Shown: piece by piece, positions 1 to 64,000 of the stretch
Numbering within the stretch: position 1 is the stretch's first letter
Layout: each line of letters begins with the position of its first letter
Assembly: GCA_963782055.1 (NCBI GenBank)
Contig: CAWAIF010000003.1
Span: 1,120,001-1,184,000 of the forward strand
Origin: an uncultured delta proteobacterium
Lineage (GTDB): Bacteria > Myxococcota_A > Polyangia > Polyangiales > Polyangiaceae
Direction of reading: 5' to 3'
DNA length: 64,000 nt
The notes under the pieces: generated by a model
Seen by the model: the letters and a program-made list of their open reading frames with translations, nothing else
Database searches by the model: none
What the model was told of the DNA's origin: nothing
Program-made: the position numbers and the translations under genes

Positions 1-1
1 C

Positions 2-832
2 AGCCTCTTCGACTTCGACGCCACGTTGCCGCCCGACGAGGCCGATCGCGTCCTGGCGCTGCCGGCCGACCTGCGCCCCATCCCCGCCGCCTCCGCGCTG
101 GAGAGCACCTCCGGGCACGGCACGTACCTGCTCGTCGTGCGGACCCGCGGCGGCCCGCGCACCGATCAGGCGCGCGCCGCCGTGCACGCGATCCGCCAGG
201 ACCGCGTGGTGGCCGACGGCTCGCTCGTCGTGGGCGGCCTGACCGCCATCGACGTCGACATGAACGCCTTCTTCCGCGCGCACACCCCGGCGGCGGTCGG
301 CTTCGTCGCCTTGCTGACCTACGTCATCCTCTTCTTCGTCTTCCGCTCGGTGGTGCTGCCGCTGAAGGCGGTGCTGAGCAACCTGCTCTCCATCTCCGCC
401 TCCTTCGGCGCGCTCGTCTGGATCTTCCAGGAGGGGCACCTCTCCGGCCTGCTCGCCTTCGAGCCGGGGCCCATCGAGCCCACCCTGCCGGTGCTCCTCT
501 TCTGCGTCGTCTTCGGCCTCTCCATGGACTACGAGGTCCTCCTCCTCAGCCGGATGCGCGAGGAGTGGCTCGCCCACGGCGACAACACGCGCGCCGTCAC
601 CGAGGGCCTCGCGCGGAGCGGCAGCCTCATCACGAGCGCCGCGGCCATCATGGTGCTCGTGTTCGCGGCGTTCTCGCTGGCCACCGTCATCATGGTCAAG
701 GCGATGGGCGTGGCCATGGCGATCGCCATCGCGCTGGACGCCACGCTGGTGCGCACGCTGCTCGTGCCCGCCACGATGCGGCTGTTCGGCCGCCTCAACT
801 GGTGGGCGCCGTTCGGGCTGGGAAAGCGATAG
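2..832 (+). CDS. MMPL/RND-family lipid transporter, C-terminal part (5' end outside window)
   Basis: Frame is open from the window edge; MMPL motifs 'FRSVVLPLKAV', 'FGLSMDYEVLLLSRMREE', 'ITSAAAIM', 'LDATLVRTLLVPATMRLFGRLNWWAP'. Confidence 0.93.
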   Translation, partial: SLFDFDATLPPDEADRVLALPADLRPIPAASALESTSGHGTYLLVVRTRGGPRTDQARAAVHAIRQDRVVADGSLVVGGLTAIDVDMNAFFRAHTPAAVGFVALLTYVILFFVFRSVVLPLKAVLSNLLSISASFGALVWIFQEGHLSGLLAFEPGPIEPTLPVLLFCVVFGLSMDYEVLLLSRMREEWLAHGDNTRAVTEGLARSGSLITSAAAIMVLVFAAFSLATVIMVKAMGVAMAIAIALDATLVRTLLVPATMRLFGRLNWWAPFGLGKR

Positions 833-845
833 GATCACCGGCGGG

Positions 846-1670
846 ATGGGGATGAAGACGGTCCGGCTGGCCGATGGAACGGAGATCTTCTGCCTGACGC
901 GGCCGGAGTCACGCGCCCTCGACGCGCACATCGAGGGGTACTTCCGCCACGGGATCGACGTGCGCCCGGGCGACGTCGTCTTCGACGTGGGCGCCAACAT
1001 CGGCCTGCTCGGCGTGCGCATCGCGCAGCGCACCGGCGGCCGCGCGCAGGTCGTCGCCTTCGAGCCGGTGCCCGCCATCCGCGCCGTCCTGGAGGCGAAC
1101 GTCGGGCGTCACGGCCGGGGCGGCGTCCGCGTGATGTCCTGCGCGCTCGCGGAGAAGCCGGGGGAGATGGAGATCGCCTACTACCCGCGCAGCCCCGGGC
1201 TCTCGACCGGTCACCCGGAGATCTGGGACGCGGAGCGCGATCGCCTGACCGACGCGGTGCTGGGCGGCGCGCGGACCGGTCCGTCGGGGGCGTGGGGCCG
1301 GCTCATGCCGCGCGCGGCGGCGCGGTGGATCGCCGGCTTCCTGCGTGGTCGCGTCGAGCGCACGCGCTGCCCGGTGCGCACCGTGCCCGACGTGCGGCGC
1401 GAGCTCGGGCTGGAGCGCATCGACGTCCTGAAGATCGACGTGGAGGGCGCGGAGCTCGACGTGCTCCGCGGTCTGGGTGACGACCCCGACGAGTGGCGGC
1501 GCGTCGGCGCGCTGGTCATCGAGGTGCACGACATCGACGGCCGACTGGAGGAGGTCCGCGCGCTCCTCGCGCGGCACGGCTTCGACCACGTCGTCGTGGA
1601 GGCGGAGGCGGGCTTCGAGAGCACCGTGCTGCGGAACGTCTACGCGACGCGCGGCGAAGCGCGGGCGTGA
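846..1670 (+). CDS. FkbM-family SAM-dependent methyltransferase
   Basis: 'VVFDVGANIG', 'AFEPVP', 'IDVLKIDVEGAELDVLRG', 'VIEVH'. Confidence 0.92.
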   Translation: MGMKTVRLADGTEIFCLTRPESRALDAHIEGYFRHGIDVRPGDVVFDVGANIGLLGVRIAQRTGGRAQVVAFEPVPAIRAVLEANVGRHGRGGVRVMSCALAEKPGEMEIAYYPRSPGLSTGHPEIWDAERDRLTDAVLGGARTGPSGAWGRLMPRAAARWIAGFLRGRVERTRCPVRTVPDVRRELGLERIDVLKIDVEGAELDVLRGLGDDPDEWRRVGALVIEVHDIDGRLEEVRALLARHGFDHVVVEAEAGFESTVLRNVYATRGEARA

Positions 1671-1805
1671 CCGAGCTCTCGCACGCCGATCTCGACGTCG
1701 CCTGCAGCGCGCGCCCGTGTCGAGGGAGGTGCCGCGCGCGCTGGACAGGGAAGAAGCGTCCGCCGGCGGCCACCCTCTCGCGGCGGCGGCTCGCGGTCGC
1801 GCGCG

Positions 1806-2579
1806 CTACCGGTAGCGGACAGGGGCCGGGGCCGGGGCCGGGGCGGGGGCCGGGGTCGTGTACTGGTCCGAGCTGCCGAAGAGGATACCCACGCCGAGCT
1901 GGAAGATCAGCCCGCCGAAGGCGCTGGAGCCCGTGTCGTTGACGCTGGTGTTCACCGGCACGCCGACCGACGCCTCCGGCAGGATGCGGACGGAGTCGCT
2001 GGCGCGGAACGCGACCCCGAAGGACCCGCCCAGGTAGAGCAGGTTGGCGGTGGAGGTCGTCGAGCCGGCGGAGTCGGTGAAGCTGCCGAACAGCACCTGA
2101 TCGATGAGGCGCGGGCCGATGACGATCTCGTGACCGCCCACGTCGATACCCATCAGGACCGGCAGGTAGAAGCTGAGCGTGCCGACGAAGCCACCGCCGC
2201 CGCCGGTGCTCCCGCTGGACGCCCCGAAGCCGACGAAGCCGACGCCGGGGTTGAGCGAGAGGTTGAAGCCGCTCTCCATGGTGGGAGAGCGGAGCAGGCC
2301 GAACTTGCCCTCCAGCGCGACGCCGTTGAACCCGAGCCGGCCACCCAGCTCGACGCGATCGGTCACGCCGTAGCGCACGCCGCCTTCCAGCAGCGGATAT
2401 CCGATGCCGCTGCCCGAGGTGCTCGTGTTGTTGATCGCGACCACGCCGCCGCCCTCTGGCGCGACCCAGCCCTGCACCGCGCCCTGGTTGAGCGTGCGCG
2501 CCAGCCCGAACGTGGAGAGCGATGCGCATCCCGTCAGCGGCGCAGCGAGCACGATCAGGCCAAGCAATGCCTTCGTCAT
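1806..2579 (-). CDS. Hypothetical lipoprotein, probable outer-membrane beta-barrel with Pro/Ala tail
   Basis: Start MTKALLGLIVLAAPLTGC (lipobox-like); alternating amphipathic Gly/aromatic beta-strands; C-terminal PAPAPA. Confidence 0.7.
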   Translation of the reverse strand: MTKALLGLIVLAAPLTGCASLSTFGLARTLNQGAVQGWVAPEGGGVVAINNTSTSGSGIGYPLLEGGVRYGVTDRVELGGRLGFNGVALEGKFGLLRSPTMESGFNLSLNPGVGFVGFGASSGSTGGGGGFVGTLSFYLPVLMGIDVGGHEIVIGPRLIDQVLFGSFTDSAGSTTSTANLLYLGGSFGVAFRASDSVRILPEASVGVPVNTSVNDTGSSAFGGLIFQLGVGILFGSSDQYTTPAPAPAPAPAPVRYR

Positions 2580-2733
2580 GGTGGAAGCCTCCCGGGGCAT
2601 CGTCGGGCCTGCGCCGCCGGAACGCAAGTTTGGCGCGCGAGAGTGATCGTCGCGAACGGCGCGCAACGCACCGGCCACGAACGAAGCCTTGCGCGTGCCG
2701 CGCGCAGGACGCACCAAACACGACGGAGAATGC

Positions 2734-4041
2734 ATGGCGAGCCGCGCACCGGACAAGATGGGCTTCAACGCCACGTGGTCGATGGCCGTCGGCGGCATGG
2801 TCGGCGGCGGCATCTTCTCCGTCCTCGGCGTGGTGGTCCACGTCGCCGGCCCGCTCGCGTGGCTCAGCTTCGTCTTCGCGGGGGTGATCGCGCTCATCAC
2901 CGGCTTCAGCTACGTGCATCTCACCGCGCGCTACGAGGAGAGCGGCGGCGCGTTCACCTACCTGCGGCGGACGGGTCACCCCGCGTTCGCCGGCATCCTC
3001 GCGTGGGTCCTCATCCTCGGCTACGTGCTCACGCTCTCCGTCTACGCCTTCACCTTCGGCCACTACCTGGCCGAGGCATTCGGGCTGGGCGGCCTCTTCG
3101 CGCGCGGCGCGGCGCTGGCGATCGTCCTCGGTCTGGTGGGCGTCAACCTCCTCGGCATCAGCGAGTCGGCCGGCTTCGAGATCGTCGCCGTCTGGGCGAA
3201 GCTCGCCGTGCTCGCGGCGCTCGCCGGGGCGGGCCTGTGGCTCTGGCACCCCGAGCGTCTCTCCACCGGTGTCCCGCCGGGGAGCCTCCACGGCGCGCTC
3301 ATCGGCGCCGCGACGATCTTCATGGGCTACGAGGGTTTCCAGCTCCTGGCGTACGACTACCACGTCATCCACCAGCCGAGGCGGACGCTGCTCCGCGCGG
3401 TGCCGCTGGCCATCGTCGTCGTCATCGGTGTCTACGTGGCGGTGGCGCTCGGCACGGCGTCGCTCGTGGGGGCGGACACCATCGTGCGCAACAAGGACGT
3501 CTCGCTGGCCATCGCGGGGAGGGCGTTGCTCGGGCAGCCGGGCGTGTGGGCGGTCTCTGCGGCCGCGGCCTTCTCCACCGGGTCGGCGATCAACGCCACG
3601 CTCTTCGCCACCGCGCGGCTGGTGAAGACGGTGGCGGCGGAGGGAGAGCTGCCCGCCCAGGCCGCGCGCCTGAACCGGAGGGACGTGCCGGACCGCGCGG
3701 TCCTCGCGCTGGGCGGCGCGGGCGCGGTGCTGGCGATGGTCGGCTCGCTGGCCGAGCTCGTCTCCGCCGCCAGCCTGACGTTCCTCTTCACCTTCGCCAT
3801 CGTCAACGCCGTGGCCTTCCGTGAGCTCGCCGCTCGCGCGTGGAAGGTGTCGGCGGCGTGCGGCACCTTGCTGGCGGGCGCCGCGGCGCTGGTGCTCATG
3901 TGGCGTCTGGCGGTGACCAACCCGCTCTCGTTGGGACTGCTGGGCGGGATGGTGGTGGTGACGCTCGTCGGCCGCCCGATCGTCGTGCGGCGTTCCCGGT
4001 CGACCCGCCCCCCGTCGGGCGGTCCTCCATCGCCTGGTTGA
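2734..4041 (+). CDS. APC-family amino acid permease
   Basis: 'MAVGGMVGGGIFS', 'SGGAFTY', 'FMGYEGF', about 12 hydrophobic segments. Confidence 0.92.
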   Translation: MASRAPDKMGFNATWSMAVGGMVGGGIFSVLGVVVHVAGPLAWLSFVFAGVIALITGFSYVHLTARYEESGGAFTYLRRTGHPAFAGILAWVLILGYVLTLSVYAFTFGHYLAEAFGLGGLFARGAALAIVLGLVGVNLLGISESAGFEIVAVWAKLAVLAALAGAGLWLWHPERLSTGVPPGSLHGALIGAATIFMGYEGFQLLAYDYHVIHQPRRTLLRAVPLAIVVVIGVYVAVALGTASLVGADTIVRNKDVSLAIAGRALLGQPGVWAVSAAAAFSTGSAINATLFATARLVKTVAAEGELPAQAARLNRRDVPDRAVLALGGAGAVLAMVGSLAELVSAASLTFLFTFAIVNAVAFRELAARAWKVSAACGTLLAGAAALVLMWRLAVTNPLSLGLLGGMVVVTLVGRPIVVRRSRSTRPPSGGPPSPG

Positions 4042-4101
4042 TGCGCGACGCGCCTGCACGTGGCGGCGGCCGGGGGCTACCCCGCGCGCGGCCCCGGCAG
4101 C

Positions 4102-4305
4102 TCAGCGGCGTCGCGCTCCGGGCGGGGGAGCGTTGGTGTCCACCGGCAAGCAGCTGCTGTTGCAGCGCGGGTCGTTCCCGCACGCCTCGGCGCAGGGGAC
4201 GGTCGAGTGGAAGGGGGCGAACTTGTCCTTCGTGCCGGCCGACTTGGACTCCGCGCGGTTGCCGCCGCACGCGACGAGGAGCAGCATCATCAGCGCGTAG
4301 CGCAT
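4102..4305 (-). CDS. Small Cys-containing lipoprotein (67 aa)
   Basis: MRYALMMLLLVAC lipobox followed by C-x3-C...C-x3-C; lies directly downstream of the SRPBCC gene. Confidence 0.55.
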   Translation of the reverse strand: MRYALMMLLLVACGGNRAESKSAGTKDKFAPFHSTVPCAEACGNDPRCNSSCLPVDTNAPPPGARRR

Positions 4306-4322
4306 CGCGGGGGGATGGTAGC

Positions 4323-4763
4323 TCACGCCGCGGAGGAGAGCACCTCGGTGATGCGCTCGGCGACCTTGCCCCGCCACCCCCGCGCCAGGCCCTCGAAGGC
4401 GAAGGCGTGGGCGGGCAGGAAGCCGGCGTGGTCGAGCACCAGGTGCGTGCCGCCGGCGGCGCCGGGCGCGAGCGTCCAGGTGACGGTGGTGTCGATGCGC
4501 GACGACGCGGGGCCGCCTCGCCACGAGTAGCTCAGGCGCTCCGGCTCCTGTACCTCGAGCACCTCGCAGTCGACGGTGCCGTCCCAGTCCTGCATCGGCG
4601 GCGCGCGGAAGGTGAAGCGGTGCCCGACGACGGGGCGGAAGTCGTTCTTCATCAGCCACGCGCCGAGGAGGGCGGGGTCGGTGAGCGCGCGCCACACCTT
4701 CGCCGGGGGGTGGGGGAGATCGTACTCGACGTGGATGGTCTTCGCGTCTGGTTGCGTGGTCAT
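4323..4763 (-). CDS. SRPBCC (AHSA1/START-like) domain protein
   Basis: 'PPAKVWRALTDPALLGAWLM', 'CEVLEVQEPERLSYSW', 'GTHLVLDHAGF', 'GW'; overlaps the ArsR stop by 4 bp. Confidence 0.92.
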   Translation of the reverse strand: MTTQPDAKTIHVEYDLPHPPAKVWRALTDPALLGAWLMKNDFRPVVGHRFTFRAPPMQDWDGTVDCEVLEVQEPERLSYSWRGGPASSRIDTTVTWTLAPGAAGGTHLVLDHAGFLPAHAFAFEGLARGWRGKVAERITEVLSSAA

Positions 4764-5077
4764 TCCCTCATCTCCTCCAGCAGGGAGGCGAGGCTCGCCA
4801 TGTGGCGGAGCCAGAACGCCTCGTAGTGGGCTACCCAGTCGACGAGCGGGCGCAGGCCCGCCGGGCGAGCGCGGTAGTAGACGTGCCGCCCCTCCCGCCG
4901 CAGCGACACCAGCCCGGCCTCGCGCAGGGCGGCCAGGTGCTGCGAGACCGCCGGCTGCGAGACGGAGAAGCGGGCCGTCAGGTCCTTCACCGGCGCCTCG
5001 CCACGGGCGAGCCGCGCGAGGATCGCCCGGCGGGTGGGATCGGCGAGCGCACGAAAGACGGCATCTTCGCGGTGCAC
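4760..5077 (-). CDS. ArsR/SmtB-family transcriptional regulator
   Basis: 'VFRALADPTRRAILARL', 'SQPAVSQHLAALREAGLV', 'EGRHVYY'. Confidence 0.95.
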   Translation of the reverse strand: MHREDAVFRALADPTRRAILARLARGEAPVKDLTARFSVSQPAVSQHLAALREAGLVSLRREGRHVYYRARPAGLRPLVDWVAHYEAFWLRHMASLASLLEEMRE

Positions 5078-5081
5078 CCGG

Positions 5082-5112
5082 ATTACATAAGTGATGGCTT
5101 ATGTAATGTCAA
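5082..5112 (-). promoter_or_regulatory. Probable ArsR operator overlapping a sigma70-type promoter
   Basis: Perfect 10-6-10 inverted repeat ATTACATAAG-TGATGG-CTTATGTAAT (5082-5107); TTGACA on the minus strand at 5112-5107; AT-rich island just upstream of the GTG start. Confidence 0.75.
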
Positions 5113-5175
5113 GACCTGCGTCTCTCCGGGGCCCTCCCCCCCGTCGACCTGGGGGTTCGTAGTACGCTGGCCTTC

Positions 5176-6225
5176 ATGCCTCGCGCCGCGCTCCGGATGC
5201 TCGCGTGCCTCGCGGCGGTCGTGCTCGCCCTCGCCGCCGGATGCTCCGCCGACTCCGGGCCGCCGCCCCCGCCCTACGCGAGCGCGTACCACAAGCCGCT
5301 GGTGCTGCCGAACACCGGGGCCGACACCGCCGACCCGCACTGCATCCTGTTCCAGGGCACCTGGTACCTCTACGCCACCAGCTCGCAGAAGAACCTGGAG
5401 GTGTGGACGAGCACCGACCTGCTCACGTGGAGCTACGGCGGCGTCGTGTGGCAGCCCACGCCGGGTACGTGGAACAATCTCTCCTCGACGGGGGTGTACG
5501 GGGCCTGGGCGCCCAGCGTGCACCAGGGCGACGACGGCGCCTTCTACCTCTACTACACGGCTGCGCTGCGCGTGGGCGTGGCCCGCGCCGCCACGCCGCT
5601 CGGGCCCTTCGCGGAGGTGCTCGACCACCCGCTGCTCGGCGACGGCCACGGCGGCGTGGGCGACGGCGTGCTCGTCGGGACCGGCCGCGTGGACCTGCCC
5701 AACGACTTCCAGGAGTTCGCCATCGACCCCTTCGTGCTGCGCACGTCCACCGGCGCGCGCTACCTCTACGCGGCGATCTACACCCCCATCAGCGTCATCG
5801 CCGCGTGGCCCATGACCGACATGAGCACCCTCGCGGCGAGCACGCCGACGATCGTCGGGACGCCCAACTCCTCGTGGGAGGGGGGCGTGATGGAGGGGCC
5901 GTTCGTCGTCGAGGAGGGCGGCAAGTTCCTGCTGACCTACTCCGGCAACCGCTACACGAGCGTCAGCTACGGGCTGGGCGTGGCGGTGGCGGACGACCCG
6001 CTCGGCCCCTTCACCAAGGACGACAACAACCCCTTCTTCGCGACGATGGACGCGCGCGGCATCTGGGGGCCGGGCCACCACAGCTTCGTCGATGGCGGGC
6101 ACGGCAACACGCTCATCTTCTATCACTCCAAGGCGAGCCCCGACCCGGGCGCCAACCGACAAATCCGCTTCGGACCGGTGACCTTCGGCGGGGCGGCCCC
6201 GGTGACCGTGCAGTTTCCGGGGTGA
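5176..6225 (+). CDS. Glycoside hydrolase family 43 lipoprotein
   Basis: Lipobox LAAGC; 'ADPHCI', 'WAPSV', 'AIDPFV', 'MEGPFV', 'GPGHHS' five-blade propeller motifs. Confidence 0.9.
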   Translation: MPRAALRMLACLAAVVLALAAGCSADSGPPPPPYASAYHKPLVLPNTGADTADPHCILFQGTWYLYATSSQKNLEVWTSTDLLTWSYGGVVWQPTPGTWNNLSSTGVYGAWAPSVHQGDDGAFYLYYTAALRVGVARAATPLGPFAEVLDHPLLGDGHGGVGDGVLVGTGRVDLPNDFQEFAIDPFVLRTSTGARYLYAAIYTPISVIAAWPMTDMSTLAASTPTIVGTPNSSWEGGVMEGPFVVEEGGKFLLTYSGNRYTSVSYGLGVAVADDPLGPFTKDDNNPFFATMDARGIWGPGHHSFVDGGHGNTLIFYHSKASPDPGANRQIRFGPVTFGGAAPVTVQFPG

Positions 6226-6238
6226 GCGGTCGCGGGCG

Positions 6239-6622
6239 CTACGCGTGCTTGTGGTACGGGGCCTCCCGCTTCTCCAGGGCCTCCAGCTCCTCCGGCGTCA
6301 GGACGATCGCGTCGTGGAACTCCACCGCGACCTGGTGCGTCCACAGCGAGATGCGCTCGTCGGGGAGCGGCTCGATGCGCAGCGTCTTGCCGGTGGCCAC
6401 GCGCGGTGTCTGGGCGTCGATGGTGACGTAGAGCTCCAGCCGCAGCTCGTCGCCCACCGCCCAGTCCGGCTTTCGAAGGAGCAGCAGCGCGCCGCCCTCC
6501 GAGAGATCGGCGATGAGGGCGGTGACCCGCGCGTCCGCGCCTCTGTCCACGTAGCTGGGGAAGCACGCCACCCGCCGCGGGGCCCGCCGGCGGTCGGAGC
6601 TGGGAGGAGCCTCGTCGACCAT
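6239..6622 (-). CDS. PilZ-domain protein
   Basis: RxxxR ('RRRAPR') and D-x-S-x-x-G ('DLSEGG') c-di-GMP motifs. Confidence 0.82.
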   Translation of the reverse strand: MVDEAPPSSDRRRAPRRVACFPSYVDRGADARVTALIADLSEGGALLLLRKPDWAVGDELRLELYVTIDAQTPRVATGKTLRIEPLPDERISLWTHQVAVEFHDAIVLTPEELEALEKREAPYHKHA

Positions 6623-6825
6623 GACTGGAGAGTACCCAGAAAGGTCGGTGTCGTCTCCCGCCACGGCGCGCCCTCTCCCGAGGACGATGACGTCCGAAAA
6701 CCGCGAGCCGCGGGCCGCGTAGCATGGCGCGAAGGCGAGCCGCGCCTTCGCGAGTCTCTGCTGGCCCCGGCGAGCGCGCCCACCGCTTGCGCCCGCGCGC
6801 GGCACGTCGCACCATCTCGGTCGGC

Positions 6826-7848
6826 GTGAGCGCATCGCTTCGTCACCTCGACAGCTACCAGCCGGTCCTCGCCGCGCTCCGTCGTGAAGGCGTGGACCCC
6901 GAAGGGCTGCTGCGCGAGCTCGGCGTGGACCCCGTGGCGCCGGTGACGCGCTCGCCGCGGCCGACGTCGCACATCGGCGTCGCGCTTCTGGAGCGCGCCG
7001 TGGCGCTGCGCGGGGAGGGCTTCGGCGCGCGCGCCGCCGCCACGCTCCGGCTGGATGCGCTCGGCGTCCTCGGTCTGGCGTGTCTCTCCGCGCCGACGGT
7101 GGGCGAAGCGCTCGAGCGCGCCCTGCGCTACCGCAGGCTCGTCTTCGACGCCGACGACTACGCCCTGGAGATCGAGGAGGGCTCCGCGACGCTCGTTCGC
7201 CGCCCGGTCCCCGCGGCGCTCGCGCGGACGCTCCCGCGCGGGGCGCGGGCGCTCGTCGAGCTGGGGCTGATCGAGCACCTCGTGGCCCTGCGCGAGATCG
7301 CGGGCGGACGCCTCGGCCCGCGGGTGGAGCTCCGCTTCGCGCACGCCGCCCCGCCGGACGGCGGCGCGGAGCTGCGCAGGGTCGCCGCGGCGCGCGCGCG
7401 CTTTGCGACATCGCGTCACGAGCTCCGCCTGCCGCGCTCCCTGCTCGCCCGCCCGACGCGTCACGGGCACCCGGCGATGGCAGCCTTCTTCGCCGACCTC
7501 GCGCGCGACCGACTCGCCGCGTCGGCAACCGCCGGCTCGGCGGCGTCATGCGTGCGTGCCTTTCTGGCGCGCGAGCTGCGCGGCGGGGCCCCCACGGCTC
7601 GCGCCGCCGCGCGCGCGCTCGGGACGAGCGACCGGACGCTCACGCGGCGCCTCGCGGCGGAGGGGACGACCTTCCCCGCGCTGCTCGACGAGGTGCGACG
7701 TGAGGCTGCGCTCGCCCTCCTTCGCCGCCAGGACGTGACACTCGCCGAGATCGCTTTCCTCCTCGGCTTCTCCGAGCCACGCGCCTTTCACCGCGCCTTC
7801 CGCCGGTGGACGGGTCGCACCCCGGGGCAGGTCCGCGCCGCGGGCTGA
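6826..7848 (+). CDS. AraC-family transcriptional regulator (start uncertain; ORF open from 6724)
   Basis: C-terminal 'ALGTSDRTLTRRLAAEGTTF', 'EIAFLLGFSEPRAFHRAFRRWTG'; N-terminal 'LGVLGLACLSAPTVGEAL'. Confidence 0.9.
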   Translation: MSASLRHLDSYQPVLAALRREGVDPEGLLRELGVDPVAPVTRSPRPTSHIGVALLERAVALRGEGFGARAAATLRLDALGVLGLACLSAPTVGEALERALRYRRLVFDADDYALEIEEGSATLVRRPVPAALARTLPRGARALVELGLIEHLVALREIAGGRLGPRVELRFAHAAPPDGGAELRRVAAARARFATSRHELRLPRSLLARPTRHGHPAMAAFFADLARDRLAASATAGSAASCVRAFLARELRGGAPTARAAARALGTSDRTLTRRLAAEGTTFPALLDEVRREAALALLRRQDVTLAEIAFLLGFSEPRAFHRAFRRWTGRTPGQVRAAG

Positions 7849-7854
7849 GCCCGG

Positions 7855-8616
7855 CTACCGAAGCGCGCAGGCGACCAGGAAGGTGGCGGAGCCCAGGACT
7901 GCGTAGTAGGCGCCGCGCGCCGGAGGCGACACCGCGGACGGTGCCTGCATCGACGGCTCCATCCAGAGGACGTTCGCGACGTTCCGCGCGAGGTGCGTCG
8001 CGGTGGCCACCCACACCGAGCCGGTGACCACGTAGATGCCGCCGAGCGCCACCCCGCCTCCCAGCCAGTTGACGAGCGACCACCGATCGGTGCGCGACGT
8101 GGGCACGTGGACCAGCGTGAAGACGGCGGCCGATGCGAGCAGGGCGATCGCGATCCCGTGGGGTCGCAGCCACGCGAAGGCGAAGGCGCGGAAGAGGAGC
8201 TCCTCCATCCACGCACCGCACGTCAGGCATGCGAGCAGCGCAACGCGCGTCTCTGCGCCGGGCACGACGAGCGACGGGCGGGCGCTGCCGCCGCTCCACC
8301 GCGCGAAGCCCGCGGCGAGGGCGAAGGTGAGGCCCGAGGCGGCCACGCAGATGACGAGGTCTCGCGGGAGCAGCCTCGTACCGAGAGAGGCGAGGGGACG
8401 CCCCGCGAGCGCGGTGTGCTCCAGCACCACCACCACGCCAATCGCGAAGTTCGCGGCGGCGGCGACCGCGAGCGACGTGGCGTCCGGTTCGCGCGCCGCG
8501 CGGCGCTTCAGGCGAGATCCGCGACGCCGCAGGACGAGCCCGGCGAGCGAGGCGAAGATCGCGTAGGTGAGCAGGCCAAGCGTGAGAAAGAAGATGCTCG
8601 CCGGCGTCGTCATCAT
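7855..8616 (-). CDS. CPBP (CAAX protease/Abi) intramembrane glutamic endopeptidase
   Basis: 'EELLFR', 'FTLVH', 'H-x3-N' motifs; multiple transmembrane segments. Confidence 0.85.
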   Translation of the reverse strand: MMTTPASIFFLTLGLLTYAIFASLAGLVLRRRGSRLKRRAAREPDATSLAVAAAANFAIGVVVVLEHTALAGRPLASLGTRLLPRDLVICVAASGLTFALAAGFARWSGGSARPSLVVPGAETRVALLACLTCGAWMEELLFRAFAFAWLRPHGIAIALLASAAVFTLVHVPTSRTDRWSLVNWLGGGVALGGIYVVTGSVWVATATHLARNVANVLWMEPSMQAPSAVSPPARGAYYAVLGSATFLVACALR

Positions 8617-8814
8617 GGTCGTCTCGATCTACGTCTCCCTCGATGTCCACGCCGTGACCCGCGCCGCCAGAAGAGGGACCCGCGCCGCCACCGACGAGGT
8701 CCCCGGTCTCGTGCAATCACTGCATGCGACTTCGCGCCGGTTGTCCCTCGCGCTGGGCGCATAGGGACTTACCTTTCGGGGAGCGCGGCCCAAGCTGGCC
8801 GCCGAGGAGGCGCG

Positions 8815-9741
8815 ATGTGGCCCGACATCCCCTATGAGCCCTGGCGTCCCACGTGCGAGGCGCTGCACCTGTACACGCAGATCGTCGGCAAGTACCGGCT
8901 CGCGCGCACGCCGTGGGTGAACCACTCGTGGCACGCCACGCTCTACGTCGACGGGCGCGGACTCACCACGTCCCTCGTCCCCGACGGCGCGGGCGGCATC
9001 GAGATCGTCTTCGATCTCGTCCGTCACGAGCTGCTGGGCTTCGCCACCGACGGACGCAGGGCCGGGTTCCGGCTGAGGCCGATGTCGGTCGCCGCCTTCC
9101 ACTCCGCCTTCTGCGGCGTCCTCCGCGAGCTGGGCGGCACGCCCGAGTTCCACGATCACCCGAGCGAGCTGCCCGACCCGGTGCGCTTCGTCGACGATCG
9201 CGCCGAGCGTCCGTACGACGCCGCCGCGGTCACACGCTTCTTCGAGGCGCTGGTCGGCGCGCACAACGTGCTCTCGCGCTTCCGCACCTCCTTCCTGGGC
9301 AAGGCGAGCCCGGTGCACCTCTTCTGGGGCAGCTTCGACCTCGTCCTCACGCGCTTCTCCGGCAAGCGCGCGCCGCTGCACCCGGGCGGCGTGACCGGCC
9401 TGCCCGACGACGTGGTGCGCGAGGCCTACAGCCACGAGGTCTCCTCGTGCGGCTTCTGGCCGGGCGATCGCAACTACCCTCGGCCGGCGTTCTACGCGTA
9501 CGCGTACCCCGAGCCGGAGGGTTACGCGCGCGCGCCCGTCGAGCCGTCCGCCGGCGCCTACGACGAGAAGATGCGCGAGTTCATCCTGCCGTACGAGGCG
9601 GCGCGCGCCTCGCGCGATCCGGAGGCGGTCGTCATGCGCTTCCTGGAGACGACGTACCGCGCCGCGGCCGACCTCGGCCGGTGGGACTGTCCGTCGCTGG
9701 AGTGTGAGCTGGGCGAGCCCCTCCGCCCGCGCCCGGTGTGA
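8815..9741 (+). CDS. DUF5996-like protein
   Basis: 'LHLYTQIVGK', 'NHSWH', 'SPVHLFWGSFDL', 'EAYSHEVSSCGFWPG'; GAGGAGG RBS upstream. Confidence 0.85.
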   Translation: MWPDIPYEPWRPTCEALHLYTQIVGKYRLARTPWVNHSWHATLYVDGRGLTTSLVPDGAGGIEIVFDLVRHELLGFATDGRRAGFRLRPMSVAAFHSAFCGVLRELGGTPEFHDHPSELPDPVRFVDDRAERPYDAAAVTRFFEALVGAHNVLSRFRTSFLGKASPVHLFWGSFDLVLTRFSGKRAPLHPGGVTGLPDDVVREAYSHEVSSCGFWPGDRNYPRPAFYAYAYPEPEGYARAPVEPSAGAYDEKMREFILPYEAARASRDPEAVVMRFLETTYRAAADLGRWDCPSLECELGEPLRPRPV

Positions 9742-9760
9742 GCGCTCTCGGCAGCGCGCG

Positions 9761-10207
9761 TCACGCGGGGCGCAGGGTGGTGCGGTCGAAGGCGCGCGGG
9801 TCCTCCTGGAGGAAAACCTCGAGGCGGTCTCTCTCCGGAGCGTCGAGCAGCGGGCCGAGCACCCCGTTCAGGCTGGCGAGGTCCCCGTGCACCGTGCGCT
9901 GCGGGTTGGCCGCCTCGCGGAGGATCTGCTCCACCTGCTTGCGGAGCGCCGTCTTCTCCGGGTCGATGAGCACGGCGTTGTGCGCGATCTTCGGGTTGTC
10001 GCGCCGCATGACCCACACGATGGTGTCGGCCATCGCCTTGTCGAAGCGCGAGACCTCGCGCCAGTCGCAACAGAAGATCAGCGGGTCTGTCGCCGCCGCA
10101 ACGAGGTTGCGGACGGCGAGGGTGAAGTCGGTGAGCTCGTCCTGCGTGAGCGGGTCGAGGTAGCGCACCTCGCAGAGCCGGCCGACCCTTCGTGTGACGG
10201 TCATCAT
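9761..10207 (-). CDS. Hypothetical protein (STAS/SEC14-like small alpha/beta, myxobacterial type)
   Basis: Typical codon bias; 'VGRLCEVR', 'FCCDWR' pattern; the family label is a guess. Confidence 0.6.
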   Translation of the reverse strand: MMTVTRRVGRLCEVRYLDPLTQDELTDFTLAVRNLVAAATDPLIFCCDWREVSRFDKAMADTIVWVMRRDNPKIAHNAVLIDPEKTALRKQVEQILREAANPQRTVHGDLASLNGVLGPLLDAPERDRLEVFLQEDPRAFDRTTLRPA

Positions 10208-10305
10208 TGCCCGCGAGCGTATCGCGTCGCGCGGCCGGATGGGGAGGGGTGGGTCGCCCGCCACCGTGCGTTGACCGTCCCCGAGGATCGTGCACCATCC
10301 CGTCC

Positions 10306-10947
10306 ATGAAGAAGATCGCGGTTCTCGGCTCGGGCACGGTCGGGCAGACGCTCGCCGACGGATTCCTCAAGCACGGTCACGAGGTCATGCGCGGCTCGCG
10401 CGACCCGAAGAAGCTCGCGGAGTGGAAGGAGAAGGCCGGCGGCAAGGGCACGGTCGGCACCTTCGCCGACGCGGCGAAATACGGCGAGGTCGTCGTGCTC
10501 GCGGTCAAGGGGACAGGCGCCGAGTCGGCGGTGGGCCTCTGCGGCGACGCGCTGGCGGGCAAGACGGTGATCGACACCACCAACCCCATCGCCGACGAGC
10601 CGCCGGAGAAGGGCGTCATCCGCTTCTTCACCGGCCCGAACGACTCGCTCATGGAGCGCCTGCAGAAGAAGGCGCCCACCGCGCACTTCGTGAAGGCGTT
10701 CTCCTCGGTGGGCAACGCGCTCATGGTCAACCCCGACCTGGGGTCACGGCCCTCCATGTTCATCTGCGGCGACGACGAGGCCGCGAAGAAGGAGGTCGCC
10801 GGCATCCTGGAGACCTTTGGCTGGGACACCGAGGACATGGGCGCCGCCGCGGCGGCCCGGGCGATCGAGCCGCTGTGCATGCTCTGGTGCATCCCGGGCT
10901 TCCTGCGCAACGACTGGATGCACGCCTACAAGGTGCTGCGGAAGTAG
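10306..10947 (+). CDS. NADPH-dependent F420 reductase / NADP oxidoreductase family
   Basis: Rossmann 'KIAVLGSGTVG', 'VIDTTNP', 'VKAFS', 'ICGDDEAAK'. Confidence 0.9.
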   Translation: MKKIAVLGSGTVGQTLADGFLKHGHEVMRGSRDPKKLAEWKEKAGGKGTVGTFADAAKYGEVVVLAVKGTGAESAVGLCGDALAGKTVIDTTNPIADEPPEKGVIRFFTGPNDSLMERLQKKAPTAHFVKAFSSVGNALMVNPDLGSRPSMFICGDDEAAKKEVAGILETFGWDTEDMGAAAAARAIEPLCMLWCIPGFLRNDWMHAYKVLRK

Positions 10948-10989
10948 CCGCCGCGGCCTCCCGGCGCCGGACATTGACACCCGGCGTCC

Positions 10990-11814
10990 ATGGCGAATGA
11001 TGACCTCCGGAGGCGTACGACGAGGAAGGTCATGACGGTGCGGCGGCAGCTCTTCTTCGTCCGGTGGTTACTGTGGCTGGCGTGCGTCGTCGCCATCTTC
11101 GTGGTGGCCAGGCGCACCCAGCCGCCCATCTCGTGGATCTTCGCCATCGCCCTCCTGGGCGGGATGCCGGTGGTCCGTCGCATCGCCACCAAGCTCGTCG
11201 CCCGCCGCGCCTTCGTGCGGCTCAAGCGCTTCGCGCAGGAGCGTCGCTACGCCGAGGCGCGCCGCCTCCTCGCCGATCTGCGGGGCGTCTACGCCCACTC
11301 GCCGCTGGCGCTCGAGCACATGCGCCTGCACGAGGGCTCCCTCCTCGCCCAGGAGGGTCGCTACGCCGAGGCGGCGCGCGTCTTCGAGGCGATCGACCGG
11401 CGGCGCGTGGGCCGGGGGCTTCCGCTGCTGCTCAACAACCTCGCCTGGTGCCTCGTCCGGACGGGGAAGGGCCCGCGGGCGCTGGTCCTCGCGCGCGAGT
11501 CGATCGCCGCGGGCGACGGCGGGCTCTCCGGCGGCGACCTCCAGGCGTGTCAGCTCGGCACGCTGGGTGCGGCGCTCGTCACCGACGGCAAGCCGGACGA
11601 GGCCATCGCCCCGCTGGAGCGGGCGCTCGCGTGCGGCGGCGTCCCGCGTCACCAGGCGGTGCGCGCCTTCTACCTCGGTGAGGCGCTGCACGCCGTCGGC
11701 CGCGAGGACGAGGCCGTCCTGGCGTGGCAGCGCGCCGCGAAGGCGTGCCCGGACGACGGCGTCGCCGTGGAGGCGAAGGACCGCCTCCGCCGCCACGCGC
11801 CCTACCGCAGCTGA
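10990..11814 (+). CDS. Membrane-anchored TPR protein
   Basis: Two N-terminal transmembrane segments followed by TPR-like helices ('LLNNLAWCL', 'TLGAALV', 'FYLGEAL'). Confidence 0.7.
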   Translation: MANDDLRRRTTRKVMTVRRQLFFVRWLLWLACVVAIFVVARRTQPPISWIFAIALLGGMPVVRRIATKLVARRAFVRLKRFAQERRYAEARRLLADLRGVYAHSPLALEHMRLHEGSLLAQEGRYAEAARVFEAIDRRRVGRGLPLLLNNLAWCLVRTGKGPRALVLARESIAAGDGGLSGGDLQACQLGTLGAALVTDGKPDEAIAPLERALACGGVPRHQAVRAFYLGEALHAVGREDEAVLAWQRAAKACPDDGVAVEAKDRLRRHAPYRS

Positions 11815-11868
11815 GCCGGCTCTTCGCGCTACCCATCCCCCGCGACCCGCCCTACGTTCCTCCGGCCC

Positions 11869-13104
11869 ATGCGCACCATCCACGCCGATCACGTCCTGCT
11901 CGGGGACGTCCTCACCCCGCTCCGCGACGGCGCCGTCGTCGTCGACGAGGAGGGGACGGTCGTCGCGGTGGGCGAGGCGCGCGAGGTCCTCGGCAGCCCC
12001 GCCTTCGCCATGCTCCCGGTCGAGCGCGTCCACGGCGTCGTCTTCCCGGGCCTGGTCAACGCACACACCCACCTGGAGCTCTCCGCCCTGCGCGGCCGCG
12101 TCCCCGGCGGCTACGGCTTCGTGCGCTGGGTGGACGCGCTGGTCGGCCTGCGGACCGAGGTGACGCAGGAGGAAGAGGCGGAGGGCATCGCGCGCGCCGT
12201 CGAGGAGCTGGACGCGCACGGGACCGCGGCCGTCGGTGAGGTGACAAACTCCCTGGGCGCGGTGCACGCCCTCGCCGATCGCGGCATCGGCGGCTGCATC
12301 TTCCACGAGGTGTTCGGCACCCAGCTCGAGAAGCTGCGCGCGCGCGTGGCCGGGCTGGAGGAGGAGCTGCGCGAGCGCGTGGGCGGCTGGCCCACGCCCG
12401 ACCTCGCCTACGCGCCGGCGCCGCACACCCTCTACACGCTGCACCTGGACGTGGTGCGCATGATCGTCGACGAGGTGCGGGCGCGCGGGCGCCGCACCAG
12501 CCTGCACGTCGCCGAGCACGCGGCGGAGCGGCGCGCGCTGGAGCACGGGGACGGTCCGGTGGTGGAGTGGCTCGCCGCGCGTACCCGCACCGACCCTGCG
12601 TCCTTCGCGTGGCCGCACGCCGGGCCGATCGAGGTGGCGGCCGCCGTGGGCGCGCTCGACCCGCACGTGCTCCTGGTCCACCTGACCGACGCGCGGCCGG
12701 ACGAGCTGGCGCGCGTCGCCGCCTCCGGCGCGCCGGTGGTGCTGTGTCCGCGCTCCAACCTCTACATCGAGGCCAAGCTCCCGCCGCTGCTCGCCATGCG
12801 GGAGGCGGGCATCGAGCCCGCCCTGGGCACCGACTCGCTCGCGTCGAGCCCTTCGCTCGACGTGCTGGCGGAGGCGCGCGCCCTCGCCGATCGCTTCCCG
12901 CGCGTGCCCGCGGCGGAGCTGGTGCGCATGGCGACGCATGGCGGCGCGCGCGCGCTCGGGCGCGAGGACCTCGGCGCCATCACGCAGGGCGCGCGGCCCG
13001 GCGTCGTCGCGGTGGAGGGCAAGGTGGAGGGCAATCCCGCCGCCTGGCTGCTGCGCAACGTCAAGGCGCCGCGTCGCTGGGTCGCGCGCCGGGTGGAGCC
13101 GTGA
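11869..13104 (+). CDS. Amidohydrolase, probably aminodeoxyfutalosine deaminase-like
   Basis: 'PGLVNAHTHLELS', 'HVAEH', 'LCPRSN', 'LGTDSLAS'; 4-bp overlap with the UbiA/MqnP gene. Confidence 0.8.
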   Translation: MRTIHADHVLLGDVLTPLRDGAVVVDEEGTVVAVGEAREVLGSPAFAMLPVERVHGVVFPGLVNAHTHLELSALRGRVPGGYGFVRWVDALVGLRTEVTQEEEAEGIARAVEELDAHGTAAVGEVTNSLGAVHALADRGIGGCIFHEVFGTQLEKLRARVAGLEEELRERVGGWPTPDLAYAPAPHTLYTLHLDVVRMIVDEVRARGRRTSLHVAEHAAERRALEHGDGPVVEWLAARTRTDPASFAWPHAGPIEVAAAVGALDPHVLLVHLTDARPDELARVAASGAPVVLCPRSNLYIEAKLPPLLAMREAGIEPALGTDSLASSPSLDVLAEARALADRFPRVPAAELVRMATHGGARALGREDLGAITQGARPGVVAVEGKVEGNPAAWLLRNVKAPRRWVARRVEP

Positions 13105-14003
13105 GCGCCGGCGCCAGCCCCCGCACCCTGACCGAGCGCCTCCGCACCTACGGAGACCTCGTCGCCTTCTCGCACACCATCTTCGCCATGCCCTTCGCGG
13201 CGACGGCGCTGGTGCTGACGAGGGCGGTGCCCCACACGCCCTTCACGCCGTGGCGCATCGCGGCGATGGTGGTGTGCATGGTGGCCGCGCGCACCGCGGC
13301 GATGGCGTTCAATCGCTGGGCGGACCGCGACGTGGACGCGAAGAACCCGCGGACGAAGGGGCGTCACGTCCCCTCCGGCGCGGTGAAGCCGGGCGAGGCG
13401 CTCGCCCTCACCGCGCTGGCCGCCGTCGTCTTCCTGGCGGCCGCGGCGACGCTGGGCTTCTGGCCGGCGGTGCTCGCACCGGCGGTGCTCGCGGTGCTGC
13501 TCGGCTACTCGCTGGCCAAGCGCTTCACCTGGGCCGCGCACGCGTGGCTCGGCGTGGCGCTGGCGCTCGCCCCGGGCGGCGCGTGGGTCGCCGCGGGGGC
13601 GACGCCCGGCTGGGGCATCGGCGCGCTCATGCTCGGCGTGGTGACGTGGCTGCTCGGCTTCGACGTCCTCTACTCCCTCCAGGACGAGCACTTCGACCGC
13701 GCGGAGGGCCTGCACTCCATCCCGGCGCGCTTCGGCACGAGCGGGGCGCTCGTCATCAGCGGCGCCGCCCACGTGGTCACCGTGGCCTCCTTCGCGGCGA
13801 GCGGCCTGCTGCTCCACCGCGGCCTCTTCTTCTTCGTCGCGGTGGGCGCCTCCGGCGCCCTGCTCGTCTACGAGCACGCGCTCGTCGGCAGGGGCAACCT
13901 CGCCAAGATCGGCAAGGCCTTCTTCGACGTGAACGCGTACGTCAGCGTGGCCTTCTTCGCCTTCGCCGTGCTGGACGAGCTGCGCCGCTCGGGCGTGGTG
14001 TGA
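13101..14003 (+). CDS. UbiA-family polyprenyltransferase (MqnP-like)
   Basis: 'FSHTIFAMPFA', 'ARTAAMAFNRWADRDVDAKNPRT', 'GFDVLYSLQD', 'AFFDVN'. Confidence 0.9.
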   Translation: MSAGASPRTLTERLRTYGDLVAFSHTIFAMPFAATALVLTRAVPHTPFTPWRIAAMVVCMVAARTAAMAFNRWADRDVDAKNPRTKGRHVPSGAVKPGEALALTALAAVVFLAAAATLGFWPAVLAPAVLAVLLGYSLAKRFTWAAHAWLGVALALAPGGAWVAAGATPGWGIGALMLGVVTWLLGFDVLYSLQDEHFDRAEGLHSIPARFGTSGALVISGAAHVVTVASFAASGLLLHRGLFFFVAVGASGALLVYEHALVGRGNLAKIGKAFFDVNAYVSVAFFAFAVLDELRRSGVV

Positions 14004-14303
14004 CCCTCACTCCGCGATGACCACCACCAGGAGGGCGTTGGGGGCGCCGCCGTGCGGACCCTGCGCGACGCCGATGCCCACGGTCTCGACGTCCTAGACG
14101 ACGTCCAGCGTGGCGATCGCGGCGAGGGACCCCAGGCTCGCCATCTGCCACTTCGACGCCCTCGGCCGGCGGAGCGCGGTCATCCTCGGGTCGATGACGG
14201 CGAGCACCGCCGACTGCGCCGCGTCCCCGGTCGCCTCGCCGCCCGCGCCACGACCCGGGCGGCGCGCCCTGCTACACTTGTCCTTCACGAAGGGAGACAC
14301 GCC

Positions 14304-15302
14304 ATGGCGAAGAGGAAGGCTCGGGCAGTAGGAGTCCACCGCGACACGGCGACGATGTCGCTCCGCCACGTGCTCCTCGGCGGCGGCGTCTTCGACAACA
14401 CCGGCGAGCACCCGAACGGGAAGGGGTGGGACATCTTCGAGCTGGGGCAGCGATCCTTCTGGGCGGTGCCCACCGCGATCGACTGGACCGAGCCGGTGCG
14501 CGAGGACCCGGAGTACGCCGAGTCCATCGCGGCGATGCTCACCTTCCTCGCCCCCGGCGAGAAGGCGGCGGTCACCGGCGCGTCGATGATCTCCCTGGCG
14601 GTGCAGAGCGAGGAGGCCAAGTTCTACTTCGCCGAGCAGGCGCTGGAGGAGGCCAAGCACTTCGACGCGCTCCGGCGCCTCGTCGCCAAGATCACGGGCA
14701 AGCCGCTGCCCGAGCCCAGCCCGTGGGTGCGCCTGCTCTACTCCTTCGGCGTCATCGATCCGGGCGACGTCGCCTTCATGATGGGGAGCATCAACATCAT
14801 CGGCGAGCACCTGGCGCACCAGATCTTCCACCAGATCAACCACGCCGCGAAGGACGAGACCACGCGCAAGGTCATCGCACTCATCGGCAAGGACGAGTCG
14901 CGCCACATCGCCGCGGGGCAGCGCTTCTTCCCGGAGGTCTACGACCAGTTCCGCAAGAACCGGCGATCCATCATGGCGAAGAACCTGGCCACCACCATCG
15001 TGCTGCTGATGGCCGGCTACGACATGGTCAACCCCATGCGCAAGCTGGGCATCGACCTGAGCAAGATCCTCGACTCCATGTACCAGCACTACGACGAGGT
15101 GACGTCGGGCCTGCCGGCGTTCCCGGAGCAGGCGATGCTCGACGCGCTCCTCGCCATCGTGCGACGCGGGACGCCGCGCGCCATCTCGGTGGTGCACAAG
15201 GTGACCGGCGACGACGGTCAGCTCGACGGCCGGCGGCTGGTCGCGCTTTGCGAGACCGCGCTCCGCTCCCCGCGCGCGCTGCGCGACCTGTTCGCGGCCT
15301 GA
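14304..15302 (+). CDS. Ferritin-like diiron-carboxylate protein
   Basis: E...ExxH / E...ExxH ligand pattern: 'GEKAA', 'EEAKH', 'GEHLA', 'DESRH'; GGGAG RBS. Confidence 0.82.
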   Translation: MAKRKARAVGVHRDTATMSLRHVLLGGGVFDNTGEHPNGKGWDIFELGQRSFWAVPTAIDWTEPVREDPEYAESIAAMLTFLAPGEKAAVTGASMISLAVQSEEAKFYFAEQALEEAKHFDALRRLVAKITGKPLPEPSPWVRLLYSFGVIDPGDVAFMMGSINIIGEHLAHQIFHQINHAAKDETTRKVIALIGKDESRHIAAGQRFFPEVYDQFRKNRRSIMAKNLATTIVLLMAGYDMVNPMRKLGIDLSKILDSMYQHYDEVTSGLPAFPEQAMLDALLAIVRRGTPRAISVVHKVTGDDGQLDGRRLVALCETALRSPRALRDLFAA

Positions 15303-15303
15303 C

Positions 15304-16875
15304 ATGTCGCTCCGCGCCGTCGTCGTGGGGTCCGGCATCGGCGGCTCGGCCGCGGCGATGCTCCTCGCCCACGCCAGCGTGCCGACGACGCTCGTCGAGA
15401 AGAACCGGCGCGTGGGCGGCTCGTGCTCCGGCTACGACAAGCAGGGCTTCCACATCGACATCGGCACCCACATGTTCTGCCGCGGGCCGCGCGGGCCGCT
15501 CGGGGAGGTGCTGCGGCGGGTGGGGGAGGACGGCGCGATCGACTTTCGCCGCACCCGCGACATCGCCGAGCTGCGCTTCGCCCGCCGCCACCCGAGCGGC
15601 GAGGGGGACGAGCGCTCCAGCGTGGCGGTCCCTGCCGAGCTGCACCGCGTCCCCGCCTTTGCCTGGCGGCTGGCGCGCGCCCTCAGCCTCTCGCCGCTGG
15701 AGGCGCTGCGCGTCGGCCGGCTGTTCGCGCGCATCCTGACGATGAGCGACGAGGAGGTCTTCGCCTGGGACGGGCGGACGCTGGACGAGTTCGTTGCAAA
15801 GTACACCAATCACGGGCCGACGCTGGGCGTCTTCGGCTTCCTGCTGGGCCTGTACTTCATCCTGCCGTACTGGGAGGTCTCCGCCGGGGAGGCGCTGCAC
15901 TGCTTCCGCAAGATGGCGATGGACAACCACCTGTCTTACCCGCGCGGCGGAGCCATCGCGATCCCCGAGACGTACGTGCGGATCGCGCAGCGCCTCGGCG
16001 CAGAGCTGCGGACGGGCGCGGGCGTGCGTCGCATCGTGGTGAAGGATGCGCGCGTCGTCGGGGTGGAGCTGTCCGACGGGACCATGATCCCGGCCAACGT
16101 GGTCATCAGCACCTCCAGCCTGCGCACGACGGTGCTGCGCCTGGTGGGGCCGGAGCACTTCCCCGAGGCGTACGTGGAGCGCGCGCGCGCCGTGCGCGGG
16201 AGCTTCATCGCCGTGCAGGCGAAGATCGCGCTGCGCAAGAAGCTGGTGCACGCGGGCGCCATCTGCGGCGGTGTGGGGGACGAGGTGGACCTGGCGCACG
16301 TGACGCACGCGGACATGCGGCGCATGTTCGAGTCGGTGAAGGAGGGGAGGGTGCCGCCCGTCGTGCCCTTCTACTGCCCGGTCCCCACCAACTTCGACCC
16401 TTCGCTCGCGCCGCCGGGGCACCAGCTCCTCACGGTGTGCGCGGTGGCGCCGACGACCGACGTCGCGCTCACCGACCCGGGACCGGCGTGGGAGGAGGCG
16501 ATGATGCGCGCCATCCGCCGCGTGGTGCCCGGGCTGGACGACCACGTGGTCTTCGTCGACCGCTTCTCGGTGGACTTCATCGAGTCATGGATCGGCAAGG
16601 AGTTCGGGCCGGCGGTGTCGACGGCGCAGACGCCCGACCAGGTGGGCAAGCGGCGGCCGGCGGTGCACACGCCGGTGCGGGGGCTGTACCTGGCGGGGTG
16701 CAACGCGGGGGCGCGCGGGGTGGGGACGGAGCTGGCGGCGGCGAGCGCGATGGAGTGCGTGGACCGGGTCCTGGCGGACGCGGGCGCGGAGCTCGTCGGT
16801 CGGCCCGCGCAGCCCAGCTTCACCCGCGCGGCGCTCCGGGCGGCGGCGAGACCGGTGGGGTGGGCGATCCGGTAG
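15304..16875 (+). CDS. Phytoene desaturase (CrtI)-superfamily FAD oxidoreductase
   Basis: 'VVVGSGIGG', 'EKNRRVGG', 'GFHIDIGTH', 'YPRGG', 'TPVRGLYLAG'. Confidence 0.88.
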   Translation: MSLRAVVVGSGIGGSAAAMLLAHASVPTTLVEKNRRVGGSCSGYDKQGFHIDIGTHMFCRGPRGPLGEVLRRVGEDGAIDFRRTRDIAELRFARRHPSGEGDERSSVAVPAELHRVPAFAWRLARALSLSPLEALRVGRLFARILTMSDEEVFAWDGRTLDEFVAKYTNHGPTLGVFGFLLGLYFILPYWEVSAGEALHCFRKMAMDNHLSYPRGGAIAIPETYVRIAQRLGAELRTGAGVRRIVVKDARVVGVELSDGTMIPANVVISTSSLRTTVLRLVGPEHFPEAYVERARAVRGSFIAVQAKIALRKKLVHAGAICGGVGDEVDLAHVTHADMRRMFESVKEGRVPPVVPFYCPVPTNFDPSLAPPGHQLLTVCAVAPTTDVALTDPGPAWEEAMMRAIRRVVPGLDDHVVFVDRFSVDFIESWIGKEFGPAVSTAQTPDQVGKRRPAVHTPVRGLYLAGCNAGARGVGTELAAASAMECVDRVLADAGAELVGRPAQPSFTRAALRAAARPVGWAIR

Positions 16876-16962
16876 CAGAGAGCTCGCGCGCGCCCGACGG
16901 CGCTCCGCCGCGCGTTCGAGCGCGGCCGCAGCCTGGTCGACGGTGGGCTACAGTGCTCCGCG

Positions 16963-19062
16963 ATGGCGCTGCTGGAAGGGCTCGACGCAATCGACTGGGC
17001 CGCGCTCGAGGACGCGTACGGTCCGTCCGTGGACACCCCGCGGCACCTGCGCGCGGTGCGGGAGGGTGGCGAGGCGGCTGCGGACGCGCTCTGGGCGCTG
17101 GAGGCGGCGGTCTTCCATCAGGGCGGCTACTACGCCGCGGCGGCGCCCGCCGCGCGCTTCCTGGTGGAGCTCGCCACCTCGACCTCGGTCCCGGTCCGGG
17201 GGCCCATCCTCACGCTCCTCGCCGAGATGAGCGCGGGTCACGCCGACGACCTCGTGCAGGGGCATGACCCCTTCGCCTTCGAGAGCGCGCCGGGGTTGCC
17301 GGACTATCCGGAGGCGCAGCGCACGATCCAGGAGATCACCCGCGCGAGCGCCCGATACCTCCCGCTCCTCGCCGACGCGGACCCGTTCGTCCGCGCGGGG
17401 GCCGCTTACCTGATCGGCGGTCTCGCGCTCGACGACCCGACGGAGGTGACGCCCGCGCTCGTCGCCGCGCTCGCGCGGGAGGAGGAGCCTGCCGTCGCCG
17501 CGAGCATGACGCTCGCGTGGGCGCGGCAGCGAGGCAGCGGCGAGCCGGCGCGGCCGCCGGACACGAACGCGACGGGCGCGATCGTGGACGCGGCGGTCGC
17601 CGTCGCCGCCGCATGGCGCGGGCACCCCGACCTGGACGCGCTGGAGGCCGCGGCGCTCGCGGCGCCGGACGAGGAGGCGCCGTTCCCGTGGGCGCAGGGA
17701 TCGGTCGCCGCGCTCGCGGTCACGGCGCTTGGGCGCGCGCCGGGCAGCGGGGCGGCGCTCGGCCGCGTCCTGCAGGGGTGGCTGCGCCGCGGCGGCCCGC
17801 TCGAGCCCTTTCACTGGTCCGACTGGAGCGACGAGCCGCCTTCGCTCGCGGGCTCGCCGCGCGAGCGGCTGGTGCGCTCCGCGATGGCCTTCCTCGCCCG
17901 CGATCTCTTCTCCCGGTTCGGGCCGGAGCGCGAGAGCGCTCCCATCACCGTCGACGAGCTGGACGAGGCGCAGCGCGCCGCCGTCCGGCTCACGGCGGAC
18001 CACGGCCTGAACGTGCCGGTGCCGGGCCTGCCCTGGGTCGACCGGGCCAGCGCCGCCAGGTTCCTGCGGGGAGGCGGGGCTCTCGACCGGGTCGTCGACG
18101 GCGTGCCGCTGTGGAAGCGCTTCCACCGCGTGACCTCCGGCGCGGCGTCGGACGACGAGCGCGCGGCGCTGCACACCGCGCTCGCTTCCCTGGAGCCGCA
18201 TGCGCTCCTGGACGTGTGCGCGGACGCTGCGTCGGGCGCCTACCCCCACCCGCGCGGGGGCGGTACTTGCATGACCCGCGCGACATGGCAGGAGGTGCTC
18301 GCCTCGCTGGCGCCCCACTGGTCCGAGCTGGAGGCGCCGCTCGCGTCGTACCTCGCGTCGCTGCTGGCGCGCGGCGCGCCCCGTCACCAGGAGGCGCGGC
18401 TGGCGCTGGCGGGGTACTTCGCGGCGCACGCGCCGACGCCGCCGGAGCTGGACCCGCTGCTCCTGGTCGGTCTGCCAGAGGACGAGGTGGCGGCGCGCGC
18501 GGTCGTCGAGGCGCTCCCCCGGGCGCGTCGCTCGGTGCTCGTCGGACGGATGGTCGCGCCGCGCCGCAAGACGTACTACGCGCTGTGCAATCTCGACGTG
18601 GTCGCGCGCGAGACGGTGGACGCCTTCCTGGCGCCCACGTGGGCGCCGTCTCGCGTGATGACGGAGGACTGGCTCCTCGGGCTGGGCGAGGCGGCCGTGG
18701 CGCCGCTCCGCGCGCGGCTGGAGGGCGCGCCGCCGAAGAAGCGGGCCCTGATGGATCGGGTGCTCGTCGAGCTCACCGGCGCCCTCCTCGACCTCACGCT
18801 GACGGTGGCTGTTCGTGACGACGGCCTTCACGCCTCGCTCGCCCCCCGCGACGGCGGTCGGGCGCTCGGCGAGGTCGACTGGCCCGCGGTCCCGGAGCCG
18901 GAGGACGTCGCGCGGCTCACCGGCGAACTCGAGGCGCCCGACCGGACCCGCGTGCGCGTCGTGTGCGAGGAGCGGACCCTCGGCTATCGCCTGCAGCGCC
19001 TGCTCGCCGACGAGGGCGTGCGAGAGGTCGCGCTGGGCGGCTCCACGCTCAAGCGGTACTGA
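16963..19062 (+). CDS. Hypothetical HEAT-repeat protein
   Basis: N-terminal 'IDWAALEDAYG...VFHQG', HEAT-like 'LLADADPFVRAGAAYLIG'. Confidence 0.7.
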   Translation: MALLEGLDAIDWAALEDAYGPSVDTPRHLRAVREGGEAAADALWALEAAVFHQGGYYAAAAPAARFLVELATSTSVPVRGPILTLLAEMSAGHADDLVQGHDPFAFESAPGLPDYPEAQRTIQEITRASARYLPLLADADPFVRAGAAYLIGGLALDDPTEVTPALVAALAREEEPAVAASMTLAWARQRGSGEPARPPDTNATGAIVDAAVAVAAAWRGHPDLDALEAAALAAPDEEAPFPWAQGSVAALAVTALGRAPGSGAALGRVLQGWLRRGGPLEPFHWSDWSDEPPSLAGSPRERLVRSAMAFLARDLFSRFGPERESAPITVDELDEAQRAAVRLTADHGLNVPVPGLPWVDRASAARFLRGGGALDRVVDGVPLWKRFHRVTSGAASDDERAALHTALASLEPHALLDVCADAASGAYPHPRGGGTCMTRATWQEVLASLAPHWSELEAPLASYLASLLARGAPRHQEARLALAGYFAAHAPTPPELDPLLLVGLPEDEVAARAVVEALPRARRSVLVGRMVAPRRKTYYALCNLDVVARETVDAFLAPTWAPSRVMTEDWLLGLGEAAVAPLRARLEGAPPKKRALMDRVLVELTGALLDLTLTVAVRDDGLHASLAPRDGGRALGEVDWPAVPEPEDVARLTGELEAPDRTRVRVVCEERTLGYRLQRLLADEGVREVALGGSTLKRY

Positions 19063-19122
19063 GTTCGGGACCGTGTCGCGGCTCGGCGACGCGCGCGCTG
19101 CCCCGAATCACCAACGTGGGCG

Positions 19123-19560
19123 TCAGCCTTCCAGCTCTTTCAGGATCGCCTTCATGCCCTCTTCGATCTTGCGCGACTGCGTCGCGCGGATCTCCGCGCG
19201 CAAGCTCTCGCCGTCGATCGCGTACTTCGCGATGATGCGATCGACGAAGCTCTTCTCCGCTGCGTTGTACGAACCGTCGACGAAGAGCGCGTGGGCGATC
19301 CATACGTGCGTGACCCGGCGGTGCACCGGATCCTTCTCCAGCAGGGCGACCGACGCCTCGAGATCGAGCGCGCGCACCCGCTCCGCGTCGGCGCCGATGC
19401 GCCCGAGAAATGCGTCGAAGTCGCTGCGCTCGAGCGGCGTGAGCTGCCCGTCGGCGTTGTAAACCTCCCAGAGCACGCGCCCGAGGGCCTGGCGCGTGTC
19501 GCTGCTCCACAACCGGACGAGGCGTTCTTCGAGCGGCTGGGCTTGGGCTAGCAAGGTCAT
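19123..19560 (-). CDS. TerB-like (tellurite-resistance fold) protein
   Basis: Two 'ADG...E' / 'VDG...EK' half-motifs ('NADGQLTPLE', 'FVDGSYNAAEK'). Confidence 0.65.
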   Translation of the reverse strand: MTLLAQAQPLEERLVRLWSSDTRQALGRVLWEVYNADGQLTPLERSDFDAFLGRIGADAERVRALDLEASVALLEKDPVHRRVTHVWIAHALFVDGSYNAAEKSFVDRIIAKYAIDGESLRAEIRATQSRKIEEGMKAILKELEG

Positions 19561-19649
19561 GCGCCCACCGTACCACGAGGGTTGGCGGCGGCTCGTCGAT
19601 CGGCATGCTCCGGCGCACCATTCCACCCGGGTCTCGCCGCCGTGCTCGC

Positions 19650-20933
19650 TCACGGCGCCACGACGCCCGTCGCGCCCGCGTGGAGCTGCGGCGGCTTCGC
19701 GGTCTCGAGCAGGAGGTGGCTCATCGTGTAGCCGGTGGCGGTGGCTCCCTCCCCGTAGGTGCACGCGCCGGCGTAGTGGGCGAGCTCGCTCTGCGAGAAC
19801 TGCGGCGCGAGGAGCCTCGCCGCGAGCACCGCGCCGGCGCCGTCGCGGCGGAGCACGCCGGCGGCAGGGTCGGCGAACGGGACGACCACGCACCCGAGCC
19901 GCCCGGTGCTCGCCAGCTCCGGCGTCGCCATGAGGTACTCCGTGGTCCCCAGCGTGAAGAGGTCGGCGGCGTTGACGCGCTGACCGTCCCCTCCGAAGCA
20001 CGCGCCGTCGGCGCCGCGCAGCGGGGTGGCCAGGTAGCTCCAGGTCTTGGCGTGATCGGTCGAGCGAAGCAGCACGATGTCGATCGTCGGCTTGCTGAAC
20101 GGCGGCTGGATGCACCCCAGCGCGAGGTGCAGCGAGCCGTCCGGCGCCACCGTCGCGCCCGGCTCGCCGAACGCGCCGCACGCCGTCGTCCCCGGATCAC
20201 TCGTCGAGAGATACGCCGCGCCGCCCTGCGAGAACGCGGTCCCCGGCCAGCCCACCGCGACCTCCGGGGCGCTCCACGGTCCCGCCGGCTGCGCGGCGGT
20301 GTAGAGCCCGATGTGGCCGTCGGTGTAGAGGATCAGATCGCTGAGCCCGGCGCGCCGGACCACCACGTAGCGATGCGTGAAGAGCTTCCAGCGCCGCGCG
20401 GCCACGTCGGTCGGGTCGTAGACGATGCTGCTCGTCTCGTTGACGATGCTCGCGCTGCACGCGCCGGCGTCGGGGCACGTCTGCGGCGGCGGCGTGGTGG
20501 AGGCGGGCTGGTTCGCCGTCGCCACGTACGTCCAGGTCTTGCCGGCGTCGTTCGACACGGCGACGTGCGTGCCGATCGCCGCCTGGTCCGGCTGCGCGTT
20601 CTGCCCGGCCGGCAGGCTGGAGAAGGAGAGCGCGCCGGCCGGCGCGTTGGGCGGGTAGTAGATGGACGGATCCGCGATCGCGACCGACCCCACGTCGCCG
20701 GCGATGGTGAGCTGCGGCGCCTGGGAGTCGTCGACGGCGGTCGTCTGCTCCGGGGCCGGACACGGACCGGCGTCGCCCGCGGCCTCCGCGACCGCATCGG
20801 CCGCGGCCTCGGTCGCGCCGCCGTCGTCCGACGTCGAGGCGTCCGGCGCGCTCGTGGTGTCGTCGCCGGAGCAGCCGACGGACGCCGCCGTCGCCAGCAC
20901 CCCGACGACGACGATGAGCGTCACGCGGGTCAT
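19650..20933 (-). CDS. Sialidase-like/BNR beta-propeller lipoprotein
   Basis: Lipobox SVGC; Asp-boxes 'SNDAGKTW', 'STDHAKTW'. Confidence 0.75.
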   Translation of the reverse strand: MTRVTLIVVVGVLATAASVGCSGDDTTSAPDASTSDDGGATEAAADAVAEAAGDAGPCPAPEQTTAVDDSQAPQLTIAGDVGSVAIADPSIYYPPNAPAGALSFSSLPAGQNAQPDQAAIGTHVAVSNDAGKTWTYVATANQPASTTPPPQTCPDAGACSASIVNETSSIVYDPTDVAARRWKLFTHRYVVVRRAGLSDLILYTDGHIGLYTAAQPAGPWSAPEVAVGWPGTAFSQGGAAYLSTSDPGTTACGAFGEPGATVAPDGSLHLALGCIQPPFSKPTIDIVLLRSTDHAKTWSYLATPLRGADGACFGGDGQRVNAADLFTLGTTEYLMATPELASTGRLGCVVVPFADPAAGVLRRDGAGAVLAARLLAPQFSQSELAHYAGACTYGEGATATGYTMSHLLLETAKPPQLHAGATGVVAP

Positions 20934-21004
20934 GAGGGCGAGTGTACAGGACGGCCACGACCGCGCGAGCGTCCTCGAAGCGCGCGGGCGTGACCGCGTC
21001 CTGG

Positions 21005-23071
21005 CTACTTGACGATGACGCTGCAGTACCCGTCGAGGCACTGGGCGTTGCCGTCGCAGCAATCCGCCGCCGTCTGGCACGCGTTGCCGACGCTGGCGCA
21101 GCCGTTGCCCTTGCCGCACACGTAGGAGCCGCCCTGCTTGACGCAGCTCTCGTGACCGCAGCAGTCGAACCCCGCGCTGCACGACTCGCCGTCCTGCTTG
21201 CACGGCGGCAGCGCGAACTGCGCCTGCTCGTTCTGCGACGTGCCGTCCTGTCCGCGGAGGTAGAACGCCGGGTGGGAGGGATCGGCGGCGCCCGGGGGAT
21301 CGTCGATGGCGGCGACCCAGAGCTGCGCGCGCTCCTTGCCGACGAGGGTGTTGCCGTAGTCTCGCCGGGACAGGAACACGATCCACGAGTAGCCGCCCGC
21401 GCGGAGCGGCGCGAAGCGGGCGTCGGCGGACTGATCGGCGACCGAGCCGCTCGCGTTGAGGAGGTGCTTCACGTTCGCGCCGGTCACGTCGGTGAGGTAG
21501 AGGTCGCCGCCGGTCGACGCGTAGGATCCGCTGGTGAAGTAGTCGTCCGGCTTGAGGCGCGTGTAGACGAGCCACTTGGAGTCGGGCGAGAAGTCCGGCT
21601 GCCCGTTGCGCGATCCGGCGCCGGGGACGATGGCGTGGGGGTTGGTGAACGTCGTCCCGTTGGCGCCGGCGACCCAGATGTCGGCCGACGAGCACTCGAA
21701 GGCCCAGCCGTTGGCGCAGTTGTTCCCGCTGAGCTGGCAGCTCGCCGCGATGGTCTTGCCGTCGGGCGACCACGCGGGCTCGCCGCAGCCGGCGGGCATG
21801 GCGAACGTCTTGAGGATCGCGCCGGTGTTGGCGTCCATGATGTCCAGCCCGCCCGTCGTGCCGGTGAAGTGGCCGTGGGAGGTGTTGCCCTCTGCGGAGA
21901 AGAGGATGTAGTTGCCCGTGTTGTCGAAGACGCCGTTGACGCCTCCGGTGTCCGGGTTCTGGGGCACCACGCTGCCCAGCTTGGGCGTCCCGGCGAGATC
22001 GACCGTGCCGAGCGTGAGCGCGCTGGTGCCCTGGAAGCTGGCGACCATCTTGGTCCCGTCACGGCTCACGCTGTGGCAGCCCCAGCAACCGGGGTCGTTG
22101 CCGCCCCCGCCGGGGGCCCAGGAGTTGGGGATGCTGATGAAGCTCGATGGCGCGGTGTCGCCCGGCTTGAGCCGGACGATGGACCCGTTGCCGCAGCAGT
22201 GCGAGTTGCCGGCGGACGCGCCGCCCGGTATCTGCCAGTAGTAGACGACGCCGTGCAGGTTCGACTGGGCGACGTGCCACGTCTGCGTCATCGGGTCGTA
22301 GGCGGTGGAGCCGGTGGCGCGCGTGAGGGCGGCGCTCACCGGATCGGTCTGCGGGCCGTCACCGGAGGACGCGATCGCCGCCCAGTCGTCGTCGGCGACG
22401 AGGTGGCTGAACGGCGCGGGCGCGTTCGCGAAGTACTCGACGTAGTCGTAGTACTTCTCCTTGATCTCCAGCTTGTACGTGTCGCTCGCGGTGGCGCCGT
22501 TCCACTGGATCTGCGGGCCGAGCACGCCCAGCGGGAAGACGGTACCGTCGTTCGGGTAGACGACGCTCGCCGAGGGGTCGCCGCCGCCGCCCGGCTTGTC
22601 CAGGAGCGCCTGCTGCTGCGACGTGAGGCCGCCGGTGAGCGTCTCGTGCACGATCACGCTGGCGGTCGCCGTGCCCTGCGCCTTGTCCAGCGTCGCGGTG
22701 AGGTGGTCGACACCGCCGACCTTGCTGGTGGGCACGAAGGTGGAGGTGTTCCCGTCCACGTCGCCCACGTCCGGCCGGTCCGCGGACCACGTGACCTTCG
22801 CCGTCACGTCCTGCCCGTCCAGGGTGACCTTGAACGCCGGAGGGGAGGGCGGCGCCTGCCCGGTGCCCACGTCGTACGGACCGATGGACGGTGGGGTGAT
22901 CACCAGGGTCCCGGTGACGCCGCTCTCACCGAAGCCGACGTCGGGCGCGAAGGGGGCGTCGGCGCCGCCGTCGGCGCCACCGGCCTGGATGAACCCGCCG
23001 GAGTCCTGGACGGCGCAGGCGCCGGCGACGGCGAGCACGAGGACGAGCGGGAGCGCGAGCAACGATCGCAT
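21005..23071 (-). CDS. Large TolB-like (PD40) beta-propeller lipoprotein with Cys-rich C-terminal tail
   Basis: Lipobox AGAC; 'CWGCHSVSRDG', 'PAWSPDGK', 'PDFSPDSKW', 'DPSHPAFYL'; terminal CC repeats. Confidence 0.8.
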   Translation of the reverse strand: MRSLLALPLVLVLAVAGACAVQDSGGFIQAGGADGGADAPFAPDVGFGESGVTGTLVITPPSIGPYDVGTGQAPPSPPAFKVTLDGQDVTAKVTWSADRPDVGDVDGNTSTFVPTSKVGGVDHLTATLDKAQGTATASVIVHETLTGGLTSQQQALLDKPGGGGDPSASVVYPNDGTVFPLGVLGPQIQWNGATASDTYKLEIKEKYYDYVEYFANAPAPFSHLVADDDWAAIASSGDGPQTDPVSAALTRATGSTAYDPMTQTWHVAQSNLHGVVYYWQIPGGASAGNSHCCGNGSIVRLKPGDTAPSSFISIPNSWAPGGGGNDPGCWGCHSVSRDGTKMVASFQGTSALTLGTVDLAGTPKLGSVVPQNPDTGGVNGVFDNTGNYILFSAEGNTSHGHFTGTTGGLDIMDANTGAILKTFAMPAGCGEPAWSPDGKTIAASCQLSGNNCANGWAFECSSADIWVAGANGTTFTNPHAIVPGAGSRNGQPDFSPDSKWLVYTRLKPDDYFTSGSYASTGGDLYLTDVTGANVKHLLNASGSVADQSADARFAPLRAGGYSWIVFLSRRDYGNTLVGKERAQLWVAAIDDPPGAADPSHPAFYLRGQDGTSQNEQAQFALPPCKQDGESCSAGFDCCGHESCVKQGGSYVCGKGNGCASVGNACQTAADCCDGNAQCLDGYCSVIVK

Positions 23072-23115
23072 GGTGGACCTCCGCGCAGATAGAGGACGCG
23101 TCTCGTCGGATCGGG

Positions 23116-23916
23116 TCATGGCGATGTGGCGGAATCCTCACCGAGCTCGCGCAGCCGGCTCTCCGCGCTCGGGCGCATGACCGCGTCGGGGTGCGCGGCG
23201 ACGAAGGCGCGCAGGGCCGCGCGCTCGGCACGGGTGTCCCCGAGGGCGCGCTCCGACGAGGCGACGCCCCAGCTCGCCTCCTCGCTGAGCGAGCCGCCGG
23301 GGCGCTGCGCCAGCGCGGACCGATAGAGCTCCAGCGCGCCCGCCGCGTCGTGCAGGTGTTCCAGGCGGATGGAAGCCGCCGCGACGGTCGCCGCGTAGGC
23401 CTCCGCACCGCCGGGTGCGCGTCTCGTCACTCGCCGGTACGTCTTCTCGGCGTCGGTCCACTTGTGCTCGGTGCGCTGCTGGTTGGCGAGACGCAGCAGG
23501 TCCGCCGGTGGCTCCCGCGGCACGACGGCGACCGAGGACGCCGCGCTCGGCTCCGCCACGGCAGCGGACGTCACGACCTCCGGGGGCGGCGCAGGCACCG
23601 CCGACACCACGGGCGTGGGCGGACTCCAGGTGACCGGGCTCGACGGGACCGGCGCGGGACGACGGCGTCCGGCGAGCAACGTGGCTGCGAGCGCGGTGCC
23701 GAGCACGAGCAGGAACGCGGCGGCGATCGCCAGCATGGCCCAGCGCCGCGCCCCCGATCGCCTCGCGGGGGGGGCGAGCCGCGCCGGCTCCGCGCGCTCG
23801 TGAGCCTCCATCGCGGCCTGCACCATCGCCGCCGCCCGCTCCGCGGAGACGGGCGACGCGGGCCCGGGCCCGGCATCCAGCGGGAAGCGGAGATCGTCCT
23901 CCGGCGCGTCGCTCAT
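23116..23916 (-). CDS. Single-TM protein with periplasmic TPR (probable anti-sigma partner)
   Basis: 4-bp overlap with the ECF gene; one TM segment, Pro-rich linker, TPR-like helices 'ALELYRSAL...LSEEA'. Confidence 0.7.
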   Translation of the reverse strand: MSDAPEDDLRFPLDAGPGPASPVSAERAAAMVQAAMEAHERAEPARLAPPARRSGARRWAMLAIAAAFLLVLGTALAATLLAGRRRPAPVPSSPVTWSPPTPVVSAVPAPPPEVVTSAAVAEPSAASSVAVVPREPPADLLRLANQQRTEHKWTDAEKTYRRVTRRAPGGAEAYAATVAAASIRLEHLHDAAGALELYRSALAQRPGGSLSEEASWGVASSERALGDTRAERAALRAFVAAHPDAVMRPSAESRLRELGEDSATSP

Positions 23917-24455
23917 GCGCGCCCCTCTCCCACGGCTGCCGCCGGCTCGCCGAGGTGCTCGCGCAGCCGGGCGCGCCCGTTGCGGAGACGGCTGCGCACG
24001 GTCTCGAGCGGCACGCCGAGCTCGGTGGCCACCTCCGGAGCGCTCATCTCGAAGACGTGGTGGAGCACGAGGGTCTCGCGCATCTCCTGGGACAGGGTGT
24101 CGAGACACGCCACGAGGCGACGCCTGGCGAGGTAGTCGTCTGCGCGCTCCGGAGCGGCGACCTCCACGTCCGACGCCGTCCGCGACGTCTCCGCGCGTCG
24201 CCTCCGCGACGCCTCCATCGCCACCCGGGCGACCACGCGGTCGCACCACGCGGTGATGGAGCCGTCGCCGCGGTAGGTGGGAAGCCCGCGGAGCACGGCC
24301 ATCAGCCCGTCTTGCACGATGTCGTCGATGTCGTCTCCGCGCACGAAGTACCTCACCAGGTTGCGCATGCGCGGCAGGAGATCCGTGAGGAGCGAGGCGG
24401 TCGCCTCGCGATCCCCCCTCACGGCGCCGCTGACGCGGGAGTCCTCGCTGCTCAT
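23913..24455 (-). CDS. ECF-type RNA polymerase sigma-70 factor
   Basis: Region 2 'DDIVQDGLMAVLRGLPTYRG'; region 4 'EVATELGVPLETVRSRLRNGRARL'. Confidence 0.9.
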   Translation of the reverse strand: MSSEDSRVSGAVRGDREATASLLTDLLPRMRNLVRYFVRGDDIDDIVQDGLMAVLRGLPTYRGDGSITAWCDRVVARVAMEASRRRRAETSRTASDVEVAAPERADDYLARRRLVACLDTLSQEMRETLVLHHVFEMSAPEVATELGVPLETVRSRLRNGRARLREHLGEPAAAVGEGRA

Positions 24456-24515
24456 CCGTTCATGATCATGCTACGCGCTCCAGAAGGGATAGAGGGGCCT
24501 CGCGCGAGGAACGGG

Positions 24516-25601
24516 TCAAAAGGATCGCGAAGAAAACTCCAACCCCAGGAAGGCGCGGGGCTGGAGCGTGGCGGGCGTCAGGTAGGAGACGAAGCCGCCG
24601 GCGCCGGAGAAGCCGAAGGCCGGCGCGCCGAGCACGGTGTCGACGCCGGCAGCGCCGACGAGCGCCCATCGGTCCGCCGTGGGGCGCCACCTGAGTCTGA
24701 GCTCGAGGCCCAGCAGGGGCGCGCCCTCGAGCCCGGTCGTCGAGGCCACGAGCTCCGGCGCCGGCGCGCGCGTCTGCCGTACGTAAAGGAGGGCTCCGGC
24801 GCGCGCGCCCGCCGCGAGGTCCCAGCGCGCTCTCCGCACGAGGGCGACGCTCGCCCCGAGCGTCACCGCGTGCCGGGCGATGTGCAGCGTCCCGTAGGGA
24901 GTCGGCGTGTCGGTCGGCACGCCGAACGCGGCTTCGACTCGCGCCTCGAAGGCGCGCACGCGCAGCCCGAGCCAGGTGGCCGCCGCCGCGTCGCCGTCGG
25001 CGCCGTCGGTGCCCGCCTGTAGGCCCAGCCCGCCGACGGCGGCGATGACGACGCGCGGCGGCCGCTGTCGCCGGGGGCGCGGGACAGGCGGCTTCGGCTC
25101 GGCCGTACGGGGCGCGAGCGTCCTCCGCTCGACGCCGATGGTGCCGCCGGCGGCCAGCGCCCGCAGCGCACTGCGGACGATGAGCGCTGCTTCCTCCAGC
25201 GTGGCGGACGTGGGGGGTCCACCCGCCTGATCGCGGCCGACACGACGAAGCAGCACGCGGCCCCCCTTCGGCTCGGCGACGCAGACGAGCAGACCGGGCG
25301 AGCCCGGGATGGCGGTGAACCACACGACGACACGGGCCTCGTGCTCCGCCGCCAGCGCGTCCGCCTCGGCGAGCTGCCCGGCCAACGTCGGCTCGACGGC
25401 CGGTGTCGCCTGCGTGTCCAGCGTCACGTCCAGGTCCGCCGCCTGGCCCCGGACCCGCGCCAGCAGCGCGTCGTCGCCCTCGCCCGTGACGCGCAGGACG
25501 GCGCGCATCGGCTCGTCGGCGGCGGCTCCGCTCGCAACGAGGAGCGCGACCCCCAGCGTCGCGCAGGCCAGCCGCCGGACTGCGGGCCGAGGAGGCACCA
25601 T
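24516..25601 (-). CDS. Exported hypothetical protein with C-terminal beta-barrel-like region
   Basis: Signal peptide; C-terminal amphipathic strands ending 'FLGLEF'; first gene of the ECF cluster. Confidence 0.65.
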   Translation of the reverse strand: MVPPRPAVRRLACATLGVALLVASGAAADEPMRAVLRVTGEGDDALLARVRGQAADLDVTLDTQATPAVEPTLAGQLAEADALAAEHEARVVVWFTAIPGSPGLLVCVAEPKGGRVLLRRVGRDQAGGPPTSATLEEAALIVRSALRALAAGGTIGVERRTLAPRTAEPKPPVPRPRRQRPPRVVIAAVGGLGLQAGTDGADGDAAAATWLGLRVRAFEARVEAAFGVPTDTPTPYGTLHIARHAVTLGASVALVRRARWDLAAGARAGALLYVRQTRAPAPELVASTTGLEGAPLLGLELRLRWRPTADRWALVGAAGVDTVLGAPAFGFSGAGGFVSYLTPATLQPRAFLGLEFSSRSF

Positions 25602-25696
25602 GGCGACTCACCGTACCACCGACGCGAGCGGCGCCGGGCGAGTCGACGCGGGCAAACGCTGGGGCGGTCGTACGGGAAAGGGAGCATAATCCCCTC

Positions 25697-26554
25697 ATGC
25701 GAAGACGCTCCGTCCGCCCGCACTGGAGGGGTGGAGCAAGTCTGGGCCTCGGCGCAATCCTGGCCGCCCTGGGTTGCTCGCTCTACCCGAACGTCGACGA
25801 CCTGACCGGTGGCGGCGCGGACGGGGGAGCCGCGGCGGACGCGGTCTCGGAAGCTTCGGACGCGGGGGACGCGGGCGATTGGTGCGCCGCCAACGCCCCG
25901 CAGGGCGCCTTCTGCGAGGACTTCGACCAGCACCCGCTCGACTTCGCCTGGGCCGTGCAGAACTTCAATCTCAACGGCCCGGGCACCGCCTCGGTCACCC
26001 TCGACCCGCTGGCGCACTCGCCACCGAGCTCCCTGGCCGTGAAGCTCGCGGCGAACCAGGAAGAGTGCAGCTACGGCATGCTCGAGCGCGTCTTCGCTCA
26101 TTCGGGCACCCACGCGCAGGTCGCGCTGGACGTCCGGTTCGGCGATGCGAGCGGTGACGCTGGCCTCTCGCTCGGACGCAACATCTTCCTCGGCTACTTC
26201 CACGAGGTCGGAACCACGCGCTGTGGGTTCTTGCTCAACCAGAGCAGCGGGTCCGTCGGCGTGCAAGAGCAAGACTACCTCCCCGACGGCGGCACGTTCG
26301 ACAGCGAGCACCCGGCCAACGGCGCGCTCCCGCTCGGGCGCTGGGGCCGTTTCGTCCTCGACGCCGACTACAGCGTCTCGCCGCCGCACTTCAGCGTGAC
26401 GCTGGACGGCGCGGCCCTGCTCACCGACGAGGTCATGTCCGGCGACTGCGCCGGGACCGGTACCGAGCGTGTCGAGATCGGCCTGTACTGCCAGGACAAG
26501 GTGGACGCCCCGACAGAGCTGCGCATCGACAACGTCGTCGTCGAGACGAACTAG
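25697..26554 (+). CDS. Hypothetical lipoprotein (beta-sandwich, myxobacterial)
   Basis: Lipobox ALGC; DAG-rich linker; 'FCEDFD' ... 'IDNVVV'. Confidence 0.7.
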   Translation: MRRRSVRPHWRGGASLGLGAILAALGCSLYPNVDDLTGGGADGGAAADAVSEASDAGDAGDWCAANAPQGAFCEDFDQHPLDFAWAVQNFNLNGPGTASVTLDPLAHSPPSSLAVKLAANQEECSYGMLERVFAHSGTHAQVALDVRFGDASGDAGLSLGRNIFLGYFHEVGTTRCGFLLNQSSGSVGVQEQDYLPDGGTFDSEHPANGALPLGRWGRFVLDADYSVSPPHFSVTLDGAALLTDEVMSGDCAGTGTERVEIGLYCQDKVDAPTELRIDNVVVETN

Positions 26555-26586
26555 GACCGCGAAACACGGCGCCGCGCCGGGGAGCG

Positions 26587-27003
26587 CTACCGTCCCACGC
26601 ACGCGCCCGACGGGTCGAAGTGGCACGTCGGGTCCGCGGGGCGCGGGGCGCAGATCGAGTCACATACGATCTGGACATCGAACGCGTCGGTGCAGGAGCC
26701 GCTGACGCACCACGAGGTGACCGACGCCTTCAGCGGTGCGTTCTTCCAGACCGGGTGGTGCACGGTCCAGTGATCGCCGTCGCGCTCTCCGACGCCGCAG
26801 CTGTACGTGCAGCCGCACGCCTTCGAGACGACCGGGAGGCAGCGGCGCTCGACGGACGCGTCGGGTCGTGCGGCGCTCGCCGTGCCGGCGCCAGCGTCGG
26901 CCACCTCGGCGGCCCTCGGCGTCGTGTGAGTGCACGCGGCCGCGACGGCGGGGACCACCACGAGGCACAGCCGAGGAAGCATCACGCGTGGCGCGCGTCG
27001 CAT
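26587..27003 (-). CDS. Small Cys-rich lipoprotein
   Basis: Lipobox AAAC followed by about ten Cys residues; start uncertain. Confidence 0.6.
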   Translation of the reverse strand: MRRAPRVMLPRLCLVVVPAVAAACTHTTPRAAEVADAGAGTASAARPDASVERRCLPVVSKACGCTYSCGVGERDGDHWTVHHPVWKNAPLKASVTSWCVSGSCTDAFDVQIVCDSICAPRPADPTCHFDPSGACVGR

Positions 27004-27233
27004 CGTCACCTCACCGACGCCCTCACGGTCGTCGTGGGGCGTCCGGCGCTGTGGCGCAGGGTCACCGTCACGTCGAACCGCCGGCTCGGAGCGCCCATCA
27101 TCTGCAGCGGGATCGTGCAAGACGTCTCCTCCTCGCCCGACGGGCGATCACTCGCGTCCTTCCCGGCCACCGAGACCGTGTTGAGCGCGTACGGATGCTA
27201 GCGCGGTCGGACGAGGGCCGACACCTCGAGCCG

Positions 27234-28127
27234 TCACTTCAGCACCTCCGACTCCCAGTGCGAGCCGCCGTCGCCGTCGAACACCTCCCAGTGGAGGGTC
27301 TTCGTCATGGGGTCAACGTCCAGCCACTCCACCAGGTTCGACTGCGTGTGCGCGTCGCCGTCGTCCACACGAAAGCGGAAGTCGCACTCGTTCCCTAGCG
27401 GATCGTCGTCGTCCGCGCGCACGGCGCAACGCTTCGCGCAGCCGAAGCCGAAGGCGAGGCCGTGGCTCCCGACGATGACGCCGGGCGTCGTCTTCCTCAG
27501 CTTCTGGAGGTGTCGCGACGCCATGGCGGCCTGCTCGGCGCCCGCTGCGCTGATGCGGAAAGGCGGGACGACGCGCTCGCTCGGCGCCATCTCGCCGCCG
27601 GTACCCGCGATGCACCACTGCTCGTCGCGCGTCACGTCGTCGCTCTCCTCGATGATGCGGCCGCTCGCGTCGAATCGCATCAGCATCGGGTACGTCCTCT
27701 TCGCGCCCCTGTCCTTCGTCACCTTGTCGAAGCGCGCCCACGTCTCCTTCCCGTCGGCGGTCTTCTCGAAGACGGGCTTCTCGACGGCCTGCGTGTAGCC
27801 GGGAGAGGTCGCGAACGCGGCGCGCTTCTTCGCCGCGGCGTCGGCGGCGGTGGTGGCCGTACCGTAGAAGAGGACCTGCGGCGCGTAGAGCCTCTCCAGC
27901 GCGTCGGCGTCGTGCCTGGCGTGCGCGTCATTCCACGCGTCCAGGACCTGGTGCGGGTCGGTGGGGACAGCCGGCGCGTGCGAGCTGGCGGCGACGGCAG
28001 GGCTGCCGCTCGCCGACGACGCCGTCGCGGACGGCGCCGTCGCGGACGGCGCGGGCGGCGCGCGCTTGCACGCGGCGCAGACGGCCATGGCGATCGCGAG
28101 GCCGACGATCGAGCGCGAGGGCTGCAC
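27234..28127 (-). CDS. Lipoprotein with NTF2/SnoaL-like domain
   Basis: 'VCAAC' lipobox; 'LDAWNDAHARHDADALERLYAPQVLFYG'; GTG start inferred. Confidence 0.65.
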   Translation of the reverse strand: MQPSRSIVGLAIAMAVCAACKRAPPAPSATAPSATASSASGSPAVAASSHAPAVPTDPHQVLDAWNDAHARHDADALERLYAPQVLFYGTATTAADAAAKKRAAFATSPGYTQAVEKPVFEKTADGKETWARFDKVTKDRGAKRTYPMLMRFDASGRIIEESDDVTRDEQWCIAGTGGEMAPSERVVPPFRISAAGAEQAAMASRHLQKLRKTTPGVIVGSHGLAFGFGCAKRCAVRADDDDPLGNECDFRFRVDDGDAHTQSNLVEWLDVDPMTKTLHWEVFDGDGGSHWESEVLK

Positions 28128-28299
28128 GAAGCGAGGATGCTCCGACCCAGGCCGCTTGCCCAGGGGCGTCTCGTCGACCGTGCCGCCGCTCGTGGGCGTC
28201 AGGACGCGAGCCACTGGACGGAGTCGGGGCTCAGCGTCTTGCGCTCGCTGCCGAAGGCCACCTTGACCTTCAGCGAGGGGCCGGAGCCCGACATCGACG

Positions 28300-28660
28300 T
28301 CACGACTCCCTCTCCGAACTTCGAGTGCTTGACGCGCGCCCCGACCCTCGCTCCGGCGGCCCGTCGCTCTTCGGAGTCGCGGCCTTCGCCGGGCCAAGTC
28401 CGAGGGCGGTGAGGCGCTGGACAATGGCCGTTCGGTCATCGCCGGCGCGGGCGTTCTTGGCGTAGTCGTACGCGGCCCAGCCCTCGGCATGCCGGACCGC
28501 CGGATCCGCGCCAGCCGCGAGGAGCGCCTCCACCAGAGAGCGCGGTCTTCCCCGATTCGCCTGTGGCATCGAGGGATGACGATGCCTCCACCAGGCGAGC
28601 AACCTCCGCATCATCACCGTCGTTGACAGCGTCCAGGACCGTGCGAACCATGTCGGCCAT
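28300..28660 (-). pseudogene. Frameshifted ankyrin-repeat gene
   Basis: 'LDAVNDGDDAEVARLVEA...GESGKTAL' in one frame continues as 'LVEALLAAGADPAVRHAEGWAAYDYA' in another; shift near 28535-28545. Confidence 0.7.
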
Positions 28661-28734
28661 CGTAGTGGATGTGCCGCCGCGAAGGGTCACCGTCGGCTTC
28701 GGCGTCGGTAGGTTGGTTGGTGGCGAGCGACGAG

Positions 28735-29670
28735 ATGATCCGCGACACACAGGGCAAGCAGCGGGGTCGGGGGATGCTCGAGGAGACCTCTTGGCGGCGC
28801 GCGCGGCTCGCCGCGTGGCTCGCCGCGTGGCTCGCCTGCGTATCGTGCGCGGGAGCGGGCTCGTTCGCGGTGACGCCGGTGACGCCGGCGACGACCGACG
28901 ACCTGCTCTCGGTCTGGTGCATGCCCGGGGGCGGCGTCTATGCCCTCGATCGGCACGGCGGCGCCCACCCGCTCGAAGGGCGCGGGCCCCGAGTCGGCTG
29001 GGACGACGGCGGTCCGGTAACGGTCGCGGGCGGCCGACTCTACCAGGTGAGGCAGGGGCAGCTCCGGCGCTCCGACGACGGCGGCGCGCACTGGACGCCG
29101 CTGATGGTGACGGCGCCCGCGGACGTGCCGTACGGGCGCGCCAGCCTCCTGGCGGTCGCCGCGGGCGCGAGCGGCACGCCCCTGTTCGCGCTCGGTCGGT
29201 ACCTCGCGATCGGCAACAGCCTCGAGAGCGCTTACGTCTACCTCGTCCGCTCCGACGACGGCGGCACGTCGTGGTCGCGGGTGTGGACCGGGTCTGACGA
29301 GGGGCCGATGGGCTTGCTCGGCGGGCGTCACGGCCCGGGCGTCACGGCCGCGCTCGCCGTGTTGCCGGGGGGCGCGATCGCGCTCGGTGGCATGGACGGC
29401 TCCGTCCTCGTCTCGAGCGATGGCGGCCGCACGTTCGTCGCGCGGCCCACCCCGGCGAAGGCGGCCATCCTCGGCCTGTGGGCAGCACCGCGCGGCGCGC
29501 TCTACGGCGTCGGAGTCCGCGGCGCGATCGTCGTCTCCACGGACGGTGGCCGGACCTTCAGCGCTGCCAACGCCCGTGTCGCTTCCGATCTGTACGCCGT
29601 CACCGGCTGCGCCGGCCACGTGTGGATCGTCGGCGCCCACGGCGCGGCGCTCCGCCAGCGGCGACCTTGA
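28735..29670 (+). CDS. BNR/Asp-box (YCF48-like) beta-propeller protein
   Basis: Four Asp-boxes: SDDGGAHW, SDDGGTSW, SSDGGRTF, STDGGRTF; start uncertain. Confidence 0.75.
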   Translation: MIRDTQGKQRGRGMLEETSWRRARLAAWLAAWLACVSCAGAGSFAVTPVTPATTDDLLSVWCMPGGGVYALDRHGGAHPLEGRGPRVGWDDGGPVTVAGGRLYQVRQGQLRRSDDGGAHWTPLMVTAPADVPYGRASLLAVAAGASGTPLFALGRYLAIGNSLESAYVYLVRSDDGGTSWSRVWTGSDEGPMGLLGGRHGPGVTAALAVLPGGAIALGGMDGSVLVSSDGGRTFVARPTPAKAAILGLWAAPRGALYGVGVRGAIVVSTDGGRTFSAANARVASDLYAVTGCAGHVWIVGAHGAALRQRRP

Positions 29671-29775
29671 TGTCCTCCGCGTCTCGACGACTCCTGTTTG
29701 GCGCAGCACTCCTCGGCGCGGCGGTTCGTACGTCGCGTGCGGCGAGCACGCGGCGCTGCCCCCGCACGGTCCGCA

Positions 29776-29931
29776 TCACCGCGTGCCGGGTGACGGGGTC
29801 GCGGCGCTCCCAGCCGTCGCCGGAGCGGTCGTCGTGTGCTGGCGCCAGAGCATGTAGGTGCTCACCCCGCCGCCGACGAACACCAGGGCGACGCCGCCAA
29901 TGACCACCAGCAACACGCCGGCGATGATCAT
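29776..29931 (-). CDS. Possible 51-aa single-TM protein (below the ORF-track cutoff)
   Basis: ATG ATC ATC...TGA reading MIIAGVLLVVIGGVALVFVGGGVSTYMLWRQHTTTAPATAGSAATPSPGTR; could be a remnant. Confidence 0.35.
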   Translation of the reverse strand: MIIAGVLLVVIGGVALVFVGGGVSTYMLWRQHTTTAPATAGSAATPSPGTR

Positions 29932-30030
29932 GCGCCGAGGCTAGCTCCGCTCGTCGCGCCCGGGCAACGAGCATCGCCTGGCACGATTCGGCGTGGCCGA
30001 ATAGCGCACGCTGATCTAGAGTCCGGCCCG

Positions 30031-30306
30031 ATGAAAGCCCTGATCCTGATCGGTCTCCTGGCCGCGGTCGCGGCCGCGTGCAGCAGCACGTCCAGCCAAC
30101 CGGCCGGCGCCACCTGCTCCTCGAACAGCGAATGCGCCTCGGGCGAGTGCCTCGATCTGGCGGTGGTCAGCGACGGCGGATGCACCTCGGTGGGCAAGGC
30201 GTGCTCGAAGACCTGCCTGACCGACACCGACTGTGCGTCGCTGGGCCCCAAGTTCAAGTGCTTCGACGGCTGCGCAGGAACCAAATCGTGCGGGGCCACG
30301 CCCTGA
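30031..30306 (+). CDS. Small Cys-rich lipoprotein (91 aa)
   Basis: MKALILIGLLAAVAAAC lipobox; 'CSSNSECASGEC', 'CSKTCLTDTDC'. Confidence 0.75.
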   Translation: MKALILIGLLAAVAAACSSTSSQPAGATCSSNSECASGECLDLAVVSDGGCTSVGKACSKTCLTDTDCASLGPKFKCFDGCAGTKSCGATP

Positions 30307-30371
30307 GCCGCTCTGCGAGGAGCGTCGTGTTCTGCGTCCTCGAGAGGTGGACAGTCGCTTTCTGAGCGAGC

Positions 30372-30815
30372 TCAGCGTCGCGCAGCGTCACAGGCGCCGT
30401 CGACGCACACCGCCCGAAAGCTCTCGGCGCTCTCGGTCGGCTTGCAGAGGGCGTCGCACTTCGCGCACTTCACCTTCTTCGTCGCGCACTCGCCGCGCTC
30501 CCGCACGAGATCGACCTTGGTGATCGAGCGTGGCGGCACCGCGCAGCACGCGCAGCAGTCGGGGCTCGCGTTCGTCACGGTGCACTCGTCGTCGCGAGTG
30601 CACTGTCCCCCTCCACCTGGGTGGAGCTCGAGGGATGATGGATGCGGCAGCGGCGCGACCGCGGCGACCGCGGTCGCGGCGTCGACGGTCGCAGCGTCCG
30701 CCGAGCCGATGGATACGCTCATCGGCTCGGCGGGCCTAGGCTGGCACGCGATCAGCGTCGCCGAGAATGCGAGGAGCGAGGCGGGCGTGGCCCCGCTCGC
30801 AAGGCGCCATCTCAA
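30372..30815 (-). CDS. Cys-rich lipoprotein immediately downstream of the actin-like gene
   Basis: 'LLAFSATLIAC' lipobox; 'CTRDDEC...DCCACC...CAKCDALC...AVCVDGAC'; in-frame TTG at 30815 overlaps the actin TGA (or GTG at 30821); start uncertain. Confidence 0.6.
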   Translation of the reverse strand: MRWRLASGATPASLLAFSATLIACQPRPAEPMSVSIGSADAATVDAATAVAAVAPLPHPSSLELHPGGGGQCTRDDECTVTNASPDCCACCAVPPRSITKVDLVRERGECATKKVKCAKCDALCKPTESAESFRAVCVDGACDAARR

Positions 30816-32023
30816 GTGCACTTGTGGAGGACGACCGCCGGTCCCTGCTGCTGGTACTCCGCGCGCGTGATGTACATCGCGTCGAAGGTGCTGAGGCTCG
30901 CGAGGATGGACTCCCCGATGAAGACGGAGTTCGTCGCGTCGGCCGGCTGCACCACCTTTGTCGTCATCGCAGTCGGCGCCAGCGCCTTGACGCCCGCTTG
31001 CAGGCGCGCGCCGAGGCCGCGGTAGTGACCCAGGCGCCCGGCGATCACGATGTTGTTGTAGAGATCCTTCCGGATGTCGACGTCGCACTTCATGATGAAC
31101 TCGTAGACGAGCTTGTGGATCCCCTCCTGCTCCAAGCTGATTAACTGCGGCTCGAAGTACGCCTCCGGCGCCATGAAGCGCTCGGTGCCGACCGTGATGG
31201 TGCGGCCGCTGGAGAGCCGGAACGGACTGGCAGCGTGTTGTTCTTTCCTCGGATTCAGCGCGATGTAGCCGAACGTCTGGTCGAGACGTCGCTGGTCCGT
31301 CTCGTCGTTGGCGGGCACTCCGCGCGGGGCCTCGAGCGCCGACCAGCGCTTCAGGATGTCTGCCTCCCCGATGTCGAGCCTCAGCGCGGCGTGCGGCAAG
31401 GCGTATCCTTCGTAGATCGGCGCGACCCTCGTGATGTCGCGGTCTCCCTCGAGCACGACGCCCGTGGTCCGGCCCGAAGCGTACAGGGCGAGGACGGGCT
31501 CCTGCGCGACGTAGAAGGCCTGGGCACCAACCCCGTTGAAGATCGTGGTGGTCAGCCGCATCCGGACGGCCTTCGAGGTGAACAGTGGCTCGCTGACGAG
31601 GATGCGAGCGTTCGCGGGCGCCACCCCGAGCTTTCCAAGTACGTAGCGTACCAGCTGGCCGAACACTGCGAAGTTCGTGATGACCTGCTTCTGGATGGGG
31701 TACACGAGGCTGAGTTGTGCCCGGCGGGCGAGCGCGTCGTTCCCGAAGGCGACAGCGGTGCCGGAGCCCCTCGGCGCGCCGGCCACCGCCGGCACCACCA
31801 GGCGCGGAGCGGTGTCCCCGCCGATGCCCGCCTGGATCGTGTCGGAGTCGAGGGCCAGGATGACGTTGCGGACGGCGCCGTGCGGCGTCACCGGCCGCGG
31901 GCGCCCGATGGTGTTGGGTGGGAATGTCGGCGCCTGCACGACGGGAGCCGGCCCTGCGGAGGCGACCGCAGGCAGGGCAGTGACAGCGAGGGCGAGCAGG
32001 GCGAGGGTGGCGAGATGGCGCAT
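30812..32023 (-). CDS. Eukaryote-type actin homologue with N-terminal signal peptide (403 aa)
   Basis: Near-identical actin signatures LYASGRTTG, PIYEGYALPHA, ERF-x2-PEA-x-F, IMKCDVDIRKDLY, SILASLSTF, EY...GP...KC; GGAG RBS 5 nt before ATG; signal MRHLATLALLALAVTALPAVASA. Confidence 0.95.
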   Translation of the reverse strand: MRHLATLALLALAVTALPAVASAGPAPVVQAPTFPPNTIGRPRPVTPHGAVRNVILALDSDTIQAGIGGDTAPRLVVPAVAGAPRGSGTAVAFGNDALARRAQLSLVYPIQKQVITNFAVFGQLVRYVLGKLGVAPANARILVSEPLFTSKAVRMRLTTTIFNGVGAQAFYVAQEPVLALYASGRTTGVVLEGDRDITRVAPIYEGYALPHAALRLDIGEADILKRWSALEAPRGVPANDETDQRRLDQTFGYIALNPRKEQHAASPFRLSSGRTITVGTERFMAPEAYFEPQLISLEQEGIHKLVYEFIMKCDVDIRKDLYNNIVIAGRLGHYRGLGARLQAGVKALAPTAMTTKVVQPADATNSVFIGESILASLSTFDAMYITRAEYQQQGPAVVLHKCT

Positions 32024-32136
32024 CGGTGCTCCGGTTCGACGGACAGTGGGCGGCGGCATTCACCCCATCCTGGCGACATCGTACCCCACGACCACCGCGC
32101 CCCGCGCCGGAAAGGATGTATCCGAGGCCCAGGCCG

Positions 32137-32874
32137 TCATCCCCGCGAGCAACGCGCGGCGACGGCCTCCATCACCTCGATCGTGGACTCGACGAGCCAG
32201 AGATCGACGTTGGGGGTGCCTCCGTACAAGACCCCCTCGTCGTGGAGCACCAGGTACACCGGGGACTCGCCTGCGTCCCCGGGTCGGCGCAGGACACAGT
32301 GGAAGTCGGAGTCGATCCGGGCAACGGGAACCGCGATGGCCCCCGGACTCAGCTCGGGTGGCGGCTCGGAGAACTCGTCCAGCAGTGTCGCCAGCTCGTC
32401 GGAGAGCGCGCGGATCTCGTCCACATCACAGGTGACGAGATCCCTCCCGATGGCGAGGGATCCATGGCCCAGGAGCCTCCGGTGGCTCGGGGCGAGTCTG
32501 GCGCCGAGGCTACCTTCGAGGCGGTCGATCGCGGCAGCGTCGGCCGGCGTCCCCTCGCGGCGCAGCAGCTGGGCAACATCGCCGATGCGTGACCGAAGCG
32601 CATCCGCGTGTCCGGCCGTGCGCATCTGGTCCACCCACTGCACGGTGGCGGCCTCGAGTGCATCGAGGGACACCCCGGCGCCGAGCCGGGCGGCGCACTG
32701 CTGGGTGATGGCGTCGGGATCCCCAGCGGCGGCAGCGGCGTCTCGGGCCTGCGTCTCCAGACGGGCCATGCCGGCGGTCCCCGCGGCCCGACTCTCGGCC
32801 GCTCGTTCGGGCGACACGATCCCGGCTGCTGCCAGGAGGTCTGCCATCGACTTCTTCCTGCGCTCGTCGGCCAC
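32137..32874 (-). CDS. Protein with C-terminal SMI1/KNR4 (SUKH)-like domain
   Basis: 'PADAAAIDRLEGSLGARLAPSHRRLL' resembles the SUKH N-terminal motif; later 'VPVA...ESPVYLVLHD'. Confidence 0.6.
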   Translation of the reverse strand: MADERRKKSMADLLAAAGIVSPERAAESRAAGTAGMARLETQARDAAAAAGDPDAITQQCAARLGAGVSLDALEAATVQWVDQMRTAGHADALRSRIGDVAQLLRREGTPADAAAIDRLEGSLGARLAPSHRRLLGHGSLAIGRDLVTCDVDEIRALSDELATLLDEFSEPPPELSPGAIAVPVARIDSDFHCVLRRPGDAGESPVYLVLHDEGVLYGGTPNVDLWLVESTIEVMEAVAARCSRG

Positions 32875-33028
32875 GGGCTCGTCCTGACTTCAGGTCGCTG
32901 AGAGTGTGATGGCGTCCACCCCGAGGACGTGTGGGCGCATGGGAAATACTAGCGCGGTCGACCCGGCAGGCGAGGACGTTCCCGCGTACCATGAGGACCG
33001 CGTGGCAAACGGCAATGGGGAGCGATCG

Positions 33029-34285
33029 ATGAGCTGGCGAACGGTGGGCGGAGTGAGCGCGCTGGTCGCGGCGGCGCTCGGGGCGAGCTGCAAGCACCCT
33101 CCTCCCCCGGCTGCCGTGGACGCGGGGCCGGCGGCGAGCATCACGGCTGCGCCCGTCGCCACGCGCGAGTCGACGGCCAGCGCCGCGCCGCCGGTGCCGA
33201 CGCCTGCGGCCTCGGTGGCCCCCGCCACGCTGCCCGGGGACGCGGGCGCCGGAGCGTGCGCGCTCGTCTGGGGGCCGGCGAAGCTGGCGACGACGGGGCC
33301 GGTGGCGCTCGCGGCCACCGCGACCGGCGTCGATGTGGTGCAGAACGACAACGGGGCGGCGGTGCACGTGGCGTTCGCGCTGGGGAAGCTGGACCCGAAG
33401 GCGAAGCCGGTCGCGCCGCCCGCGCCGGCGGACGCTCGGCGCGTCTCGCGGCAGCCGTGCGCGCTCGCCGGGAGTGTTGCGTTCTGCACGGATCGGTCCG
33501 GCGGGGTGCACCGCGCGCCGGTCGGCGGGGGCGCCGGTCCAGTCGTCGGGCACGCGCGGCCGGGCGCGTGGGTGGCCGCGTCGCTCGTGGCGGGCAAGCC
33601 GGTGGTCGCCTTCCTGCGCGATCGCACGACGAGCGAGGGCAACACGCAGGAGGCGTACCTCGTCGACGCCGACGGCGCGGAGCAGCGGCTGTCGGAGGAC
33701 GGCAGCGGGGCAACGTTCGTGGCGCTCGCGCCGCGCGGGGAGGGCGCGATCGCGGTGTACGTCGACGCGCGCATGGCGATGTCGCCGGTGCACGCGCGCA
33801 CGGTCGCCGGGGCGAAGCCGGTGCTCGGCAAGGACGAGGTGCTCTTCATCGGCGGCAGCGCGGAGGCGACGACGCGCCTCGCGGTCGGCGTGCAGGCGGG
33901 CGGGCCGGCCTTCGCGCTGGTGCCCATCTCGCACGATCTGGCCTTCTCGCTCGCCATCGCGAGGATGGATGCCGGTCCCACGACGGACGCGCCGACGACG
34001 TGGTCGGACTACCCGAACGGGCTGGACCCGGCGCCCATCGCGGCGACGGCGGGCGCGAAGCGGGTGACGGTGGCCCGGGTGCGCCCGTCGGAGGCGCGGT
34101 TCGGCGCGCCGCGGGTGCTGGAGCTCGGACGCGTCGACGCGGGCGGCGGCTTCGCGCCGCTGGGCCTCGTGTCGACGCACGGCGCGGCGAGCCACGTGGC
34201 GATCGTGGAGGATCGCGGCGGAGGGATCGTGATCGGCTACACCGACGGCGCGGGGAGCTGGGTGGAGCGGAGGAGCTGCAAGTAG
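33029..34285 (+). CDS. Hypothetical beta-rich lipoprotein
   Basis: 'AALGASC' lipobox, Pro/Ala linker, beta-strand-rich body; strong GC3 bias. Confidence 0.7.
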   Translation: MSWRTVGGVSALVAAALGASCKHPPPPAAVDAGPAASITAAPVATRESTASAAPPVPTPAASVAPATLPGDAGAGACALVWGPAKLATTGPVALAATATGVDVVQNDNGAAVHVAFALGKLDPKAKPVAPPAPADARRVSRQPCALAGSVAFCTDRSGGVHRAPVGGGAGPVVGHARPGAWVAASLVAGKPVVAFLRDRTTSEGNTQEAYLVDADGAEQRLSEDGSGATFVALAPRGEGAIAVYVDARMAMSPVHARTVAGAKPVLGKDEVLFIGGSAEATTRLAVGVQAGGPAFALVPISHDLAFSLAIARMDAGPTTDAPTTWSDYPNGLDPAPIAATAGAKRVTVARVRPSEARFGAPRVLELGRVDAGGGFAPLGLVSTHGAASHVAIVEDRGGGIVIGYTDGAGSWVERRSCK

Positions 34286-34300
34286 AGAGAGAGGGGGGAT

Positions 34301-34458
34301 GCCCCTCCTCGCGTGTGCTCGGGCCCATGCTCGCTCGCGCGCGCGCCGGCCGATGGGTGCAGGGTGCACGGGCTCCGGCGCGCGCGCGAGCTTGCGCGTG
34401 GGCCCTGCGCGCACGCGTCCTCCCCACGATGTCGCGCTCCGCGCGCCATACGGGGAGG
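34301..34458 (+). repeat. ~160-bp extragenic hairpin repeat, family A copy 1
   Basis: Perfect 17-bp stem 34333-34349/34375-34391 with an outer GGGCCCA/TGGGCCC pair; homologous to 35284-35440 (-) and 58901-59032 (+). Confidence 0.9.
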
Positions 34459-34460
34459 AA

Positions 34461-35093
34461 GGTGTGTCCGACGTGCGGGCGGACGAAGTCGAGCACCGAG
34501 CGGCCGGCGCGGAAGCCGTGGGCGCACACGTGCAGCGGGACGTGCGCCAGGATGCCGTCGAGCAGCGCGCGCTGCAGCGCGCGCAGGCGTGGCTTGGGGA
34601 TCTCCAGCAGGCGCGCGCCGCCGCCGGGCTTCGGCAGCCAGCGGTACCGGTAGTGGCGCATGCGCTGCTCCGGGGCGAAGCGGGAGAGCCCGCGACGGTC
34701 GGCGAGCGCGTCGAGCTCGCGCACCTCCACGCCCAGGAACGTCGCAAGATCGCCGGTCGTGGGGATGGGCGGCACCTCGAAGAGCGTCGGCCGCATCCGG
34801 GGGATCCGGAAGAACGGGCGCTCCACGCGCAGGGCGTAATGCGGCAGGTCCTGCCACGCACGGCTCTCCGTCAGGGCGCGCGCGAGCGCGTCGCGGGCGT
34901 CGTGCGGCGGCGAGGGGAAGCGGCTGCGGGCGAAGCGGACCAGGCCGCGCAGCCCGCGCGGCCGCCTGTCCAGCGCGAGGGCGTCCTCCAGGCGGGCGAG
35001 CATCGCCTGCTCGTCCCAGTCGCCGGCAAGCATGGCGTCGGCGAGGCGTCTGGCGAGGAGGTCGGTCGTGAAAGAGCGTGCGGCGCGCGTCAA
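34461..35093 (-). pseudogene. 3'-truncated retron-type reverse transcriptase
   Basis: 'HYRYRWLPKPGGGARLLEIPKPRLRALQRALLDGIL...AHGFRAGRSVLDFVRPHVG', then reads into repeat A; no D-x-x-x-FF, YADD or VTG motifs; start TTG 35093 or ATG 35033. Confidence 0.85.
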
Positions 35094-35100
35094 CGAGACC

Positions 35101-35234
35101 CGTCGTGCACGAGCAGCACTGCGCCGCAGCCGCAGATCGGGCTCGTGCCATGAGATGCCCAAGTAAGGAGTTTCCCCCGGAGTAACCCCGGAGAGGCGAT
35201 GCGAATCGCCGGCTTGATCACGCGCCGCACGACG
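35101..35234 (-). ncRNA. Putative retron msr-msd RNA
   Basis: Terminal inverted repeat CGTCGTGC (35101-35108)/GCACGACG (35227-35234); short 5' hairpins; longer 3' hairpin 35107-35148; directly upstream of the RT. Confidence 0.65.
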
Positions 35235-35283
35235 TCAGTCTATTCGTATCTCCGTTCGAGGGAAGTACGAGGCCGGGCACCAC

Positions 35284-35440
35284 CCTCCCCGTGTGGCGCG
35301 CGGAGCGCGACACCGTGGGGAGGGCGGCCACGCGCAGGGCTCGCGCGCAAGCTCGCGTGCGCGCCGGAGCATGTGTAGTTTGCACATGGCGGCGGCGCGC
35401 GCGCGAGCGAGCACGAGCCCGAGCATGGCCGGGGAGGGGC
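35284..35440 (-). repeat. ~160-bp hairpin repeat, family A copy 2 (diverged)
   Basis: Reverse complement aligns with 34301-34458 over its length, with a different inner loop. Confidence 0.85.
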
Positions 35441-35442
35441 AG

Positions 35443-36675
35443 CTAATTCCCCACCAGACCCAGCCAGTACGTCTTGCTCGTCCCGAGGGTGCTCTCGATC
35501 CAGAAGGGCGACGCCCCGAAGGAGCTCTTCGCCAGCGCCTTGATCGTGAGGTTCAGCTTGTCGCCGTTCTGCCCCTGGCTCTGGTCGAAGGTGAACGAGA
35601 GCGCCGCGGCGCCGCCGAAGAAGGCGCTGGAGAGGTCCAGGGCCTTCACCGTCCAAGGGCCGCTCGTCGGGCCGTCGCTGTACAGGTCCAGCTCGATCGT
35701 CTTGGACTGGCCGATGGGGATCTTCACGCCGCGGTTCTGGAAGGAGCCGATGGGGGAGCCGATGACCGAGATGGTGTCGGGCAGGACGGGCGCCGAGTTG
35801 AAGTAGGGGCTCGGCGCGTCGGGCTCGCACGGGCCGTGGCCGGCCGCGGCCGACGCGTTGGACCACACGCGCTGCACCAGGTTGTCGACGCCCGTGGGGC
35901 GGTAGAAGGAGTCGGGGAAGTAGGCGCACACGTCGCCAATCTCCCCGCCGGCGAGGATGGCCCACGCCTTGTCGTCGATGTCGGTGTAGGCGGGCTTGTT
36001 GTTGGGGTACGGGTCCGTCGCCGCCTCGACGAACTCGTGCGACGCCTCGGCGGAGACCTGATCCATCGCGCTCGCCTGGCCCTGCGGCGGGCACCTCCCG
36101 ACGACCGTGTAGATGACCTCGGTGGTGCCATCCATCAGGTAGTCGCCGTGGTAGCCCTGGTAGTCGCTGCACAGGCTGCCGCCGCCCATGGTCACGTCGG
36201 TGCCCGTCGGGTAGTAGACGACGTAGAGGGTGTTGCCGTCCGGCTGGGGGAAGCCGTTGCCCGCCTTGATCTTCGCGGTGAGCCACGTCTGCACGTCGGT
36301 GTCGCTGAGCGACGCGGGGGGCGTCTCGGCGAGGTGCATCGGAGCGGTGGCGGTGAGCTCGCCCACGCCGTACTCCGAGACCGCGCCCGCCCAGTACGCC
36401 TTCGCCGCGACGAGCTGCGTGACGAAGTTGTCCAGGCTGGACTCGAGCGGATCGCCCTGGAAGGAGATGGGCACCAGCTTCGGCGCGGTCATCACCGGGC
36501 CGCCCTTGGTGACCGCCTTGGGCATCGGCGGGTGGTCGGCGGGGTACGCGCTCCCCGCGTCGCCGCCGCCGTCGTCGCCCGCGTCGGGCGTGCCGCCGTC
36601 GTCGGTGGGGGTGGACGCGCTGTCGCTGCACGCGACGAGCGCCATCGCGAGACCAAGGAAGAGGATGGAGCGCAT
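35443..36675 (-). CDS. Hypothetical lipoprotein with HExxExxTDP motif (Phi-1/EXORDIUM-like)
   Basis: Lipobox LVAC; 'GGPVM', 'GYHG', 'ASHEFVEAATDP', 'EIGDVC', 'VQRVWSN'. Confidence 0.7.
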   Translation of the reverse strand: MRSILFLGLAMALVACSDSASTPTDDGGTPDAGDDGGGDAGSAYPADHPPMPKAVTKGGPVMTAPKLVPISFQGDPLESSLDNFVTQLVAAKAYWAGAVSEYGVGELTATAPMHLAETPPASLSDTDVQTWLTAKIKAGNGFPQPDGNTLYVVYYPTGTDVTMGGGSLCSDYQGYHGDYLMDGTTEVIYTVVGRCPPQGQASAMDQVSAEASHEFVEAATDPYPNNKPAYTDIDDKAWAILAGGEIGDVCAYFPDSFYRPTGVDNLVQRVWSNASAAAGHGPCEPDAPSPYFNSAPVLPDTISVIGSPIGSFQNRGVKIPIGQSKTIELDLYSDGPTSGPWTVKALDLSSAFFGGAAALSFTFDQSQGQNGDKLNLTIKALAKSSFGASPFWIESTLGTSKTYWLGLVGN

Positions 36676-36736
36676 CACGTCAGGATAGAGGGAACGCCCG
36701 AAGATGGAAGAGCTCCCGGCCGCGAGCGCCGCCGGC

Positions 36737-37534
36737 TCAAGGCTGAGTTGGCTGCGCCGCGCGGGCCGCCCGCACCTTCACCCGGTGGTCCCACCACGCC
36801 AGGAGCGTCGCGGCGACGAGCACCCCGGCCGCGGCCCCGGCGACGACGAGGAAGAGGGTGTAGCCCCACACGTAGACGCGCCCCGCCTCGAAGTACCAGT
36901 CGGGGTGGCGCAGCGCCGGCAGGGAGCGCACCACGCCCACCGCGCCGCCCGCGAGGGCGAAGGGAACGAGCAAGAAGCCTCCCCCGCGCCGCGCCGGCGG
37001 CTCCTGCGTGCTCTGCAAGGAGAGGCGCCGCAGGACCCAGAGCGCGATCACGCCGCCGACGATCGACGCGCCGACCTGCGTCAGGGTGTGCGTCGTGAAC
37101 CTGAGGTGCGCGACGTGGAAGACGGTGTGCGGCATCCACCCGGGGAGCATCACGTGCGTCAGCGCGTCGAACGCGAGGTGAGAGAAGGACCCGCAGAGCG
37201 CGCTCGCCGCCGCGCGCGCGACGCCGCCGGGTTGCGTGACGTCGGTGGCGGCGTCGGAGAGCCACGCGAGGCGCTTCCCGAGCCGCGCGGCGAGCACCTC
37301 GCCCAGGCGGAGGTTTCCCACGAGCAACACGACCGCCATCGTCACAGGCAGGCAGAAGGTGAACTGACCGGCGAAGGTGTGGCCGAACTCCACCGAGCGA
37401 TGCGGGTCGTTCCAGAAGTTCTGCAGGTCCGGCGCCATGCTGCCGATGACCAGCGCCGTCGCGTTGAAGGCGGCCGGCCGCCACGCCTTGAGCGGGAGCA
37501 CGGGGGCCTGGTGGGCGAGCAGCGGGAAGGGCAC
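36737..37534 (-). CDS. DUF4184-family membrane protein
   Basis: 'PFPLLAHQAPVLPL', 'LVIGSMAPDL', 'SHLAFDALTH'. Confidence 0.8.
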   Translation of the reverse strand: MPFPLLAHQAPVLPLKAWRPAAFNATALVIGSMAPDLQNFWNDPHRSVEFGHTFAGQFTFCLPVTMAVVLLVGNLRLGEVLAARLGKRLAWLSDAATDVTQPGGVARAAASALCGSFSHLAFDALTHVMLPGWMPHTVFHVAHLRFTTHTLTQVGASIVGGVIALWVLRRLSLQSTQEPPARRGGGFLLVPFALAGGAVGVVRSLPALRHPDWYFEAGRVYVWGYTLFLVVAGAAAGVLVAATLLAWWDHRVKVRAARAAQPTQP

Positions 37535-37605
37535 GGCGGCAGGTGGAGCAAAGCACACGCGGGGGGCATGTGCTCGCAGGACTGGGGAGATCGGCTCGGG
37601 AGACT

Positions 37606-38343
37606 TCAGACCCGTTCGAGGGCGTAGACGTCCACGTCGACGCCCGGACTGTAGAGGTCGGGCGTGCGCCCGCCCAGCGCGCTCGGCGGGAGGCCGGCCG
37701 CGACGAGCAGCGACTCGTCGAGTCGCTCGATGCTCGCGGAGCGCAGCGGATAAGGCGTGTGGTGCACCTGGCCCCGGTACAGCACACCCGCCGGGCTCTT
37801 CGAGTAGAGGAAGTAGCGCTCGGCGAGGAAGAACTGGAGCGTTCCGTCCCGGCTCGCCTCCAGCGCCTCGCCCACGGCGTACTCCAGGTCGAGCGCGGCT
37901 GGTGTGGGCTCCGGCCACAGGCGGCGCGACCGGTAGACGATGCGGTCGCCCTCCCGTTCGAGGCTCATCTCGGCGCGGAAGTACGGCAGGTGGAAGAAGC
38001 GGCGCGCGGCGCGCACCGCGAGCGAGCTGGCGGCGTCCAGGCTGAAGAAGTAGACGCCGGGGTCCCGCCCGCCGTGATGGACGTAGACGCGCACGTTCGT
38101 CTCGTGGAAGGCGCTGACCCCCGGCATCCCGGGCAGCCAGCGCAGGGGTCGGATGCCCCGCATGGTGAAGGGGACCAGACCCACGTAGGTCCGCCCCTCG
38201 AAGGTGTCGATCTCCAGCTCCGGCGGGACGAGGCGCCGGATGCGGTCGGGGTCCACCTCCCAGTGGACGAAGAGCAGATCGCGCCAGAGGTGGCGCCCCT
38301 GAGGCGAGTGATCCGGTCTGCGCGTCGGGCCGATGCGATCCAC
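37606..38343 (-). CDS. DUF2071 (YqjF-like) protein
   Basis: 'WRDLLFVHW', 'VGLVPF', 'FHETNVRVYV', 'GVYFFSLDA', 'FLAERY'. Confidence 0.9.
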   Translation of the reverse strand: MDRIGPTRRPDHSPQGRHLWRDLLFVHWEVDPDRIRRLVPPELEIDTFEGRTYVGLVPFTMRGIRPLRWLPGMPGVSAFHETNVRVYVHHGGRDPGVYFFSLDAASSLAVRAARRFFHLPYFRAEMSLEREGDRIVYRSRRLWPEPTPAALDLEYAVGEALEASRDGTLQFFLAERYFLYSKSPAGVLYRGQVHHTPYPLRSASIERLDESLLVAAGLPPSALGGRTPDLYSPGVDVDVYALERV

Positions 38344-38435
38344 GCGCGGAGACTACCGCGCGCCGCCGCTGCCCCAAAGCGCGCAGGCTCGACCGCCGCA
38401 CCCGAAGTCGTTACAACGGGCGCTGAGGTCTCACC

Positions 38436-39485
38436 ATGCGCGGATCGCGGCAGTGGAGTGCGAGCAGAGCCGCGGCGTTCGCGGGCGCGCTGGGCATGGC
38501 GGGGCTCGCGCTCTTCGTCTGGGCGTGCGGCGGCGACGACGCGTCCCAGCCCGGCGACGCCGGCTCCGACGTCACCGGCGCCGATGCGCCCGCGCCCGAC
38601 GCCGGCGTCGACGTCGACGCGGCGGACGCGGCGAGGGGGTGCGATCTCGCCAGGCCCTTCGACGCGCCCGTCTCCGTCGTCGAGCTGAACGGCCCGGGCG
38701 ACGACGTCGGAGCGCGGCTCTCCGCCGACGGCCTCACCGTCTACCTCACGAGCAACCGCGGGACCGACGCCGGGAGCGACTTCTTCACCCTCCCCACCAT
38801 GGCGATCTACCGCGCGACGCGCGCCGCCTCGGACCAGCCCTTCGGCGCGCCCGCGCCCGCCGCCGACCTCGACTCCGACGCGGGCGATGGGTACGTCACC
38901 CTCACCGGCGACGGCCTCACCGCGTACTTCGCCTCTCGCCGGGCCGGGTCGGGCGCCGCGGAGGTCTTCGTGGCCACACGCGCCGCCGCGGGCGATCCCT
39001 TCGGCGCCGCCGCGGCGATCCCCGACCTCGTGGCGGGCGGGGCGAACGCCGACCAGCCCTACGTGACGCCCGCGCGCTCCGCCCTGTACTTCGCCTCGAC
39101 ACGCGGCGTCGACGGCGGGGTGGCGGGCTTCCACGTCTTCCGCTCGCCCATCACCGCGGGCACGGTGGGCGCGCCGGCGCTCGTGGACGGTGTCTACGGG
39201 CCCGACGCCGGCGTCAAGGTGAGCTTCTCCCCGGTGGTGAGCGCCGACGAGCTCACCCTGTACTTCTCCGCGCCGAACCTCGGCAACCTGGACATCTGGC
39301 GGGCGACGCGCGCCAGCGCGCAGGACGCCTTCTCCAATCCCACGCCGGTCACCGAGCTGAACACCGCCGACCTGGATGCGCCCTCGTACCTGACGCCGGA
39401 CGGCTGCACCCTCTACTTCTACAGCAGCCGCGGCGGCGGCTTCGGCAAGCTGGACATCTACCGGGCGAGCAAGCCGGCGAAGTGA
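38436..39485 (+). CDS. PD40/WD40-like beta-propeller lipoprotein
   Basis: 'FVWAC' lipobox; repeated 'LSADGLTVYLTS', 'LTGDGLTAYFAS', 'VSADELTLYFS', 'LTPDGCTLYF'. Confidence 0.8.
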   Translation: MRGSRQWSASRAAAFAGALGMAGLALFVWACGGDDASQPGDAGSDVTGADAPAPDAGVDVDAADAARGCDLARPFDAPVSVVELNGPGDDVGARLSADGLTVYLTSNRGTDAGSDFFTLPTMAIYRATRAASDQPFGAPAPAADLDSDAGDGYVTLTGDGLTAYFASRRAGSGAAEVFVATRAAAGDPFGAAAAIPDLVAGGANADQPYVTPARSALYFASTRGVDGGVAGFHVFRSPITAGTVGAPALVDGVYGPDAGVKVSFSPVVSADELTLYFSAPNLGNLDIWRATRASAQDAFSNPTPVTELNTADLDAPSYLTPDGCTLYFYSSRGGGFGKLDIYRASKPAK

Positions 39486-39540
39486 CGATGGCGAACGTCT
39501 GAGCCAAGGCGCCCGCGGTTTGCTACACCCTGGGGCCTCG

Positions 39541-42024
39541 ATGAGCGGCGCGTGGGTGGTGCACAAGTTCGGGGGGACGAGCGTGGCGAGCGCGGAGCGC
39601 TACCGCCAGGTCGCGGGCGTCGTCGCGCGCGAGCCCGGCGCGAGGAAGGCCATCGTGGTCTCGGCGATGTCGGGCGTCACCGACGCGCTGCACGCGCTCG
39701 TCGACCTCGCCCGCGGCCGCGACGACGCCTACCACGCCAGGCTGCGCGAGCTACGCAACCGGCACGTGGAGACCGCGCGCGCGCTCCTGCCGCCGGACGA
39801 GGCCGAGCGCATCGAGGCGGTGCTGGACGACGACGTGCGCGACGTCGCCGACATCCTGCGCGCCATCTGGCTGGGCAAGAGCTGCTCCGAGCTGACGGCG
39901 GAGCTGGTCGCCGGTTACGGCGAGCTCTGGTCGGCGCAGATGTTCTGCGCGCACCTGCGCGCGCTGGGCGTGCGCGCCGACTGGCTGGACGCGCGGCTGG
40001 TCCTGACGGTCCGCCCGGGCGAGCTCGGCCCCATCGTCGACTTCGCCGGCGGCGCGGAGCGCACCCGTGCGTGGCTCGCCGAGCGCTCCTGCGATCACGT
40101 CGTCGTCACCGGCTACATCGCCTCGACGGCCGAGGGCGTGCCGACGACGCTCAAGCGCAACGGGAGCGACTTCTCCGCCTCCATCTTCGGCGCGTTGCTG
40201 GAGGCGGCGAGCATCACCATCTGGACCGACGTGGACGGCGTGCTCAGCGCCGACCCGCGCCGCGTGCCGGAGGCGGTCGTCGTCGAGTCCATGTCTTACG
40301 ACGAGGCGATCGAGCTGGCGTACTTCGGCGCGAAGGTGCTGCACCCGCGCACGATGGAGCCCGCGGTCTCGCGCGGGATCCCCATCTGGATCCGCAACAC
40401 CTTCCGGCCGGAGCGGCCGGGGACGCGCATCGGCCCGGCGGAGCCCGCCGGGGAGCGCTCGCGCACCGTCGTGAAGGGCTTCTCCACCTTCGAGGACGTC
40501 GCGCTGGTCAACGTGGAGGGCACCGGGATGATCGGCGTGCCCGGCGTGGCGCAGCGCCTCTTCGGCGCGCTGCGCGACGTGTCGGTGAGCGTGGTGCTCA
40601 TCTCGCAGGCGAGCTCGGAGCACTCCATCTGCTTCGCCGTGCCGCACGGGCAGGGCGAGACGGCGCGCGCCACGGCGATGCGCGCCTTCGACCACGAGAT
40701 CCGCGCCGGGCAGGTGCAGCGGGTGGAGCTGCTCTCCTCGTGCTGCGTCCTCGCCGCGGTGGGCGACGAGATGGCGCGCTCGCCGGGGGTGGCGGCGACC
40801 TTCTTCGGCGCGCTCGGCAAGGCGGGCGTCAACGTGCGCGCCATCGCGCAGGGCTCCTCCGAGCGCAACATCTCGGCGGTCATCGACCAGGAGGACTCCA
40901 CCCGCGCCCTGCGCGCGGTGCACGCCGGCTTCTACCTCTCCGACAGGGTGCTCTCGGTGGGCGTGGTCGGGCCGGGCCTGGTCGGACGCGCGCTGCTCGC
41001 CCAGCTCGCCCGGCAGGCGCCCGTCCTGCGCGAGCAGCACCGCATCGACCTGCGCGTCCGGGCGATCGCCAACCGCCGCAGCATGATCACCGCCGAGACC
41101 GCGCTCGACCTCGCGCGGTGGAGCGAGCAGCTCGCCGGGGGCGAGCCGGCGGACCTGGAGCTCTTCGCGGCGCACGTCCACGCCGAGCACCTGCCGCACG
41201 CCGTCATCGTCGACTGCACGGCGAGCGACGAGGTCGCCGCGCGCTACGAGGAGTGGCTGCGGCGCGGCATCCACGTCGTCACGCCCAACAAGCGCGCCGG
41301 CGCAGGGCCCCTCGCGCGCTACCGCGCCATCCGCGCGCTCGGCCGCACCCTCTCGCGCCACTTCTTCTACGAGGCCACCGTCGGCGCGGGGCTCCCGGTC
41401 ATCACCACCCTGCGTGATCTCATCCAGACGGGCGATCGCGTGGAGAAGATCGAGGGCGTGCTCTCCGGCACGCTGTCGTACGTGTTCAACACCTTCTCCG
41501 CGGGCGGCGTCGCCTTCTCGGAGGTGGTGCGCAAGGCGCGCGAGCTCGGATACACCGAGCCGGACCCGCGCGACGACCTCTCCGGGATGGACGTGGCGCG
41601 CAAGCTGGTCATCCTGGCGCGGGAGACGGGCCTATCCATCGAGCTGGGCGGCGTGGAGGTGCAGAGCCTGGTCTCGCCGGAGGGGCAGGACGCCGGGAGT
41701 CCGGACGAGTTCCTGGACGGCCTCGCCGCGACCGACGCCGAGATGGCCGATCGGCGCGACCGCGCGGCCGCCCGCGGGGAGGTGCTGCGCTACGTGGGGC
41801 TGCTGGACACGACCGGCCGGGCGACGGTCTCGCTGCGCACCTACCCCGAGTCGCACCCCTTCGCGCGGGTGGCCGCGACCGACAACATCTTCGCCTTCAC
41901 GACGGCGCGCTACCACGAGCAGCCGCTCGTCGTGCAGGGGCCCGGCGCCGGGCCGGAGGTGACCGCGGGCGGGGTGTTCGCGGACCTGCTGCGCCTCGCC
42001 AACTACCTCGGCGGAGGGGAGTGA
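39541..42024 (+). CDS. thrA: Bifunctional aspartokinase/homoserine dehydrogenase I
   Basis: 'VHKFGGTSV', 'RNGSDFSA', 'WTDVDGV', two ACT domains, 'YEATVGAGLPVI', 'GYTEPDPRDDLSG', 'GPGAGPEVTA'. Confidence 0.97.
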   Translation: MSGAWVVHKFGGTSVASAERYRQVAGVVAREPGARKAIVVSAMSGVTDALHALVDLARGRDDAYHARLRELRNRHVETARALLPPDEAERIEAVLDDDVRDVADILRAIWLGKSCSELTAELVAGYGELWSAQMFCAHLRALGVRADWLDARLVLTVRPGELGPIVDFAGGAERTRAWLAERSCDHVVVTGYIASTAEGVPTTLKRNGSDFSASIFGALLEAASITIWTDVDGVLSADPRRVPEAVVVESMSYDEAIELAYFGAKVLHPRTMEPAVSRGIPIWIRNTFRPERPGTRIGPAEPAGERSRTVVKGFSTFEDVALVNVEGTGMIGVPGVAQRLFGALRDVSVSVVLISQASSEHSICFAVPHGQGETARATAMRAFDHEIRAGQVQRVELLSSCCVLAAVGDEMARSPGVAATFFGALGKAGVNVRAIAQGSSERNISAVIDQEDSTRALRAVHAGFYLSDRVLSVGVVGPGLVGRALLAQLARQAPVLREQHRIDLRVRAIANRRSMITAETALDLARWSEQLAGGEPADLELFAAHVHAEHLPHAVIVDCTASDEVAARYEEWLRRGIHVVTPNKRAGAGPLARYRAIRALGRTLSRHFFYEATVGAGLPVITTLRDLIQTGDRVEKIEGVLSGTLSYVFNTFSAGGVAFSEVVRKARELGYTEPDPRDDLSGMDVARKLVILARETGLSIELGGVEVQSLVSPEGQDAGSPDEFLDGLAATDAEMADRRDRAAARGEVLRYVGLLDTTGRATVSLRTYPESHPFARVAATDNIFAFTTARYHEQPLVVQGPGAGPEVTAGGVFADLLRLANYLGGGE

Positions 42025-42067
42025 GGGGGCTCCGCCATGCCTCGGAGCGGAGCGCCCGCGCCCGCGT

Positions 42068-43399
42068 CTAGCGACGGTCGTGCGTGGCGTCGATCGCCCG
42101 GCGGACGGCGTCGATGTCGGCGGGCAGCTCCACGGGCCGGTTCGCGTGGCGCGCGGTGACGCCCGGGAGGGTGCCCATGTGGTACGCGCGCTTGAACTCG
42201 GTGAACTTCAGGCCGTGCGCCGTGCTGATCACCACCACGCGCTCGTCCTTGCCGATGACCCCGCGGCGCACCAGCTTCTCCGTCGCCGCGAGCGCCACGC
42301 CGGTGTGCGGGCAGTTGTACATCCCGGTGCGGTCGGCGCGCGCCACCGCGTCGGCGAGCTCGTCCTCGGTCGCCTGCTCCACGACGCCGTCGGTCGCCTG
42401 GAGCACACGGATGGCGCGCTGGATGCTCACCGGGTCGCCGATCTGGATCGCGCTCGCGGCGGTGGGCTGCGCGGCGATGGGCGCGTAGGTCTCGAAGCCG
42501 TTCTGGAAGGCGCGGTAGAGCGGGTTGGCGCGCTCGGCCTGGGCGACGCAGAGGCGCGGCAGCTTCGAGATGATGCCGAGGTCGCGCAGGAGCATGAAGC
42601 CCTTGCCGAGCGCGTAGACGTTGCCCAGGTTGCCGCCGGGCACCACCACCCAGTCGGGCACGGCCCAGTCGAACTGCTGGACGATCTCCACCGCCACGGT
42701 CTTCTGTCCCTCGATGCGCAGGCTGTTCATCGAGTTGGCGAGGTAGATGGAGCCGTCGGCGGTGAGCTCCTGCACCACGCGCATGCAGCCATCGAAGTCG
42801 GTGTCCAGGGAGAGGACGAGCGCGCCGTTGGCGAGCGGCTGCAGGAGCTGGGCGACGGAGACCTTGTTCCGCGGCAGCAGCACCAGCGCGGGGAGACCGG
42901 CCGCTGCACAGTAGGCGGCGAGCGCGGCGGAGGTGTCGCCGGTGCTCGCGCAGGCGATGGCGCGGACGGAGCGGCCGCGGCGGATCATCTCGCGCACGGC
43001 GGAGACGAGCACGGTCATGCCCAGGTCCTTGAAGGACCCGGTGTGCGAGTTGCCACACTGCTTGATCCAGAGGTCCGAGAGGCCGAGCTCGCGGCCGTAG
43101 CGGTCGGCCCAGAGCAAGTTGGAGCCGCCCTCGGCGAAGCTGACGATGCTCTGGTGATGGATGCCCGGGTAGACCCACTCCAGCTTCCCCCACACCCCCG
43201 AGCCGTAGGGCCACTCTGTGCGCATCCAGCGCCTGTCGAGCAGCGCCGTCCACTCGGCGGCGGTCCGGTCGCGCAGGGCGTCCACGTCCTGCTCCACGTC
43301 CAGGAGCGAGCCGCAGCGCTTGCAGCGGTAGACGATCTCGTCGAGGGGGTAGTGCTCGCCGCATCCGGCGAAGCACCCGAAGCGGGCCCGGTAGGTCAT
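42068..43399 (-). CDS. thrC: Threonine synthase
   Basis: '[10 protein letters not shown]' (PLP Lys), '[10 protein letters not shown]', 'PGGNLGN', 'STAHGLKF'. Confidence 0.95.
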
Positions 43400-43418
43400 C
43401 GGTCCATCCTCCTCGCCC

Positions 43419-45398
43419 TCACCGCGGTCGGCCCTTGCGGTGGGGCTTGGGGGGTCGCCGGATCACGCGCGTGCCGCCGGTCGAGCGCGGCGTCTCCACC
43501 TTGCGCGTGCTCTTGCGCGGGGGCGGAGCGGGCCGCTCTTCCTTGCTCGAGGTCTCCAGCTTGCGCGTGCTCCTGCGCGGGGGCGGAGCGGGCCGCTCTT
43601 CCTTGCTCGAGGTCTCCAGCTTGCGCGTGCTCCTGCGCGGGGGCGGCGTGGGCGCGCGCTCGGTCGCGGGCTGCTCGCGCAGCACCTTCACGCGCGGATC
43701 GCGCGGGTCGGGACGGCCGGCGGCCTCGGCGAAGCGCTCGGCCACCGCGGCGGACACGTCGACGATCGAGTAGCTCCGCTCGACGCTGATCGCGCCGATG
43801 TCCTTGCCCTGGATGCCGCCGCGCCGGCACAGCATGGCGAGCACCCGGCGCGCGTCGGCGCCGTGCTGGCCGCCCCACGTCACGCGGAAGCGTGTCCAGG
43901 CGCCGGGCGCGCCCGGGCCCGCCTCGCGCCGGGGGGGCCGCGCGTCGGGGTGAACCGGGGGCCGTCGCGGCGCGAGGGCGTCGGGGTAGGCCGGGGGGCG
44001 TCGCGGCGCGGGGGCGTCCGGATGCGGCGCGTCCCGACGTGTGTGCGCGTCGCGCGCCGTCGCCCGCGGCGCCGTGTGGGCGACCGGCACGGCGCGGATG
44101 TCCCGCGGCTGCGCGGCGCCGAAGAGGCGTCCGCGCGCCAGCAGCCGCGCCAGTACGCGCGAGCGCGGCTCCTCCTTGGCGAGGCGCTTCGCGAGCGCCC
44201 AGATGGACTCGTCGATGCCGGCGTCCGGCGCCTCGCCCGTCAGCTCGGCGAAGAGGCGCTCCGCCGCCGCCCTGCGCAGCTCCTCCGCCGTGGGCACCGG
44301 CTCGATCCGCCAGCGCACCTTCGCCCGCGAGAGCAGGCCGGTGACGCGCCGGAGCGCCGCCGGCGCCGCGAGCACCGAGCTCGTCCCCTGCCGGCCCGCG
44401 CGCCCGGTCCGGCCGCTGCGGTGCGTGTACGTGTCGGCGTCCCCCGGCGGCTCGGCGTGGATGACGCGCCCGATGTCCTGCACGTCGATCCCGCGCGCGG
44501 CGACGTCGGTCGCCACCAGAGCCTGGATCGCCCCGCGCTTGAAGGCGGCGAGGGCGCGGTCGCGCTCCGGCTGATCCATGTCGCCGGAGAGCGAGCCGAT
44601 GGCGAAGCCCGCCGCCTGCAGCAGCGCGGAGAGCTCGGCGACGTCGGCGCGGGTGCGCACGAAGACGAGCGACGGCGCGTCGGGCGTCGCGAGCAGCAGG
44701 TTGACGATGGCGTCCAGCCGCTGGTGCGACTGCACCACGTGGATGAGGTGCTCGATGTCGGTGTTGGCCGCCCCGAGCGGTGTCCCCTCGACGAACGCGG
44801 GATCGGTCTGCACGCGGTCGGCGAGGGCTCGGACCTCGCGCGGGAAGGTCGCCGAGACCAGGATGGTCCGTCGCTCCGCCGGGGCCTTGGCCAGGATGGC
44901 GTCGATGTCCTCCTTGAAGCCCATGTCCAGCATGCGATCGGCCTCGTCCAGGACGACGGCGCGCACCGACGCGGTCTCCAGTCCGCCGCGCTCGAGGTGA
45001 TCGCGGAGCCTGCCGGGCGTCCCGACGACGACGGCCGGCTTGCGCGCGAGCGCGCGGTGCTCGTCCCGGTAGCTGGAGCCGCCGGTGACCGACGTCACCT
45101 CCGCGCCGAGCGGCGCGAAGAACCACCGCAGCTCCTGCTCCACCTGCTTGGCCAGCTCGCGCGTGGGCGCGATCAGCAGGGCGCGCGGCGAGCCGGCGTC
45201 GCGGTCGGCGACGACGTCGCGGATGGCGATGCCCACCGCCACCGTCTTGCCCGAGCCCGTCTGCGAGGTGATGCGCAGATCGCGGCCCGCGAGCTCGGGG
45301 CTCAGCACGGCCTCCTGCACCGGCGTGAGCGTGTCGTAGCCTCTGGCCGCGAGCGCGGAGGCGAGCTCGGGCCCCAGGGATTCGTGGATGTCGGTCAT
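43419..45398 (-). CDS. DEAD-box RNA helicase with DbpA-type RNA-binding domain
   Basis: Q motif, 'QTGSGKT', 'PTRELA', 'DEAD', 'SAT', '[10 protein letters not shown]'; C-terminal 'GKDIGAISV'. Confidence 0.95.
43492..43646. repeat. 60-bp in-frame tandem repeat (~2.5 copies) in the helicase C-terminus
   Basis: TTGCGCGTGCTC recurs at 43501, 43561 and 43621; encodes [20 protein letters not shown]. Confidence 0.9.
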
Positions 45399-46825
45399 GG
45401 CTCCTGCCGCACTGCCTCGATCGCCGCGAGGACGCCGCGCGCCTTGCTGCGCGTCTCCTCAGCCTCCGACGCGGGATCGCTCGCCTCCACGATCCCGGCG
45501 CCGGCCGTCACGGTGAAGGCATCCTTTTCGCACACCGCGGTGCGAATGGCGATCGCCAGGTCCATGTCGGCCCCGAGGTAGCCGACGGCGCCGCCGTAGA
45601 TCCCGCGCGGGCGCGTCTCCAGCTCGCGGACGATCTGCATGGCGCGCAGCTTCGGCGCGCCGGAGAGGGTACCGGCGGGGAAGGCGGCGCGCAGCACCTC
45701 GACGGGCGGCACGCGCACCGGGACGCGCCCGCGCACCTCGCTCACCAGGTGCATGACGTGGGAGTAGCGCTCCACCTCCATCTGGCGCAAGACCTCCACG
45801 CTCCCCACCTCGGCGACCTGGCCGACGTCGTTGCGGCCGAGGTCGATGAGCATCACGTGCTCGGCGCGCTCCTTCGGGTCGGCGCGAAGCTCCGCCTCCA
45901 TCGCCGCGTCGTCCGCAGGGGTCTTGCCCCGCCGGCGCGTGCCGGCGATGGGCCGCACCGTCATCACCGCGCCTCCCGGCCCGCGCTCCAGGCGCACCAG
46001 CGTCTCCGGGCTGGCGCCGAGCACCTGCGTGCGCGTGCCGCCCTGGGCGACGGGCGGCAGGTCGAGGAACATCATGTACGGCGACGGGTTGACCAGGCGC
46101 ATCGCCCGGTAGACGTCGAACGGGTCGCGCCCCTGCCGCGGCACGGTGAAGCTGCGCGCGAGCACGATCTGGAAGGCGTCGCCGGCGGCGATGTACTCCT
46201 TGGCGCGCCGGACCGCCGCCTCGTAGTGGAAGTCGTCCATGGAGACCTCCACCCCCGACGGCACGCGCGCGCGGTCGGGCAGGGCGATCTCGGCGAGGTG
46301 GACGTCTGCCTCGAGGTCCCGGCGCGCGGCCTCGACCGTCGCCTCGTCGTCGGCGGCGATGGTGACGGTCTGATCCAGCGCGTCGAAGACGCAGACCACC
46401 GGGCGGCCGAGCAGCCGCGCCACCGGCCGGCGTTCGGGCGTCTCCCAGCCCGGCACGCGCGCGATGCGGTGGACCAGGTCCCAGGCGAAGTAGCCCACGT
46501 GCGCCCGCGCGATGCGCTCGGCCAGGTGCGCCGTCGGCGCGGCGTCGTCGATCATGCGCGCCGCGGCCGCCAGCGGGTCGCCCGCGTCCTGCTCCAGCGC
46601 GTCGGCGAACGCGGGCCGCTCACCGCGCACCTCCCACGGGCCGCGGTCGAAGAGGACGGCCTCGTAGCGCGGGCGGTAGCCGAGGATGGAGTGGCGCGCC
46701 CAGCGCTCGCCGCCGACGACGCTCTCGAGCAGGAAGGACGCGCCGCCCGCCGCCGCGCGGCGCAAGCCGGCGTACGCGCGCACCGGCGTGAGCGCGTCGG
46801 CGACGAAGGTGCGTGTCGTCGTCAT
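45395..46825 (-). CDS. trpE: Anthranilate synthase component I
   Basis: '[17 protein letters not shown]', '[10 protein letters not shown]', 'NPSPYM', '[15 protein letters not shown]', '[11 protein letters not shown]'. Confidence 0.92.
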
Positions 46826-48111
46826 CGACGATGCATCACGCCGAGCATGGTGCGCGCGCGCTCCGGCGCGACCGGCGTCCGGCCGACGCTCTTCGCGTAG
46901 GCGGCCGCGCGGGCCACGAGCGGCGCGGAGCCTTCGGCGAGCACGCCCCGGTCCAGGTAGATGTTGTCCTCCAGCCCGACGCGCGCGTGGCCGCCCATGC
47001 GGATGGCGAGCTCGGTGAGGGGACGCTGGTGCTTGCCCACCGCGGCGACGGCCCACGTCGCGCCCCCGGGCAGGAGCGATTTCATGTAGTTTACATGTTC
47101 CTCGCGCGCCCCGATGCCGCCGGGCACGCCGAGCACGAACTGGAAGTGCAGGGGCGGTGCGATGGCGCCCTCCGCCAGCAGGCGCAGCGCCTCCTCCACG
47201 TGGCCGACCTCGTAGCACTCCAGCTCCGGGATGCTGCCCGCCGCGCGGATGCGCTTGGCCAGGTCGCGGATGTCGGGCCGGGAGTTGACGAAGACGTCGT
47301 CGCCGAAGTTGATGGTGCCGCAGTTGAGGGTGGCCATCTCCGGCTTGCACTGCAGCGGCTGGGCGCGCTCGTCCAGGCTCATGCCCACCGCGCCGCCCGT
47401 GGAGGTCTGCACGATGCAGTCGGTCTTCTTGCGGATGGCGTCGATGGCCTCGGCGAAGCGGTCGGCGGACTGCGTGGGGGAGCCGTCGGGGTTGCGCACG
47501 TGCAGGTGGATGACGGCGGCGCCGGCGTCGCGGCAGCGCGCGGCCTCGTCGGCAATCTCGTGCGCGGTGATGGGCACGTGCGGGTTCTGCTCGCGCGTCA
47601 CCTCCGCGCCGACGATGGCCGCCGTCAGGATGACCTCCGGCTGCGGCTCCGGCGTGACGATGGGGGAGGTGCTCGGGGAGGGCCCGGGCGGCAGGCCGGG
47701 CGCGTAGAGGCCCTTGGGGCGCCGCTGCATCGCGGCCGGAACGACGCAGGTGCCCATCGCGCGGCAGACGACGACCGGCTCCTCCATCACGTCGGCGGCG
47801 CTGGGAGGCAGGCCGGGCTCACGCAGGTTGCCGATGACCTTGCGAGCCTCGAACTGCATGCGCCGGCTGGTCTTGCCCATGCGGATGAGCTCGGCGGTGG
47901 CCTCGATGTAGTCGCCGGCGAAGACGGGGGCGAGGAACTCCACCGACTCGTAGGCGCGGAAGAGCCCCTCGTCGCCGTCGAGGCGGATGAGCAGCTCGGT
48001 CGCCAGGTCGCCGAAGAGGGCGAGCATGCGCGCGCCGTCGACCAGCTCGCCCGCGTAGTGGGCGTCGTGGGAGGACATGCGCAGGCGCAGGGTGACTCGG
48101 AGGGGGAGCAT
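46822..48111 (-). CDS. Fusion of 3-aminobutyryl-CoA ammonia-lyase (Kal, hotdog fold) and 3-keto-5-aminohexanoate cleavage enzyme (Kce)
   Basis: N-terminal '[17 protein letters not shown]...[22 protein letters not shown]'; C-terminal 'IHLHVR', 'STGG', 'HARVGLEDN'. Confidence 0.88.
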
Positions 48112-48179
48112 GGGGGTATCAAAGCGCGTGGCGCGAGCGGCGACAACCTCGTCCGCCCCCCCGCCCCCAGCTCGGCAGC

Positions 48180-48618
48180 CCCGACGCGTAGCGGAGGGCC
48201 CGCGTGGGGAGGGGCCCCGCCCAAATGACTTTGGGCGTGGAGGGTCGGCGCGTGCCGCCGTCGGCAAGCCCGACGCGTAGCGGAGGGCCCGCGTGGGGAG
48301 GTGCCCCGCCCAAATGACTTTGGGCGGGGAGGGGCGGCGCGTGCCGCCGTCGGCAAGCCCGACGCGAAGCGGAGGGCCCGCGTGGGGAGGTGCCCCGCCC
48401 AAATGACTTTGGGCGGGGAGGGGCGGCGCGTGCCGCCGTCGGCAAGCCCGACGCGAAGCGGAGGGCCCGCGTGGGGAGGGGCCCCGCCCAAATGACTTTG
48501 GGCGGGGAGGGTCGGCGCGTGCCACCGTCGGCAAGCCCGACGCGAAGCGGAGGGCCCGCGTGGGGAGGGGCCCCGCCCAAATTACTTTGGGCGGGGAGGG
48601 GCGGCGCGTGCCGCCCCT
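48180..48618. repeat. Five tandem 89-bp palindromic (REP/BIME-like) units, family B
   Basis: CCGACGCG recurs at 48181, 48270, 48359, 48448 and 48537; each unit holds CCCCGCCCAAA-TGAC-TTTGGGCGGGG (minor variants). Confidence 0.95.
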
Positions 48619-48622
48619 CCTG

Positions 48623-49753
48623 TTAACGATGCGCGGAGAGCCAGAGGTAGGCGAGGCCTGCCAGCGAGAGAGCCACCACGACCACGATCGCCAGGGAGGT
48701 GGCGGAGTGCCGGCCGACGGGAGAGCTCACCGGACCGGAGTCGGGCGGGGGAGGGCGCTCGGAGAGGGAGGAGGCCTCGACCGGCGGCGGGGGCTCGCTC
48801 GTGGCGCGCGTCTGCACCTCGTCGAAGTTCACCCGCGGCGGGACCGTATCGTCCACGTCCAGCCCGGAGAAGGACACCGCCATGCGCCGCACGTCGCACG
48901 CCTCGACGAAGGCATCGGACATCTCCTTCGCCGTCTGGAAGCGCTCCTTGCGATCTTTGTTGAGCGCCTTCTTCAGCCACGCCACCACCGTCGGCGGGAT
49001 GTCGGCGCGGAGCGTCGTTGGCTCCCGCGGCGGCTTGGTCGTGATGGAGACGATGATCTCGCCGACGGTGTCGCTCTCTTCATACGGCGGCTGGCCGGTG
49101 AGGCACTTGTAGGCGACGACGCCGAGCGAATACAAATCGCTGCGGCCGTCCACGTCCTTCTTCCCGAGCGCCTGCTCCGGGCTCATGAACATGGGCGTGC
49201 CGAGGAGCTGGCCGGTGATGGTGAGGTTGCCGCCCCCGGAGAGCTCCCGGTCCGCCCGGGCGATGCCGAAGTCCAGGAGCTTCACCGAGAAGCCGTCCTG
49301 CTCCTTGCAGAGGAAGACGTTCTCCGGCTTGAGGTCGCGGTGCACCACGCCGGCGGCGTGGGCGGCGGTGAGGCCCTTGCACGTCTCGACCACCACCTGC
49401 TTCACCAGGTCGATGGACAGGGGGCCCTCGCGCTCCAGGCGCTGCTCCAGCTCCTCGCCGCGCAGCAGCTCCATGGCGAGGTACGGGCGGCCGCCCTGAT
49501 CCTTGCCGTAGTCCAGGATCTTGACGACGTGCGGGTTCTGGATCGTCGCGGCGGCGGTCGCTTCCTGGTTGAAGCGCTTGAGCATCGTCTCGTCGCCGGC
49601 GGCGAAGGCGGCGTCCATGAACTTCACCGCCACGTCCACCTTCAGCGTGAGGTGGTGGGCGGTCCAGACGCTGGCCATGCCTCCCTGGCCCAGCTTCTGC
49701 ACCAGCCGAAAACGCCCGGCGATGACCTGTCCCGGCGAGCGCTCCACTCCCAT
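48623..49753 (-). CDS. Ser/Thr protein kinase with C-terminal TM segment
   Basis: '[10 protein letters not shown]', 'VAVK', 'HRDLKPEN', 'DFG', '[10 protein letters not shown]'. Confidence 0.95.
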
Positions 49754-49859
49754 CGGCGCGCTACGGTATCACGCCGCCAGACAGGGCTTTCGCCCTTTCA
49801 AAGCCCGACGCCTGACCGAGTCCCTTCCAGGACGGGATGGGAACGAGGTTCACCTCGTC

Positions 49860-50684
49860 TCAGAGGTCAGGGCCCTTGCGGTCGATGGCGTTCAGCAAGC
49901 CGTCGAAGGTGTCGCGCATCGCCCATGCCTGGGCGCTGGAGCTGGTGAGCTTGGAGGCCTTGTCCCGCCCGGCCTTCAGCGCATCCGTCGGGCCCTTGCA
50001 CGACGCGGGAAGGGTGCGCTCCAGCGTCTGCGCGGTGCTCTCGTAGGTGCTGTAGCAGGCGGCGAAGTTGCCGTCGTTGTAGAGGGGGGCGCCGATGTCG
50101 ATGGCGTCGTTGATCTTGTCCTGGATGCTGTTCAGGTCTGTCTTGCTGCAGCCATCCAGCGTCCTGACGGCGAAGACGGGGATGTTGCGCTTCACCGGCG
50201 GCAGGTACGGCTTGGGGGCGCCGCCGCCGTAGAGGCCGCCGGAGCCCGAACCGTAGCCTGAGCCGCCCGAGCCGCCTGAGCCGTAGCCCGACCCCGAGCC
50301 GTAGCTGTCGTAGCCGCTGCCGTAGCCGGAGCCGCCCGAGCCGTAGCCCGAGCCGCCCGAGCCGTAGCCGGAGCCGCCCGAGCCGTAGCCCGAGCCCGAG
50401 CCCGAGCCATAGCCTGAGCTGCCCGAGCCGTAGCCGGAGCCGCCCGAGCCGTAGCCCGAGCTGCCCGAGCCGCTGTACGCGTAGCTGGAGTGCTTGGGCG
50501 TCATGACCTGCCACGCGATGACGAGGCCGCCGATGGCGAACGCGGTGAGCAGCCCGCCCGCGAGGAGCAGCCACACCACCCAGTGCACGCCGGGCGCGCT
50601 CGGCGCCCCGTATTGCTGCGGGGGATACGGGTAGGCGGGCGGGGGGCCTTGGGGCGGCGGGTACTGGCCGTAGGGCGGCTGCAT
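49860..50684 (-). CDS. Membrane protein with Gly/Ser/Tyr repeat linker and small C-terminal helical domain
   Basis: Pro/Gln/Tyr N-terminus, one TM, (GSGYGSG)n, 'AIDIGAPLYNDGNFAACY...AWAMRDTFD'. Confidence 0.8.
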   Translation of the reverse strand: MQPPYGQYPPPQGPPPAYPYPPQQYGAPSAPGVHWVVWLLLAGGLLTAFAIGGLVIAWQVMTPKHSSYAYSGSGSSGYGSGGSGYGSGSSGYGSGSGSGYGSGGSGYGSGGSGYGSGGSGYGSGYDSYGSGSGYGSGGSGGSGYGSGSGGLYGGGAPKPYLPPVKRNIPVFAVRTLDGCSKTDLNSIQDKINDAIDIGAPLYNDGNFAACYSTYESTAQTLERTLPASCKGPTDALKAGRDKASKLTSSSAQAWAMRDTFDGLLNAIDRKGPDL

Positions 50685-50936
50685 CGGGTCTTTCAGGTGT
50701 GGTGTCGGAACATGGCCGGCGTCAAGCGTCGCGCGCCCGCAAACGACCGAAAAGGAAGTCCGGCCGGATCATACGCGTGCCCGCCCCTGACCTTCCATCC
50801 CGCCGGTCCAGACCGTTCGGCGTGGCCCGAGCCGCCCCGACACGGGCGCGCAGGATGCGATACGCTACCCGAGGGCCGGTCGTTACCCCTCCAATTGCTC
50901 GCCGCGAGCCCCCGTGATACCCAGCGACCCGCGCGA

Positions 50937-51722
50937 ATGACCCTCGTCGAAGCCCGCAACCTGCCGTCGCACGTCGGCATCATCATGGATGGCAACGGCC
51001 GGTGGGCCCAGCAGCGTGGCCTTCCGCGCGTGCAGGGTCACCGCAAGGGCTCGCAGGCGGTCCGCCGCATGGTGCGGATCGCGCGGCGGCTCGGCCTCCG
51101 CGCCCTCACCCTCTACGCCTTCAGCGAGCAGAACTGGGCGCGCCCCGGCGACGAGGTGGACGCCCTGATGGAGCTGCTGCGCGAGTTCCTGACGAGCGAG
51201 CGCGACGAGATCCTGGACAACGGCATCCGCCTCAACGCCGTCGGCAACCTGGGGCGGCTGCCGCACCTGGTCCGCGCCGTCCTCGAGCCGCTGCAGCGCG
51301 AGAGCGAGCCCAACAGCGAGATGACCCTCACCCTCGCCCTCTCGTACGGAGGCCGCGAGGAGATCGCCGCCGCCGCGCGCGAGCTGGCCCGCCGCGTGGC
51401 CGAGGGCCGCATCGATCTGGACGAGGTGACGGAAGACGCCCTTCACGGCCTGATGCCCAGCCTGAGCGTCGGCGATCCCGATCTGGTCATCCGCACCGGC
51501 GGCGAGCGCCGCATCTCCAACTTCCTGCTCTACGGCCTCGCCTACGCCGAGCTGTACTTCGCCGACGTGCTCTGGCCGGACTTCGAGGCCGAGGATCTCT
51601 TCGCCGCCATCGAGAGCTACCAGCAGCGTGAGCGCCGGTTCGGCAAGGTCGGCAAGCCCGCATCGCCGATCGCCAGCGCCGTGCAGGGCGCCTCGGCCAA
51701 GGTCACCCGCATCGCCCTCTGA
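50937..51722 (+). CDS. uppS: Undecaprenyl diphosphate synthase (isoprenyl transferase)
   Basis: 'HVGIIMDGNGRWA', 'LYAFSEQNWARP', 'YGGREEI', 'IRTGGERRISNFLL'. Confidence 0.97.
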   Translation: MTLVEARNLPSHVGIIMDGNGRWAQQRGLPRVQGHRKGSQAVRRMVRIARRLGLRALTLYAFSEQNWARPGDEVDALMELLREFLTSERDEILDNGIRLNAVGNLGRLPHLVRAVLEPLQRESEPNSEMTLTLALSYGGREEIAAAARELARRVAEGRIDLDEVTEDALHGLMPSLSVGDPDLVIRTGGERRISNFLLYGLAYAELYFADVLWPDFEAEDLFAAIESYQQRERRFGKVGKPASPIASAVQGASAKVTRIAL

Positions 51723-51740
51723 GCCCCGAGCGGATCTGCC

Positions 51741-52622
51741 GTGAAGACGCCCACCTCGGAAGAGAGCCCCACGGCGACCGAGGGAGCGCCGCCGCCGAAG
51801 AAGAGCGCGTCCAACCTGGCGGTGCGCCTGGCGACCGCCGCCGTCGCCGTCCCGCTGCTGCTGCTGCTTCTGTATCGCGGGCCCGCGTGGGGCCTCTACC
51901 TGCTCGTGCTGCCCGCGTCGGTCGTGGGCGCCTCCGAGCTGTTCGGCATGACCCACGCCGGCGACCGCGTCTCGCAAGGCATCGGGCTGGCGCTCACCGC
52001 CGCCGTCTCCGCGGCGATCTACTTCGGCGGACACGACGCGCGCGTGGTGCTGACGGTGCTGGCGATCGTGCCGGTGATCGGACCGCTGGTGACCCTCGCG
52101 CGGCTGGGCGACATCCACACCGCCGCCATCCGTTCCTTCGCGATGGGCCTCGGCCCCGTCTTCGTCGCCGTGCCGCTCACGTGGCTCGCCGTCATCCGCC
52201 GCGACCTCCCCGACGGCCCGAGCTACGTCGTCATGACGCTGATGTTCGCGTGGTTCAGCGACACCGGCGGCTACTTCGCCGGGCGCTTCCTCGGCAAGCA
52301 CAAGCTCTACGAGGTGGTGTCCCCCAAGAAGACGGTGGAGGGCGCCATCGGCGGTCTCGGGGGCGCGGCCGTCGGCGCGTGCCTGGCCCACTTCTGGTTC
52401 CTGCGCAGCATCCCGCTCGGGCACGCGCTGCTCCTGTCGCTGGTGGCCGGCGCGCTCGGGCAGGCAGGCGACCTGGGCGAGTCGCTCATCAAGCGAGCGA
52501 CGGGCGTGAAGGACTCCGGTCACATCGTGCCGGGGCACGGTGGCATCCTGGACCGGGTCGACGCGCTCCTGCTGACGAGCACCGTCGTCTACCTCTACAG
52601 CCTTTGGATCCCGGCAAACTAA
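51741..52622 (+). CDS. cdsA: Phosphatidate cytidylyltransferase
   Basis: 'SDTGGYFAG', 'SPKKTVEG', 'GDLGESLIKR...KDSG...PGHGGILDRVD'. Confidence 0.96.
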   Translation: MKTPTSEESPTATEGAPPPKKSASNLAVRLATAAVAVPLLLLLLYRGPAWGLYLLVLPASVVGASELFGMTHAGDRVSQGIGLALTAAVSAAIYFGGHDARVVLTVLAIVPVIGPLVTLARLGDIHTAAIRSFAMGLGPVFVAVPLTWLAVIRRDLPDGPSYVVMTLMFAWFSDTGGYFAGRFLGKHKLYEVVSPKKTVEGAIGGLGGAAVGACLAHFWFLRSIPLGHALLLSLVAGALGQAGDLGESLIKRATGVKDSGHIVPGHGGILDRVDALLLTSTVVYLYSLWIPAN

Positions 52623-52716
52623 CGCGTCGCGTCACGTCGCTTCTGAGTATGCTCCACCCGTTTCTGTCCGCGTCGCGGCTCGCGCCCCGCGGGCGACCCC
52701 CATCGACAAGGAAGCC

Positions 52717-54042
52717 ATGAGCAACAAGCCTCCCCCGAGCTCTTCCGCCATCCCGGCGGCCCCCGGATCCATGCGTTCGATCGGCAAGGAGTACGACTTC
52801 TTCCGCGTCATCCAGGATTACCTGGACACCGCGTCGAAGGTCATCAACCTGGCCCCGTACGTCTCGACCATCCTCAGCCAGCCGAAGAACGAGATCATCG
52901 TCAACTTCCCAGTCCGCATGGACAGCGGCGAGATTCGCCTCTTCAAGGGATACCGCGTCCAGCACAACAACCTGCTCGGCCCCTTCAAGGGCGGCATCCG
53001 CTACCACGCCAACGTCACCCTGGACGACGTCAAGGCGCTCTCCACGATGATGACGTGGAAGTGCTCGCTCATGGGTCTGCCGTACGGCGGCGGCAAGGGC
53101 GGCATCAAGTTCGACCCGCGCAGCGTGTCGCGCAACGAGCTGCAGCGCATCACGCGCCGCTTCACCCACGCCCTCGGCGAGAACATCGGGCCGGAGTACG
53201 ACGTCCCGGCGCCGGACATGGGCACCAACAGCCAGACCATGGCCTGGATGATGGACACCTACTCCAACATGGTGGGCTCCGCGCACAAGCAGAGCGTGAA
53301 GGGCGTCGTCACCGGCAAGCCCGTCGCCAGCGGCGGCACCCTCGGCCGCAGCAAGGCCACCGGCCAGGGCATGGTCCACTGCCTCACCGAGTGGGCGAAG
53401 GACAAGGGCTTCAACCTGGAAGGCTCGACGATGCTCGTCCAGGGCTTCGGCAACGTGGGCAGCCACTTCGCGGTGCTGCTCTCCAAGCTGGGCGTGTCCA
53501 CCATCGCCGTCGGCGATCACAGCGGGTACCTCTACAACCCGGAGGGCTTCAACGCCCACAAGCTGCAGGACCACGTCGAGAAGCACCACAGCATCGCCGG
53601 CTACCCCGGCGGGAAGCCCATCTCCCGCGAGGAGTTCTGGGCGACGAAGGCAGACATCTGCGCCCCCGCCGCCCTGGAGAACCAGATCGGCGAGGCGGAG
53701 GCTTCGGCCATCCAGGCGAAGGTGGTGGTGGAAGGCGCCAACGGCCCGACCAACCCCGCCGGCGAGAAGATCCTGCTCGAGCGCGGCATCGACATCCTGC
53801 CCGACGTGCTCGCCAACTCGGGCGGCGTGACGGTCAGCTACTACGAGTGGTGCCAGAACAAGCGCTCCGAGTTCTGGACGCTCGAAGAGGTGGACGACAA
53901 GCTGGAGACCGCGATGAAGCGCGTCTACCGCGACGTCGACAACGTGGCGCGCAGCCGCAAGGTGGACCGCCGCATCGCCGCGTACGCGCTGGCGCTGCAG
54001 CGCATCGAGGCGGTCTACAAGGAGCGCGAGATTTTCCCCTGA
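52717..54042 (+). CDS. gdhA: Glu/Leu/Phe/Val (glutamate) dehydrogenase
   Basis: 'GPFKGGIRYH', 'GGGKGG', 'VPAPDMGT', 'QGFGNVG', 'EGANGP', 'NSGGVTVSYYEW'. Confidence 0.93.
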   Translation: MSNKPPPSSSAIPAAPGSMRSIGKEYDFFRVIQDYLDTASKVINLAPYVSTILSQPKNEIIVNFPVRMDSGEIRLFKGYRVQHNNLLGPFKGGIRYHANVTLDDVKALSTMMTWKCSLMGLPYGGGKGGIKFDPRSVSRNELQRITRRFTHALGENIGPEYDVPAPDMGTNSQTMAWMMDTYSNMVGSAHKQSVKGVVTGKPVASGGTLGRSKATGQGMVHCLTEWAKDKGFNLEGSTMLVQGFGNVGSHFAVLLSKLGVSTIAVGDHSGYLYNPEGFNAHKLQDHVEKHHSIAGYPGGKPISREEFWATKADICAPAALENQIGEAEASAIQAKVVVEGANGPTNPAGEKILLERGIDILPDVLANSGGVTVSYYEWCQNKRSEFWTLEEVDDKLETAMKRVYRDVDNVARSRKVDRRIAAYALALQRIEAVYKEREIFP

Positions 54043-54336
54043 GGGGCGGCACGCGCCGCCCCTCCCCGCGGGGCCCTCCGCTACGCGTCGGGCGTTGCGG
54101 CCTGGGAGGATGTGGCCTCGGTTCATCTCCCTCTCAGGTCTTCTTGCAGGGGCGGCACGCGCCGCCCCTCCCCGCCCAAGTGAATTGGGCGGGGCCCCTC
54201 CCCACGCGGGCCCTCCGCTACGCGTCGGGCGTTGCGGCCTGGGAGGATGTGGCCTCGGTTCATCTCCGTCTCAGGTCTTCTTGCAGGGGCGGCACGCGCC
54301 GCCCCTCCCCGCGGGGCCCTCCGCTACGCGTCGGGC
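54043..54336. repeat. Mosaic of three family-B units separated by two near-identical linkers
   Basis: GGGGCGGCACGCGCCGCCCCTCCCC...GCCCTCCGCTACGCGTCGGG x3 (reverse complement of the 48-kb unit); linker CGTTGCGGCCTGGGAGGATGTGGCCTCGGTTCATCTCC(C/G)TCTCAGGTCTTCTTGCA x2. Confidence 0.93.
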
Positions 54337-54419
54337 GTGAGCGAGCGAGAGGGCCCGATCGGCCTGACGTGAACGGCGGCGGCGGGGTGCGGACTTTCTG
54401 GTAAGGTCCGCGCCTCGGC

Positions 54420-55280
54420 ATGTACGTCTCCACCCGGCTCGGACGCTGGTTCTACCGCGAGCACGGCAAGCCCGCGCGTGAGGGCGCGCCGGCGATCGTG
54501 CTGTGGCCCTCCTTCCTCTGCGACGGCTCCATGTGGGACGCGCAGGTGGGCCCGCTGTCCGAGCTCGGTCGCGTCCTCTGCTTCGACGGGCCCGGCCACG
54601 GCAAGAGCGAGCTGCCGCCGCCCTTCTCCCTGGACGACAACACCCGCGCCCTGCTCGATGCCTGCGACGCCCTGGGCGTCGACAAGCTGGTGCTCGTCGG
54701 CCTGTCCTGGGGCGGCATGGTCGGCATGCGCCTCGCGCTGCTGGCGCCCGACCGCGTGAAGGGCCTCGTCCTGCTGGACACCAGCGCCCAGGCGGAGCGC
54801 AAGCGCGACCGCGTGAAGTACCGCGCGCTCGCCTCCCTCTTCCGCCGCGCGGGCATGCCGCCGTGGCTGGTGGAGCGGCAGGTCGCGCCGAAGATGTTCG
54901 GGCGCACCACGCTCGCCACCCACCCGGAGATGTCCGCGCGCCTCTCGCGCGACGTGAACGGCTTCTCCCGCGAGGGCGTGTACCGCGCCAGCAAGGCCAT
55001 CTTCCGGCGGCCGGACGTCACCGCGGAGATCGCCGCCATCCGCGCGCCCACGCTGGTGCTCTGCGGGGAAGAGGACGTGGCCACCCCGCCGGCGCGCTCG
55101 CGCCTCATCGCCGACCGCATCCCCGGCGCGCGGCTGGAGATGGTGCCCGGCGCCGGACACCTCTCCGCCCTGGAGCAGCCGGACCGGGTGAACGCCGTCC
55201 TCGTGCCCTTCGTCCGGGAGGCAATCTCACCACCCCGACCCCCCGCTCCTCACGCACGAGAGGGGGCGAGCGACCGCTAG
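54420..55280 (+). CDS. Alpha/beta hydrolase (PcaD-like)
   Basis: 'FDGPGHGKS', 'GLSWGG', 'GEEDVATP', 'GAGHLS'. Confidence 0.9.
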   Translation: MYVSTRLGRWFYREHGKPAREGAPAIVLWPSFLCDGSMWDAQVGPLSELGRVLCFDGPGHGKSELPPPFSLDDNTRALLDACDALGVDKLVLVGLSWGGMVGMRLALLAPDRVKGLVLLDTSAQAERKRDRVKYRALASLFRRAGMPPWLVERQVAPKMFGRTTLATHPEMSARLSRDVNGFSREGVYRASKAIFRRPDVTAEIAAIRAPTLVLCGEEDVATPPARSRLIADRIPGARLEMVPGAGHLSALEQPDRVNAVLVPFVREAISPPRPPAPHAREGASDR

Positions 55281-55323
55281 CCCGGGTTTTGGGCCTCCGG
55301 ACGGGACGGAGTAGACTTCGCCC

Positions 55324-56247
55324 ATGCGCGCTCGCTTCCTCCTTGGCCTCGCCGCCGCGTTCTCGGGCGTCGTCGGGTGCTCGCTGGCCCTCTCGACGAG
55401 CGACGAGCAGTGCAAGACCGACGGCGACTGCGCCGCGCGGGGGGGCGCCTTCGCCGGCAGCGTGTGTCGCGACCGCGTGTGCGTGGCCTCGCCGGTGGAC
55501 GCCGGCGGCACCGAGGAAGCCCCGCCGGACGTGCAGCAGGTCGACCCCACGTGGGGCTGCCTCGGCAGCGTGACCTTTCCCACGGCGGTGAAGCCGCAGG
55601 TGACGGTGAAGGTCCCCTTCATCGATCTGGTCACCAAGGCCCCGATGACCGAGCTGACCATCAAGGTCTGCGCCAAGCTGGACGTGTCGTGCACCAGCCC
55701 GCTCGGCCAGCCGCTCACCCCCGACTCGAAGGGCGTCGTCACCGTGCCGAACGTCGCGGCGGGCTTCGACGGATACCTGGACGTGCAGAGCTCGCAGGCC
55801 CCGCCCGACGGTGGTCTGCCGGCGGTCGTCCCGTCGCTCGTCTTCTTCAACCCGCCGCTCGTCGACGACACGACCTACGCCACGATCCTGATGCTCACGC
55901 CCGCCACGCTCGCGCAGCTCGCGACGACGGCGGGCAACACCCTGGACCCGTCCCTCGGGGCGGCGTTCTACGGCGCGGTGGACTGCCAGTCCAAGTTCGC
56001 CGCCGACGTGGCGTGCACCATCGACCGCACCGACCCGCAGACGAAGGGCTTCTTCCTCGTCGGCGGCCTGCCCAGCGAGACCGCCTCCTCCACCGACTCC
56101 TCCGGGTACGGCGGCTTCATCAACGTGCCCACCGGCTACATCCGCCTCACCGCGACCGTCCACTCCACCAGCAAGCGCATCGGAGAGACGAGCGTGCTCG
56201 TGAGGCCGTCGACCATCAGCTACACCTTCCTCGTCCCCTCGCCATGA
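55324..56247 (+). CDS. Hypothetical Cys-containing lipoprotein
   Basis: Lipobox VVGC; 'QCKTDGDC', 'WGCLG', 'GGFINVP'; overlaps the kinase start. Confidence 0.8.
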   Translation: MRARFLLGLAAAFSGVVGCSLALSTSDEQCKTDGDCAARGGAFAGSVCRDRVCVASPVDAGGTEEAPPDVQQVDPTWGCLGSVTFPTAVKPQVTVKVPFIDLVTKAPMTELTIKVCAKLDVSCTSPLGQPLTPDSKGVVTVPNVAAGFDGYLDVQSSQAPPDGGLPAVVPSLVFFNPPLVDDTTYATILMLTPATLAQLATTAGNTLDPSLGAAFYGAVDCQSKFAADVACTIDRTDPQTKGFFLVGGLPSETASSTDSSGYGGFINVPTGYIRLTATVHSTSKRIGETSVLVRPSTISYTFLVPSP

Positions 56248-57938
56248 CCTCCCGCGCCCCCGCCGATCTCGAGCCGGAGAGCCTCGGTCGCTACAAGCCG
56301 ATCGCCATCCTCGGCCGCGGCGGCATGGCGCGCGTGCAGCTCGCCATCGCGCAGGGGCCCGCGGGCGTGAACAAGCTCCTGGTGCTCAAGGAGATCCGCC
56401 CCGAGCTGGCGCACGACGTCGAGTTCGTCACCATGTTCATGGACGAGGCCCGCCTCGCCGCGCGCCTCAGTCACCGCAACGTCCTGCACACCTACGAGGT
56501 GGGCCTGGAGCCCGGCGATCCGCCGCGCCCCTTCATGGTGATGGAGTACCTGGAGGGGCAGTCGCTGCAGGCGCTCACCTCGCGCATCGGTCGCTCGCGC
56601 ATGCCCCTGGCGATCCACCTGGCGATCCTCACGCAGGCGCTCGCCGGTCTCCACTACGCGCACGAGCTCGCCGACTACGACGGCACGCCGCTGCACGTCG
56701 TGCACCGCGACGTCAGCCCGCAGAACGTGTTCGTCTGCTACGACGGCCAGGTCAAGATCGTCGACTTCGGCATCGCGAAGGTCGCCGGCGCGGTGTCGCG
56801 CACCGAGACGGGCGTCTTCAAGGGGAAGCTGGGGTACATCGCGCCGGAGCAGATCGCCGCGCGCGAGGTGGATCGCCGGGCGGACATCTACAGCGTCGGG
56901 ATCATCCTGTGGGAAGCGCTGACGCAGCGCCGCCTCACCTCCGGCGACATCGAGGCGGTCGTCATCAGCAAGCGCACCCACGGCGACTACCCCTCCGCGC
57001 GCGCGCTGCGCCCGGAGGTGCCGGAGGCGCTGAGCGCGGTGGCCGCGCGGGCGATGGCGCCCAACCCCGACGACCGCTTCGCCACCGCCGCCGAGATGCA
57101 GGCCGCGCTGGAGTCGGCGATGGAGTCGACCGGCCTCCGCGCAGGCGTGCGCGAGGTGGGCGCCCTGTGCACCGAGGCCTTCGCCACCGAGCGCGAGCGC
57201 ATCCGGGCCATCATCGAGCGGCAGGTGGCCCTCGCCAGCGCCTCGGCGACGGGCGAGCTCGCGGCGGTGTCGCTGCCCGGCGTGCGGGAGGAGTCGGTGT
57301 CCATGCCGCCTCCCAGCCTGCCATCGGCGACGCCGCCGGAGATGGATGGCGCGGGCGGGGGGCCGGCCTCCTTCACCGTCACGCGCAAGGACGAGCTGCG
57401 GCCGCGCCGGGTCTGGGCTCTCGCCGGCGGGGGCGTGGTGCTCGCGGGCATCCTCGGCGCGGTGGTGGTGCTCGCCATGCGCGACACCTCCACGCCCGCG
57501 GCCACCCGCGCCGCCGGGCCGGTCCCCTCGCCGCCTCCCGCGCCCGCGTCCGCGTCCGCGCCCGCGCCCGCGACCATCGACCTGCACGTCTCCGCGGCGC
57601 CCGCCGCCGCGCGCATCACCCTCGACGGCACGCCCGTCTCGTCCAACCCCTTCCACGTGACGCTCAAGCGCGACGACTCCCTGCACAGGGTCTCCGCGTC
57701 GGCGCCCGGGTTCGTCACCGAGGATCGCATGGTCGCCTTCGACAAGGACGTCTCGCTCGACCTCTCCCTCCAGCGCGCGGCGGTGCATGGACCGCCCGTG
57801 GCGCCGCCGCCCGTCGCCGCGCCGAGCGCGAGCGCCGCGACCGGGGCGAAGCCGGGAGACGACCTTGGCGCGGGCACCAACATCCCCGTCGGTCCGCGGC
57901 CGAAGCACACCATCGACGAGAAGGATCCCTACAAATGA
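56244..57938 (+). CDS. Transmembrane Ser/Thr kinase with extracytoplasmic PEGA-like domain
   Basis: 'LGRGGMARV', 'HRDVSPQN', 'DFGIAK', 'KGKLGYIAPEQ'; TM; 'ARITLDG'. Confidence 0.93.
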   Translation: MTSRAPADLEPESLGRYKPIAILGRGGMARVQLAIAQGPAGVNKLLVLKEIRPELAHDVEFVTMFMDEARLAARLSHRNVLHTYEVGLEPGDPPRPFMVMEYLEGQSLQALTSRIGRSRMPLAIHLAILTQALAGLHYAHELADYDGTPLHVVHRDVSPQNVFVCYDGQVKIVDFGIAKVAGAVSRTETGVFKGKLGYIAPEQIAAREVDRRADIYSVGIILWEALTQRRLTSGDIEAVVISKRTHGDYPSARALRPEVPEALSAVAARAMAPNPDDRFATAAEMQAALESAMESTGLRAGVREVGALCTEAFATERERIRAIIERQVALASASATGELAAVSLPGVREESVSMPPPSLPSATPPEMDGAGGGPASFTVTRKDELRPRRVWALAGGGVVLAGILGAVVVLAMRDTSTPAATRAAGPVPSPPPAPASASAPAPATIDLHVSAAPAAARITLDGTPVSSNPFHVTLKRDDSLHRVSASAPGFVTEDRMVAFDKDVSLDLSLQRAAVHGPPVAPPPVAAPSASAATGAKPGDDLGAGTNIPVGPRPKHTIDEKDPYK

Positions 57939-58891
57939 GCGCGCGCGCGACCTCCTGCCTGCTCGCCCTCGCCGTGGCGCTCGCCGCCTCCGGGGCGGCC
58001 GCCGCCCCGCCGACCGCCCAGGCACACGATCTCTTCCAGCGCGGCGTGAAGGACTACAAGGAGGGCGACTTCAACGGGGCGCTCGTCGAGTTCAAGCGAG
58101 CCTACGAGATCGCCCCCAACTACCTCGTGCTCTACAACCTGGGTCAGACGGCGCTGGAGCTGCAGGACTACGCGCAGGGCATCCGCTACTTCCACCAGTA
58201 CCTGAAGGACGGCGGCAAGGACGTCGCGGCCGCGCGCACCGAGCAGGTGCAGCAGGAGATCGACAAGGCGGCGCAGCACGTCGGCACCGTGCGCATCACC
58301 ACCAACGCGGACGGCGCCAACGTGACCGTCGACGACGTCTCGGTGGGCAAGTCGCCGCTCGCCGGGCCGGTGCTCGTCAACGCCGGGCAACGGCGCATCG
58401 CCGCGACCAAGGGCGGCGCCACCGCGGTGAAGGTGCTGGACGTCGCCGGGGGCGACACGCCGACGGTCGATCTGGAGATCGCCGCGCCGACGCCGCCGCC
58501 GGCCACGCCGCGGACGGTGGAGCAGCCGCCGGTGTCCACGCCGCCGCCCTCCGCGCCGGAGGCGCACTCCGGGAGCAAGCTCTGGATCGGCATCACCGTC
58601 ACCGGCGTGCTCGCCGCGGGCGCCGTCGCGACGGGCATCGCGGCCATCGCCGAGAAGAGCGACTACGAAAGCAAGGTGGCGACGTTTGGGTCCACGACGC
58701 AGCAGATCGACGACGCGCGCAGCCGCACGCAGACCTTCGCCGCGGTGGCCGACATCCTGACGGGCGCGGCGGTGGTGTCCGGCGCGGTCACGCTGGTGGT
58801 GGCGATCCTCTCCGGGCGGGGGCATGCGAAGGAGAGCGCGGTGCACGTGGGAATCGGGCCGGGGAGCGTGTCGGTGGGCGGGGTGTTTTAG
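57935..58891 (+). CDS. TPR + PEGA domain protein
   Basis: Signal peptide; 'FQRGVKDYKEGDFNGALVEFKRAYEIAPNYLVLYNLGQ'; 'GANVTVDD'; C-terminal TM hairpin. Confidence 0.88.
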   Translation: MSARATSCLLALAVALAASGAAAAPPTAQAHDLFQRGVKDYKEGDFNGALVEFKRAYEIAPNYLVLYNLGQTALELQDYAQGIRYFHQYLKDGGKDVAAARTEQVQQEIDKAAQHVGTVRITTNADGANVTVDDVSVGKSPLAGPVLVNAGQRRIAATKGGATAVKVLDVAGGDTPTVDLEIAAPTPPPATPRTVEQPPVSTPPPSAPEAHSGSKLWIGITVTGVLAAGAVATGIAAIAEKSDYESKVATFGSTTQQIDDARSRTQTFAAVADILTGAAVVSGAVTLVVAILSGRGHAKESAVHVGIGPGSVSVGGVF

Positions 58892-58900
58892 GGAGGAGAG

Positions 58901-59032
58901 GGAGGGGGGCCCCTCCTCGCGTGTGCTCGGGCCCATGCTCGCTCGCGCGCGCGCCGTCGATGGGTGCAGGGTGCACGGGCTCTGGCGCGCGCGCGAGCTT
59001 GCGCGTGGGCCCTGCGCGCACGCGTCCTCCCC
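58901..59032 (+). repeat. Hairpin repeat, family A copy 3
   Basis: Near-identical to ~34291-34425; diverges afterwards into another CCTCCCC...GGGGAGG hairpin (59026-59070). Confidence 0.9.
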
Positions 59033-59170
59033 CGGCCCATCGCTCGCTGTCGCTCGCTCGGGCGGGGAGGATGTTCGGGGCGCTGGTGACGGGCTGTGGA
59101 CGGTAGAAACGGTGGGAACGGGCCCTCCCCCGCGAATGGCCTCCCCTCTCTGTTCTTCCTTCACCACCAC

Positions 59171-59294
59171 GCGCGGCGGATGCGGCGAAAGGACGCGACG
59201 CGATCGGAGGCGGCGCTGTGGCAGGAGCTCCGGGGGGCGGCGGTGCGGCGGGGTGAAGTTTCGGCGGCAGCACGTGCTGGGCTCAGCTCGATGA
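59171..59294 (+). pseudogene. DUF559 (Vsr-like endonuclease) N-terminal remnant
   Basis: 'ARRMRRKDATRSEAALWQELRG' then, after a frameshift, 'GGVKFRRQHVLG*'. Confidence 0.7.
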
Positions 59295-59614
59295 TGTCCA
59301 CGAACGACTGGATGGACGTTTTTCGCGTAGGTGTACCCGATGGCCACGTCCCAAAGCAGATGCCATGGGACGACCCGACGGGCGGCACTGGCGGCGGAGG
59401 CCCTCGTTCCGCTCAGTACACCGTCTACATGCCAGCACCGGATGACCCAAACGGAGTTGGCGGTGGGTTTGGACCACGCGCCAACCCTGCTTGGTCGGAC
59501 ATCTACGCGTTCCCCAACCCGGAGGGCACCGGTGGCGGCAACCCGCACTCCCGGCAATACCGTCCCAGCCCGGAGGATCCGACCGGCCCTGGCCCAAGGG
59601 GGCCCTCTGCCTGA
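59291..59614 (+). CDS. Small Gly/Pro-rich protein with four repeated P-x-x-(D/E)-(D)-P-G motifs
   Basis: MPWDDPTGGTGGGGPRS / MPAPDDPNGVGGGFGPRA / FPNPEGTGGGNPHS / RPSPEDPTGPGPRG; may be the 3' remnant of a longer gene. Confidence 0.55.
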   Translation: MMSTNDWMDVFRVGVPDGHVPKQMPWDDPTGGTGGGGPRSAQYTVYMPAPDDPNGVGGGFGPRANPAWSDIYAFPNPEGTGGGNPHSRQYRPSPEDPTGPGPRGPSA

Positions 59615-59638
59615 CGAGCAGAGCTCCAAGGGGCAGAC

Positions 59639-59890
59639 ATGGTATCATCACGGATTGACATCCTTCTCGTGCTTGCGGCCGTGGCCGTGTCGCTCGGATG
59701 GCTCGTCGCGGCCGCTGTCCTGCGGCGTCGTCGCGTCAGCGCGGAGGGAAGGCGTCGCGCGCAGCTGCCGGAGGCTGATGACCCTACCAGGCTCTACATT
59801 CAGGACGCCCCAGAGGTGCCCACAGAGTGGTTCTCGTCGCTGTTCACCCCGAGTAGTAAGGTACCAGCATGGGAGCTATCGAGCGAGTAG
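59639..59890 (+). CDS. Small single-TM hypothetical protein
   Basis: 83-aa ORF, N-terminal hydrophobic segment followed by RRRR. Confidence 0.4.
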   Translation: MVSSRIDILLVLAAVAVSLGWLVAAAVLRRRRVSAEGRRRAQLPEADDPTRLYIQDAPEVPTEWFSSLFTPSSKVPAWELSSE

Positions 59891-59994
59891 CTGTTCCCCT
59901 TGGCCCTCGTGCAGCGACGTAACCCATCAGTGAGCCACGTGGTCGAGGTGCCCTGCGTGCCAAGGAGCTGGAGCGCCGGGCGTGAGCCCGCGCG

Positions 59995-61455
59995 CTACTG
60001 CGCGGCGACGTTCAGGACCCAGCCGTGCGGCTCCCAGACCACGTCGTCGGGATCGAACGGCGCCGACCAGTTGCCCACGTTGACGCCCACGAGCAGCACG
60101 CTCGCGGTCTGGTCCAGCTCGGTCAGGGTGATCGCCCCGCTCGTCGCCTTCTGCGCGACGTTGATGGGCACGCGCGCCAGCTCGTGGCCCTGCGCGTCCA
60201 GCTTCACCGCGACCCAGCGCATCCGGGCGAGCTGCTCCCAGCGCACCTCCACGCGCAGGCGCATGCCCGTCGGCGCGCCGGCGTGGCTCACCCGCACGTA
60301 CGACGCGCCCGTCGGCGCGACGGGGGCCGGCGAGGCCAGGCCGCGCGCGGTGAGCGGCCAGCCGATGTCCCAGTCCAGCCGCACGCGCGCGGCGTCGCCC
60401 AGGGCGCGCGACTCCGGGAAGTGGGCGTCGTCCGCGGTGGAGCCCATGAAGGCGCGCGCCACCGCGAAGTCGATCAGGAGATCGTCGATGGTCGATCCCT
60501 CCGAGAGGGTGCCCTTCATGCTGGTGCGCAGGACGTCGAAGGCGTCCGGCTCGTTGACCCAGCGCTCCGCGCCGACGGGCGTCTTCGTCGCCGCGAGGGC
60601 GTAGAGGGCGAGCACCGTCGATCCTGGCGACTGCGCGAAGGTGTCGTCCAGCCACCAGAAGAAGAGGCCCGCGCCGTGATCGTAGCGCCGGCCGGCGGCG
60701 ACCCACCCGGGATCGGCGGGCGAGGCGGGGCCCCTTGCCGGCGCGTAGGTCCACGCGGGCGGCCACGCCCACGGATCCACCACCACGTGGTCGGGGTTCT
60801 GCTGGAAGACCTCGGCGCCGTCGGGGATGCCCTGCGCGCACGGCACCGCGAGGTGGGCGAGGGCTGCCGCCTCGCCCAGCGCGGTGCCCTCCTCCGCCGC
60901 CGGCACCGCGCGGTAGCCGATGGCGCGGAACAGCTCCCGCGCGACGACGTAGTCCAGCGTGCAGCCCGGCCGCAGGCGGGAGTCAATCGTCGTCACCGCG
61001 CTGGCGCGGTCGAACGCGGCGGAGAAGCCCCGGTGGGCGAGGGCGGTGGTGCCCAGCCCGCCATCCGCCGGCTCGCCCAGCACGATGTCCCACACCCCGG
61101 TCTGCACGTCGGCCTCCGGGGGGGGCATCTGCATGGGCCCGGTGGCGAGGTCCCACGCATGCTCTGCGCTGGCCAGCGTCTCCATGACCGGCGCGCCCGC
61201 GTGTGCGGCGTGCACGCACACCGCGTGGCGGAAGGAGCAGGCCGAGAAGGGCAGCCGCCCGAGTGGGGCGGCCTGCGAGAGGTCCGGGCCCGGGGTCGCG
61301 GCGACGGGGGCAGCGGCGCGGGGCGCTCCGGCCTCCGCGGCTTCCCCGCCTTCCGTGGCGCCCGCGGCCTCTCCGCCCGGACCGGCGCCGGTGACCGCCG
61401 CGGCGGCCACGACCGCCACAAGGAGGGCCTTCGCGGTTTGACGCCGATTTGACAC
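59995..61455 (-). CDS. Exported hypothetical protein, MXAN_6640-like metalloprotease fold with altered zinc motif
   Basis: Signal-like N-terminus; 'VCVHA', 'MPPPEAD', 'VARELFRAI' where HExxH would be expected; start uncertain. Confidence 0.6.
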   Translation of the reverse strand: MSNRRQTAKALLVAVVAAAAVTGAGPGGEAAGATEGGEAAEAGAPRAAAPVAATPGPDLSQAAPLGRLPFSACSFRHAVCVHAAHAGAPVMETLASAEHAWDLATGPMQMPPPEADVQTGVWDIVLGEPADGGLGTTALAHRGFSAAFDRASAVTTIDSRLRPGCTLDYVVARELFRAIGYRAVPAAEEGTALGEAAALAHLAVPCAQGIPDGAEVFQQNPDHVVVDPWAWPPAWTYAPARGPASPADPGWVAAGRRYDHGAGLFFWWLDDTFAQSPGSTVLALYALAATKTPVGAERWVNEPDAFDVLRTSMKGTLSEGSTIDDLLIDFAVARAFMGSTADDAHFPESRALGDAARVRLDWDIGWPLTARGLASPAPVAPTGASYVRVSHAGAPTGMRLRVEVRWEQLARMRWVAVKLDAQGHELARVPINVAQKATSGAITLTELDQTASVLLVGVNVGNWSAPFDPDDVVWEPHGWVLNVAAQ

Positions 61456-61497
61456 GCTCTTTCGCACCCCTCTATAACCGTGTTCGCCGGAGAAAGC

Positions 61498-62052
61498 ATG
61501 GCCGAAACCGTCGATTTGTCCCACGCCGTTCGCTTCGATCTGTCGTCAGGCAGCATCCAGCTGGAGGGCGGGGCGCAGGCGGTCGTGCTCCCCGCCGACG
61601 CCCTCGGCGAGCTGGTGAGCGGCGTCCCCGCCGATGCGCGCGTGCGCGTGGGCCGCGCCGTCGGCCAGACGATGGGCAAGGCCGCCGCCGCGCGCGCGGG
61701 CGGCGCGAGCGGCGTGCTCGCCGCCAGCCTGGAGTCGGTCGCCTCGCAGCTCGGCGCCGAGCTGGCGGTGCGCGGCATGGGCACCCTCGCCATCGAGCGC
61801 TGGGGCCGCGCCCTCGTCCTGCACGTGACGTCGGCGCCCATCACCTCCGCGGACTTCTACGTCGGCCTGCTGGAGGGCGCGATGGACGCGATGACCGGCC
61901 GCACCGTCGGCGCGGCGCTCCTCAGCGACGCGGGCGGCGTGCGCGTGCTCGTCGCGAGCGCCGGCGGCGCCCTGCGCGTGCGCGGGTGGATCGAGCAGGG
62001 CGTGAGCTGGAGCGACGCGCTGGTGCGCTTGCAAGCGGGGAGCGGGGCATGA
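61498..62052 (+). CDS. Hypothetical protein (V4R-like)
   Basis: 'VRFDLSSGSI', 'VVLPADAL', 'GMGTLAIERWG'. Confidence 0.65.
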   Translation: MAETVDLSHAVRFDLSSGSIQLEGGAQAVVLPADALGELVSGVPADARVRVGRAVGQTMGKAAAARAGGASGVLAASLESVASQLGAELAVRGMGTLAIERWGRALVLHVTSAPITSADFYVGLLEGAMDAMTGRTVGAALLSDAGGVRVLVASAGGALRVRGWIEQGVSWSDALVRLQAGSGA

Positions 62053-62900
62053 GCCAGGAGCAGATCGCCAAGCTGGAGAGCTTGCTGGAGCGCATCGTTC
62101 GCAACGCGGCGCTGCCGCGCATGCCTCACGTGGAGGCCGCCGCCGCGGGCGAGGAGGCGACCGAGGCGCCCATCCCGACGGTGCCGCCTTCCGCCGACGC
62201 GCAGGTGGCGCTGGAGCAGGAGCGCGAGCCGGAGGCGCCCGCCGCCATCGTTGCCGAGGAGAGCCGCTCGCGTCTGGTGGCCGCCGAGCCGGCCGAGCCG
62301 GAGGAGCTGGGCGAAGAGGTGCTGGAGCTGGACGATCGTCACATCGTCCACGAGGAAGAGGGCGAGGCCCCCGCCGTCGAGGTGGTGATGGAGGAGGCGG
62401 AGGTCGAGGTGGCGGAGCCGCCGCCCTCGTCGCGCCGCGCCATCGCCGAGCCGATGGAGGCCGCGGGCCCGGAGATTGAGATCCCGCCCGCGCCGATGAC
62501 GCCGCCGCCCGAGTCGGGCAAGCAGGTCGCCGCCCAGTCCGACTTCGAGGACTTCACCGGCGTCCGCGAGGCCAAGAAGCAGGAGGCGCCCCCCGAGGAG
62601 GAGCCGATCCCCCTCGCGTCGATGCGCACCGCCGAGGCGAAGCCCGCCCAGGAGATGGAAGCGGAGCTGCCGCCGGCGAAGGCGCCGGGCGAGTACAGCG
62701 CCGACCTCGCGCCGCCGACGCCCATGCGCACCGGCACCGCGCCGTCGATGACGGCGGTCACGGCGCCCGCCCCGGTCAAGCCGGAGATCACGCAGGCCGC
62801 CGCCCCCACGGCCACATCGGTCGCGAAGATGGAGGGCGCCGTCACCGCCTTCGCGCCGAAGAACTTCGGCGAGCTGCTCGACGCCACGCTGGCGCTGTAG
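62049..62900 (+). CDS. Acidic, Pro/Glu-rich largely disordered protein
   Basis: 4-bp overlap with the upstream gene; ordered termini 'KLESLLERIVRN' and 'FGELLDATLAL'. Confidence 0.7.
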   Translation: MSQEQIAKLESLLERIVRNAALPRMPHVEAAAAGEEATEAPIPTVPPSADAQVALEQEREPEAPAAIVAEESRSRLVAAEPAEPEELGEEVLELDDRHIVHEEEGEAPAVEVVMEEAEVEVAEPPPSSRRAIAEPMEAAGPEIEIPPAPMTPPPESGKQVAAQSDFEDFTGVREAKKQEAPPEEEPIPLASMRTAEAKPAQEMEAELPPAKAPGEYSADLAPPTPMRTGTAPSMTAVTAPAPVKPEITQAAAPTATSVAKMEGAVTAFAPKNFGELLDATLAL

Positions 62901-62901
62901 T

Positions 62902-63804
62902 TCAGACCAGCCACTCCACCTTCGCGGAGCGGAGCCACGTGGTCTGCCGGCGGGCGAAGACGCGCGTCGCGCGGACGATGGTGTCGCGCAGCTCGGCGCG
63001 CGGCAGGTCCCCGCGCACGCAGGCGGCGACCTCCTTGTAGCCCACCGATCCCATCGCCCTCGCGTCTCTCAGGCCGTCGTCCAGCAGCGCGCGCACCTCC
63101 TGCTCCCATCCGGCGGCGAGGAAGGCGTCGACGCGCGCGGCGATGCGCGCCGTCAGCTCCGCCGGCTCCCGTCGCGGGGCGAAGAGCAGCGCCTCGTGGC
63201 GCGCCCGCGCGAAGCCGTGCGCCGCGTGCAGGTCGCTCAATCGTTGACCCGTCAACTGAACCACCTCCAGCGCGCGGCTCACCCGCACCACGTCGTTGGG
63301 GTGCAGCCGCGCCGCCGACGCAGGGTCGACCTTCGCCAGCTCGGCGTGGAGCGCGGCACGCCCTTCCTTCTCCACCCGCGCGCGGTGCGCCTCCCGCAGC
63401 GGCTCGCTGGCCGGCGGCGCCGCGACGAGCCCCTGCACCAGCGCCTTCACCCAGAGGAAGGTGCCGCCGCACACGACGGGCACGCGCCCGCGCGCGCGGA
63501 TGTCCTCCAGCGCGCGGTCGGCGCGCGCCGCCCACCGCGCCGCGTCGATCGCGTCGCGCGGGTCCAGGATGGAGATCAGGTGGTGCGGCGCGCGCGCGAG
63601 CTCCTCCGCCGTGGGCTTGCCCGATCCCACGTCGAACCGGCGGTAGACCTGCACGCTGTCGGCGCTGACGATCTCGCCGCCCAGCCGCTCCGCCACGCGC
63701 ACCGCCAGCTCGGTCTTGCCGGAGGCCGTCGGCCCGACGACGCACACCAGCGCAGCGGGCGCCGCGGCGCTCGCCTCGAGCACGCGCTCCGCGGCGCGGT
63801 CCAT
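62902..63804 (-). CDS. miaA: tRNA dimethylallyltransferase
   Basis: 'GPTASGKT', 'SADSVQVY', 'PHHLI', 'GGTFLW', 'VGYKE', 'FARRQTTW'. Confidence 0.96.
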   Translation of the reverse strand: MDRAAERVLEASAAAPAALVCVVGPTASGKTELAVRVAERLGGEIVSADSVQVYRRFDVGSGKPTAEELARAPHHLISILDPRDAIDAARWAARADRALEDIRARGRVPVVCGGTFLWVKALVQGLVAAPPASEPLREAHRARVEKEGRAALHAELAKVDPASAARLHPNDVVRVSRALEVVQLTGQRLSDLHAAHGFARARHEALLFAPRREPAELTARIAARVDAFLAAGWEQEVRALLDDGLRDARAMGSVGYKEVAACVRGDLPRAELRDTIVRATRVFARRQTTWLRSAKVEWLV

Positions 63805-63815
63805 CGCGCCGGGGG

Positions 63816-64000
63816 TCACGCCGTGCCGGCGCCGCCCTGCTGGCCCTTCGCCTTGATGGCCGTCTGGGCGGCGGCGAGGCGCGCGACGATCACGCGGAAG
63901 GGCGAGCAGCTCACGTACTGCAGGCCGGCGGCCTGGAAGAAGGCGATGCTCGGAGGGTCGCCGCCGTGCTCGCCGCACACGCCCACCTTGATGCTGGGGC
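63816..64000 (-). CDS. ppdK: Pyruvate phosphate dikinase, C-terminal end (5' part outside window)
   Basis: Manual translation: '[43 protein letters not shown]'. Confidence 0.92.

Follow-up and report, generated by a model that had tools for sequence, protein, structure and literature searches.

Eukaryote-type actins encoded by bacteria, such as BARP and ActM, have so far been treated as rare cytoplasmic curiosities. BARP from Haliangium ochraceum and ActM from Microcystis are reported to cluster with eukaryotic actin (PMC3035250, PMC6906331). The native state of conventional G-actin requires bound ATP and a divalent cation, in whose absence the protein is irreversibly inactivated, and that state also depends on dedicated eukaryotic chaperones (PMC5314930). 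The cytoplasmic bacterial homologues examined here (L006/G195 from the same family as the organism under study, L005/G381, and loci from Kofleriaceae, Polyangiaceae, Nannocystis and cyanobacteria) have no signal peptide, and of the 24 nucleotide-site residues they retain 18-23 (18 in L006, 19 in L005 and 22 in Kofleriaceae). Among the divergent actin-like and actin-related proteins of eukaryotes, some act as static subunits whose ATPase activity is weak or absent. The ACTL8, ACTL7A and Arp7 clusters were the nearest to our protein by language-model features (score 0.95-0.96), and these proteins, which are restricted to eukaryotes, reside in the cytoplasm or nucleus and carry no signal peptide.

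We analyzed an actin homologue encoded in a 64-kb stretch of DNA, which as a whole we call the window. The host contig is 7.0 Mb long, and ordinary chromosomal genes surround the gene, which is laid out as follows:

30812..32059, minus strand: open reading frame of the actin homologue including its stop, 415 codons counted from the first ATG
32029..32032, minus strand: ribosome-binding site GGAG, 5 nt upstream of the ATG of M13
31955..32023, minus strand: Sec-type signal peptide MRHLATLALLALAVTALPAVASA, residues 13-35, with an A-S-A cleavage motif followed by G36 (predicted cleavage between MRHLATLALLALAVTALPAVASA and GP)
31865..31954, minus strand: Pro-rich linker, residues 36-65, in place of the acidic N-terminus of actin
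30815..31864, minus strand: actin-fold domain, residues 66-415, from Pfam PF00022, actin structures and the AF2 model

By profile and alignment, the window protein is a true actin homologue of the Actin/Arp branch of the ASKHA superfamily. Pfam Actin (PF00022) matched with an E value of 2.4e-69 and 234.3 bits against a cut-off of 27, in two stretches that jointly span profile positions 4-409. The best solved relatives were all actins (E 3e-80 by phmmer/HMMER, with the alignment made to Acanthamoeba actin 4efh_A). Identity was about 42-45% to conventional eukaryotic actins of the same family and fold (4efh_A, 1nmd_A and 6nbw_A) and 155/371 overall to the canonical actin P0055 (MAFFT). Like the cytoplasmic bacterial actins BARP, ActM and the homologues in related genomes, the window protein is far more similar to actin than it is to MreB or ParM; BARP was compared by description only. 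Such genes are patchily distributed in the phylum, in 7/401 genomes sampled. The NCBIfam family syringactin (NF040575) also matched the C-terminal ~115 residues (E 7e-22), and we rejected membership because the score was 77.7 bits against a cut-off of 300 and every tested actin homologue matched equally weakly; a literature search found no paper containing the word "syringactin".

The four-subdomain actin fold is predicted with high confidence to be retained. The AF2 model had a mean pLDDT of 88.8, with every 10-residue block from residue 61 at 88 or above and most of the domain above 90; the alignment behind the model consists of actins that bind nucleotide, and the model is silent on stability without ligand. 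The top Foldseek matches were G-actins, with target-normalized TM scores of 0.91-0.94 and an rmsd of 1.3-2.2 Å among the best of them. The preliminary description had proposed such a superposition on G-actin as a check, and the fold was predicted intact.

The motifs that surround the nucleotide in actin are altered throughout. In the following, substitutions are numbered by actin position, and residue ranges of motifs refer to the window protein:

31826..31855, minus strand: degenerate phosphate-1 loop ALDSDTIQAG, residues 69-78 (DNGSGMCKAG in actin; D11A, N12L, G13D, G15D, M16T, K18Q)
31679..31702, minus strand: context of the His73 sensor, YPIQKQVI (EHG becomes QKQ; E72Q, H73K, G74Q)
31490..31513, minus strand: context of the catalytic Gln137, YVAQEPVL (IQA becomes QEP; I136Q, Q137E, A138P)
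31427..31450, minus strand: degenerate phosphate-2 loop EGDRDITR, residues 204-211 (DSGDGVTH in actin; D154E, S155G, G156D, D157R, G158D, H161R)
31016..31042, minus strand: degenerate adenosine loop AGRLGHYRG, residues 340-348 (SGGTTMYPG in actin; G302R, T303L, M305H)
30869..30922, minus strand: FIGES at 30908-30922 (WIGGS in actin; W340F, G343E), then the conserved groove helix SILASLSTFDAMYI, both from the alignment

K213, E214 and K336 are changed as well. All of the motif replacements listed in the preliminary description were found in our alignments (HMMER with 4efh_A, and MAFFT), in an open reading frame that is intact as it had said. The span that it assigned to them, 30990..31864, holds the phosphate-1 and adenosine loops, but FIGES lies just beyond the 30990 end. 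The segments AG.GGD.APR, LYASGRTTG, PIYEGYALPHA and IMKCDVDIRKDLY that flank the altered motifs are conserved, again as described.

To score the site we used 24 nucleotide-site residues and, for the surface considered below, 18 groove residues, which we take to be those given in the actin structural literature. Only 3/24 nucleotide-site residues match canonical actin, compared with 152/347 of the other aligned positions (Fisher p = 0.002), leaving 21/24 replaced relative to eukaryotic actin. The window protein shares, in a tie, the lowest such score among 82 actin-family rows. A column analysis that used no residue list, and took instead the residues kept by at least 60% of 56 diverged homologues, found D11, G13, G74, D154, G156, K213, E214, G302, R335 and G343 lost. 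The canonical phosphate-1, phosphate-2 and adenosine motifs of the actin family and its catalytic Q137/H161 are thus absent. The terminal branch of the protein measured 1.0 against a median of 0.58 when all columns were used, and 0.75 against 0.60 without the nucleotide-site columns. Because the branch shortens once those columns are removed, part of the acceleration sits in the nucleotide site. With catalytic and ligand residues gone and the fold predicted to be kept, the protein shows the residue pattern of a pseudo-ATPase, which the preliminary description had called probable. All four tryptophans of actin are also replaced (W79F, W86V, W340F and W356Y).

Outside the nucleotide site, some surfaces are kept and others lost:

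31460..31486, minus strand: conserved segment LYASGRTTG (barbed-end groove, first wall), from the alignment
31388..31420, minus strand: conserved W-loop PIYEGYALPHA, 7/8 identical to P0055
31736..31774, minus strand: D-loop region PRGSGTAVAFGND, about 7 residues short of its length in actin, seen as an alignment gap against 4efh_A

Near-identity to eukaryotic actin extends over the barbed-end groove, the W-loop, the plug region and the C-terminal helix. Relative to P0055, 17/18 groove residues are kept (Fisher p = 2e-6 against the rest), although part of this conservation may be structural, for the groove list contains hinge and core positions. The plug region keeps 10 of 13 residues. Unlike eukaryotic actin, the window protein has further deletions of 3 and 7 residues besides the short D-loop, where 3/13 positions are kept and 6 deleted in comparison with P0055. 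Homologues of equal divergence (~150-165 identities in 362) retain more of the site (12-15 residues) and less of the groove (7-13 residues), which makes the window protein an outlier in both directions. These comparisons suggest that selection has maintained the plug region and the W-loop along with the groove that lies between subdomains 1 and 3, with the D-loop and the acidic N-terminus gone.

A further difference from eukaryotic actin is the signal peptide and Pro-rich linker that stand where the acidic N-terminus would be. Export signals were called in the window protein and its homologues alike by a heuristic combining hydropathy with a cleavage motif. The segment has the layout of a Sec type I signal by this heuristic, with an n-region MRH, an h-region LATLALLALAVTALPAV and a c-region ASA, with cleavage predicted before G. 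Its hydropathy is 2.1 over 19 residues, and AF2 predicted a helix at residues 15-26 within an otherwise disordered N-terminus (pLDDT below 50 for residues 7-52). The mature protein has a net charge of +7. The signal peptide that the preliminary description had proposed is thus borne out, as an N-terminal signal of Sec type, by hydropathy, the A-S-A motif, its rarity in the window (see below) and the predicted helix, and we infer that the protein is exported from the cytoplasm.

Other actin homologues also combine an export signal with a full actin domain and an eroded nucleotide site:

NOQ71148.1 (P0143, which is also L035), Crocinitomix MAG (Bacteroidota): export signal, 3/24 site residues
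P0262, metagenomic: export signal, 4/24 site residues
L071, gammaproteobacterial MAG: export signal, 6/24 site residues
L009, genome G386 of the window's phylum: export signal, 7/24 site residues, with G302R as in the window protein
P0171, metagenomic: export signal, 9/24 site residues
P0264, metagenomic: Tat-like RR motif, 10/24 site residues
P0196, metagenomic: export signal, 11/24 site residues

Several of them share with the window protein an acidic residue at G13. They differ in being only 29-36% identical to it and in a less conserved groove (7-14/18 against 17/18). Signals were called in 7/82 rows, and the four lowest nucleotide-site scores all belong to signal-positive rows; the median score was 7/24 for signal-positive rows and 15/24 for the other 75. 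A second, overlapping census of 29 intact genome-encoded homologues plus the window protein gave scores of 3, 3 and 6 of 24 for the three signal-positive proteins and a median of 19 otherwise. The signal-positive rows are few and partly kin and two proteins occur in both sets, so that rank tests on these scores overstate independence. The link that had been drawn between export and loss of the site holds as an association but not as a rule. Export is neither necessary nor sufficient for site loss, because homologues from Aureispira (6/24) and Leptolyngbyaceae (7/24) are eroded without a signal and P0196 keeps 11/24 with one. The signal-bearing gene of Crocinitomix sits amid genes for secreted proteins, and the neighbours of this gene and of the G386 gene differ from those at the window locus. 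Our literature search found no paper describing exported actin homologues.

The best explanation, to which we assign a probability of roughly 0.6, is an exported, nucleotide-free pseudo-actin that serves as a binding module. The Sec-type signal would send the full actin fold out of the cytoplasm, to the periplasm, the surface or the medium. Canonical ATP binding and hydrolysis appear to have been lost. The four new aspartates on the phosphate loops (G13D, G15D, G156D and G158D) would occupy the former pocket of the nucleotide and cation, and new arginines and histidine (D157R, H161R, G302R and M305H) would join them in salt bridges that tie both halves together, as ATP-Mg does. With such a side-chain plug in the pocket, the fold could survive where ATP is absent. 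A static binding module that acts via the docking groove seems most likely because the groove, W-loop and plug region are kept and the D-loop and acidic N-terminus are lost. A dynamic, nucleotide-driven filament is not likely given these sequence features.

A more specific version of this explanation is that the protein mimics actin toward eukaryotes: once exported, its groove would capture groove ligands from organisms that graze on the bacterium or serve as its prey, for example amoebae, fungi or nematodes. Such ligands might be proteins that bind actin, small molecules directed at actin, or the eukaryote's own actin through its pointed end or D-loop; the effect would be a disturbed cytoskeleton or sequestered ligands. 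We regard this as tentative and, on balance, improbable. It agrees with the contrast between what is kept (17/18 of the groove, 7/8 of the W-loop and the IMKCDVDIRKDLY segment) and what is lost (the nucleotide site, D-loop and acidic N-terminus). Searches of the organism's own genome, run without a positive control, gave no matches to the profilin, gelsolin and cofilin families, and for that reason no home-grown groove partner of this kind is evident. The phylum has a predatory lifestyle, short contigs that are nearly identical turn up in a soil metagenome, and the Foldseek matches include G-actin in complex with the myxobacterial macrolide chivosazole A (6qri), a compound that presumably binds the barbed-end groove. 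Against it, there is no evident route into the eukaryotic cytosol: the protein carries only a Sec signal, and the 64-kb window showed neither genes for an injection system nor toxin domains or biosynthetic clusters. The weaker groove conservation of the other signal-bearing homologues also counts against mimicry.

A clearly less probable alternative is that the protein stays in the cytoplasm, with the signal uncleaved or untranslated, as a nucleotide-independent intracellular actin-like scaffold. The signal-less yet eroded homologues of Aureispira and Leptolyngbyaceae show features that this reading would expect, and 27/30 scored genome-encoded bacterial homologues lack a signal. Translation could conceivably begin downstream of the signal, where V41 and V57 are both encoded by GTG in frame, although no good ribosome site precedes either codon. 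In contrast, the strong GGAG-N5-ATG at M13 runs directly into the hydrophobic segment, and this ribosome site together with the database gene call (P0002, 403 aa) favors M13 at 32023 as the probable start, giving a protein of 403 aa. GC3 is 0.58 in codons 1-12 and 0.78-0.90 downstream, and it is of coding type through both the signal and the linker (0.89 in codons 36-62). Equally hydrophobic 19-mers are rare, with only 25 segments in the 127,888 six-frame positions of the window, and here the h-region is followed by A-S-A. These observations argue for the exported protein.

We rank lower again the possibility that the gene is a decaying, functionless relic of a horizontally acquired actin gene, in which the intact frame persists because stop codons are rare in DNA of 73% G+C. 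The distribution of the gene could be read this way. None of 40 related genomes, among them 6 from the same genus, yielded a homologue, and a scan of genome contigs with the single protein returned zero close relatives. Among 1.84 billion representatives nothing was clearly closer than ordinary actin (~43%), and the window protein is an orphan. The region is also non-syntenic within the genus: an 11-kb query against five same-genus genomes gave scattered matches of ~70% identity to other genes, none over the actin gene, and no conserved neighbourhood or notable matches over the immediate neighbours, so insertion boundaries could not be defined. The long branch and the frequency of long spurious open reading frames in the window fit a relic as well. 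No tRNA was found in the 64-kb window, no integrase or transposase families among the window ORFs scanned, and no promoter- or terminator-like sites at 29800-33200.

What speaks against decay is the strongly non-uniform conservation, with 3/24 at the site and 17/18 in the groove. There are no frameshifts in 415 codons, and codon-position GC in the actin domain (0.65/0.45/0.90) is typical of expressed genes here. The non-random conservation and the coding-type codon statistics are indirect signs that purifying selection may maintain the gene. Because this composition resembles that of the neighbours and the gene lies among ordinary chromosomal genes, we consider it a real bacterial gene. The very confident AF2 model, the well-placed ribosome site, the signal peptide and an overlap of its stop with the start of the next gene would be unexpected in a dead gene:

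30372..30815, minus strand: next gene downstream, with a TTG start that overlaps the stop of the actin gene in the letters TTGA; it encodes a 147-aa Cys-rich lipoprotein with the lipobox LIAC

The actin homologue and this lipoprotein are possibly co-translated, judging from the overlap. The lipoprotein matched no Pfam or NCBIfam family, and weak relatives of its Cys-rich domain occur in 2/6 same-genus genomes, all of which lack the actin gene. A complex prediction with the actin domain (residues 61-415) and the mature lipoprotein (25-147) scored 0.00, which in a run without controls is evidence neither way. As a separate observation, three soil-metagenome contigs of 151-155 nt (run X1) fit the stretch at 99% or more in a comparison of three runs from one study; the remaining pieces were short, partial fits from other organisms, and none spanned the gene.

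The ancestry of the gene is compatible with more than one placement. The 82-row tree was star-like. A grouping of the window protein with the signal-bearing homologues had an SH-aLRT of 99 with all columns, and this support was gone without the nucleotide-site columns. In AU tests on 36 rows, placement with the cytoplasmic actin clade of the same family was not rejected (p = 0.14), and neither was placement with the signal-bearing group (p = 0.52). The 14 diagnostic columns split 2 versus 1 and were uninformative on origin. A local signature, LEQEGIHK...DLYNNIV, is common to the window protein, L006/G195 and the P0055 group.

Least likely of all is a protein that still binds a ligand in the remodelled cleft, through a non-canonical pocket or with another ligand such as a different nucleotide or a phosphorylated sugar: S14, the unchanged length of both phosphate-loop backbones and several polar or charged cleft residues would allow it, but the four Gly-to-Asp changes put negative charge and bulk at the phosphate positions, D11, K18, Q137, D154, H161, K213, E214, G302 and K336 are all changed, and the periplasm and medium hold no ATP for an exported protein to bind.

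Taken together, the recurrence of export signals in several phyla along with loss of the site suggests that the actin fold is put to another use, outside the cytoplasm. The signal-bearing proteins (encoded in a Bacteroidota MAG, a gammaproteobacterial MAG, metagenomes and two genomes of the window's phylum) may have more than one origin. That they form a scattered, undescribed class of exported, nucleotide-independent bacterial actins, of which the window member is an extracellular groove mimic directed against eukaryotic grazers or prey, is a speculative proposal that we think more apt to fail than to hold. If the pocket is indeed filled by side chains, a natural Sec-exported actin would show how this fold becomes ligand-independent, and structural and binding studies could gain from it a stable actin scaffold that bacteria can express. 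If the groove still recognizes eukaryotic partners, cytoskeletal mimicry of a new kind would be at work between microbial predators and their prey, giving bacteria a novel means of disturbing the eukaryotic cytoskeleton or turning it to their own use.

The actin gene lies on contig 3 of a 7.58-Mb genome, in a window with a G+C content of 73%. The gene and its closest neighbours are as follows.

32137-32874, (-) strand: gene for a 245-aa protein, directly upstream of the actin gene (ORF and profile search)
30812-32059, (-) strand: actin gene, intact ORF of 415 codons (ORF scan and translation)
30372-30815, (-) strand: gene for a 147-aa Cys-rich lipoprotein, with a TTG start that overlaps the actin stop (TTGA)
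30031-30306, (+) strand, convergent: gene for a 91-aa lipoprotein, MKALILIGLLAAVAAAC..., with a different Cys-rich domain (profile search)

The preliminary description had called the ORF intact, and translation indeed gave 415 uninterrupted codons. GC by codon position in the actin domain (0.65/0.45/0.90) is similar to that of adjacent genes, and the surrounding genes are chromosomal (ECF sigma factor, BNR-repeat protein, aspartokinase-homoserine dehydrogenase, uppS, cdsA, gdh, miaA and a Ser/Thr kinase). Because the codon-position GC resembles that of the neighbours and the chromosomal setting is ordinary, we conclude that the actin gene is a resident bacterial gene rather than eukaryotic contamination.

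The stretch 28669-34285 around the actin gene is a run of function-unassigned genes for exported proteins or lipoproteins, among them those for a secreted 459-aa protein and for a BNR-repeat protein that carries a signal or lipobox. Within it, five same-genus genomes had a DNA match, for part of the 459-aa gene only and at a different location in each. The 147-aa lipoprotein has a lipobox (LIAC), an Ala/Pro-rich linker of ~50 residues, 11 Cys and a C-terminal Cys-rich domain, and neither Pfam nor NCBIfam gave a family for it. Two of the six same-genus genomes (G001 and G006), both without the actin gene, have weak relatives of the Cys-rich domain, and one more is in the organism's own genome. 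The sole match of the 91-aa lipoprotein was to Colipase-like and sub-threshold (E = 0.02). The C-terminal half of the 245-aa protein gave a sub-threshold match to SMI1/KNR4 (SUKH-1; E = 0.041, 121 of 125 profile positions), a family whose members are frequently immunity proteins of toxin systems. In one soil-metagenome run, a 151-nt contig of depth 2.2 differed from the window by A>G at 31098, changing F321 (counted from the first ATG) to Ser, the canonical actin residue there; at this depth the variant may be an error. Contigs from the same run at 31937-32091 and 32746-32896 showed no difference from the window.

The window protein matched Pfam Actin with an E-value of 2.4e-69 (234 bits against a cut-off of 27), and a search of solved structures returned 160 significant matches, of which all 60 listed were actins (best E 3e-80). 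We built an AlphaFold2 model from a 56-row alignment and obtained a mean pLDDT of 88.8, with at least 88 in each 10-residue block from residue 61 on; the actin domain begins near residue 66. Superposition of a predicted structure on G-actin had been suggested in the preliminary description, and Foldseek placed the model on G-actin chains with target-normalised TM scores of 0.91-0.94 and an rmsd down to 1.3-1.5 Å.

All six motif replacements listed in the preliminary description were found in our alignments, with one correction of position: FIGES (W340F with G343E) is at 30908-30922, just beyond the span that had been assigned to the set. The phosphate-1 loop reads ALDSDTIQAG (D11A, N12L, G13D, G15D, K18Q), phosphate-2 reads EGDRDITR (D154E, S155G, G156D, D157R, G158D, H161R), and the adenosine loop reads AGRLGHYRG (G302R, T303L, M305H); the catalytic Gln is replaced (Q137E), as is the His73 context (H73K with G74Q). 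Using a list of 24 residues presumed, from structural work on actin, to form the nucleotide site, we found 3/24 kept relative to canonical actin P0055, against an overall identity of 155/371 (Fisher p = 0.002 on this list). A list-free analysis of columns that are canonical in at least 60% of 56 diverged homologues also scored D11, G13, G74, D154, G156, K213, E214, G302, R335 and G343 as lost. All four actin tryptophans are replaced (W79 to F, W86 to V, W340 to F and W356 to Y), each of which is retained by 61-86% of the diverged homologues. The mature protein is basic (+7), whereas actin is acidic.

Conservation relative to P0055 is strongly non-random. Of the 18 residues presumed to line the barbed-end groove between subdomains 1 and 3, 17 are identical (Fisher p = 2e-6 for this set of residues), as are 7/8 of the W-loop and 10/13 of the plug region. 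The D-loop is ~7 residues shorter than that of actin and keeps 3/13 positions, and a Pro-rich linker stands in place of actin's acidic N-terminus. Homologues of like divergence (about 150-165/362 identities) have 12-15 of the site residues and 7-13 of those in the groove, which makes the window protein an outlier on both counts, in opposite directions. In a 36-row tree, its end branch measured 1.0 (median 0.58) with all columns and 0.75 (median 0.60) without the nucleotide-site columns.

The database gene call (P0002) starts at M13, whose ATG follows a GGAG ribosome-binding site by 5 nt, and GC3 rises from 0.58 over codons 1-12 to 0.78-0.89 over codons 13-62. From M13 the protein reads MRHLATLALLALAVTALPAVASA up to the putative cleavage point and GPAP after it, with a short charged n-region, a 17-residue hydrophobic core and an A-S-A motif. 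Hydropathy over 19 residues is 2.1. Just 25 equally hydrophobic segments occur in six frames of the window (103 of 127,888 positions), so chance placement within the 50 residues before the actin domain is unlikely. On hydropathy and a cleavage-motif heuristic, we infer that the protein is exported via this signal.

Searches for relatives marked the window protein as an orphan. We searched 1.84 billion cluster representatives exhaustively with phmmer and obtained 13,058 matches at E ≤ 0.001. No sequence among the best 150, the protein itself aside, was clearly more similar to it than ordinary actins are (~43% across the entire domain). Identities above that figure were confined to partial stretches (45% over ~270 residues, 53% over 123). 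A search of 40 related genomes, six of them of the same genus, did not recover the gene, and actin-like matches at E ≤ 1e-10 occurred in 7/401 sampled genomes of the phylum, counting its own. A same-family genome (G195) has a signal-less homologue, L006, which shares 44% identity and retains 18/24 site residues; that of G381 (L005) keeps 19/24. Another homologue (L008, 1489-2841, (-), in G142) also lacks a signal; acidic ADGKGE repeats make up its 80-residue N-terminal extension, and its nucleotide site is partly eroded (9/24).

When one genome of each prokaryotic species was scanned with a sequence pattern, 76 actin loci were returned. We examined the 35 on contigs longer than ~5 kb, dropped six for in-frame stops and retained 29, from Myxococcota-type MAGs, cyanobacteria, Crocinitomix, Aureispira, gammaproteobacteria and Asgard archaea; the majority lack a signal and have an intact phosphate-1 loop. 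The other 41 are short contigs or fragments, many of them from isolate assemblies and probably eukaryotic contamination. Low-coverage contigs of 0.5-2 kb with near-canonical actin (L023-L030, L036, L037, L047, L059, L061, L068, L072 and similar), present in many isolate assemblies such as those of Devosia marina, Shimia sediminis, Alcanivorax quisquiliarum and Pararhodobacter zhoushanensis, most likely have this origin.

We compared signals with site scores in 82 rows. These comprised the window protein, three canonical actins, five phylum homologues and, of the 149 non-self representatives, the 73 of 330-480 aa; the remaining 76 were set aside as fusions or fragments. Seven rows were signal-positive by our heuristic and scored 3 (window protein), 3 (NOQ71148.1), 4, 7 (L009), 9, 11 and 17, the last of which resembles an artefact of eukaryotic gene modelling; the 75 signal-negative rows had a median of 15 (rank test p = 4e-4). 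Among the products of the 29 loci plus the window protein, three signal-positive proteins scored 3, 3 and 6 and the other 27 had a median of 19. The rank tests overstate independence, given the small number of rows, the relatedness of some of them and the presence of two proteins in both sets. Exceptions exist: an Aureispira protein (6/24) and a Leptolyngbyaceae protein (7/24) have no signal, and the signal-bearing P0196 keeps 11/24. In these few, partly related sequences, export signals appear to go with nucleotide-site loss. The window protein fell outside a group of five signal-bearing proteins under LG+C20 (82 rows, SH-aLRT 94) and inside the signal-bearing group under LG+G4 (36 rows, SH-aLRT 99); with nucleotide-site columns removed, support for the grouping vanished, and the AU test rejected neither placement.

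Several of these homologues were of interest individually. L009 (1495-2700, (-), G386:C13, and also L097), a second exported-type homologue in the phylum, has the signal MRRLSPLVPPLRCLVLLAAALWSLQPAPTRA followed by an acidic Pro/Glu/Asp-rich linker, a deleted D-loop region and a 7/24 site that shares G13D and G302R with the window protein; it adjoins a gene for a 2523-aa protein with a C-terminal membrane anchor. L035 (5920-7113, (+), Crocinitomix MAG contig WTCE01000015.1) encodes the signal-bearing NOQ71148.1 (P0143), annotated 'actin, cytoplasmic 2', which has 209/362 identities to canonical actin yet a site of 3/24; the genes on either side encode a lipoprotein-like product and a 603-aa secreted protein. 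One gammaproteobacterial MAG has two homologues, the near-canonical L046 (258/362 identities, 16/24) and the divergent L071 (6/24), whose signal-like N-terminus ends ...SILVMCVMMIAATANA before AP. The metagenomic P0264 (421 aa, 10/24) begins with MPYTRRDVIKTLGLG..., which resembles a twin-arginine (Tat) signal with an RR motif; such a signal would imply export in an already folded state.

Sec-exported proteins cross unfolded, into an ATP-free compartment. As stated in a passage of PMC5314930, G-actin stays native only with ATP and a divalent cation and is otherwise inactivated irreversibly, and its expression in E. coli is not possible. The actin fold of the window protein has probably been made ligand-independent: the four Gly to Asp changes on the phosphate loops and the new Arg/His at 157, 161, 302 and 305 would supply complementary charges at the former positions of phosphates, cation and adenine, which these would then replace. 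We put the probability that the window protein is an exported, nucleotide-free, functional pseudo-actin at roughly 60%. The retained groove, W-loop and plug, together with the loss of the D-loop and acidic N-terminus, suggest a static binding module working through actin's main docking groove. Its partner could be in the bacterial envelope, could be other copies of itself, or could be a groove ligand of eukaryotic grazers or prey; the more specific reading that it is an exported mimic, its groove directed at such eukaryotic ligands, we consider unlikely.

A full-text search of a limited literature collection met no description of exported or signal-bearing actin homologues and no paper on 'syringactin', an NCBIfam model weakly matched by all actin homologues compared here, including the window protein. 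The window protein is actin-family by sequence and predicted fold, yet does not carry the nucleotide motifs of the family.
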